64,000 bases of DNA from the human T2T-CHM13v2.0 reference genome, Homo sapiens, in the NCBI RefSeq assembly GCF_009914755.1, contig NC_060947.1. One strand, given 5' to 3'. The notes beneath the pieces were generated by a model. It was not told the DNA's origin, ran no database searches, and worked only from the letters and a program-made list of their open reading frames with translations. The translations under genes and the position numbers were made by a program. Positions 1 through 64,000 of the stretch are shown here, piece after piece (position 1 is the stretch's first letter; each line of letters starts with the position of its first letter).

Positions 1-250
1 GAAGACTCATCCAAAAACTCCTAGATCTGATAAATAAATTCAGTAAAGTTTCAGGGTATAAAATCAATGTACACACATCAGTAGCACTGCTACACACCAA
101 CAGCAACCAAGCTGAGAATCAAATCAAGAACTCAACCCATTTTACAACAGCTACAAAAACAAAACAAAACAAAACAAAACAAAACAAAATGTAGTAATAT
201 ACCTAACCAAAGGGGTTAAAGATCTCTACAAGGAAAACTAGAAAATACTA

Positions 251-627
<377 letters not shown>

Positions 628-682
628 TTATGGATGGGTAGAATCAATATTGTGAAAATGACCTTACTGCCAAAAGCAATTT

Positions 683-2009
<1,327 letters not shown>

Positions 2010-3367
2010 TCATTGGACTTCCCATCAAAATACCATCATCATTCTTCATAGAACCAGAAAAAATATCATAAAATTCATATGGAACAAAAAAGAGCCCGCA
2101 TAGCCAAAGCAAGACTAAACAAAAAGAATAAATCTGGAGGGATCACATTACCCAACTTAAAACTATACTATAAGGCTATAGTTACCAAAACAGCATGCTA
2201 CTGGTATAAAAACAGGCACTTATACCAATGGAACAGAATAGAGAACCCAGAAATAAAGCCAAATACTTAACAGCCAACTGATCTTCGACAAAGCAAACAA
2301 AAACATAAAGTGAGGAAAGGACACCCCCACATTCAACAAATGGTTCTGAGATAATTGGCAAGCCACATGTAGAAGAATAAAAATGGATTCTCATCTATCA
2401 CCTTATACAAAACAACTCAAGATGGATCAAAGACTTAAATCTAAGACCTGAAACCATACAAATTCTAGAAAATAACATCGAAAAAAATCTTTCTAGACAT
2501 TGGCTTAGGCAAATACTTCATGACCAAGAACCCTAAAGCAAACACAACAAAAGCAAAGATAAATAGATGGGACTTAGTTAAACTAAAAAAGGCTACTTCA
2601 CAGCAAAAGAAATAATCAGCAAAGTAAACAGACATCCCACAGAGTGGGAGAAAATATTCACAAACTATGCATCCATTAGACAAAGGATTAATGTCCAGAA
2701 TCTACAAGGAACTCAAACAAATCAGCAAGAAAAAAACAAATAATCCCATCAAAAACTGGGCTAAGGACATGAATAGACAATTCTCAAAAGAAGATATACA
2801 AATGGCCAACAAATATATGAAAAAAAATGCTCAATATCACTAATTATCAGATAAATTCAAATCAAAACCACAATTTAATACCACTTTACTCCTGCAAGAA
2901 TGGCCATAATTAAAAAATTTAAAAAAAAATGTTGATGTAGATATGGTAAAAAGGGAACAGTTTTACACTGCTGGTGGGAATGTAAACTAGCACAACCACT
3001 ATGGAAAACAGTATGGAGATTACTTAAAGAAGTAAAAGTAGAACTACCATTCGATCCAGCAATCTCACTTTTCTTCTGGGTAGAGGAAAAGAAGTCATTA
3101 TACAAAAAAAAAAAAAAACACTTGGACATGCATGTTTACAGCAGAACAATTCACAATTGCAAAAATATGGCACCAGCCTAAATACCCATCAACCAACCAG
3201 TGAATAAAGAAAATGTGGTATATATACCATGGAATACTACTCAGCCATAAAAAGGAATGAAATAATGGCATTCGCAGCAACCCGGTTGGAGTTGGAGAGG
3301 ATTATTCTAAGTCAAGTAACTCAGGAATGCAAAATCGAAGATCATATGTTCTCACAAGTGGGAGCTA

Positions 3368-3809
<442 letters not shown>

Positions 3810-3949
3810 TCAGTGTACACTGCTCAGGTGATGGGTGCACCAAAATCTCAGAAATCTCACCTAAAGAACTTACCCATGTAACCAAACACCACCTGTTCCC
3901 CAAAAACTATTGAAATAGTAATAATAATAAAAATAATTTTAAAAAAGAA

Positions 3950-5596
3950 TGTAGTAGGCTTCCCATCTATTTCACTTCTAAGAACACCATGATTAATTGG
4001 CCAATGCCGTAGTCTATACAAGTCAGAGTATTCTGATGGTTGCTCTGACTCTGCTGTTCATCATAACTATGCTCACCATGCCTTTGGCAGTTGAGTGCTG
4101 CCACTTGACCCGTGCTGCCACTTGACCCATGCTACCCTGGGATCCAGTTACTCCCACGGAATTTAATTTTACCAATTGAGTGACTGTGGTTCCTACAGCA
4201 AGGTCTGGCCTACAGAGAAGAGCAATCACAGAGCTTTTCAAGGATGTTGGGGCTCCACTTGGAAATCTATTTCTTAAAGTATTGGCGAAGGTTATGTCTC
4301 CTGAACTCTCCCAAAGTGGGTGACTAGGTCTTAAATGGCAAATCTTCCCTAACTACATTCCAATCTCCTTAAGCCTCTCAAGTTCTTCCTGTATGTTAAA
4401 TCAAGAGATAATAGGCATCTCCAACTTACCCATGAGCCATCTTTTGATCCATCTTTCAGCTAAACACCCAAACTGTTAGAGCCCTAACTCCCTGAGTTGC
4501 AACATTAAATGAAGGCTGTTTGCTTAGTAGGTCAATATCAATAAATTCAGCCTGATCCAACTTTATATTCCTTCCAATACTATACCAAACCTTCAATATC
4601 TATTCCAACGCATGTTCCCCAGATTTCTTCTTGTATAAATTGGAAGATTTTCAAGTGGTTCTTTTGGAATGCAGTGCACCTCCTCATGGGTCACACTTTG
4701 TACCTCACCTTTAGGGGCCTGCTGGGGCTTCAGTCTAGTTATAAGTCTAGAAGCAAAGAGGGGTGGTGGATAGGTGCTGAGAAAAATCTGAATTGTCTTG
4801 CTTGACAACTGCCTTAGGAAATGCCATTACCATTTTCTCAGGCAATGCAAAGTTAATCCCCTCAGACAGAGGTGGAAAGGCAGATGCTGCTGTGGGTCGG
4901 GGTTGGGATGACACTGCTGCTAGGGGTGAAGAAGCAACTTCCACTGGCATAAAAGACTCATCCAAATTTAGGAGTTCAATGTCCCCAACTTCATCAGAGT
5001 CTTTCCACACATCCACATCCAAACTTACAGGATCCCATTCTTTCCCAATCAATGCTCTCACTTTAACAGTAAATACTCTGCAAGACTGGGAGCTCAACTT
5101 TTATTGTAATTCAGCCAATTATATAATGAAAATTTGTGTTTGGTTTTTAGCAGTTTTATCCCTGTGGCTACAGGACATAAGATTCTCCCTCAGGATATAC
5201 CTAGAAACTCTAAGGTCATGTATGCATTGCTTGAGCCTAGAATTTGAATCTCTGAGTTCATCCTTTTCTTTCATCACTTTGTCCAGTGACATTAGGAGCA
5301 ACCAACCGATATCATTATATTCCTTAGTTTTCTACAAATGTTTGAAAGTATCGTATACAGGGTCACTAAGTTATTTGCCCTCTTATAAGTGGTTAATTAG
5401 GTGTATCCAATGCAGACATTTCGCTTATCTCTATAAACAGTTCATGCCATGGGCTATTAGTGCTTTCTGTACTATTGGAAATAGAGTTTTTAGCATTTTT
5501 AAGTCTAATCGGATTAAAGAGCCAATTCCCAAAACCAATTCAGGAGACTCATCCTTAAAATTCTCTTCCTCTACAACCACTCTTGGTATCAAAATC
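3950..5596 (-). mobile_element. ERV-L internal region, degenerate gag
   Basis: Peptides VKVRALIGKEWDP (4747..5097) and DKVMKEKDELRDSNSRLKQ; begins GATTTTGATACCAAGAGTGG next to the LTR. Confidence 0.85.
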
Positions 5597-5665
5597 TATA
5601 TTAGTTAGAGTTCTCCAAAGAAACCAAACCAATAGAATGGATGGATAGACTAGACAGATAGATAC

Positions 5666-5713
<48 letters not shown>

Positions 5714-6233
5714 GAGAGGAGATTTAATAGGGGAATTGGCTCATATTATTACAGAGGCTGAGAAGTCCCACAATATGCTGCCTGTAAGCTGGAGAACCAG
5801 GGAAGATGGCAGTTTGGCTTAGTCCAAGTCTGAAGGTTTGAGGACCAGGGGAGCCAATGTAACTCTCAGTCTGAGGCCAAATGTCCAAGAACACAGGGAA
5901 CCAGTGCTACAAATCCAAGAGTCCGAAGACCAGAGAATCTGGAGTTCTGATGTTCAAGGGCAAAAGAAGATGGGCGTCCCAGTTCCGGAAGAGAGAGAGA
6001 GAGCAAGTTCACATTTTCTCTGTTTGTTGTTGTTGTTGTTCTATCTGGGTCCTCAGATGATTGCATGATACCTCCCCATATTGGGTAAGGACAGATCTTC
6101 CTTATTCAGTCCACTGATTCAAATGTCAATCTCTTACTGAAACATCCTCACAGACAAATCCAGAAATAATGCTCTACCAGCTATCTGGGTATCCTTTAAT
6201 CCAGTCAAGTTGACACCTAAAATTAACCATCAC
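5597..6233 (-). mobile_element. MLT2-family LTR (5' LTR of the ERV-L)
   Basis: MLT2 termini in reverse (TATTAGTTAGAGTTCTCC...GTTGACACCTAAAATTAACCATCAC). Confidence 0.85.
5645..5712. repeat. (GATA)n microsatellite
   Basis: Visible tandem GATA array. Confidence 0.97.
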
Positions 6234-6239
6234 CATATG

Positions 6240-6540
6240 TCAAACAGTACTTTAGTAAGCTGACTATCTATTCTATTTCTAGTTACCCGGTGATCAATTA
6301 GCCATTGCCACAGATTCTTGTGGGTCAAAACATTCAGATTACCATTCTGTTCCTGTGTGCTACTGTGATAATGGTCCCTATCTTGTCCACCTGACCTTTA
6401 CCACTTTGGGATCCCATTGTTTCTATTTGAGGTCAGGGGACCTAATTGTATTGCAGTATCCCTCACCATTATTTCTGGCCTTTAGAATATAGCCACCATT
6501 GAGCTTATCAAGGATGCAGTTGCTCTGCTTATCAATGCAT
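6240..6540 (-). mobile_element. Second ERV-L gag-like fragment
   Basis: Resembles 4130-4260 (GGGATCC...TCTGGCCT...GAGCTT.TCAAGGATG). Confidence 0.5.
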
Positions 6541-6544
6541 ATTT

Positions 6545-7040
6545 TTATTAATTTTTTTTATTTTGAAGCAATTACAAGTATACAGAAAACTTATGGAAAA
6601 GTGGTAAATACAAATGACATTTTTTTCTGAAATCTTTTTAGAATAAATTGCCAACCTGCTGCTCATTCACCCCTAAATACTTAAGTGTGTATTTCCTCAG
6701 ATATTTAAGTGTGTATTTCTGACAAACAAGGACATTCTCCCATATAATCACAAGCCAACCATCAGTATCAGGAAATTAACACTGCTACATTATTACCATC
6801 TAATCCTCAGACCCCATTCAAGTTGTGACAATTGCCCATCAGAGTAAAAGGATTCAAGACAGAATTATAGGTTGCATTAAGTTGTAATGTATCTTTAGTC
6901 CCCTTTAGTCTGGAATGTTTCCTCAGTCTTTCCTTAACTTTTATAATCTTGAAACTTGTGAAGATTACAGTTATTTTGGAGACTGTCCCTGAATTTGGAT
7001 TATTCTAATATTTCTTCATGATTAGATTCATGTTATGTAT
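6545..7040 (-). mobile_element. Old L1MC-type 3' end fragment
   Basis: ACAAACAAGGACATTCTCC and CACCCCTAAATACTT motifs typical of L1MC4-like 3' UTRs. Confidence 0.6.
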
Positions 7041-7406
7041 CTGTGGTGGCTTTAATATTTGTCAACAAGTTAGGCTGAACTGCATTTTCCAGAATTCCCT
7101 TTTCTCTATGCTTCTTGTTAGGGTGGGCCACAAAAGATTCCTGTGAGAGATTTGGAGGATGGAAGTGAAGCAATAGCCGTTTTGCAGCTCACACATTTGC
7201 TGCTTATCTGCTGGCTCACCTTTTTTGTATGGAGCACATCTGGGCCTACAACTGCTCCACCTTCCCCTAGGTCCTCCTTCAACTCCTTCGACTCCTGAGC
7301 CAGGTATGTGTTTAACTCTGAGGTGAAGGGCCTGGCTTCTGCAGGATCTCCATACCACTAAGGTCAGAGGCAACAAGAACTGCCAGCTTGGGCTTGCGTG
7401 TTGCAG

Positions 7407-7495
7407 CGGAGGTTGCAGTGAGCTGAGATTATGCCACTGCATTCCAGCTTGGGCGACAGAGCAAGACTCCATCTCAAAAACAAAAATAAAAAAGA
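7407..7495 (+). mobile_element. Alu right-arm 3' fragment
   Basis: GCGGAGGTTGCAGTGAGCTGAGAT...GACTCCATCTCAAAAA. Confidence 0.9.
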
Positions 7496-7509
7496 TAAGA
7501 GTAGTTTAA

Positions 7510-7826
<317 letters not shown>

Positions 7827-7829
7827 TTA

Positions 7830-10800
7830 CACATCACAGTTATCACAGTTACAGGGTTGTAATATTCTACTGCTTTTCTGAGTACTTACTGTTATCAGTG
7901 AATTTTGTACTTTTAGGTTTGGGCATTAAAGAGTTAGGTATTTATTATAGTCTTCACAGTTTAGGCTTGTTTGTACCCATCCTTCTTGGACAGATTTCCA
8001 GATATTCAAAAGGACTTGGGTGTTGTGATCTAAGCTTTATCTACTTTAGGGGGCACCCCAAGCTCAGTAACACTGTAGTTCTTGCAGACTCAGAGGTACC
8101 ACCTTGATGGTCTTGGACAAGATCTGGGAGAATTCTCTGGATTACCAGGCAGAGACTCTTGTTCTCTTCCCTTACTTTCTCCCAAACAAACAATCTCTCT
8201 CTCTCTCTCTCTGTCCTGAGCCACCTGAAGCTGGAGGTTGAGTGACACAAGCACTCCTGTGGCCACTATCACTATGACTGCATTGGGTCAGACCTGAAGC
8301 CAGCACACCACTGGGTCTCACCCAAGGCCTGCTATATCCACTCTCTGGTTACCACCTATGTTTGCTCAAGGCCCTACGGCTCTACAATCAGCAGGTGGCA
8401 AAGCCAGCCAAGCCTGTGTCCTTCTTTTCAGGGCCATGAGTTCCCCCAGGCCCCAGGCACATCCAGAGGTACTGTCTGGGAGTCAGGGACTAGAGTGAAA
8501 AACCATAGACATCTATTTGGTGTTCTACCACACTGGGCTAAGCTGGCACTCAAACCACAAGATGCAATCCTTTCTACTCTTCCCTCCCCTTTCCAAAGGC
8601 AGAGGTTCCTACCTCATGGCCACCATGGGGAGTATTGCCAGACTACCACTGATGTTCACTTAAGGCCAAAGGGCTCTTCAGTCAGCTTGTGGTGAATGCT
8701 GCTTGGCCTTGGACTCACCCTTCAGGGCAGTGGGCTCCCCTGTGGCCCAGGGCAGGTCCAGAAATCCCATCCAAGAGCCAAGTCCTGGGATCAGGGACCC
8801 TAAGAGCCCACTTGGTGCTCTATTCCCCTGTGGCTGAGCTGGTACCTAAGGTGTGAGACAAAATCCCCTTTACTTTTCCTCTGCTTTTCTCAAGAAGGAG
8901 TCTCAAAGAGCAGTCTCCATTCCATAGCCATCACAGCTGGGAATGTGCTGAGTCTCACCTGAAGCCAGCAGGTCTCAGAGTCTCACCAAAGGCCCTCAAT
9001 GTAGTACCTGGGTATTGTTGCTGGTCATTCAGGGCCCAAGAGCTCTTCAGTTAGCAGGTGATGAAGCCTGCCAGGAGTGGGTCCTTCCCTTTAAGGCAGT
9101 GAGTTCCCTTCTGGCCCAGCATATGTCTAGAAATGTTATCCAGGAACTAGAATCTGAAAAGAGGGCCTCATGGCTCTGACTCATGCCCTGTCCTGCTGTG
9201 GCTGAGCTGGTACCCAAGATGCAAGACAAAGTCTTCCCTACTCTTCCCTTTCCTCTCCTCAAGTGGAAGGAAGGGGTCTCTTTTGGAGCCACAAGCTGAG
9301 CAGCCTCAGGTTAGGAGAGGAGTGATACCAGTACTCCTTCAGCCACCCTGACTGGTGTCTCAGCAGGTTGCATGCTCCCCTGCAGTCCACTGTCTGTGGC
9401 CCCAGTTAAGCACTAGGGCTTTCCTAGGAGTTATAGTCCTTGAGGCCTAGACTGCCTTTCAAGATTATTTAGAGACCCAGAGCACTTTAGCCCACAGTGG
9501 TGAGGCTTGTGGAGACTAAAGTTCCAACTGCTGGGATCAGAAATTACCCTCTGGCTAGGGCTGGTTTAAATGCTCCCTCTGTGGGCACACATCAAGCTGA
9601 GTTTGGTCTGGTTTTCCTTTCTGCTCTAAAAGGACAGCACTGAGTTCAAAACCTCACAATTGCTGTGTTCTTCCTCCCCCAGCACCCAGAGATGCTCTCT
9701 GCACCACACAGCTGCTGCCAGGGTTTGGGGGAGGAGTGGCATTGGCAATTCAAGACTGTTTCTCCTATCTCTTCAGTGCCTCTTTCAGCAAAGGAAGTTA
9801 AAACCAGGTGCTGTGAGTGCACATCTGATACTTGGTTCTTATGAAGGTGCTTTTTCTGTGTAGATAGTTGTTGAACTGGTGTACTTGCAGGGGGGATGAT
9901 TGGTGGAGTCTTCTATTCTTCCATTTTGCTCCACCTCCCTCCTCTGATCTCTATAGGTATTTTCTTTGTGGTTGCCATTGTAATTACATAAAACAGCTTA
10001 AAGTTATAACAATCTATTTTGAACTTATAACAACTTAATTTCATGACACAAAATATCTCTTTAATATTGCATACCATTAACATAGATTTAAAATTACCTT
10101 TTCTGCTCTTGTTTTTAAATGCTAGATAAGATTTTTAAAGTGATTTATGTATCTACATTAAAATACTACCTACAGGATTCTACATTTATCTACATATTAA
10201 CCTTTACCAAGGAATTTTATATTTTTGTATGGTTTCACATTGCTGTTTATTGTCTTTTTTCTTCAACTTGACAGACTTTCTTCAGCATTTCTTATAGGAC
10301 AGGTCTAGTGTGATTAACTCCCTCAGCTTTTGTTTATCTCAGAAACTCTTCATTTTGCCTCCATTTTTGAAGGACAGTTTTGCCAGATATAATATTATTG
10401 AGTAGCAGTTTTTTATTTCAGAATTTTGAATACATCAGTTCTATCCTGCAAGGTTTCTGCTGAAAAATCTGTTGACGATCTATTAGAAGCGCACTTTTAA
10501 ATGACAAGTTGTTTTTCTTTTGCTGCTTACAAGATTCTCTCTTTGCCTGTGACTTTTTATAGTTTGATTATAATGTGCCTCAGTATAGGTCTCTCTATAT
10601 TTATCCTAGTTGAATTTCTTTGAGCTTCTTGAATATGTATGTCTTTCTCTCCTCTGATATGGGAAGTTTTCAGCCATTAGTTCTTCAAACAGTTCTTCAA
10701 ATTCTCTGCTCCTTCCTCTTTTTTTTCCCCCTCAAGGACTCCCATAATGCATATATTGTTACATTTGAGAGTGTCCCATAAGTCCTTTAGGCTCTGTTCA

Positions 10801-11800
10801 GTTTTATTCATTCTTTTGTTCTTTTGGCTCCTCTGTCTAGATAATTTCAATTTCCTGTCTTCAAGTTCACTGATTTGTTCTATCTGGTCAAATCTGCTGT
10901 TGGACTTCTATAGTGAGGTTTTCAATTCAGTTATTGTATTCTTCAGTTTCAGAATTTCTGTTTGGCTCTTCTTCATGGTTTTTATATCTGTTGATATTCT
11001 CATTTTGTTCATTTTCCTGATTTTATTTAGTTGTCTGTCTGTACTCTCTTTTAATTCACATTGAGCATCCTTATGGTGGTTATTTTTAAATTCTTCCTCT
11101 GGTAATTCACTTATCTCTACTTCTTTAGGGACAGTTTCTGAATATTAACGTTCTTTTGTTGGGTCATGTTTCCTTGTTTCTTTGTATGCCTTGTTATCAT
11201 CTGTTGGGACTTCATTCACGAAACAGCCACCTATTGCAGTCTTTGGAGTCTGGTTTCATACAGGGAGGACTTTCTCCAATTAGATCAACTAGAGTTCTGG
11301 AGACATATAAAGCTTTCTAAGGATCCTTCCTGTCTGGGCTTTTGTATGTTAAGCTCCCAGTTGAACTTTACTGGCTTCTACTCAGGAGCCCCACCTGGTG
11401 TCTATCTGTAGTACTGCAGCCTCGCTGGTGGTTTAATAAGACATAGCACTGGAGCGCCGCCTAGTGTCTATCTGTGATAATGCACTCTGGTGCACATTTA
11501 ACTCTCTTTTTCTCAGCAGCCCCCAACCTGGCACCCCATTCTTATCAGTACTTAGCTTTAGCAAGACAGACACTAGTCCCATGGGAAGCCACCGCCCCCA
11601 CTCCAGAAAAGTTAGAATGTTGGATATATTTTCCATTCTTCTTTCCCTACTCAGGGAGACTTTCCCAACTCAGGGAGTTGGGAGTTCTTTCCCAATCATG
11701 CCCGCTATTTTGGAAGAAAGGGCTCTGGCAAATGAATGTCGTGTTTTCTTTGTTACCACACTTCAATTTGGTTGGCTTCACACTAGCCTGTGATGCAGAA
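7830..11800 (-). mobile_element. Old L1M 5' UTR and ORF1 fragments (at least two elements)
   Basis: L1M-type 5' region with internal repeats (GCTGAGCTGGTACC.AAG), followed by T-rich antisense ORF1 sequence. Confidence 0.7.
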
Positions 11801-11804
11801 ACTT

Positions 11805-13970
<2,166 letters not shown>

Positions 13971-13989
13971 TTATATATTATTTGAGATA

Positions 13990-16200
13990 TTTTGAATCCT
14001 ACTGAATTCATTTATCGGTTCTAAGAGTGTTTTGGACGAGTCTTTGGGGTTTTCAAAATATAAGATCATGTTATCTGCAAACAGGGACAATTTGACTTCC
14101 TCCTTTCCAATTTGGATGCCCTTTATTTCTTTCTCCTGCCTAATTGCTCTGGCTAAGACTTCCAGCACTATGTTGAATAAAAGTGGTGAAACTAGGCTTC
14201 CTTGTCTTTGTCCAGATCTTAAAAAAAAATGCTTTCAACTTTTCCTTATTCAGTTTGATGTTAGCTGTGGGTTCATCATATATGGTCTTTATTGTTTTGA
14301 GGTATGTTTTTCTCTATACCTAATTTGTTGATAGTTTTTACCATGAAGAGATGTTGAATTTTATTAAATGTTTTTCTGCATGTGTTGAGATGATTACATG
14401 GTTTTTGTCCTTCATTCTGTTGATATGATATATCACATTTATTGATTTGCATATGTTCAACCAGCCTTCCATTCCTGGGATAAATTCTGCTTGATCATGT
14501 TGTATAATCTTTTTGATGTGCTGTGGAATGTGGTTTACTAACATTTTGTTGAGCATTTCTCATCTATGTTCATCAGGGCTATTTGCCTGTAGTTTTCTTT
14601 TTTTGTTGTTGTGTCCTTGTCTAGTTTTGGTATCAGAGTAATGCTGGCTCTGTAGAATGAGTAGAAAGAATTCCTTCCTCTTCCATTGTTTGGAATAGTT
14701 TGAGGATAAATTATGTTTGTTCTTCTTTAAAACTTTGGTATAACTCAGCAGTGAAGCCATCCAGTCCTAGACTTTTCTTTATTGGGAGACTTTGTATTAC
14801 TGATTCAGTCTAATTACTTGTTATCAGCCTGTTCATGTTTTCTATTTTTTTCAATCTTGGTGGGTTATATGTGACCAGGAATTAATCCATTTTCTCTAGG
14901 TTTTCCAATTTGTTAGTGTATTGTTGTTCATAATATTCTCTAATGATAATTCATATTTCTGTTTTATCACTTGTAATGTCTTCTTTTTTATTTCTGATTT
15001 TATTTCTTTGGGTCTTCTCTTTTTCTTTCTTAGTTTAACTAGTAGTTTTTTTTTTAATTTTATCTTTTCATAAAACCAACCTTTTGTTTTATTGATCTTT
15101 TGTATTGTTTTCTTGATCTTTTGTATTGTTTTTCTAGTCTCTATTTTGTTTATTTCTGCTCTGACATTTCTTATTCATTTCCTTCTACTAATTTTGGGTT
15201 TGGCTTGTTCTTGTTTTTCTAGTTCCCTGAAGTGCATCATTAGGTTGTTTATTTGAAATCTTCTACTTCTTTGACATAGGCATTTATTACTACAAACTTC
15301 CTTCTTAGTACTGCTTTTTCTGTATCCCATAGGTTTGGTATGGTGGGTTTCCATTTTCATTTCTTTCAAGAAATTTTAAAAATTTTCTTCTTAATTTCTC
15401 CCTTTAGCCATTGGTTGTCCAAAGGCATGTTTAATTTCCATGTATTTGTACAGTTTCCAAAGTTCCTCTTGTTATTGATTCCTAGTTTTATTCTACTATG
15501 GTCAGAAAGGATAATTGATATGATTTCAATGTTTTAAATTTTTTGAGACTTTTTTTATGACCTAGCCCATATGGTCCAACCTGAAGAATATTCTATGTGC
15601 TGATGACAAGAATGTGTATTTTGAAATTGTTTGATGAAGTGCTCTGTAAATGTCAGTTAGGTCCACCTGGTCTAGAGTGTAGTTTAGCTCTGATTTTTTT
15701 GCTGATGTTTCTGTCTGGACAATCTGTCCATTGCTGAAAGTGGTCTGTTAAAAGTCCCCTAGTATTATTATATTGTAGTCTATCTCTACCTTTAGATCCA
15801 ACAATATTTGCTATACATATTTGGGTGTTCAGGTGTTAGGTGCATATATATTTACAATTGTTATATACTCTTGCTGAATTGACCTATTTATCGTCATACG
15901 ATGACTTTGTCTCTTTTTGCTGTTTTTGACTTAAAGTCTGTTTTATCTGATATAAATATAGCTACTCCTGCTCTTTTAATTTACATTTGCAGGAAGTATC
16001 CTCTTTTCATCCCTTCACTTTCAGTCTATGTGTGTCCTTACATATGAGGTGAGCCTCTTGTTGGACACATATATACAGGTCTTGTTTTTTTATCATCCAG
16101 TCATTGTATGTCTTTTAATTGAAGAATTTAATTCGTATACATTCAAGATTATTATTGATAGGTATGAACTTACTCTTGCCATTTTGTTCATTGTTTTCTA
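13990..16200 (-). mobile_element. Older L1M ORF2 (endonuclease to RT) fragment
   Basis: [11 protein letters not shown] and [19 protein letters not shown] peptides. Confidence 0.85.
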
Positions 16201-16204
16201 GAGG

Positions 16205-17090
16205 TTTTTTTTTTTCAACTTTTTAGAGTCGGGGTACATGTACATATTTGTTACAAATGTATATTGCATGATGCTGAGGTTTGGGGTATGACTGAACCTA
16301 TCACCCAGGTAGTGAGCATAGTACCCAATAGGTAGTTTTTCAGCCCTTTCCCCTCCTCCACCTGCTAGTAGTCACTAGTTTTGTTGCCATCTTTATGACC
16401 ATGAGTAACTGATGTTTAGCTCCCGCTTGTAAGTGAGAACATGCAGTGTTCTCTGTTTCTGCATTAGTTCCCTTAGGATAATGGCCTCCAGCTGCATCCA
16501 CGTTGCTGCAAAGGACATGATTTCATTTTTCCTTATGGCTGCATAGTATTCCATGGTGTCTGCATACCACATTTTCTTTATCCAGTCCACTGTTGATGGG
16601 TACCTGGGTTGATTCCATGTTTTTGCTATTATGAATAGCACTGTGATGAACATATGGATGCACGTGTCATCTTGGTAGAACAATTTATTTTTGTTTGGGT
16701 GTATACCGAGTAATGGGATTGCTGGGTCGAATGGTAGTTCAACTCTTAGTTCTTTGAGAAATCTCCAAACTGCTCTCCACAGTGTCTGGACTAATTTTTA
16801 CATTTCCACCAGCCATATACAGGTGTCCCCTTTTTGCTGCAGCCTCACCAATATCTGTTTTTGTCTTCTACTTTTTAACAAAAGCCATTCTTACTGGTGT
16901 GAGATGGTATTTCCTTGTGGTTTTGACTTGCATTTCTCTGATGATTAGAGATTATGAGCATTTTTCATGTTTGTGGGTCACTTGTATGTCTTCTTTTGAG
17001 AAGTGTCTGTTCATGTCCTTTGCCCACTTTTCAATGAGGTTATTTGCTTTTTGCTTGTTGATTTAAGTTCCCTATAGATTCTGGATATTT
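16205..17090 (-). mobile_element. L1PA15/16-like 3' end
   Basis: 3' UTR and ORF2 C-terminal peptide (ORF 16393..16683). Confidence 0.8.
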
Positions 17091-17261
17091 CTAGTTGTTT
17101 TATAGATCTTTTGCTCCCTTCTTTTTCCCTTGCTTTCTTTCTTAGTTGTTTGATGGCTTTCTGTAGTGGTATACCTTGGGTCTTTTCTTTTTCTCTTTTG
17201 TATTTGTATTGTAGGCTTTTGCTTTGTGGTTACCCTGAGGTTTACACAAAACATCTTATAC

Positions 17262-18136
<875 letters not shown>

Positions 18137-18150
18137 AAAACATCTTATAC

Positions 18151-19628
18151 TCATAACAGATTAATTTATCCAATAATAACTTAATTTTGATTGCATACAC
18201 AATACCTCCACTTTTACTCCACCTCCTCCCATGTTTTGTTTTTGATGTTACACTTTTATATCATCTTATAACGTGTATCCCTTAGCAAATTATTGTAGCT
18301 TTAGTTGTTTTTAATGGTTTTCCCTTTTGAACTTTATACTAGAAATATAATTGATTTACCTACTGCTGTTACAGTATTAGAGGGTTTTGTATTTGACAAT
18401 GTACTTACTTTTACCAGTGAGTTTTATACTTTCATATGATTCAGTTACTAATTAGCATCCTCTTCCTTCAGGTGAAGAAGTTCATTTAGTTTTTGTAATG
18501 CAGGTCTAATGGTAATAAAGTCTCCCAACTTTTGTTTTTCTGAGAAAGTCTTAATCACCCCTTCATTTTTTGAAAGACAGTGTTGCTGCGTATAGTTTTC
18601 TTGATTGGTGGTCTTTTTCTTTCAGGGTTTTGTCTATATCATCCCACTCTCTTATAGCTTGCAAGGTTTCTGCTGAGAAGTCTATTTATATTCTTATGGA
18701 GGTTCCCCTATGATAATTTGCTTTTCCCTTGCTGCTTTCAATACTCTCTCAGTCTTTTAACTTTTAACAATTTGACTATGATGTGTCCTGGTGTGGATCT
18801 CCTTAGGTTCATCTTATTTGGTGTGCTAAGGACTTCCTGGATCTGGCTTTCCAATTTCTTCCTGGACTTGGGAAGTTTTCTACCATTATTTCTTTGTATA
18901 TGTTTTCTCTCCCTTTCTCTCTTTTTTCTACTTCTGGCTCTGACTCTGGCTATCAATTATGTGTAAGTTATTTTGCTTGATGGTATCCCATACGTCACTT
19001 AAGTTATCTTCACTCTTTGTCATTTTTTTCTTTTTGTTCCTCAGATTGAATGATTTCCAGTGTTCCGTCTCCAAGTTCACTGATTCTTTTGACTGCTTGA
19101 TCTATTCTGTTGTTGAATCCCACTACTGAATTTTTCAGTTCAGTTATAATATTCTTCTGATCTATGATTTCCATTTGGTTCTTTGTAATACTTTCTATCT
19201 CTTTAAGTTATCATCTTGTTCTTCCATTGCTGCCCTGACCCCTGTTAGCATCTTTATGACCACTATTCTGAATTCCCTGTTGGGTAAATTATGAAACTCC
19301 ACTACCTTTGGGTCAGTTTCTGGAGATTTATCTTGTTCTATTATTTGGAATATAATCCTGTTTCTTCATTTTTCTTGATTCTTTGTGTTGGTTTCTGCAC
19401 ATTAGATAAAATATCTACTTCTCTCCATCTTGTTTGACTAGCCTTGTATAGAAGAAGGTTTTCACCAATCCATGTGGCCAGAGGTTTTAAGCTGCCTCTC
19501 TAATCTTTGTGTTTGTCCAGACTGCCATCTCTGTTTTGGATGGATTTCAGGAGCTTAGAATGTGTCACATCTTGTCAGTACCTTGAGACCAGCAAGGTTC
19601 TTTAAATATAGCTGGTAAGGTTGGGGTA
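18151..19628 (-). mobile_element. Old L1M ORF1 region
   Basis: ORF1 peptide IQEVLSTPNKMNLRRSTPGHIIVKL (ORF 18738..18956). Confidence 0.8.
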
Positions 19629-19629
19629 T

Positions 19630-24417
<4,788 letters not shown>

Positions 24418-24424
24418 CTGATAT

Positions 24425-25715
24425 TAATTTTTAAATTAAAAGACTTTATTTTTAAAAGCAGTTTGAGGTTTACAGAAAAACTGAGCAGAAAGTACAGTCT
24501 CTATATACCCCCTACTCCCTGCCCCCAGTTTTCCCTGTTATTAACATTTGTGTTAATGTGGCATATTTGTTACAATCAGTGAATCAATATTGATAAATTA
24601 AAGTCCATATGTTAGTGTTCACTCTGTGTGTTATACAGTTCTATGGGTTTTGCCAAATGTATTAATATGTCATGTATCCATCATTACAGTATCATCCAGC
24701 ATAATTTCACTGTCCTGAAAATGCCCTGTGCTCCACTTATTCATCTTTTCCCCACTTGCTATCACCACACCAAAGCCCTCACAACCACTTATCTTTTTAA
24801 TATATCTATAGTTTTGCCTTTTGCAGAACATCATATCATTAGAATCACAATAATATGTGGCTTTTCAGACTGGTTTCTTTCACTCAGCAACATGCAGTTA
24901 AGGGTCTTCCGGGTCTTTTGTGGCTTGACAGCTCATTTCTTTTTATCACTGAATAATATTGCATTGTATAGATATACCACAGTTTTTTTTAAATTTACTC
25001 ATCATTAAAGGACATCTTGATTACTTCTAATTTCTGGCAATAATGAATAAAGTTGATACAAAAACTTTTGTGTAGGATTTTGTGTGGACATATGTTTTCA
25101 ACTCATTGAGGTAAATGCCTAAGGCATATTTAGTTTTGTAAGAAACTGCTAAACTATCTTCCAAAGTATCTGTACCATTTTGCATTCCCACCAGCTATGA
25201 AAGAGTTTCTGTTCTACATCTTCACAAACATTGGTGTTATCAGTGTTTTGGATTTTAGCCATTCTAATTGGTGTGGAGTGGTATCTCATTGTTGTTTTAA
25301 TTTTGCAATTCCCTAATGACATATATGTTGAGCATCTTTTCATATGCATATTTACCATCTGTATATCTTCTTTGGGCATATGTCCATTCAGATCTTTTGC
25401 ACATCTTTTCATTGGGTTGCTCATTTTCTTATTGAGTTTTAAGAGTTCTTCATATATTTTTGATAACAGTCCTTTATCAGATATGTCTTCTGCAAATATT
25501 TTCTCCCAGTCTTTGTCGTGTCTTTTCATTTACTTAACAGTGTCTTTCATAAAACAGAAGGTTTTAACTTTGATGAAGTCTAACTTGCCAATTTTTTCTT
25601 TCATGGATTGTGCTTTGTGTGTTGTATCTAAAAACTCATTGCCAAACACAAGGTCACCTCTATGTTCTCCTATGTTATCTTCTAGAAGCTTTGTAGTTTT
25701 CTGTTTTACATTTAT
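24425..25715 (-). mobile_element. L1MC-type 3' end
   Basis: ORF2 C-terminal peptide (ORF 25149..25529) and an old 3' UTR. Confidence 0.8.
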
Positions 25716-26010
25716 AGGGGCTGTGAGAAGGTGACAGAGGTTACATGAGGTAATAAGGATAGGGCCTTAGTTGAATAAGGCTAGTGCCCTTATAAGAGGA
25801 AGAGACGCCAGTTTTCTCTCTCTCTACCATACGAAGACACAGCAAGAAAGTGGCCATCTACAAGTCAAGAAGTGGGCCATCACCAGAAACCAAATTACTG
25901 GCACCTTGATCTTAAACTTCCCAGCTTCCAAAACTGTGAGAAATAAATTTCTGCTGTTTAAGCCATGCAACCTACAGTATAAGTTATAGCAGCCCAAGCA
26001 GACTAAGACA
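25716..26010 (+). mobile_element. MST (MaLR) LTR, 3' part
   Basis: GCCCTTATAAGAGGAAGAGAC...TGTGAGAAATAAATTTCTGCTGTTTAAGCCA...GACTAAGACA. Confidence 0.8.
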
Positions 26011-27099
26011 GAACCCTTAGCATATTAATCATAGTTACTTTAAATCTCTGGTCCCATAATTCCAAAATATCTGCCACATCTGAGTCTGGTTCTAGTGCTT
26101 GCTTTGTTTCTTCAAGACTGTGGTTTTTTTTCTCTTTTTAGCATATCTTATAATTTTTCTGTTCAAAGCAAGGCATGATGTACTGGGTAAAGGGAACTGA
26201 ACTGAGGTAGATAGGTGTTTAGAATGAAATTTAGAGGCAACTTAAGAAAGTACTCAAAAAACAAAATTATGGGAGCATGCTAAATGGACACAGGAGCCAG
26301 CCTGAAAGAGCTTGCAATGGACAAAGTTGGAACAATTTGAGCAACAAAATAAGTTATTCTTCCTTATAGAGGAATTCTAAATAATTTATATAGATACTTG
26401 CCTTCCAGGAAGTGGCACTTAATCCCCGTCAAACCCTCATAAGTGTGGGCTGGACTTGGTAACTTCCTTCCAAAAAATAGAGTATGGAAAAGGGGTGAAG
26501 TAACTTCATAGTGGAAAAACCTGGCAAACACTACCTTGGTTAGCTGAGCAAAGCCTTGATATGGTGTGATGAGAATGGAATATTACCTTTGTGATCTTTC
26601 TCTCAAACACTTATAATCCCATTCTAATCATGAGGAAAGCGTAAGACAAATCCCAATTGAGGGACATTCTACAAAATACCTGAGGAGTACTCCTCAATAG
26701 GTCATCAAAACAAGTCTTAGAAACTGTCACAGTCAAGAAGAAACTAAGGAAAAATGACAACTAAATGCAATGTGGTATCATGGACTGGCTCCTAGAACAG
26801 AAAAAGTCAGTATATAAAAACTAAGAAAATCTGAATAAAGTATGGACTTTAGTGATAATAATGTATCAATATTGGTTTATTACTTGTAGCAAATGTACCA
26901 TACTAATCTAAGATGATAATAAAAACAATAACTCTGTGTAGGGCCAAAGGGAGGGAAGTGGGCTGATACGGGAAGTCTCCGCACTATCTTAGCAACTTTT
27001 TGACAAATCTAAAATTACTCCAAGATACTAAGCTTCTTTTTTAAAAAAAATCACAAAACCTGAAAAATTTTAAAGAAATAAAAATTTAAAAATTAAAAA

Positions 27100-27194
27100 G
27101 AGTCAAATCCCAGCTGTATTTTTATTAATTATGTAATATTGTACAAGTCACTCTCTGAGCTTTGGTGTCCCTGTTTATAAAAGTGATAGAATAC
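27100..27194 (+). mobile_element. MIR, 5' half
   Basis: TCAAATCCCAGCT...CAAGTCACTCTCTGAGC...CCTGTTTATAAAAGTGATA. Confidence 0.7.
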
Positions 27195-27260
27195 ATTTTT
27201 GAGTGACATCTGAAAGATAGCAGAGTAGGAAGCTCCAGGCCCTCCTTTCCCCATGTAATC

Positions 27261-27841
27261 TGTGAAAGGAAATTCAATTTCGGGACGCCAAACTCATTTA
27301 GCGAAAGGGAAAAGTCAAAGTGGGAACTGGGTCATGCAAACCTGCCTCCCACTTTTGGGTCCTCAATAAGATGGCTACAAGATGAAAAGCTACATGCCTC
27401 CGCCATATTTTGCCCACAAGGAAATTCCTAGTGAGTTGTTAAAATTTCACCGTAGCAATGCAAATTGATAGCTTATCTTTACAGGTGCAGTCGCCCCCGG
27501 CGCACTAGACATAAATGCACATCTGAGTGTTCCCCTGCCCCATTTTGTCCATGTTATCTTATGTAAAATGCATATTCCCCACATTTTTCCTCTGCCTCTT
27601 TTATGTCATCTTATTAATGCAGATTCCCTGAGCCAGACAAAGGCATGAATGACTATTTTTCCCTACCCTCCTCTTACATGAAAATTGTGTACTTCTCAGT
27701 ATCGCACCCTTTCCCCTTTAAATTTTGAGCCCTCAAAATCATCTTCGGAGACAGGCATAGACCTGTCTCCTGAGTGCATCCTTAACTTTGGCAAATAAAT
27801 CCCCTAAAATGATTGAGACTTGTCATTTTTCTCAATTGACA
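27261..27841 (+). repeat. 5' LTR
   Basis: TGTGAAAGGAAATT...CTCAATTGACA, matching the 3' copy. Confidence 0.93.
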
Positions 27842-27843
27842 TC

Positions 27844-27861
27844 TGGTAACCACGAAGGGAT
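27844..27861 (+). promoter_or_regulatory. Primer-binding site for tRNA-Arg(TCG)
   Basis: TGGTAACCACGAAGGGAT is complementary to the recalled 3' end ...ATCCCTTCGTGGTTACCA of a human tRNA-Arg-TCG. Confidence 0.8.
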
Positions 27862-28334
27862 CCTGAGTGAAAGTGACCCAGCCTGCAGTAGCTCACCTCT
27901 CAGTGCTTGGCACCGGCTTGGTCACCTTATAGCCCAAACTGAGAGGACAATTTGCCAAAGTCGAGGACCTCTTTCCAGGGATCTCTGATCTTCCAACATT
28001 TTCCAGTTGGGGGTCTGAAGTTTATTTGCTGTTAAAAACAAAACAAAACAACAAAAACAACAAAAATTCCTTTTTTTGTAGGCGTTTCCACTCACTTCCA
28101 TCAAGGAAGGCGAGCCTGTCTGCTTCTGCATATGCAGAGAGCAATCTTCAGCTTGGGCCCCCATCACTAGGTAAGAAACTGGTTTGGAATTCTGTCTTGC
28201 AAATTCTTTTAAACGACTAGAATTAGCACTAACAACCAGCTGGTGTTAATTTCCTGCTTACCCTTAGAGCGCTCAGAAATCATATAATTTGCGTGATCAT
28301 TGTTAGTTTTGTTTAATTGTTTTGTTTCTGGGTT

Positions 28335-28410
<76 letters not shown>

Positions 28411-28420
28411 TGTGTGTGTG
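28335..28420. repeat. (TG)n microsatellite, interrupted
   Basis: Visible array. Confidence 0.97.
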
Positions 28421-29142
28421 TTTTGGTCCTTTCCCCTATCGGATTTGACCAATTCTGAACCTTCAAGCTCATGAGTGTGAAATTTTCCACTCTGAAGAAA
28501 CAGAACACATTGCTCCCCTCAGCCCTTTGGGGCATTCTCAGGCGACTGAGAATCACATGAGGGTTTCTGGGAGAAATGCTCCCTAAGACATGCAGCAGCT
28601 CTAAATAGGTTTCCCCCTCAAAAGAACATACTTAGGGTCTAATCTCAGCCAGCAGATGCATATAAGGAACTGACCCCTCCCAAACTTTGAGCCCCTGACA
28701 CACTGTGCCAGGTGGCCACAACGCTGGTGGGCCAAACTGGTTCAGGGTGTAATGGCCCTGTGAAAAGCTAGGTTTGCAAGCAGCACATTTTGGGTCCAAC
28801 ACACATCCCAACTTGGTCAAATCCAAAGGGGAACTCTAAATTATAGAGAACAAGGCCTCTAAGACCCCAGCAGTTGCAGAATATAAAGTTCCCCTCTTAG
28901 AAACTCCAGCAGGGTATATGCAAAATACTTATGGTGAATCATCATGCAAATATTTAACCAAGCGGACCACTATAACTAAAGCAGATTCTAAGTTACAATG
29001 GCCTAAATGGGGATCTTTTGAGATGCCCAAATTAGTGTACCTGTGAACCAGGATGGAGAATGCAGACACAAAAACTAAACAACCAGAATGGGACAGCTAT
29101 TTTCAGTGGTAGCTGCAAAGTAGCAAAAGTGGGGAAGACCAC

Positions 29143-29312
29143 TGTCACGCGTGTCTGGGTGAAGTGACCACCAAACAGGCTTTGTGTGTGCAACAAGGCT
29201 GTTTATTTCACCTGGGTGCAGGTGGGCTGAGTCCGAAAAAGATGTCAGCAAAGGGAGTTAGGGGTGGGGCAGTTTTATAGGATTTGAGTAGGTAGTGTCA
29301 GGAGGCCCGACA
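29143..29312 (-). repeat. HERV-H 3' LTR with U3 deletion
   Basis: Matches 34029-34183 and then jumps to 34378-34391. Confidence 0.92.
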
Positions 29313-32300
29313 CTCCTGTCTTCTTATATTAATAAGAAAAACAAAACAAGATAGTGGCGAAGTGTTGGGGTGGCAAAAATTTTGGGGGGTGGTATAGAGA
29401 GATAATGGGCAATGTTTCTCAGGGCTGCTTCGAGCAGGATTAGGGGCAGCGTGGGAACCTAGAGTGGGAGAGATTAAGCTGAAGGAAGATTTTGTGGTAA
29501 GGGGTGATATTGTGGGGTTGTTAGAAGCAATATTTGTTGTACAGAATGATTGGTGATGGCCTGGATACAGTTTTGTATGAATTGAGAAACTAAACAGAAG
29601 ACACAAGGTCCGAATAAGAGAAGGAGAAAAACAGGTATTAAAGGACTAAGAATTGGGAGGACCCAGGACATCTAATTAGAGTGCCTAAGGGGGTTCAGCG
29701 TGATTATTGCTTGGTTGGTCAGTTTTGGGGCTCTATCCTTGAGTTTTTTTATGTTGTCACATACCAGGCCAGATTGATTTAGGTGAAAACAACACTCTTC
29801 ATTTAAAAATATAGAGTCCCCTTTTTTTAAGCAGTGAGTAAGCGGAAGTCTCGGTGATTTTGGAGGAAATAGAAATGCAAAGCCAGCAATTGTTTGTTAA
29901 AGAAGGATTAGAAACGGCTAGGAGAGAGTGAGATTGATAGTGTGGTGGAGATAGCTGGGGAGAGGTAGAGGGTGGCATAAGAATGGGAACGAGAATAAGA
30001 GTGAGTATAAAAGTAAAGAATAGGACTTCATCAGGGTGAAAGTACCGGACTGTGCCTTGCCACTGAAGATCTTTTATCCACTTCAAGAGAGATTTAAGGG
30101 TGGTGGTTTGAGATAAAACCAGGAGATACCAGTTATGATGGTTTGGAGGAAAAGTGTAAACTGGGAGTGTAAACAAGGGCAGGGCATTTATGAGTAGTTG
30201 AGAATGGTGAATAGGAGTATGACTAGACAGAAGATAGTAGGGATGACAAGTTTTTGGGGTGCAGTCCAAGTTGGGCTGGTGTCTGGAATGAGACTGGGGC
30301 CTAATAAAAAGGAGTGTCCATACAGGAGCTCAAATGGGCTGTACCCTGTAGCATCCCGAGGACAGGCCCAAATTCTGAGAAGGGCAAGTGGTAAAAGTAT
30401 TGTCCAGTCCTTTTTAAGTTGGAGGCTGAGCTTGGTGAGGTGTGTTTTTAAAAGACCATTAGTCCATTTTACCTTTCCTGAAGATTGAGGATGGGAAGGG
30501 GTATGAAGGTTCCACTGAATACCAGGAGCCTGAGAAACTGCTTGGGTGATTTGACTAATAAAGGCCGGTCCGTTATCAGACTGTATAGAGGTGGGAAGGC
30601 CAAACCGAGGAATTGTGTCTGACAGAAGGGAAGAAATGACCACAGTGGACTTCTCAGACCCTGTGGGAAATGTCTCTACCCATCCAGTGAAAGTGTCTAC
30701 CCAGACCAAGAGGTATTTTAGTTTCCTGACTCAGGGCATGTGAGTAAAGTCAATTTGCCAGTCCTGGGCAGGGGCAAATCCCTGAGCTTGATGTGTAGGG
30801 AAGGGAGGGGGCCTGAACAATCCCTGAGAAGTAGTAGAATAGCAGATGGAACACTGAGAAGTGATTTCCTTGAGGATAGAGTTCCACGATAGAAAGGAAA
30901 TGAGAGGTTCTAAGAGGCGGGCTAGCAGCTTGTAACCTACATGGAAGAAGTTATGAAATGATGACAGAATAGAATGGGCCTGTAAGGCTGGAAGGAAATA
31001 TTTTCCTTGGTCCAAGAACCATTTGCCTTGTGTGGGAAGAGATTGATAGGTGGAAGTTTCAGCGGGGGAGTAGGTGGGAGTGACCAATGAAAAGGAGAAA
31101 AACTGGCAGTGAGGGACAGAAGTTGGAATGCTAGCTGCTTTTTTAGTTATCTTATTAGCATAAGTGTTGCCTTGAGCGATGGGATCTGATGCCTTTTGAT
31201 GGCCCTTGCAGTGAATGACTAGCTTTTTTGGAAGTAGAGCAGCTTTAAGAAGAGTTTTTATTAAGGAGGCATTAATTATGGAGGACCTTTGTGTAGTGGG
31301 GAAACTTTTTTCTGCTCATATAACAGCATGGTGGTGCAGGATATGGAAGGCATATTTAAAGTCAGTATAAATATTAACACATAGTCCCTTTGCAAGAGTG
31401 AGGGCCTGAGTTAAGGCAATGAGTTTGGCTTGCTGAGAGGTAGTGGAGGGGGGCAGAGCAGTAGCCTCAAGGATAGATGTGGAAGACACTATAGCTTAGC
31501 CTGCCTTTGCCAGTGATTGGCGATTAGGCCTGGTGGAACTGCCATCAAGTGTGATCAGGGTGAAGAACAGGAAAGAAGGAAATATGGGGAAATGGAGTGA
31601 ATGCCAGGTGGATCAGAGAGATACAGTCATGGGGGTCAGATGTGGTATCAGGAATAATGTGGGAGGCCGGATTGAAGTCCAGGCCAGGAACAACGGTAAC
31701 TGTGGGAGACTCAAGAAAGAGTAAGTACAGCTGAAGGAGCCAGGGGGCAGGAAGTGTGAGGAGGAAAATAGATTTTGAAAGTTATGGGAACTGTAGAGGG
31801 TTAGTGGAGCATAGCTTGTGATTTTTAGGGCCTCTAAAAGTATTAAAGCGGCAGCAATGAGGTGTGGCTGTAGCCTAGGAATAGTCAGGGAAGCGGATAA
31901 TTTAGTTAAAATGTCTCAATCTAATAAGGGAGCTGGGCAGGTGGGGATAACTAAAAAAGAGTGCATAAAAGAATGTTGTCCAAGTTGGCACCAGAGTTGG
32001 GGAGTTTTAAGGGGTTTAGAAGCCTTGCTGTCAATACCCACAACAGTTATGGAGGCAAGGGAAACAGTCCCTTAAAAAGAAGGTAATGTGGAGTGGGTAG
32101 CCTCCATATTGATTAAGAAGGGGACGGACTTACCCTCCACTGTAAGAGTTACCCAAAGTGTCTGTGATGGTCCAGGAGGTTTCCGAGGCGATTAGGCAGT
32201 GTCAGTCTTCAACTGCTAAGCCACGAATATCTGGGAAGGAGTCAGTCAGAGAGCCTTGGGCCAGAGTTCCAGGGGATCTGGGAGTGGCTGCCAGGCGAGT

Positions 32301-34028
32301 TGGACAGTCCAATTTCCAGTGGGGTCCCGCACAGATGGGACATGGCTTAGGAGGAATCCCGGGCTGCGGGCATTCCTTGGCCCAGTGGCCAGATTTCCGG
32401 CACTTGAAGCAAGATCCTGGGGGTGGCAGTCCTGGAGGAACGCCTGGCTGCTGCAGTTCAGGTGTTTTGAAGTTCTTGTGTGCTGGAGATGTGGCTGGGG
32501 TTTCTCTCACAGTGGAGGCAAGTAATTGCAACTCAGAAATACGTTGCTACTTGGCTGCCTCTACTCCATTATTGTCCACATTGAAGGAGAGGTTAATTAA
32601 GTCCTGTTGTGGGGTTTGAGGGCCGGAATCTAATTTTTGGAGCTTTTTCTAATGTCAGGAGCAGGTTGGGTAATAAAATGCATATTGAGAATAAGATGGC
32701 TTTCTGGCCCTTCTGGGTCTAGGGCAGTAAAGCATCTAAGGGTTGTTGCCAAACGGGACATGAACTAGGCTGGATTTTTATATTTGATGAAAAAGAGCCT
32801 AACCACTAACTGATTTGGGAGAGGTCAGATAAAGAAAAAGGAGAATTAACCTTGGCTATGCCTTCAGCTCCAGCCACCTCTTTAAGAGGAAATTGTTGGG
32901 CAGGTCGGGGAGGGCTAGTCACAGAACAAAACTATAAGCTGGACCAGGTGTGAGGAGGGGAGGTGATAAAAGGATTATAGGGTGGGAGAGCAGAGGCTGA
33001 GGAAGAATTGGGACCTGGCTCGGCGTGGCAAGGAGCAGCCTGGGGAGGAGGGGAGAGGTCAGATAGGTCCGTAGAAAAGGAGGATTCAAAGGACTCAGAG
33101 CTTGGGATGGAGACTGAAGGAACAGGAGAGAAAGAAGAAAGATTTGGGACAAGTCGCACTGGGAGCAGAGACTAAGGAGGGATCAATGTGTAAAAGAATG
33201 CCTGGACGTCAGGCACCTCAGACCCATTTGCCCATTTTTTGACCAAAATCATCCAGGTCTTGTAAAATGGAGAAATCAAAAGTGCCGTTTTCTGGCTATT
33301 TAGAACCATTATTGAGTTTGTATTGGGGCCAAGCAGTGTTGCAGAAGAAAATAAGACGCTTAGGTTTTAGGTCAGGCGAGAGTTGAAGAGGTTTTAAGTT
33401 TTTGAGAACACAGGCTAAGGGATAAGAAGAGGGAATGGAGGGTGGAAGGTTGCCCATAGTGAAGAAGGCAAGCCCCGAGAAAATAGAGGGTAGAGACATG
33501 GAGAAGGGGGGTGGTGAGCAGCCCTGGGCTGCAATGTGGGCGAGCAGCCACAGCCAAAGCAGGCGTCCCTGCAATTGACTTGCCACCAAGGGAATGTGGG
33601 TGAATGACCAAGGTAGGCATCCCTGCGGTGATCAGACACCAATGGAGTGTGGGTGAATAATCAGGCAGGTGTCCCCGCAGTGATTAAACACCAAGGGAAG
33701 ACTGTCTTCCTGAGTTCATGACTGGCGCCGGAGTTTTGGGTCCATGGATAAAATGTGTCTCCTTTGTCTCTACTAGAGAGGAAAAAGAACTAGAATTGGA
33801 AGGACAGAGAGATTGAAGGGTAGCGAGAGAGGGAGACTGAAGGGTGGCAAGAGAGGCTGGAGAAGAGAGTAAAAAGACCACTTACCCGATTTGAAATTGG
33901 TGAGATGTTCCTTGGGCTGGTTGGTCTGAGGACCCGAGGTCATAGGTGGATCTCCTCATGGAGTGAGGGCGAGGACAGGGGACTGGTCTCCCAAAGGAGT
34001 CCTCCTGTCCCGGGTCTTCGGCACCAAA

Positions 34029-34391
34029 TGTCACACTCGTCCGTGTGAAGAGACCACCAAACAGGCTTTGTGTGAGCAACAAGGCTGTTTATTTCACCTG
34101 GGCGCAGTTGGGCTGAGTCCGAAAAAGGAGTCAGCAAAGGGAGTTAGGGGTGGGGCAGTTTTATAGGATTTAGGTAGGTAGTGGAAAATTACAGTCAAAG
34201 GGGGTTGTTCTCTTGCGGGCAGGGGCTGGGGTCACAAGGTGCTCGGTGGGGGAGCTTCTGAGCTAGGACATTTCACAAGGTAATGTAATCAGTTAAGGCA
34301 GGAACAGGCCATTTTCACTTCTTTTGTGATTCTTCAGTTGCTTCAGGCCATCTGGATATATACGTGCAGGCTTGGGCTCAGAGGCCTGACA
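34029..34391 (-). repeat. HERV-H 5' LTR
   Basis: TGTCAGGCCTCTGAGCCCAAGC start; GC/GT box, TATA and AATAAA on the minus strand. Confidence 0.95.
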
Positions 34392-37300
34392 ACCACCTCA
34401 TCTCCCTACAGGAGGCCAACAAACAACTTAGAAATGCTAACCAAGAACTCTGTAATCTTGTATCTCTCTTAAAGAAATCCTCAGAATTCCTTACTTCCCC
34501 CTTGGTACCTCCCCCTACACCCCTACTCTACCCTGACCAATCTGAACTTCCTGGACCAGATCTGTCCGCCGCCTCTACTGCATGTCTAACACTTGCTCAA
34601 CAGAAGGCAGTTCAGAGTCTGACTGCAAAGACCCCACCCCCTCATGATTCCCTGACAGCTCCAATGGCAACATCTCATCTGGAAGATGTGGAAAAGGGGG
34701 ACCGTGCAGGGATATCTCTCATGATCACCCTATTTTGGGAACAACTGCTAACAGGTAGGGGAACCCTGGTAATTGTCTACCAACACCCTGGTCAAAGGCT
34801 GAATTCCAAGGCATAAAGAATTTCCTGACCCCCATAAAGATCCAATTGGGTTTGAGTATTTGAGCTCATTGTCAGAACCTATGACCCAGGTCATTCAGAC
34901 TTTTATCAGCTAGTCCACATGTTGGTCTCAGAAGCTAAAGCTAAGGAATGGCTGGGAAAAGCACAATGGTCAGACTCTATAGCAGATTTGACCCCTGAAG
35001 GCCCAATGGAGCCACAACAACCAGCCCCCACAAATCCAGAAGACAGGCACAAAGATGTGCAGGAATGAGCAACCACTCTATTAAATATCATTCCTTCAGT
35101 GTTCCAAAGGGTTGTGGATTGGAATAAAATCCAACAATGTCACCAGAACCCAAATAAATTAGTTTTAGATTATTTAACACATTTTGATAAAACTTTAAAA
35201 CAACATTGTGGGATGTCAGCTGATTGCTTTGAAAACAATAAAAATGATACATTATTAAATGCAAATTTCTTAAACGGACTAGATGATGATTTAGCCACCC
35301 TTGTAAAACACAAATTGGACCACAGCCAGAACTAATGAACTAGTTAACTTAGCTGACCAATTATCCCGCACTATGATAAAACAAGGAAAAACAGAAGATT
35401 GCCCAAGTTATGCATTTACAGCTAAAGCAATTAACTTCTCAAGCCTCTCGGCCCCAGAAAGATTTTAAGCTCCCTCGGTCTGAGGACTCTTCCCTCCCAG
35501 TCTGTTACAACTGTAAATGACCGAGACACCTTATGATGGATTGCCTTAGGCTGAAACAAAAGAAAAGGCAGAATGCAACTCAGGAAGACAAGGGGTGCTC
35601 CAAGGAAATACAGGGGTTTCACCTCTCCAAATATTCTACCCTGACAAACCAATTGGGGGAGATTAATATAATAATAAACCATGAGTTTACAACTGCCTTA
35701 ACTGACATAGGTGTGACTATCTCTGAAAAATCCCACCTTATTTAGAAACCCCATTCCTCAGAGTAATGAAAGAATGAACATGGTGGGTATGTCTAATAAA
35801 ATGATCTCATGTTTTAAGTCCAAACCCGTACCTTAGGGTTCATCAGGTTCCACTACCCTGTCGCAGGCTCTAAGTGTGACACACTCAGTAGGTCCCATAT
35901 GTTTCTAATATGCACTGGGGCCCCTGTCAAACTTTTGGGCTGTGATCTCAACATCCATAATGCCCATATCTCTTTTTCATCAAAAGGTGAAACTTTTTTA
36001 GAATTGGAGCCAGGAGACCAAAAATACCATATTTAAAAATGTCCTGACAACGTACAATTTAGTACTAGTAATGTTAAAATGTCATCTTGTGACCAGGAAA
36101 ATAAAATAGAGACAGAGAAGGAAATATTAGGGAAGAAGAGAGAACATTGGAATACAGAGCAGGAAACAGTAAAACTCCTTTTAGTTTCCCCAGTCTTCCT
36201 GTTAACACCAGAAGCAGAGCACTTGCTCAAGGATGTGTCCTCCCACTTATAGTCTCAGTCAAATACAGATACAGAGAAAGTATTCTCAGCCATTCCAATA
36301 AAGGTAGAGATAAATCCAAAGAAACCCCTATCCAACCTTAAACACTATCCTCTGCAAAAGGAAGCCATAGATGGAATTGTTCCTGTCATACAAGATTATC
36401 TGAGAAACGGGCTCATTATTCCCTGCACAATCCCCTGAAACAGCCCTATATTCCCTGTAAAGAAACTAAGCGGGAGAGGATGGAAATTTGTGCAGGAATT
36501 GAGGGCAATAAACAATATCATAATTCTCAGGCACACAGTAGTCCCCAACCCACAAACCCTTCTATCACCTATATCCACTACCAGCCAGTATTTCTCAGTT
36601 GTGGATCTCTGCAGTGCCTTCTTTAGTATTCCTGTAGAACCAGACAGCCAATATTTGTTTGTCTTTATTTGGAAAGAATGGCAATATACGTGGACTGTAA
36701 TGCCCCAAAGGTATACAGAAAGTCCCACTTAGTGTTCCCAAATATTAGAAGCTGATTTGGAGAATTAAATATTTTCCCAGGGCTCAACATTCATCTACTC
36801 TCCTTTGTTCAGACACACTCTCTTCCTCTCAGGAAGATAGTCTATATTTACTCAAACAGCCACCAAGGGACACAAATGTCTAAAGACAAACTTCAGCTAT
36901 GCTTACCTGAAGTTAAGTATTTGGGACATATTATCTCAGCCAAAGGACTGAGTATTAACCCTGATAGAGTGAGGAATTTTAGCTTTCCCAATGCCCGTCA
37001 CTAAGAAACAACTTAGAGTATTTTGGGGCCTGGCAGGCTATTGTAGAAACTGGATACCAAATTTCTCCCTTATGGCTCAACTTCAGTGTACATACCTAAA
37101 AAATGAACAACCTGATCCCATCATGTGGACTCCGGAGGGACAATCAGCTGTACAACAAATAAAGGAAATTCTGACTAATGCCCCAGCCTTAGGGCACCCG
37201 AACTACAAATTGCCTTTCTCCCTTTTCATACACGAAGTTGGAGGTACTGCATCCGGAGTACTGACCCAGAAACATGGTGATCATCAGAGACCTATAGGCT

Positions 37301-38027
37301 ATTATAGCCAACAGCTGGACCCTGTGGCTCAAGGGCTGCCTCCCTATGTGAGAGCAATAGCAGCCACGGCCCTTCCGTATAAGTCTGTTGAAGAAATAAT
37401 TATAGGTTCCCCCCTTAACATTTTTGTGCCACATTCTCTTGAGACCCTTCTAAACTCTCATCATACACAACACCTGTCTGTCAACTGGTTAGCCTCTTAT
37501 GAAATTTTGCTTTTATCATCTCCCAATATTACTAGTTCCTGCTGTAATAATCTTAATCTGGCCACTCTCTTGCCAGGCCCTTCTGACAAAACCCCCTCAT
37601 GACTGTGTTTTGATGACTGACTTCTCACCCCCAGGACAGACCTACAAGAGATGCCACTGGATAATGCTGAGATAGAATGGTATACAGATGGATCTTATTT
37701 AAGAGGAGAGGATGGAAATTTTATAGCAGGATATGCTGTGGTTTCCTTACTAGAGGTAATTGAAGCCAATCCTCTCCCCCAAGCCAGATCAGCTCAAGTG
37801 ACCAAATTGGTTGCCCTGACTGAAGCTTGTCAATTGGCAAAAGACAAGGCTGCAAACATTTACACTGACAGCCACTATGCTTTTGGGGTTGCTCATGACT
37901 GGGATGTTATGGAAAGAGAGAGGATATTTAACCCCCTCAGGGCAACCCATAAAAAATGGACAAGTATCAGAGTTGTTAGAAGCTGTTCTAACACCAAAAC
38001 GCTTGGCAATTATAAAAATCCCAGGTT

Positions 38028-38424
<397 letters not shown>

Positions 38425-38760
38425 CTAAAAGAGCAGCATTCAAGCCATCAGCCCCAAGTTGGAAAATGGCCATAAAACCCAAAACACTTAAATACATGTT
38501 GAAAGAAACCCAGAGCATAGCTCCTACAAAAGAGAAATCTACTTGGAAACAGGCAGGGGGATACTTGTCTCCCAAAACTGAAATATGGTGTGGACCTAAT
38601 TATTCCATTCCAAGAAACCCATTATTCCAATGGAATGTCAGGTGTCCCTTATGAAATATGTTCATAATCTAACCCATTGGAATCCAGATAAAATAATATC
38701 CTGGTGTAAACAATATTACTGGAAACCATCCTTCACAGTGGCACAAAAAGTTTACTCTCA

Positions 38761-39054
<294 letters not shown>

Positions 39055-40185
39055 AAAAAGTTTACTCTCAATGTGTTATCTGTCCCAAACATAACCCAGG
39101 AAAACCCCTCCATGGGGCCCAGGGTCATTTTCCCCTTCCGGCTGACCTTTTGAGGTATGACAGCTTGATTTTATCCAGCTGCCATCATCTCAATGTTACA
39201 AGTATGTTTTAGTAATGGTCTGCATGTTTTATCATTGGGTTGAAGCTTTTCCCTGCAGGCAAGCAACAGCCACGACAGTTGGAAAAATCCTACTAGAAAA
39301 AATTGTCCCACTGTGGGGAGTCCCCTGTGAACTTCACAGTGACGGGGGATCATACTTTACTGGCCAGGTTACTCAAAATATTTGTAAAATTTGGCCCATA
39401 TTTCAACATTTCCATTGTGCCACCATCCCCAGTCTTCAGGCCTGGTGGAGAGGACCAATGGAATAATTAAAACACAATTGGCTAAGTTCACAGAGGCATT
39501 TCACCTCCCCTGGCCCAAAGCACTACCCCTAGTGCTGCTTATACTACGATCCACTCCTTTTGGAAAACATCAACTGTCTCCTTATGAAATTATAACAGGA
39601 AGGCCCATGTGTATGGGAACGAACATAACCAATCCAACTTTTCTCCAGGGAGATATATTGCAATATTGTGAGGGACTCATTTATCATCTTAGAAAAAACC
39701 AAAATTTGTTAAAAAATTCCTTTCACGGTGCGCTCCCCGAAGATAAGGTGCCTGGTCATCTGCAACCTGGAGATTTCATCTATTGGAAAAGACATCTAAT
39801 AAAGGATTCCCTTCAACCCTGATGGAAGGGCCCGTACCAGGCACTACTGACTAATCCATGTACTGCAAAATTAAAGAGTATAGATTCATGGATTCACATC
39901 TCTCATCTTAAAAAGGCACAACCTCCTGAGTGGACTGTAACTCCCACCAAAGACCTTCACCTCCGGTTCACTAAACATCAACCTGCAACCCAGGATTAGA
40001 AGCAGACAACAGCTGTTGTGGACTGCTTAAACCCAAGACACAGAACCAGGCCTGTATACAAAGGGAACGCCTCTGTTTATTGTACAGTAACCATTACAAT
40101 TATTGTCCTAGATATACCGGCAACTGCTGTCTTATAAATGACAGGGCACTTGCCTTGTCTGATTTAACACCATTTAGTAACTAAA

Positions 40186-41500
40186 ATGAATTTCGCAACC
40201 TTGCTATTATTAATCCTATATCCCTACACTTTCTTGCCACTGCCACCCACTGATGCCCATGAAACAAACCTGTTTCTACAATGGGCTCAGCATTATGCAG
40301 ACAGATTACAAAGAACACCTGCTGGATATGCAGACTCATGCCTCTTTCCAGTGGCTCCAGCCTGCCATGGTGGATATCCCCCTTCCAAGGTCAGGACTGG
40401 ATAGAATACCAAAAATTTATCACATCACAGAAATGGTCTGGTATTCTTAGTGCTGGGATAACAAAAGACAATACATACAATTGGCCCATTAAAAACACTC
40501 TTAAGAACAAGGGACATGGGAAAAGATTTTGAATGGAAAGGACCAGGTCATTAGCTCTCACTTTAGCATCCCCCCAGCTAAAACAGAAGGTGGTAACCAC
40601 ACCCCAAACAACAGCTCATTTTCAAAATGGAATAATGCAAATTTGGGCTGGATTTATCTGGCTCACCCGTTCGTCTGGCCAACTCAGCCAAAATGCTCCT
40701 CTGTGCTGGGAGAAAGAAACCATATCAAGGACCTATGGCCAAACAGTACGAGAGATACGGGGTGGACACCTGGAGAATGCTGTGACCACATTATCATATT
40801 ACAAGACGCTGACTGGAATGCCACCGATTGGGTGCAGCAATCAGGTATTTATTGGATAGCTCCAAATGGGACATATTGGCTATGTGGCACTAACTTATGG
40901 CCGTGGTTACCTCTAGGGTAGTTAGGATGATGTTCCCTAGGTTATGCTTGGGCACAAGACACGTAATCCAGACCCTGCCAAAACCAGCAAACCTTTTTCA
41001 TTTACAATTTCATTGGACATGTTAGGTATTCCAATGGTATGATCACTTAGCTTTAATCTTTGTACCACAGACAGGTATTGAAGATGTTATATGGCATATA
41101 GAGGCCTTACCCAATTACATCCAAAAGGCCCTGAATGATAGCCACATGAGTATTGCCTTGCTAAGCAATGAGGTCATGCTTATGAGGAAAGTTGTGCTAT
41201 ACAACCATATGGCTTTAGATATACTCATTGCAGCACAAGGGGGGACCTGTGCCGTCATAAAAACTGAATGTTGTGTGTATATTCAGATGAATTGAAGAAC
41301 ATAACTCGATTTATGACTGATATGAAAACCCAGATAACCAACCTGTCAGATCTAAAACCCTCACTAATCAATTGGTTGAGTAGTTGGTTTGGATCCTGGG
41401 GAACTTGGTGGCAGAAGCTACTGCTTATAATAGGAATAATAATAATTTGTGTTCTGTCCTGTTTCTGCTACAATGTTGTTACGGTATGTGCTTGCAAATA
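40186..41500 (+). pseudogene. env pseudogene, envR(b)/ERVPABLB-like
   Basis: Signal peptide, NLFLQWAQHYAD, CWIC, LPWWISPFQGQDW, APNGTYWLC, immunosuppressive domain and CX6CC (LYNHMALDILIAAQGGTCAVIKTECC), TM segment; frameshifts and stops. Confidence 0.88.
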
Positions 41501-42146
41501 AGTTAATGCACAACTGAAAGGGCTGGGGTAATAATTGCCCAGAGAATTGCTTTAATTGAGGAAGCAGTAATATAGCTTGACCCAGCTTCAAGGTTTGCTT
41601 TCCTTTTGTTGCTATAAATATGACCTAGGTCCCTATATATATATTTTTTTCTTTTTCTTTTTTCCTTTCCTTTTTCCTTTTTTCCTCTCCCTTTTTTTTT
41701 TTAAATATTCGTGGGACACAATTTCCTAGGAATGAGCCTTCCTAGCGACAATGGGCGTGACTTCCTAGGAATGAGCCTTCCTGGTGATGTGGGACCTAAA
41801 CTTCTAGAAATAAACTATCCTAGCAACAGGAAACCAGTTCAGAAAAGGGAGGAAAAAGCAACCTGTAGCCAAGAACCCATATTCCTTTTAAAATGCTTCC
41901 TTCAAAAGATTTTAAATAAAAAAAGAGGGGAAACCTGAAAGGAAATTAAATTTTGGGACCCCCCAAACTCATTTAGCAAAAGGCAAAAGTCAAAATGGGA
42001 ACTGGGTCATCCAAACCTGCCTCCCCCTTTTGGTTCCTCAATAAAATTGTTACAAGATGAAAAGCTACATGTCTCCTCCATATTTTGCCCACAGAGAAAT
42101 TTCTAGTGAGTTGTTAAAATTTCACCATGGCAATGCAAATCGATAG

Positions 42147-43365
<1,219 letters not shown>

Positions 43366-43643
43366 TTCTATGTTATCTTATATTTAAAAAATGCAGATTT
43401 GCTGAACCAGACAAAGGCATGAATGACTATTTTTCCCTACCCCCTCTTACATGAAAATTGTTTACTTCTCAATATCCTACCCTTTCCCCTTTAAATTTGA
43501 AGCCCTCAAAATCACCTTCGGAGAAAGGCATAGACCTGTCTCCTGGGCACGTCCTTAACTTTGGCAAATAAATCTAAAATCATTGGGACTTATTTCATCA
43601 TTTTTCTCAATTGACAAAACATTTAAAAAATAATACAGACTGG

Positions 43644-47140
<3,497 letters not shown>

Positions 47141-50100
47141 TTATAGTATTACAGACTGGCTACAATAACTTTATAGGAAGTCTGAAAAATACTCAAAGTT
47201 CTATAGCAACCAAGCAAACACCTAGTCAAGAAAACGATACAGTCAAAATGGTTAGAAATTTTGTGACATTTTTACTTGCCTGTACCCCATCCTTCCCTCC
47301 TGGCACACCTGGGGAAGCAGCAGCCCTGCTCCCAATTCCCTCCCTGGAACCCCAGAGAGAGGAAAGTGGACTTTATTTGCAACATTCTAACCTGTCAAGG
47401 GGCTGCCTGAGGTACTGGTCTCTGTTTTACCTAATTCGGAGGTCAGACAGGGAAAAGCAACATGGCTGGATACTCAGGCTCAGGAAAAGCCACAGGAAAT
47501 GATGGGCACTACTCATGAACACTGCAGGGGGCCTACAAACTCACAGATACCTGGAGCAAGAGATCAGAAGTAGAAGAATACAATAGAACATCTAAGCCCA
47601 CCTTCTGAGAAGCAGAGGTGAGACTCTTTAGGAAATTGAGACATTTTAAGCAGTCATGCATTCAAGGGAACTGGAAAACAACAACAACAACAACAACAAC
47701 AGATACCCAGGCCAAGGCAAAATGCATAGCCAAAAGAGGTCTAAGAAGACCTTAAGACCTCACATGGGGCTGATCCCAAAGCTGACAGCATGCCCTGCTA
47801 ATTAGTGAAGGTCTTCCCTGGCACAGAACCTACTTGTAATGACTAGCAGAGGTGGCTGTTTTTTTGAATGATCAATTTTAAAAATGAACAAAAAAATAAC
47901 AAACCATGCAAAGAAACAGGAAAATATGGCCCATTCAAAGGAAGATAATAAACTGTCAGAAACTGTCCCTGAAGAAACACAAGCATCAGAAGTACTAGAC
48001 AAAGACAAAATGTCTTAAATATGCTCAAAGAGCTAAATGAAAACTCAAAGAACTAAAGGAAATGAGAAAAATGACACATAAACAAAAGAGAATATTAACA
48101 AAGAGAAACTATAAAAAGGAACCAAACAGAAATTCTGGAGCTGAAAATACAGTATCTGAATTGAAAAACGCCTAGAGGGATTCAACAGTAGATTCAAACA
48201 GGAAGAAAAAAGAATCAGTGAACTTGAAGATAAGTCCTTTGAAATTATTGAATCTGAAGACCAAATAATAATAATAATAATTAAGAAAAGTGGACAGAGA
48301 CTAAGAGACCTATGGGATACCATCAAGCTAACCAATATATGCATTACAGAAATCTCAGATGGTGACGGGATAAAGAAAGGAGCAGAGGAACTATTTGAAA
48401 AAATAATGGCTGAAAACTTCCCAAATTTGAGGAAAGGCATTGATTCACAAATCCAAAAATCTTGCTGATCTCCAGGTAGGATAAACCCAAAGCAGTACAT
48501 ACCAAGACACATTATATTCTAACAAAAGCCAAAGACATGGAACACTGCAGGGGGACTACAGACTCACAGAAACCGGGGGCAAGAGATCAGAGGTAAAGGA
48601 ATACAATACAAAGTCTAAGGCCCCCTCAAGAATCTTGAAAGAAGCAAGAGAAAAGTAACTCATCATGCACAATGGATCTTCAATAACATTATCAGTGGAT
48701 TTCTCAGCAAAAACCTTGAAGGACACAAGGAATTGAATACCATATTTAAAGGAAATTTTTTAATTGTTATTTTTCCATAAGTTATTGGAGTTCAGGTGGT
48801 ATTTGGTTACGAGTAAGTTATTTAATGGTGATTTGTGAGATTTTGGTGACCTGTCACCGAAGCAGTATACACTGCACTGTATTTGTAGTCTTTCATCCCT
48901 CACCCACCTCCCACTCTTCCCTCCAAGTCCCCAAAGTCCATTGTATCATTCTTATGCTTTTGTGTCCTCATAGCTTAGCTCCCGCATATCAGTGAGAACA
49001 CGTGATGCTTGGTTTTCCATTCCTGAGTTACTTCACTTAGAATAATAGTCTCCAATCTCATCCAGGTCACTGCAAATGCTGCTAATTCATTCCTTTTTAT
49101 GGCTGCACAGTATTCCATCATATATATATACCACAGTTTCTTTATCCACTTGTTGATTGCTGGGCATTTGGGTTGGTTCCATGATTTTGCAATTGTGAAT
49201 TGTGCCGCTATAAACATACATATGCAAGTTATCTTTTTTGAATAATGACTTCTTTTCCTCTGGGTAGACACCCAGTAGTGGGATTGCTGGATCAAATGGT
49301 AGTTCACTTTTAGTTCTTTAAGGAATCTCCACACTATTTTCCATAGTGGCTGTAGTAGTTTACTTTCCACCAGCAGTGTGGAAGTGTTCCCTGTTTACCA
49401 CATCCACACCAACGTCTACTGTTTTTTTTATTATGGCCATTCTTGCAGGAGTAAGGAGGTATTGCATTGTGGTTTTGATTTGCATTTCCCTGATCATTAG
49501 TGATGTTGAGCATTTTTTCGCCATTTGTGTATCTTTTGAGAATTGTCTATTCATCTCCTTAGTCCACTTTTTGATGGGATTGTGGGTTTTTCTTTCTTAT
49601 TGATTTGTTTGAGTTCGTTGTAGATTCTGGATATTAGTCCTTTGTCAGATGTATAGATTCTGAAGCTTTTCTCCCACTCTGTGGGTTGTCTGTTTACTCT
49701 GCTGACTGTTCCTTTTCTGTGCAAAAGCTCTTTAGTTTAATTAGATCCCAGCTATTTATCTTTTTATTGCATTTGCTTTTGGGTTCTTGGTCATGAAACC
49801 CTTGCTGAAGCCAATGTCTAGAAGGGTTTTTCCAATGTTATCTTCTAGAATTTTTATAGTTTCAGGTCTTAGGTTTAAGTCCTTAATCCATCTTGAGTTG
49901 ATTTTTGTATAAGGTGAGAGATGAGGATCCATTGTCATTCTCCTACATGTGGCTAGCCAATTACCCCAGCACCATTTGTTGAAAAAGGTGCCCTTTTCCC
50001 ACTTTGTTTTTGTTTGCTTTGTTGAAGATCAGTTGGCTCTAAGTATTTGGGTTTATTTCTGGGTTCTCTATTCTGTTCCATTGGTCTACGTGCCTATTTT

Positions 50101-50666
50101 TATACCAGTACCACATTGTTTTGGTGACTATGGCCTTATAGTATAGTTTGAAATCAGCTAGTGTGATGCCTCCACATTTGTCCTTTTTGCTTAGTCTTCC
50201 TTTGGCTATGCGGGCTCTTTTTTGGTTCCATATGATTTTGGGAATTGTTTTTTCTAATTCTGTGAAGAATGATGGTGGTATTCTGATAGAGATTGCATTG
50301 AATTTGTAGATGGCTTTTGGCAGTATGGTCATTTTCACAATATTAATTCTACCCATCCATGAGCATGGGAGATGTTTCCATTTGTTTGTGTCATATATGA
50401 TTTCTTACAGCAGTGTTTGTAGTTTTCCTTGTAAAGGTCTTTTAACTCATTGGTTAGGTATATTCTTAAGTGTTTTTTTTTTTTTTTTTTGCAACTATTG
50501 CAAAAGGGGTTGAGTTCTTGATTTGATTCTCTGCTTGGTTGCTGTTGGTGTATAGAAGAGCTACTTATTTGTGTACATTAATCTTGTATGCAGAAATTTT
50601 GCTGAATTCTTTTATCAGTTCTAGGAGCTTTCTGGAGGAGTCTTTAGGGGTTTCAAGGTAAATGAC

Positions 50667-51163
50667 TGCTATATATAAAGTTTCAGTGGCACAAAAGAAA
50701 TAGCACTCAAATATAAAATTTTCTTTTTAATTCTCAGCAAGGCTAGTTACTTCTCTATAGAAGGGTGTGCCCTTACAGATGGAACAATGGTGAGCGCACA
50801 CTTGGACGAGGGGAAGGGATTCTTATCCCTGACACACATGGCCCCTGCTGCTGTTGTTCCCCTATTGGCTAGGGTCAGACCGAACAGACTAAACTAATTC
50901 CGACCAACTAATTTAAAGAGAATGACGGGGTGAGTGCTTTGGAGGGAGTCAGGGCAGAGCAGGTAGCAGGTAAATGGAATGAGTTAGGGTGGAGCAGGTG
51001 ATTGGAATGTAGGGTGGAGCAGGTGATCAGAATGAGTCAGGGTGGAGTAGGTAACCGAAAAAGGTTGCTTTACGAGGAAGTTAAGTTTAAAAGTAGAAGG
51101 CAAAGAATTGAACATACTGACATATTAATTCTTCGAAAAGAAATTTAGAACTCATATCTAACA
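50667..51163 (-). mobile_element. Solo LTR10F-like (HERV-I group) LTR
   Basis: Minus strand starts TGTTAGATATGAGTTCTAAATTTC; internal AGGGTGGAGCAGGT repeats; TSD TGAC/TGAT within L1 ORF2. Confidence 0.85.
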
Positions 51164-52096
51164 TGATCATATCATCAGCAAACAGTGACAGTTTGACTTC
51201 CTCTTTACCAATTGGATGCCCTTTATTTCTTTCTCTTGTCTGACTGCTTTGGCTAGGACTTCCAGTACTATGTTGAAGAGGAGTGGTGAGAGTGGGCATG
51301 CTTGTCTTGTTCCAGTTCTCAGAGGGAATGGTTTCAACTTTTCCTCAATCAGTATTATGTTGGCTGTGGGTTTGTCATAGATGGATTTTATTACATTAAG
51401 GTATGTCCCTTGTATGCCGATTTTACTCAGAGTTTTAATCATATAGGAATGCTGGGTTTCGTCAAATGCTTTTTCTGCATGTATTGTGATGATCATGTGA
51501 TTTTTGTTTTTAATTCTGTTTATGTGGTGTATAACATTTATTGACTTGTGTAGGTAAAACCATCCCTGCGTCCCTGGTACAAAACTTACTTGATCATGGT
51601 GGATTATCTTTTTGATATGTTGTTAGAACTGGTTAGCTAGTATTTTGTTGAGGATTTTAGCATCTGTGTTCATCAAAAATATTGGTCTGTAATTGTCTTT
51701 TTTGGTTATGTTCTTTGCTGGTTTTGGTATTAGGATGATGCTGGCTTCATAGAATGAATTAGGGAGGGTTCCTTCTTTCTCTGTCTTGTAAAATAGTGTC
51801 AAAAGGATTGATACCAATTCTTTGAATGTCTGCTAGAAGTCTGCTGTGAATCCGTCTGGTCCTGGACTTTTTTTTGTTGGTAATTTTCTTAATTACCATT
51901 TCAATCTCACTGCTTGTTGTTGGTCTGTTCAGGGTATCTTATCCTTCCTGATTTAAACTAGGAGGGTTGTATTTTTCCACGAATTTATCCATCTCTTCTG
52001 GGTTTTCTAGTTTATGTGCATAAAGGTATTCATAGCAGCCTTGAATGATCTTCTGTTTCTGTGGTGTCAGTTGTAATATCTCCCATTTCATTTCTT

Positions 52097-52395
52097 TCCT
52101 TTTTTTTTTTTTTGAGATGGAGTCTCACTCTGTCCCCCAGGCTGGAGTGCAGTGGTGCCATCTCAGCTCACTGCAACCTCCACTCCTGGGTTCACGCCAT
52201 TCTCCTGCCTCAGCCTCCCGAGTAGCTGGGACTACGGGCACCCACCACCACGCCCAGCTAATTTTTTTTCTGTTTTTAGTAGAGACAGGGTTTCACTGTG
52301 TTAGCCAGGATGGTCTCGATCTCCTGACCCCATGATCCGCCCACCTCAGCCTCCCAAAGTGCTGGGATTACAGGTGTGAGCCACCGCACCCGGCC
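52097..52395 (-). mobile_element. AluY-like SINE
   Basis: GGTTCACGCCATTCTCC and TTAGCCAGGATGGTCTCGATC; TSD TCCCATTTCATTTCTT / TCCCGTCTCATTTCTT. Confidence 0.95.
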
Positions 52396-55300
52396 CTCTC
52401 CCGTCTCATTTCTTACTGAGCTTATTTGGATTTTCTCTCTTCTTTACTTGGTTAATCTTGCTAATGGTCTATCAATTTTATTTGTCTTTCAAAGAACCAG
52501 CTTTTCATTTCATTTACCTTCTGTATTTTTGTTCATTTCAATTTCACTTAGTTCTGCTCTGATCTTGGTGATTTCCTTTCTTCTGCTGGGTTTGGGTTTG
52601 GTTTGTTCTTGTTTCTCTAGTTCCTTGAGGTGTGACCTTAGATTGTCTGTTTGTGCTCTTTCAGACTTTTTGATGTAGGCGTTTAGGGCTATGAACTTTC
52701 CTCTTAGCACTGCCTTTGCTGAATCCCAGAGGTTTTGATAGTTGTGGCATTATTGTCATTCAGTTTGAAGAGTTTTTAAATTTCCATCTTGATTTCATTT
52801 TTGACCCAATGCTCATTCTGGACCAGGTTATTTAACTTCCATGTATTTGCATGGTTTTGAAGGTTCCCTTTGAAGTTGATTTCCAGTTTTATTCCACTGT
52901 GGTCTGAGAGAGTGTTTGATATAATTTCAATTTTCTTAAATGTATTGAAGCTCATTTTATGGCCTATCATATAGTCTATCTTGGAGAAAGTTCCATGTAT
53001 TGTTGAATAGAATGTTTTATTCTGCAGTTGTTGGATGAAATGTTCTGTATATATCTGTTAAGTCCAATTGTTCCAACGTATAGTTTAAATCCATTGTTTC
53101 TTTGTTGACTTTCTGCCTTGATGAACTGTCTATGGCTGTCAGTGGAGTAATGAAGTCCTCCATGATTATTGTGTTGCTATCTATCTCATTTCTTAGGTGT
53201 ATTAGTAACTGTTTTATTAATTTTGGAGTTCCAGTGTTAGGTGCCTATATGTTTAGGATTGTGATATTTTCCTGTTGGAAAGGCCTTTTACCATTATATA
53301 CTGTCCCTCTTTGTCTTTTGTAACTGCTATTGCTTCAAAGTTTGTTTTGTCTAAGAATAGCTACCCCTGCTCGTTTTTGGTGTCCATTTGCATGAAATGC
53401 CTTTTTCCACCCCTTTATTTTAAGTTTATGTGAGTCCTTATGTGTTAGGTGAGTCTCCTGAAGGCAGCAGATAGTTGGTTGGTGAGTTCTTATTCATTCT
53501 GCAGTTCTGTATCTTTTAAGCGGAGCATTTAGACCATTTATATTCAATGTTAATATTGAAATGTGAGGTACTGTTGCTTTCATCATGTTCTTTGTTGCTT
53601 GTGTACTTTGGTTTTTGTTGTTTTTGCTTTTTAACTTATATTTTTGTTTCATAGGTCCTCTATGATTTATGCTTTAAAGAAGTTCTGTTTTTATGTGTTT
53701 CCAGGATTTGTTTCAAGATTTAGAGATCCTTTTAGCAGTTCTTGTAATGGTGGTTTCCTAATGGCAAATTCTCTCAGCATTTGTTTGTCTGAAAATGACT
53801 GTATCTTTCCTTCATATATGATACTTAGTTTCTCTGGATACAAAATTCTTGGCTGATAATTATTTTGTTTGAGGAGGCTGAAGATAGGTCCCCGGTCCCT
53901 TCTTGCTTGTAGGGTTTCTGTTGAGAAATCTGCTGCTAATCTGATAGGCTTTCCTTTATAGGTAACCTGGTGCTTCTGTCTCACAGCTCTTAAGATTCTT
54001 TCCTTGGTCTTAAGTTTGGATAACCTGATGACAAAGTGCCTAGGTGAATATCTTTTTGCGATGAATTTCCCAGGTGTTCTTTGTGCTTCTTGTATTTGGA
54101 CATCTAGGTCTCTCGCAAGGCCAGGAAAGGTTTCCTCGATTATTCCCTTAAACATGTTTTCCAGGCTTTTAGAATTCTCTTCTTTCTCAGGTACACTGAT
54201 TATTCTTAAGTTTGGTCATTTAACATAATTCCAGATTTCTTGGAGGCTTTGTTCATATTTCCTTATTCTTTTTTCTTTGTCTTTGCTGGATGGGGTAATT
54301 CATAGACCTTAAAGCTCTGAATTTCTTTATTCTACTTGTTCAGTTCTATTGCTGAGACTTTCCAGAGAATTTCACATTTCTGAAAGTGTGTCCAAAGTTT
54401 CCTGAGTTTTTGACTGTGGTTTCTTTAAGCTATCTATTTCCATGAATATTTCTCCCTTCACTTCTTGTATCATTTTTTGAACTTCCTTGTATTGGGCTTC
54501 GCCTTTCTCTGGTCCCTCCCTGATTAGCTTAATAACTAACCTCCTGAATTCTTTTTCAGGTAAACCAGGTATTTCTTCTTGGTTTGGATCCATTGCTGGT
54601 GAAGTACTGTAATTTTTGGGGGGTGTGGAAGAGCCTTGTATTGTCATATTACTGGGTATCTCAGCCGTGGATACCAGCACCTGTTCCAATGGAGGTGGCG
54701 GAGGGTGCAATGGACTCCGTGAGGGTCTTTAGTTTTGGTGATTTAATGCTCTATTTTTGTGCTGGTTGGTCTCCTGCCAGGAAGTGGTGCTTTCCAGAAA
54801 GCATCAGCTGTAGTAGCGTGGAGAGGGACTGGTGGTGTGCAGGGCCCTAGAACTCCCAAGATTATATGCCCTTTGTTTTCCACTACGAGGGTGGATAGGG
54901 AAGGACCATCAGATGGGGGAAGGGCTAGGCGTGTCTGAACTCAGACTCTCCTTGGGTGGGTCTTGCTAAGGTTGCTGTGGAGGATGGGGGTGAGATTCCC
55001 AGGTCACTGGAGTTGTGCACCTAGGAGGATTATGGCTGTCTCTGCTGAGTCATGCAGGTTGTCAGGGAAGTGGGGGAAAGCCGGCAGTCACAGGCCTCAC
55101 CCAGCTCCCACACAAACTGAAGGGCAGGTCTCATTCCCACCGTGCCCTGACCAACAGCCCCAAGTCTGTTTCCATGCGGAGAGTGAGAAGGGCTTGAAAA
55201 CTTGCTCAAGGCTATCTGCCTCCCAGCTGTGAGAGAAAAGGGCTTTAATTCTTCTCCCTGCCTGTGAAGTATGCATGCCCAATTCACGCCCTCCGCTGAG

Positions 55301-57206
55301 TTCTGGCCAGGAGGCTTCTCGCCACATTCAAATTGTTACAAAGTTCAGCTAGAGAATTCCTTCTCCCTGTGGAGTTTCACCCCCTGCTCCTCTGGCCGAT
55401 GGATCCCTGTGGTGCCAGGCAGGAATGGGCTGCTTGGGTCCCAGCAAGTTCCTGGGTCCTCTACCTCTGTATTTCACTCGGCTCTCTAACTTGACTCAGC
55501 TCCAGGTAAAGCTGGAAACTTCACCTGCAAACAGACCTTCAGCCTCTCCAGTGGGGGTGTGTCTTCAGGAGAGGAGGGTCTACCTTTCCCACTTCCGCAG
55601 TTGGGAAACTCACAGGAATTTTTTTTTTTTAATGTCAACAGATAATTCTACATCTTGGAAAACTGCCCTTCAGAAATGAGGGACAAATTAAGACATTCCA
55701 AGATAAATAATAGTCAACATTGCATGGGAATTTTTGGCCAGAACAATTAGGCAAGACAGAAACAAAAGGCATCCAAATTGGAAAGGAAGAAGTAATATTA
55801 TCTCTGTTTGCAGAGGATATGATCTTACAGGTAGAACACTGTAAATATTTCCCCAAAATCACTGTTAGAACTAGTAAATGAATTCAGCAAAAATGCAGAA
55901 TACAAAATCAACACACAAAAATGAGTTATGTATCTATATTGGCATTAAACAATCTGAAGAGGAAATTAAGAAAACAATTCCATTTACAGTAGCATTGAAA
56001 ATAATAATATTCTTAGAAATAAACTTAACCAAAGAGGTGAAAGACTTGTACACAGAAAACTACAAAATGTTGCTGAAAGAAGCTAAAGAAGACACAAATA
56101 GATGGAAATACATCCCATATTAATGAGTTGGAAGACTTAAAATTGTTAAGATGTCAATACTACCCAAAGTGATCTACAAATTCAATGCAATCCCTATTAT
56201 TAAATAAAATCCTAATTATGTTTTTGCAGAAATAGAAAAATCAACCCTAAAATTCATATGGAAATTCAAGGAATCGCAAAGAACCAAAACAATTTCGAAA
56301 AAAAAAAATTTTTTTTAACTTGGTGGTCTCTCACTTCCTGATTTCAAAACTACAAGCTACAGTAATCAAAACCATGTGGCATAAAGACAGACATACAGAC
56401 TAATGGAATAATAAAGAGCCCAGAAATAAACCCTTGCATATATGGTCAAATAATTCTCAACAAGGGTGCCAAGACCATCCAATGGGGAAAAGAAAGTCTT
56501 TTCAACAAATGGTGCTGGGAAAACTGTATGTCCACATAGAAAAAAATGAAGTTGGACCCTTACCTTGCACCATGCAAAAATTAATTCAAATTCAAATTAG
56601 ATTAAAGACCTAAATGTAAGAGCTAAAACTATAAAACTCTTAGAAGAAAACATAGGGGGAAATTTTCGTAACAAGATTTAGCAAAGATTTCTTGTATCTG
56701 ATACCAAAAGTACAGGCAACAATTTAAAATTATATGAGTTGGACTCCATCAAAATTAAAAACTTTTGTATATCAAAGGACACTATCAGCAGAGTGAAAAG
56801 GCAACCCACAGAATAGGAGAAAATATTTGCATATCATATATGTGATAAGGGACTAATATCCAGAATATATAAAGAACTCCTATGACTCAACAACAAAAAA
56901 AACAAACAACCTGATTTAAAAATGGGCAAAGAACCTGAACTTCAAAGAAGTTATACAAATGACCAGTAAACATATGAAAAGATGTTCAACATCACTAACC
57001 ACTAGAGAAATACAAATCAAAACCATAATGAAATACCATTTCACACCCCCTAGGATGGCTGTTATAAAAAACAGAAAATAACAAATGTTGGCAAGGATAT
57101 GGAGAAATTGGAACTCTTGTGCATTGCTGTAGGAATGTAAAATGGTGCAACCACTGTCAAAAAGAGTATGACAGTTTCTCAACAGATCAAACATAAAATT
57201 ACCATG

Positions 57207-57705
57207 TATATTAGTCAAGGTTCTCCACAGAGACAAAACCAATAGGCTATATATAGAGAGAAAGATACAAGAGGGGATTTATTAGGGGAATTGGCTCATG
57301 TGATTATGGAGGCTGATAAGTCCCACAACAGGCTTTCTGCAAATTGGAGACCTTAGAATGCCAGTAGCATGGCCCCATTCAAGTCTGAAGGCATGAGAAC
57401 CCAGGGGGCTGCTAGAGTCCAAAGGATAAAGAGCCTGGAGTGCTGATGTCTAAGGGCAGGAGAAGAGTGTATCCCACCTGCAAGAGCGAGAAAAATCTCT
57501 CTGCTATTTTTGTTCTATCCTGGCTCCAGCTGATTAGATGGTGCCTGCCCACATTGAGGGCAAATCTTCCCCACTTAGTCCACTCACACTCACATGCCAA
57601 TATCCTCTGTAAACACACTCACAGAAACACCAAAAAATAATGCTTCACCTGTTCTCTAGTTATTCCTTAATCCAGACAAGTTGACACCTAAAACTAATCA
57701 TCACA
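57207..57705 (-). mobile_element. Solo MLT2 LTR
   Basis: MLT2 termini; 5-bp TSD CCATG at 57202-57206 and 57706-57710. Confidence 0.9.
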
Positions 57706-58269
57706 CCATGGGACCTAGCAATTCCACTTCTGGGCACAAAAGAACTGAAAGCCGGGACTCAAAGAGATACTTGTATACCCATGTTCATAGCAGTATGATT
57801 CACAATGGCCAAAAGGTGAAAGCAACCCAAGTGTCCATTAACAGATGAATAAACAAAATGTGTATTTATATATAATATATATACAATAAAATATTCAGTC
57901 TTAAAAACTAAAGAAATTCTGACACATGGATAACATAGATGAACCTTAAAGACATTATGCTAAGTGAAATAAGTCAACCACAGAGGGACAAATATTGTAT
58001 GATTCTACTTACATGATGTACCTAGAGTAGTCAAATTCATAGAGACAGAAAGTAGAACAGTGGTTGTTAGGGGCTACGAGGAGGGGATGGGCAGTTAGCA
58101 TTTAATGGGTATGAAGTTTCATTTTGGGAAAATAAAAAAATTCTGGAGATGAATGGTGGAGACTGGCGCACAACAATATGAATGTACTTAATGACCCTGA
58201 ACTGTACACTTAAAAATGGCTAAAATGGTAAATTTTAAGTTATTTATATTTTACTACAAAAAAAAGGTA

Positions 58270-58370
58270 ACATACTAAAATGATCTCATGGGTTTTGTGA
58301 GAATCAAATGAGATCCATGTAGAGAAGCCTTGTAGTCTATATAGCCCTTCGCAAATGTTAGCTCTTCTTA
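58270..58370 (+). mobile_element. MIR, 3' half
   Basis: CTCATGGGTTTTGTGAGAATCAAATGAGAT...AAATGTTAGCT. Confidence 0.75.
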
Positions 58371-58396
58371 GTCATTATCACTCCATTTTCCCCAAT

Positions 58397-58543
58397 CTGA
58401 TACCATTATCCACACACTTTACCCAGCCACACTTACCCAACAGCACACTGTTTGAGTTTGAGTGCTATCTGGTGAATACTCATCTTCATTTTGCTAAACC
58501 CTGGATGCCATGTGCTAGCCAACAATATCCTATTGTTCTGGTT
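58397..58543 (-). pseudogene. Relic TRMT12/TYW2-like exon C
   Basis: Acceptor TTTTGTTTTGTTTAAG; PEQ*DIV..AHGIQGLAK*R*VSPDSTQT...LLGKCGWVKCVDNGIR versus PELWETVALALGVQRLAKRGRVSPDGTRT...LLGDHGWVEHVDNGIR. Confidence 0.9.
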
Positions 58544-58582
58544 CTTAAACAAAACAAAATCTCAAAGACTTCTTCCTCTTAC

Positions 58583-58774
58583 CTAGTTTTACCCAATGAT
58601 TGGCTTTGAAGCAGTCCTTATTCAGTAATAAGAGGTCACCATGCCATGGCCAAGAATAGGGCAAATCTTCCTCCAATTCAGTTGAACTCCCTGGCCGTCT
58701 AGCAAACAACATATCTCATAACACATCCTTTGAGCAGGTGAACAACTCTGAACCTTCTTTGAAGGAACAGGATT
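58583..58774 (-). pseudogene. Relic TRMT12/TYW2-like exon B
   Basis: Acceptor TTCTTTTATTCCTTTCCCAG and donor G|GTAAGA; NPVPSKKVQSCSPAQRMCYE...ELEEDLPYSWPWHGDLLLLNKDCFKANHW versus DPVPSKRAQGCSPAQKLCLE...ELEADLPRSWQRHGNLLLLSEDCFQAKQW; 7-nt deletion. Confidence 0.92.
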
Positions 58775-59042
58775 CTGGGAAAGGAATAAAAGAAATGCAT
58801 GCAGTGTGTATTGAGAATAAAATCTATTAGCTAAGAAATAAAAAATGAAAATGCTACAACATGATCAGTTTTGATGGACTAGACAACTCTCTGTAGAGTA
58901 GCCACAGGGCTGAACCCTCAAATATTCCCAGAAAGTATAGACATTGCTGTAGAACCAGCCTGATAATGCAGCAGTGCAGAACTTAAGAATGATATTTCTT
59001 TCTAGAAAGCAGACCAATTGATATCTTCATCCTGTTATTGAT

Positions 59043-59210
59043 CAGAATCCACGTCAGCATTCAGGTGCTCTCTGGCTACAAGTTTCCTTAGCTCTTGCAG
59101 GCGCTGCTCATTGAAGATTTCTCTTAACACAGGTAATGCTACCAGTCTCATCTGGCACCTTTTTCATGCAATGACAACTATCCAGGAGTTGCTGCCTTTC
59201 CAGATATCCC
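59043..59210 (-). pseudogene. Relic TRMT12/TYW2-like exon A
   Basis: Acceptor ...TCTCGCAG, then GYLERQQLLDSCHCMKKVPDET/VALPVLREIFNEQRLQELRKLVA/..ST*MLTWIL versus TRMT12 EYLQRQKLFDTQHRVEKMPDGSVALPVLGETLPEQHLQELRNRVAPGSPCMLTQLP. Confidence 0.88.
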
Positions 59211-60234
59211 CTGCGAGACCAATGAGGGATTTTATTCCATGACTCTTTGAAGAGGTTCAAACATGGATCAAACATGAAGTAGTATGTACCCCAGCCTTAG
59301 AAATTTAATCTTTTATGACTGGGAGAAAGAACCCAAGTCTCTGTGCCTTCACAGTCTTGAATATCTCTGCTTGTTTCACTTACGTTTACCTCACTCAAGA
59401 TTCTTAGTGTCATCGACATGACTGGTTAAGAACTCAGGACTTTTCAACAAAGTTTTCTGCCAGTGCCCCACAAATCATGACTGTGGTCTCCCAAATTCTT
59501 TGATTCTCCACTAGGTTCCCTTTCTCCTCCATTCAAAGCCCCAAATAACATTTACCCTATATATTTAGTCCCGTTTTTTGTAGAAATGCTTCTTTGCTTG
59601 TGTTCCCCCTACCTTTTCATATCATACCTACATCGTTAACTGAGGCTCAGTCATAACATCAACAACAGCATGAAACATCCCACCTTCTGTCTTCATTTTG
59701 CTATAAACTGGAGGCAAAGGAAATGCTGTCACTCAGGGAGTATATCAATGAAGGGAAAGACTCTCACAAGACAGGCACTGAGGCAGGAGTCACTAGCACA
59801 CAGTGTATAAGTGAAATCTAAATATAAAAAAGCAAGCACTTGGGATACATCCCTTGCACACACCTCCTCTTTTATAACCAGTAGAGTGAAGTTGGTTGCT
59901 GAAGTCACAGAATCAATAGTCTATTTCCCACAGACGGCTGATGATAGCAGAACAAGCCCTGGCTAAGTCCCCCACCCTTTTCTTGAGTAGCTCATTGTTA
60001 TGAGCCACGGACCCACCATCACCAGGTCACATGTTCTGTACTCTTTCCTAAAAACAGTGACAAAATATGCTGAGCCATCCATATTTCCTCAGTTACATTG
60101 AGAGGCAGGAGATATAACAATTAAGCAGTCTCTGGAGCCAGAGCAACCTGAGCTCAAACCATGCCTTAGCTTGCTTGTTGTGGGACCTAGGCAAAGTTAC
60201 TGAAACTTCTTTAGACATGTTTATCAATAAAATG

Positions 60235-60840
60235 GGTACAGTTGACTGGCTCCAAGATTTCTTGACCTCTTGATGTATTTGCCCTGCATAATTCCTAAGA
60301 CTGTGATTATAATGGATTTTACTCTTATGATTAGGTTTTCACATAGCACAGTTGACTTTAATACAGGGAGATTATCTGGGTAGGCCTTGCCTAAACACAA
60401 GAGCCATTTAAAAGCAGAGTTCTCCCCAGCTGGTCAAAAGAGAGAATCTCTGGTCAGAGATTCACAGCATAAGAAGGTTTCAATGTGCCATCACTGGCTC
60501 TGAGATGTAGAAACCCACATGTAAGGACCAAAAAGAAGCCCTTAGGAGCTAAGAGCTACAGCCCTCCAGCCAATAGCCAGCAAAGAAACAAGGACCTCGG
60601 TCCTACAACCACAGCCAACCAAATTCTGCCAACAAGAAAAATGAGCTTGGAAGCTGATTCTTCTCCCAAAGATTCCAGATAAGAGTACAACACCTTGATT
60701 TCAGCCTTGTGAGATCCTAAGCAAAGAACCCACTCATGTCCACCCAAACTTCTGACCTACAGAACTGTGAGCTAACAAATGAGTGTTGTAAGCCACTAAG
60801 TTTGTGGAAATTTGTTACACAGCAATAGAAAACTAATACA
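60235..60840 (+). mobile_element. MLT1 (MaLR) LTR inserted in a MIR
   Basis: GGGAGATTATCTGGGTAGGCC...AAGCCACTAAGTTTGTGG...AACTAATACA; MIR-like flanks ~60110-60234 and ~60841-60890. Confidence 0.82.
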
Positions 60841-61004
60841 ATGAGGACACAGCAAGTGCTTAATAAATGTTAGCTTTTATTATTACTAACTCATTGGGAT
60901 CAGCTACACAGTTGTAAGAAGGCTAAAGTAAAAATTATTTATGCAAGGCTGGCAGTGCAACATAGCATTCAGATCCAGGGTCCATTTGGTCTAATATGGC
61001 TGAT

Positions 61005-61455
61005 ATTAAGTGTTTCTCAAGGGGAGAGACATTATTGGCATTCAATGGGGGGAGGGGTTCATCCTGTAGAACTGCCTTGGACATGGCAGTCCATTTATCA
61101 TCTCTGGCTTCTCTTCCCCTAGCAGTAGTCATTGCAACAACTGAAAATGCCACTGTACATTTCCAAAAATGCTCCTCCACAAGGGTTGAGAACTTTGAGA
61201 ACTACTTTAAGGGAAATTTCATAAGAAAGCATGCGTGTCTTAAATGCTGCCATAAAGCTACCTCAATAACTACAATGCTACTCAAATTACCTGACCCTAA
61301 GAATCGCCAGTGGCACTTGTTTAAATATAACGATTCCCAAGTTCTTTCCCTGGAGTCCCATTCCATAGGGCTGGGGTGGAGCCCCAGGAATCTATACTCT
61401 TACTCAAAGACCCCAGGTTAATCTTTTGTTTATGTAAGTTTGCCAAACACTGAGT
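61005..61455. mobile_element. Old hAT-type DNA transposon fragments (MER20/MER5-like)
   Basis: TTTCTCAA...GGTTGAGAAC ends; GGGGTGGAGCCCCAGGAATCT motif. Confidence 0.5.
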
Positions 61456-61761
61456 TAGAAATATACTCAGCCGTACATGCATTTAGCAAAAGTTCACCAC
61501 AACGGAACAATGACACACCAAAACTCTTTGAAACTGTGCCTTCTACAGAGCTGTAAATCTCCTTTTGGACCATTCCATTACACAAGGTGTCCTCTTGGTC
61601 ACACAGTGATTGCAAATGGGACTCTAGAGTCATGGAAATGGGTATACTCTTCTCAAACTTTCCATCTTTACCAGAATTACTTCTTAAAGTGATATGCTTC
61701 ATGGTGTAAACTAGCACTTATTAATTTTTTCTAAATATTTATCATATTTCATATACTTTTA

Positions 61762-62046
61762 TTTTGGAGATGGAGTTTCGCTCTTGTTGCCCAGGCTGGA
61801 GTGCAATGGCAGATCTCGGATCACCGCAACATCCATCTCCCGGGTTCAAGCGATTCTCTGGCCTCAGCCTCCTGAGCAGCTGGGATTACAGGCATGCGCC
61901 ACCACGCCCGGCTAATTTTGTATTTTTAGTAGAAAAGGGGTTCTCCATGTTGGCCAGGCTGGTCTCGAACTCCCGACCTCAGGTGATGCGCCCGCCTCGG
62001 CCTCCCAAAGTGTTGGCATTACAGGCATGAGCCACCGCGCCCGGCC
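61762..62046 (-). mobile_element. AluSp-like SINE
   Basis: TSD CATATACTTTTA at 61750-61761 and 62047-62058; very short tail. Confidence 0.95.
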
Positions 62047-62749
62047 CATATACTTTTAATACATGTGGAATTAATAAAAACGTCAATGCCTCCAATTCCG
62101 TGGCTATTTTACCGTCTTCCTTTTTCGGACAAGTCCCTCAAAGGTAGCGCTCTTGGCTCCTTCCTTTGCTTATCCCCTAACCCTGTCCTCCTGAGGTGCC
62201 CCCTGGATTTCCTCCAACCCCGGCAGGGTCTGCCTTTCCGGGATGATACAACGACCTGCCCTGCATGCCATATCCCAGGCGCGTGGGCACCAAAGTGTGG
62301 AAAAACCGATGAATGACGTTTTCTGTTTCCGATACTCTGCCTGCCAGAATCCCCTGCCGCACCGCCCCACCACGAAGCACATGGAACCCACGGACTACAC
62401 GAGGACAGAGGTCTGTTCTCCCTTTACCTCTCCCATTTCTTTAACTATGCTTCTCTCGGCTGGCATGCCCTTTCCTCATCTCACTCCACACACGAACAGG
62501 TTTAGCAAATAATATGCACGCTGCTGGGACGGGCCCAAGCATTTCCCTCCCTTGATAGGGCGGAACTAAAATGCAAGCCCCACAGTTGTCAGCAAAGGAC
62601 TTCCCTGTTACCATGGTAAAGCCGCTGCGCCTTTATTGTGGTTGAGGAGTACTTGCATCAACCTAAGAGAAAATTAATAAGAAGGAAGTCTGCAGGCTGA
62701 AACCCTTCAAATTAGCCTGGACTCGCCTGCATCTGGCTCGGAACAGAGT

Positions 62750-63200
62750 TAATCTCAGGAGTGAGAATATAGCCCTCCGGTGGACGCAACTCGCGCCTGC
62801 GGCTAACAGAATGTCTCCAGGGGAGGGGCTCTGCGTCCGTTCCGCCCAGGCCCTTCCGGCTCACGCGCCGTACGGAAGCGTGCTCAGCGCTGGGCTTGTG
62901 CTCCGTACGGAAGTGTGCTTTGGCGCACCGGAAGCCGACTCAACAGAGCTATGGCGGGTTTGACTGTGAGAGACCCAGCGGTGGATCGTTCTCTACGTTC
63001 TGTGTTCGGTGAGAGGAATTCGTTGTAGTCAAGCTTCGGGGAGGGACTCCCCTCTGCACCTTCTATCTCATGAATCGCTACCGGAGCCGCTGACGGTTCG
63101 GACGTGCAGTTCTCCCTGCTTATCCTGTAGGGCGTCCAACCTGGTGGACTCATGAGCAAAGAGATATTCCCATTCTGCCGAGGTCTCGTAGGCTTTCCGC
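62750..63200. promoter_or_regulatory. CSTF2: CpG-rich, TATA-less CSTF2 promoter with a GC box and four ETS (CGGAAG) motifs
   Basis: CCGCCC at 62842; CTTCCGG at 62853; CGGAAG at 62873, 62908 and 62929; high CpG density. Confidence 0.85.
62951..63008 (+). CDS. CSTF2: CSTF2 (CstF-64) coding exon 1; intron 1 runs to the end of the window
   Basis: Translates MAGLTVRDPAVDRSLRSVF plus G, followed by donor GTGAGA at 63009. The intron excludes the intronless retrogene CSTF2T. Confidence 0.96.
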
Positions 63201-64000
63201 AATATCAGTGGGGAAGTTAGACTAGCGTTCAGCTTCTGTGCGTTTCTCCTTTCATGAGCTTCAATTATTCTCTAGAGGAGAAGGCGCACGGCAACAGCTC
63301 CTCACTGTCCCGTACTACTTCTCATCCTCTGCCCCAGAATACAGACTATATGCTGAGGGTATAGATCCTAGTGTCCACTTACTGTCCTCTCCTAAGGACT
63401 TTCATCCTTTGCTTTTTATCTGTAACATTTTAGTGCATCAATAGTGGTAGCGGCCACCTGGTGTCCTGAGATGGCTTGTAAGTGAATGAATGAATGAACT
63501 ATTAAGATCTCCTCAGAGGAATTTTAAAAAGGATCGAAACGATTCTGAATTATCTTTTTGGCTGAAATAAGTTGTTTTTAAAAATACGTGTGATTATTTT
63601 AGAGTACCATTTGAAAGGGACATGACAAAGTAGTTCAGAATACTTTTTAAACATCTTTCACTACATTCATCGTCATTCTCCCTTAAATGTTGTATGTGTG
63701 GAAATACATAGGAACCTGTTTTAAAAATTATATTAAATAACATTGATATTTTTTGTAGTCACTGATGAGACTTGCAGATCTTTAGGTAAATACCAGTGCC
63801 AAAGTATTTATTTGCACCAAAGTTAAGGAAAATCTAACACGTGTCAGATCAGTCTGAGAACTAACATTTGAGAGTACCTACACATTTTGTATTTAGTTTC
63901 AGTGGTATATTTCCTTTGTTAAGAGGTCTGAAGAAATACAATGGAATTGGGATTGGAGAACACTATTTTGAGTCTTATATTTGATGATATAAGTTTACTT

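What the first reader, a model, noticed from the sequence alone, without database searches (positions are those of the whole stretch)
58397..59210. Fossil intron-containing TRMT12 (TYW2) gene: likely the dead parent of the intronless autosomal gene
Seen: three collinear minus-strand segments (59210-59043, 58774-58583, 58543-58397), each preceded by a pyrimidine tract and AG. Intron phases join correctly (phase 0 for A-B; G|AA, phase 1, for B-C). Their translation matches about 170 consecutive residues of TRMT12 as I recall it. Lengths of 168, 192 and 147 nt compare with 169, 199 and 151 expected, and the visible frameshifts explain the differences exactly. Arg codons have become TGA and two donors read AT instead of GT. 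Known: human TRMT12 (wybutosine synthesis on tRNA-Phe) is intronless on chr8 and, as I recall, has been described as an orphan retrogene. Inference: this is the unprocessed ancestral locus, lost after an out-of-X retrocopy took over. The ORF track misses it entirely; I cannot tell whether this remnant is already annotated.
Basis: partly seen in the sequence, partly recalled or inferred. Interest (0 to 1): 0.92.

Follow-up and report, generated by a model that had tools for sequence, protein, structure and literature searches.

The report
Dead X-linked parent of TRMT12
This stretch of the human X chromosome holds the decayed first four exons, introns still in place, of the original TRMT12 gene, whose job is now done by an intronless copy on chromosome 8.

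Summary
Human TRMT12, read from chr8 of the same assembly, aligns to the minus strand at 58397-59696 in four collinear pieces covering codons 10-207. The spliced-alignment score is 317, against a maximum of 115 in 120 shuffles. DNA identity to the chr8 coding sequence is 73.5%. There are 4 in-frame stops, 9 indels, and AT instead of GT at 2 of 4 donors. The three gaps (417, 268 and 39 nt) have no counterpart in the chr8 coding sequence. The two that were searched (the 268-nt gap and 421 nt spanning the first) are single-copy in the genome.

No other TRMT12-like place exists in the genome except a chr14 paralogue. In chicken the published gene order is CSTF2, TRMT12, SYTL4, the same interval. 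Oddities in bird, reptile, frog and fish gene models fall at or within three residues of all four relic exon ends. In a tree the relic lies inside Theria but outside all eutherian TRMT12.

The catalytic half is undetectable across 94 kb. TRMT12 was already published as an X-derived orphan retrogene, but that paper reported no human trace of its parent. The reading is supported. It is a modest new example of a known kind. Whether GENCODE or Ensembl list it could not be checked.

The parts
59628..59696 (-). Relic exon 1 (coding part). ATG at 59696-59694. Aligns to chr8 CDS nt 28-101 (codons 10-34.2). 69 nt against 74, with one 5-nt deletion.
   Evidence: 51 of 69 nt are identical. 0 of 1000 shuffles reach its score. 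It was not recovered by the vertebrate profile HMM (not among the 40 best rows).
59211..59627 (-). Intron 1 (417 nt), phase 2 in the Arg34 codon (AG|G). GT donor at 59627-59626, AG acceptor at 59212-59211.
   Evidence: The stretch 59213-59633 is single-copy in the genome.
59043..59210 (-). Relic exon 2. Aligns to CDS nt 102-270 (codons 34.3-90). 168 nt against 169. Indels +1, +1, -1, -2. In-frame TGA at 59063-59061 (codon 84).
   Evidence: A window ORF here hits Pfam TYW2_N with E 4.6e-5.
58775..59042 (-). Intron 2 (268 nt), phase 0. The donor reads AT. The acceptor has a strong pyrimidine tract (0.90).
   Evidence: Single-copy in the genome.
58583..58774 (-). Relic exon 3. Aligns to CDS nt 271-469 (codons 91-157.1). 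192 nt against 199, with one 7-nt deletion.
   Evidence: Profile HMM E 2.7e-12 and 3.4e-7 on its two frames. Pfam TYW2_N_2 E 1.4e-3. Genome-wide E 3.6e-5.
58544..58582 (-). Intron 3, only 39 nt, phase 1. GT donor, AG acceptor.
   Evidence: A turtle-like protein (P0097) carries an in-frame 27-residue insert at exactly this codon, which fits a retained 81-nt intron.
58397..58543 (-). Relic exon 4. Aligns to CDS nt 470-620 (codons 157.2-207.2). 147 nt against 151. Indels +1, -1, -4. In-frame stops at 58532-58530 (TAG, codon 161), 58488-58486 (TGA, codon 176) and 58482-58480 (TGA, codon 178). The donor after 58397 reads AT.
   Evidence: Profile HMM E 7.4e-4.
57705..58270 (.). Old interspersed repeat starting about 127 nt downstream of exon 4. 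It is not part of the gene. It marks where recognisable TRMT12 sequence ends.
   Evidence: 17605 first-look candidates, 40 scored, and many copies across the chromosomes at 74-78% identity over this span.

Best explanation
This is the unprocessed, long-dead remnant of the ancestral X-linked TRMT12 (TYW2) gene. It sits in its original place between SYTL4 and CSTF2.

Shown: four exons (codons 10-207, the two N-terminal TYW2 domains) survive in order on the minus strand, separated by three introns. They are riddled with stops, frameshifts and two lost splice donors. The half that encodes the catalytic domain cannot be found.

Inferred: an mRNA of this gene was reverse-transcribed and inserted on an autosome (human chr8) in an early therian or stem eutherian. 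That intronless copy took over wybutosine synthesis on tRNA-Phe. The X copy then drifted neutrally from about that time. The relic is not expected to do anything today.
For: (1) Homology. The spliced alignment scores 317, or 304 through exon 4. In 120 shuffles the mean was 77.7, the sd 9.4 and the maximum 115. The plus strand scored 75 and the reversed protein 74. DNA identity to the chr8 CDS is 421 of 573 aligned nt, 73.5%. At protein level 106 of 182 comparable codons match human.

(2) Uniqueness. A genome-wide search found 5 matches among 18 scored candidates: chr8 itself, two pieces of this locus (E 3.6e-5 and 0.019), a chr14 paralogue, and one chr16 hit at E 1.6.

(3) Intron-like gaps. 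Similarity to the CDS stops at nt 101|102, 270|271 and 469|470 and resumes after 417, 268 and 39 nt. Two of the intervening stretches are single-copy. All three acceptors are AG, and 2 of 4 donors are GT.

(4) Same intron places elsewhere. Partial models of emu, cassowary, tinamou and duck start at residue 37. A gecko model lacks residues 91-105. P0097 has a 27-residue insert between residues 156 and 157. Its first residues (G-K-R) fit GT AAG AG, like the relic's intron start. Models from Cyanistes and Labeo switch from unaligned residues to homology at residue 157. Models of two birds and a frog, plus four unnamed proteins, start at residue 207 or 208. A fish model starts at 206 after 3 unaligned residues. 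Eutherian models show no anomaly at these places.

(5) Synteny. The chicken order is CSTF2, TRMT12, SYTL4 (PMC10035218). A stickleback QTL interval lists Trmt12 with Sytl4 (PMC4880927). A gull TYW2 protein is filed as an SYTL4 isoform (P0148).

(6) Age. The relic is 55-61% identical to eutherians, 55-58% to marsupials, 50-53% to monotremes and 45-50% to sauropsids and amphibians. In the ML tree it lies inside Theria (98/95) and outside the eutherian clade (100/99). Joining it to human costs 23.5 lnL (p-AU 0.030).

(7) Neutral decay. The relic keeps the inferred therian residue at 48 of 66 near-invariant positions and 36 of 50 variable ones (Fisher p = 1.0).

(8) The chr8 gene is one 448-codon ORF. 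It is published as an X-derived orphan retrogene (PMC3548309; PMC4772013).
Against: Intron positions in non-eutherians were inferred from protein-model anomalies, not read from genomic DNA. The intron 1 evidence is 3 residues off the boundary. The gecko deletion can be placed at 90-104 or 91-105.

Intron 3 is only 39 nt, too short to have been spliced as it stands, so a later deletion has to be assumed.

Codons 208-448 are missing. The vertebrate profile found nothing better than E 1.1 in 94 kb running past the SYTL4 start. PF02475 has no chrX hit.

The Pfam hits on single ORFs are below the gathering scores: 24.0 against 27.8 bits, and 19.2 against 27.7. The genome-wide PF25133 scan did not list this locus. 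Exon 1 was missed by the profile HMM.

The tree puts the relic weakly with marsupials (90/72, branch 0.014) rather than next to the eutherian genes. The eutherian placement is only just not rejected (lnL difference 0.73, p-AU 0.056).

dN/dS against chr8 is 0.42 (0.28-0.63). This does not separate early from late death.

No other eutherian genome could be examined.
Confidence: 0.9

Rival explanations
1. It is a processed pseudogene: a retrocopy of the chr8 TRMT12 mRNA that landed on the X and was later broken up by three insertions.
For: The gene family does retropose, since chr8 TRMT12 is itself a retrocopy. The 39-nt gap is a multiple of three and could be a small insertion.
Against: The 268-nt gap and the 421 nt spanning the first gap are single-copy, so they are not recognisable mobile elements. 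All three gaps end in AG. They fall where non-eutherian gene models show exon ends. The locus is the ancestral TRMT12 position in chicken. The relic branches outside all eutherian TRMT12, and a clade with human is rejected (lnL difference 23.5, p-AU 0.030). No 3' half or tail is present.
Confidence: 0.03
2. It is a partial DNA-level duplicate of the intron-containing parent gene, not the parent locus itself. The true parent has been deleted without trace.
For: Only the 5' half is present. That pattern is typical of truncated segmental duplicates.
Against: It lies in exactly the interval, CSTF2 to SYTL4, that holds TRMT12 in chicken. It is on the same strand as SYTL4, which fits the gull model that merges the two genes. 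The genome holds no second TRMT12-like relic.
Confidence: 0.04
3. It is the parent's relic, but part of it has been reused, for example as a non-coding transcript or a regulatory element near the CSTF2 promoter.
For: It lies head to head with CSTF2, 3.2 kb from its first exon. RefSeq marks enhancers elsewhere in the interval (hub table). The CHMP1B parent pseudogene is reported as weakly transcribed (PMC3548309).
Against: No RefSeq feature overlaps 58397-59696 (hub table). CpG observed/expected is 0.14-0.23 here, against 0.63-0.81 at the CSTF2 promoter. Residue loss is the same at conserved and variable positions. No expression data were available.
Confidence: 0.03
4. The similarity is due to chance.
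For: None beyond the low complexity of short matches.
Against: 0 of 120 shuffles reach a third of the score (z about 24). Five profile-HMM hits are collinear on one strand, with a gap of three orders of magnitude in E-value to the next hit.
Confidence: 0

Closest known systems
Pseudogenised X-linked parent of the orphan retrogene CHMP1B in human (Ciomborowska et al. 2013, PMC3548309; passages seen)
   Same: It is the intron-containing remnant of an X-linked parent whose autosomal retrocopy now carries the function. Only some exons survive, with frameshifts.
   Different: The paper places the CHMP1B parent's death within primates (ancestor of Old and New World monkeys, all available primate genomes fragmentary). 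That parent is still intact in rodents and is still weakly transcribed in human. The TRMT12 relic looks as old as the eutherian stem, lacks its whole 3' half, and has no known transcript. The same paper says traces of the parent were found for CHMP1B only.
Unitary (unprocessed, no local functional counterpart) pseudogenes, as defined by Zhang et al. 2010; cited in PMC3548309, passage seen
   Same: It is an unprocessed relic at the ancestral locus with stops, frameshifts and lost splice sites.
   Different: The function is not lost from the genome. A retrocopy elsewhere supplies it, so pipelines that call unitary pseudogenes by the absence of any paralogue would skip it.
Out-of-X retrogenes with a surviving parent. 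The neighbour CSTF2 and its autosomal retrocopy CSTF2T are the example I recall (recalled, not tested here).
   Same: A broadly needed X-linked gene is exported to an autosome by retroposition.
   Different: In the usual case the X parent stays alive and the copy is testis-biased. Here the parent died, and the copy is reported as ubiquitously expressed (PMC3548309).
Processed pseudogenes in the same window (PPIAP89, RAD21P1; hub table)
   Same: They are dead copies of genes that function elsewhere.
   Different: By annotation those are intronless retrocopies of living parents. Here the direction is reversed: the dead copy has the introns and the living one does not.

Membership tests
Unprocessed pseudogene that is the parent of an orphan retrogene | Significant, specific homology to the functional gene | tested here: met
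   Score 317 against a shuffle maximum of 115. Genome-wide E 3.6e-5 for one exon alone.
Unprocessed pseudogene that is the parent of an orphan retrogene | Disabling lesions | tested here: met
   4 in-frame stops, 9 indels of which 8 shift the frame by a non-multiple of three, 2 of 4 donors AT, and codons 208-448 absent.
Unprocessed pseudogene that is the parent of an orphan retrogene | Introns kept, at the positions of the ancestral gene | tested here: met
   Gaps of 417, 268 and 39 nt sit at CDS nt 101|102, 270|271 and 469|470. Non-eutherian gene-model anomalies fall at residues 37, 90/91, 156|157 and 207/208. The evidence is indirect, because no outgroup genomic DNA was available.
Unprocessed pseudogene that is the parent of an orphan retrogene | Lies at the ancestral syntenic position | tested here: met
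   The chicken gene list reads NOX1, CSTF2, TRMT12, SYTL4, SRPX2 (PMC10035218). This compares with human SRPX2, SYTL4, relic, CSTF2, NOX1 (hub table). The chicken order comes from a published table, not from my own alignment.
Unprocessed pseudogene that is the parent of an orphan retrogene | The functional copy is an intronless retrocopy elsewhere and has no other multi-exon paralogue of its own kind | tested here: met
   There is a single 448-codon ORF on chr8. The only other relative in the genome is the chr14 paralogue. Absence of UTR introns was not tested.
Unprocessed pseudogene that is the parent of an orphan retrogene | The split from the retrogene predates the radiation of the species that share the retrogene | tested here: met
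   The relic lies outside the eutherian clade (100/99) and inside Theria (98/95). In the 152-row tree its sister group is the four marsupials.
TYW2/TRMT12 protein family (Pfam PF25132, PF25133, PF02475) | TYW2_N domain (PF25132) | tested here: inconclusive
   E 4.6e-5 but 24.0 bits against a cut-off of 27.8 on one ORF piece. The genome scan gave 21.3 and 20.8 bits for two pieces. The domain is split by a frameshift.
TYW2/TRMT12 protein family (Pfam PF25132, PF25133, PF02475) | TYW2_N_2 domain (PF25133) | tested here: inconclusive
   E 1.4e-3 and 19.2 bits against a cut-off of 27.7. The locus is not listed in the genome-wide scan.
TYW2/TRMT12 protein family (Pfam PF25132, PF25133, PF02475) | Catalytic TRM5-TYW2 transferase domain (PF02475) | tested here: not met
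   No chrX match. Nothing better than E 1.1 in 94 kb with a vertebrate TYW2 profile. The relic is a fragment of a family member's gene, not a possible enzyme.
Processed pseudogene | Contiguous copy of the mRNA without introns | tested here: not met
   Three interruptions, of which the two searched are single-copy, lie at exon-end positions.

The most novel reading that the evidence does not exclude
This is the first physical trace of the lost parent of TRMT12. It is absent from RefSeq and from every paper I could search, and it contradicts the published statement that no trace remains.

The relic sits with the marsupial (parent-type) genes and outside every eutherian TRMT12. It has also lost conserved and variable residues at the same rate. 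The data therefore allow two bolder readings. The retrocopy may have arisen at or before the marsupial-eutherian split, with the parent dying almost at once. Alternatively, the retrogene may have gone through a burst of protein change (stem branch 0.146 per site) after it moved. Shared lesions in the relic would give a direct way to date parent loss across eutherians.
Probability: 0.3. Interest if true: 0.55.

Novelty: new member of a known kind. Interest (0 to 1): 0.45.

Why it matters
Orphan retrogenes are cases where a copy replaced its parent. The order and timing of events are usually inferred only from which species have which copy.

A surviving relic of the parent turns that inference into something measurable. 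Lesions shared between eutherian orders would date the death of the X copy relative to the retroposition. The relic also fixes the ancestral exon structure, and it proves the out-of-X direction for TRMT12.

It shows as well that the 2013 catalogue's 'no similarity can be found' was a limit of method, so relics of other orphan retrogenes' parents may also be recoverable.

Practically, it is an unannotated pseudogene in RefSeq that protein-to-genome pipelines may hit. It has no expected bearing on TRMT12 function or disease.

Tried and rejected
(1) My spliced aligner with an intron penalty of 12 chained noise: 820 on the minus strand against 667 on the plus strand. I raised the penalty to 50.

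(2) At penalty 50 the aligner added two further 'exons', at 35217-35049 and 13453-12889. Each gave a net gain of only 5 and 8, with many frameshifts. The second lies inside a stretch that NCBI masks as repeat. I rejected both as noise.

(3) I searched for the catalytic-domain exons in three ways. These were tblastn, PF02475 genome-wide, and a 24-species vertebrate profile against 6051 ORF pieces of chrX:99170001-99264000. Nothing was found.

(4) The turtle isoform pairs P0082/P0083 and P0084/P0086 differ only at the N-terminus, so they say nothing about internal introns. P0095 against P0084 reveals a junction near residue 295, beyond the relic.

(5) dN/dS of relic against chr8 is 0.42 (0.28-0.63), too wide to date the death.

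(6) In one search I set the end of exon 1 two bases too far, taking in the GT. This produced a spurious +2 indel. It is corrected. The codon translation used is unchanged by it.

(7) I looked for a living parent-type gene in eutherians among 151 full-length relatives. None groups with the relic. Only the best 120 hits of each of two searches were seen.

(8) Literature searches run: TRMT12 + retrogene; TRMT12/pseudogene/CSTF2; orphan retrogene/TRMT12; TYW2 + retrocop; TRMT12/SYTL4/NOX1/XKRX; TRMT12P, 0 papers; TYW2/pseudogene/intronless. None describes this relic.

(9) Earlier findings of this scan were not open. The supplement of PMC3548309 is a PDF that cannot be read here. [quoted passage not shown]
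Full report
**What is there**

The window is T2T-CHM13 chrX:99200001-99264000 (hub table). I took the human TRMT12 protein from the same assembly rather than from memory. A window ORF found a 448-codon single ORF on chr8. tblastn of that protein against the window gave five top hits, all on the minus strand and in protein order. They cover residues 6-30, 34-54, 57-79, 91-121 and 123 to about 207, between 59708 and about 58400. The joint E-values are 1.35e-16 and 1.23e-05. Every other hit had E of 0.58 or more and was scattered on both strands.

I wrote a protein-to-DNA aligner that allows frameshifts and introns. It scored 317, or 304 through the fourth exon. In 120 shuffles the mean was 77.7, the sd 9.4 and the maximum 115. 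The plus strand scored 75 and the reversed protein 74. Across the whole genome the only TRMT12-like places are:
- chr8 itself;
- this locus (E 3.6e-5 and 0.019 for two separate exons);
- a chr14 locus that also matches PF02475 and PF25133, presumably the paralogue TRMT5 (that name is recalled, not tested);
- one chr16 hit at noise level, E 1.6.

**Anatomy**

At DNA level the relic aligns to the chr8 coding sequence in four blocks whose ends are exact.

| Exon | Window | CDS nt | Length (relic / CDS) | Indels |
|---|---|---|---|---|
| 1 | 59696-59628 | 28-101 | 69 / 74 | -5 |
| 2 | 59210-59043 | 102-270 | 168 / 169 | +1, +1, -1, -2 |
| 3 | 58774-58583 | 271-469 | 192 / 199 | -7 |
| 4 | 58543-58397 | 470-620 | 147 / 151 | +1, -1, -4 |

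Identity is 421 of 573 aligned nt, or 73.5%. It starts with an ATG that aligns with the start codon shared by most mammalian TRMT12 proteins (human Met10). It ends on the AG of the split Arg34 codon, followed by GT. Its score was reached by 0 of 1000 shuffles within the 3 kb upstream of exon 2. The vertebrate profile did not pick it up.

Read in the aligned frame, there are four stops: codon 84 (TGT to TGA), codon 161 (TGG to TAG), codon 176 (CGA to TGA) and codon 178 (CGG to TGA). The donors after exons 2 and 4 read AT. The donors after exons 1 and 3 read GT. All three acceptors are AG, but only the acceptor of exon 3 has a pyrimidine tract that is rare in this window.

**Are the gaps introns?**

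The three gaps measure 417, 268 and 39 nt and have no counterpart in the chr8 CDS. Two stretches were searched against the genome and are single-copy, so they are not recognisable mobile-element insertions: the 268-nt gap, and 421 nt spanning the first gap. That search skips very common words.

I had no genomic DNA of non-eutherians. I used imperfect gene models in the protein database as a proxy, because retained introns, missed first exons and wrong acceptors mark exon ends. The results, in human numbering, are:
- **Intron 1 (codon 34).** Partial models of emu, cassowary, tinamou and duck start at residue 37. A screamer model switches from unrelated residues to homology at residue 36.
- **Intron 2 (90|91).** A gecko model lacks 15 residues that can be placed at 91-105.
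- **Intron 3 (codon 157).** An unnamed protein 89% identical to a tortoise TYW2 (P0097) has an in-frame 27-residue insert exactly between residues 156 and 157. The insert begins G-K-R, which fits G|GT AAG AG, the same start as the relic's intron. It ends S-L-P-G, which fits a pyrimidine tract plus CAG|G. Models from Cyanistes and Labeo switch to homology at residue 157.
- **Intron 4 (codon 207).** Models of a tinamou, a nightjar and a frog, plus four unnamed proteins, begin at residue 207 or 208. A fish model aligns from residue 206 after 3 unaligned residues.

The P0097 insert implies an intron of 81 nt. If so, the odd 39-nt gap in the relic is a short ancestral intron that lost about 40 nt, not an artefact. 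A further junction near residue 295 shows in a turtle, two ratites and a skink. It lies beyond the relic. Eutherian models show anomalies only between residues 347 and 429. This evidence is indirect but convergent.

**Place in the genome**

In human the order is SRPX2, SYTL4 (minus strand), relic (minus strand), CSTF2 (plus strand), NOX1, XKRX (hub table). A chicken selection-scan paper lists the genes of chromosome 4 at 4.87-5.36 Mb as ARL13A, XKRX, NOX1, CSTF2, TRMT12, SYTL4, SRPX2, TSPAN6 (PMC10035218, Tables 2 and 3, passages seen). A stickleback QTL interval lists Xpnpep2, Trmt12, Zdhhc9, Sash3 and Sytl4 (PMC4880927, table passage seen). A gull TYW2 protein is filed by NCBI as 'synaptotagmin-like protein 4 isoform X10' (P0148). 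That fits two adjacent genes on one strand, as in human. The relic therefore sits where the live multi-exon gene sits in birds.

**Age and mode of decay**

Over 182 comparable codons the relic is 55-61% identical to nine eutherians. It is 55-58% identical to four marsupials, 50-53% to two monotremes, and 45-50% to sauropsids and amphibians.

In an ML tree of 25 rows the relic lies inside Theria (98/95) and outside the eutherian TRMT12 clade (100/99). It is weakly joined to the marsupials (90/72, branch 0.014). The 152-row tree gives the same sister group. Forcing the relic together with human costs 23.5 lnL (p-AU 0.030). Forcing it next to all eutherians costs 0.73 lnL (p-AU 0.056), which is not rejected. 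So it is not a young copy of the chr8 gene. Whether the retroposition came just after or just before the marsupial split is not resolved.

There are 116 positions where the eutherian and marsupial consensus agree. At these the relic keeps the residue at 48 of 66 near-invariant positions and at 36 of 50 variable ones (Fisher p = 1.0). This is what neutral decay from about the time of the split predicts. dN/dS against chr8 is 0.42 (0.28-0.63) and does not add to this.

**What is missing**

Nothing corresponding to codons 208-448, the catalytic domain, is detectable. The evidence is:
- no tblastn hit;
- no PF02475 match on chrX;
- with a profile of 24 vertebrate TYW2 proteins against six-frame pieces of chrX:99170001-99264000, which runs past the SYTL4 start, the five relic pieces score E of 7.4e-4 or better and the next best piece scores E 1.1.

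An old interspersed repeat starts about 127 nt after exon 4. Since the 5' exons are still easy to see, a deletion of the 3' half is the likelier explanation. This is inference.

**Mechanism**

Shown:
- an intron-bearing, disabled 5' half of TRMT12 at the ancestral locus;
- an intact intronless ORF on chr8.

Inferred:
- retroposition of the X-linked gene's mRNA to an autosome in an early therian or stem eutherian;
- take-over of function by the copy;
- neutral decay of the parent.

The usual rationale for export off the X, escape from meiotic silencing, is background knowledge and was not tested here. The relic shows no sign of present function. No RefSeq feature overlaps it, and CpG observed/expected there is 0.14-0.23 (hub table).

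**Comparison with what is known**

TRMT12 is number 24 of the 25 human orphan retrogenes of Ciomborowska et al. [quoted passage not shown] Carelli et al. list it too (PMC4772013, section 13 read whole and passages seen).

[quoted passage not shown] Seven full-text searches found no description of this relic. RefSeq has no model here (hub table). I could not read the supplements of either paper, and I could not consult GENCODE or Ensembl. The evolutionary story is therefore known. The relic itself appears to be undescribed, with that caveat.

**Verdict**

It is a new member of a known kind: an unprocessed relic of the parent of an orphan retrogene, and in the searched literature the second human case after CHMP1B. 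Interest is moderate. It is a neat, testable fossil that corrects a published negative and would let the loss be dated. It does not change the picture of TRMT12 evolution.

Noticed in passing
P0148 (protein database): A 424-aa gull protein with all three TYW2 Pfam domains is named 'synaptotagmin-like protein 4 isoform X10 [Larus michahellis]'. The gene model probably merges TYW2 with its neighbour SYTL4.
   Followed up: partly
P0097 (protein database): An unnamed turtle-like TYW2 protein carries an in-frame 27-residue insert between residues 156 and 157 (human numbering). It reads like a retained 81-nt intron, so this intron is unusually short in a sauropsid too.
   Followed up: yes
window 57051-58270: An old interspersed repeat family lies directly downstream of relic exon 4. 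One search gave 17605 first-look candidates and 74-78% identity over 57705-58270. Its continuation at 57051-57205 matches at 71-82%. The two parts are split by about 500 nt, of which 57270-57705 matches one chr12 place at 78%. I recall it as resembling a LINE-1 3' end. The family name was not tested.
   Followed up: partly
window 62001-63500: A CpG-rich stretch (GC 0.49-0.55, CpG observed/expected 0.63-0.81) lies at the CSTF2 first exon. The relic's exon 1 is 3.2 kb away and head to head with it, in CpG-poor DNA. A shared bidirectional promoter for the ancestral pair is conceivable but untested.
   Followed up: no
L002:1138-2481 (chr8): The human TRMT12 ORF starts 9 codons upstream of the start codon shared by the relic and by most other mammalian TRMT12 proteins in the alignment.
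   Followed up: no
alignment A1 and tree: The stem of the eutherian retrogene clade is long (0.146 changes per site over codons 10-206). It carries eutherian-only residues, such as Trp114 and Glu50, that the relic lacks. The retrogene therefore changed noticeably after it left the X.
   Followed up: partly
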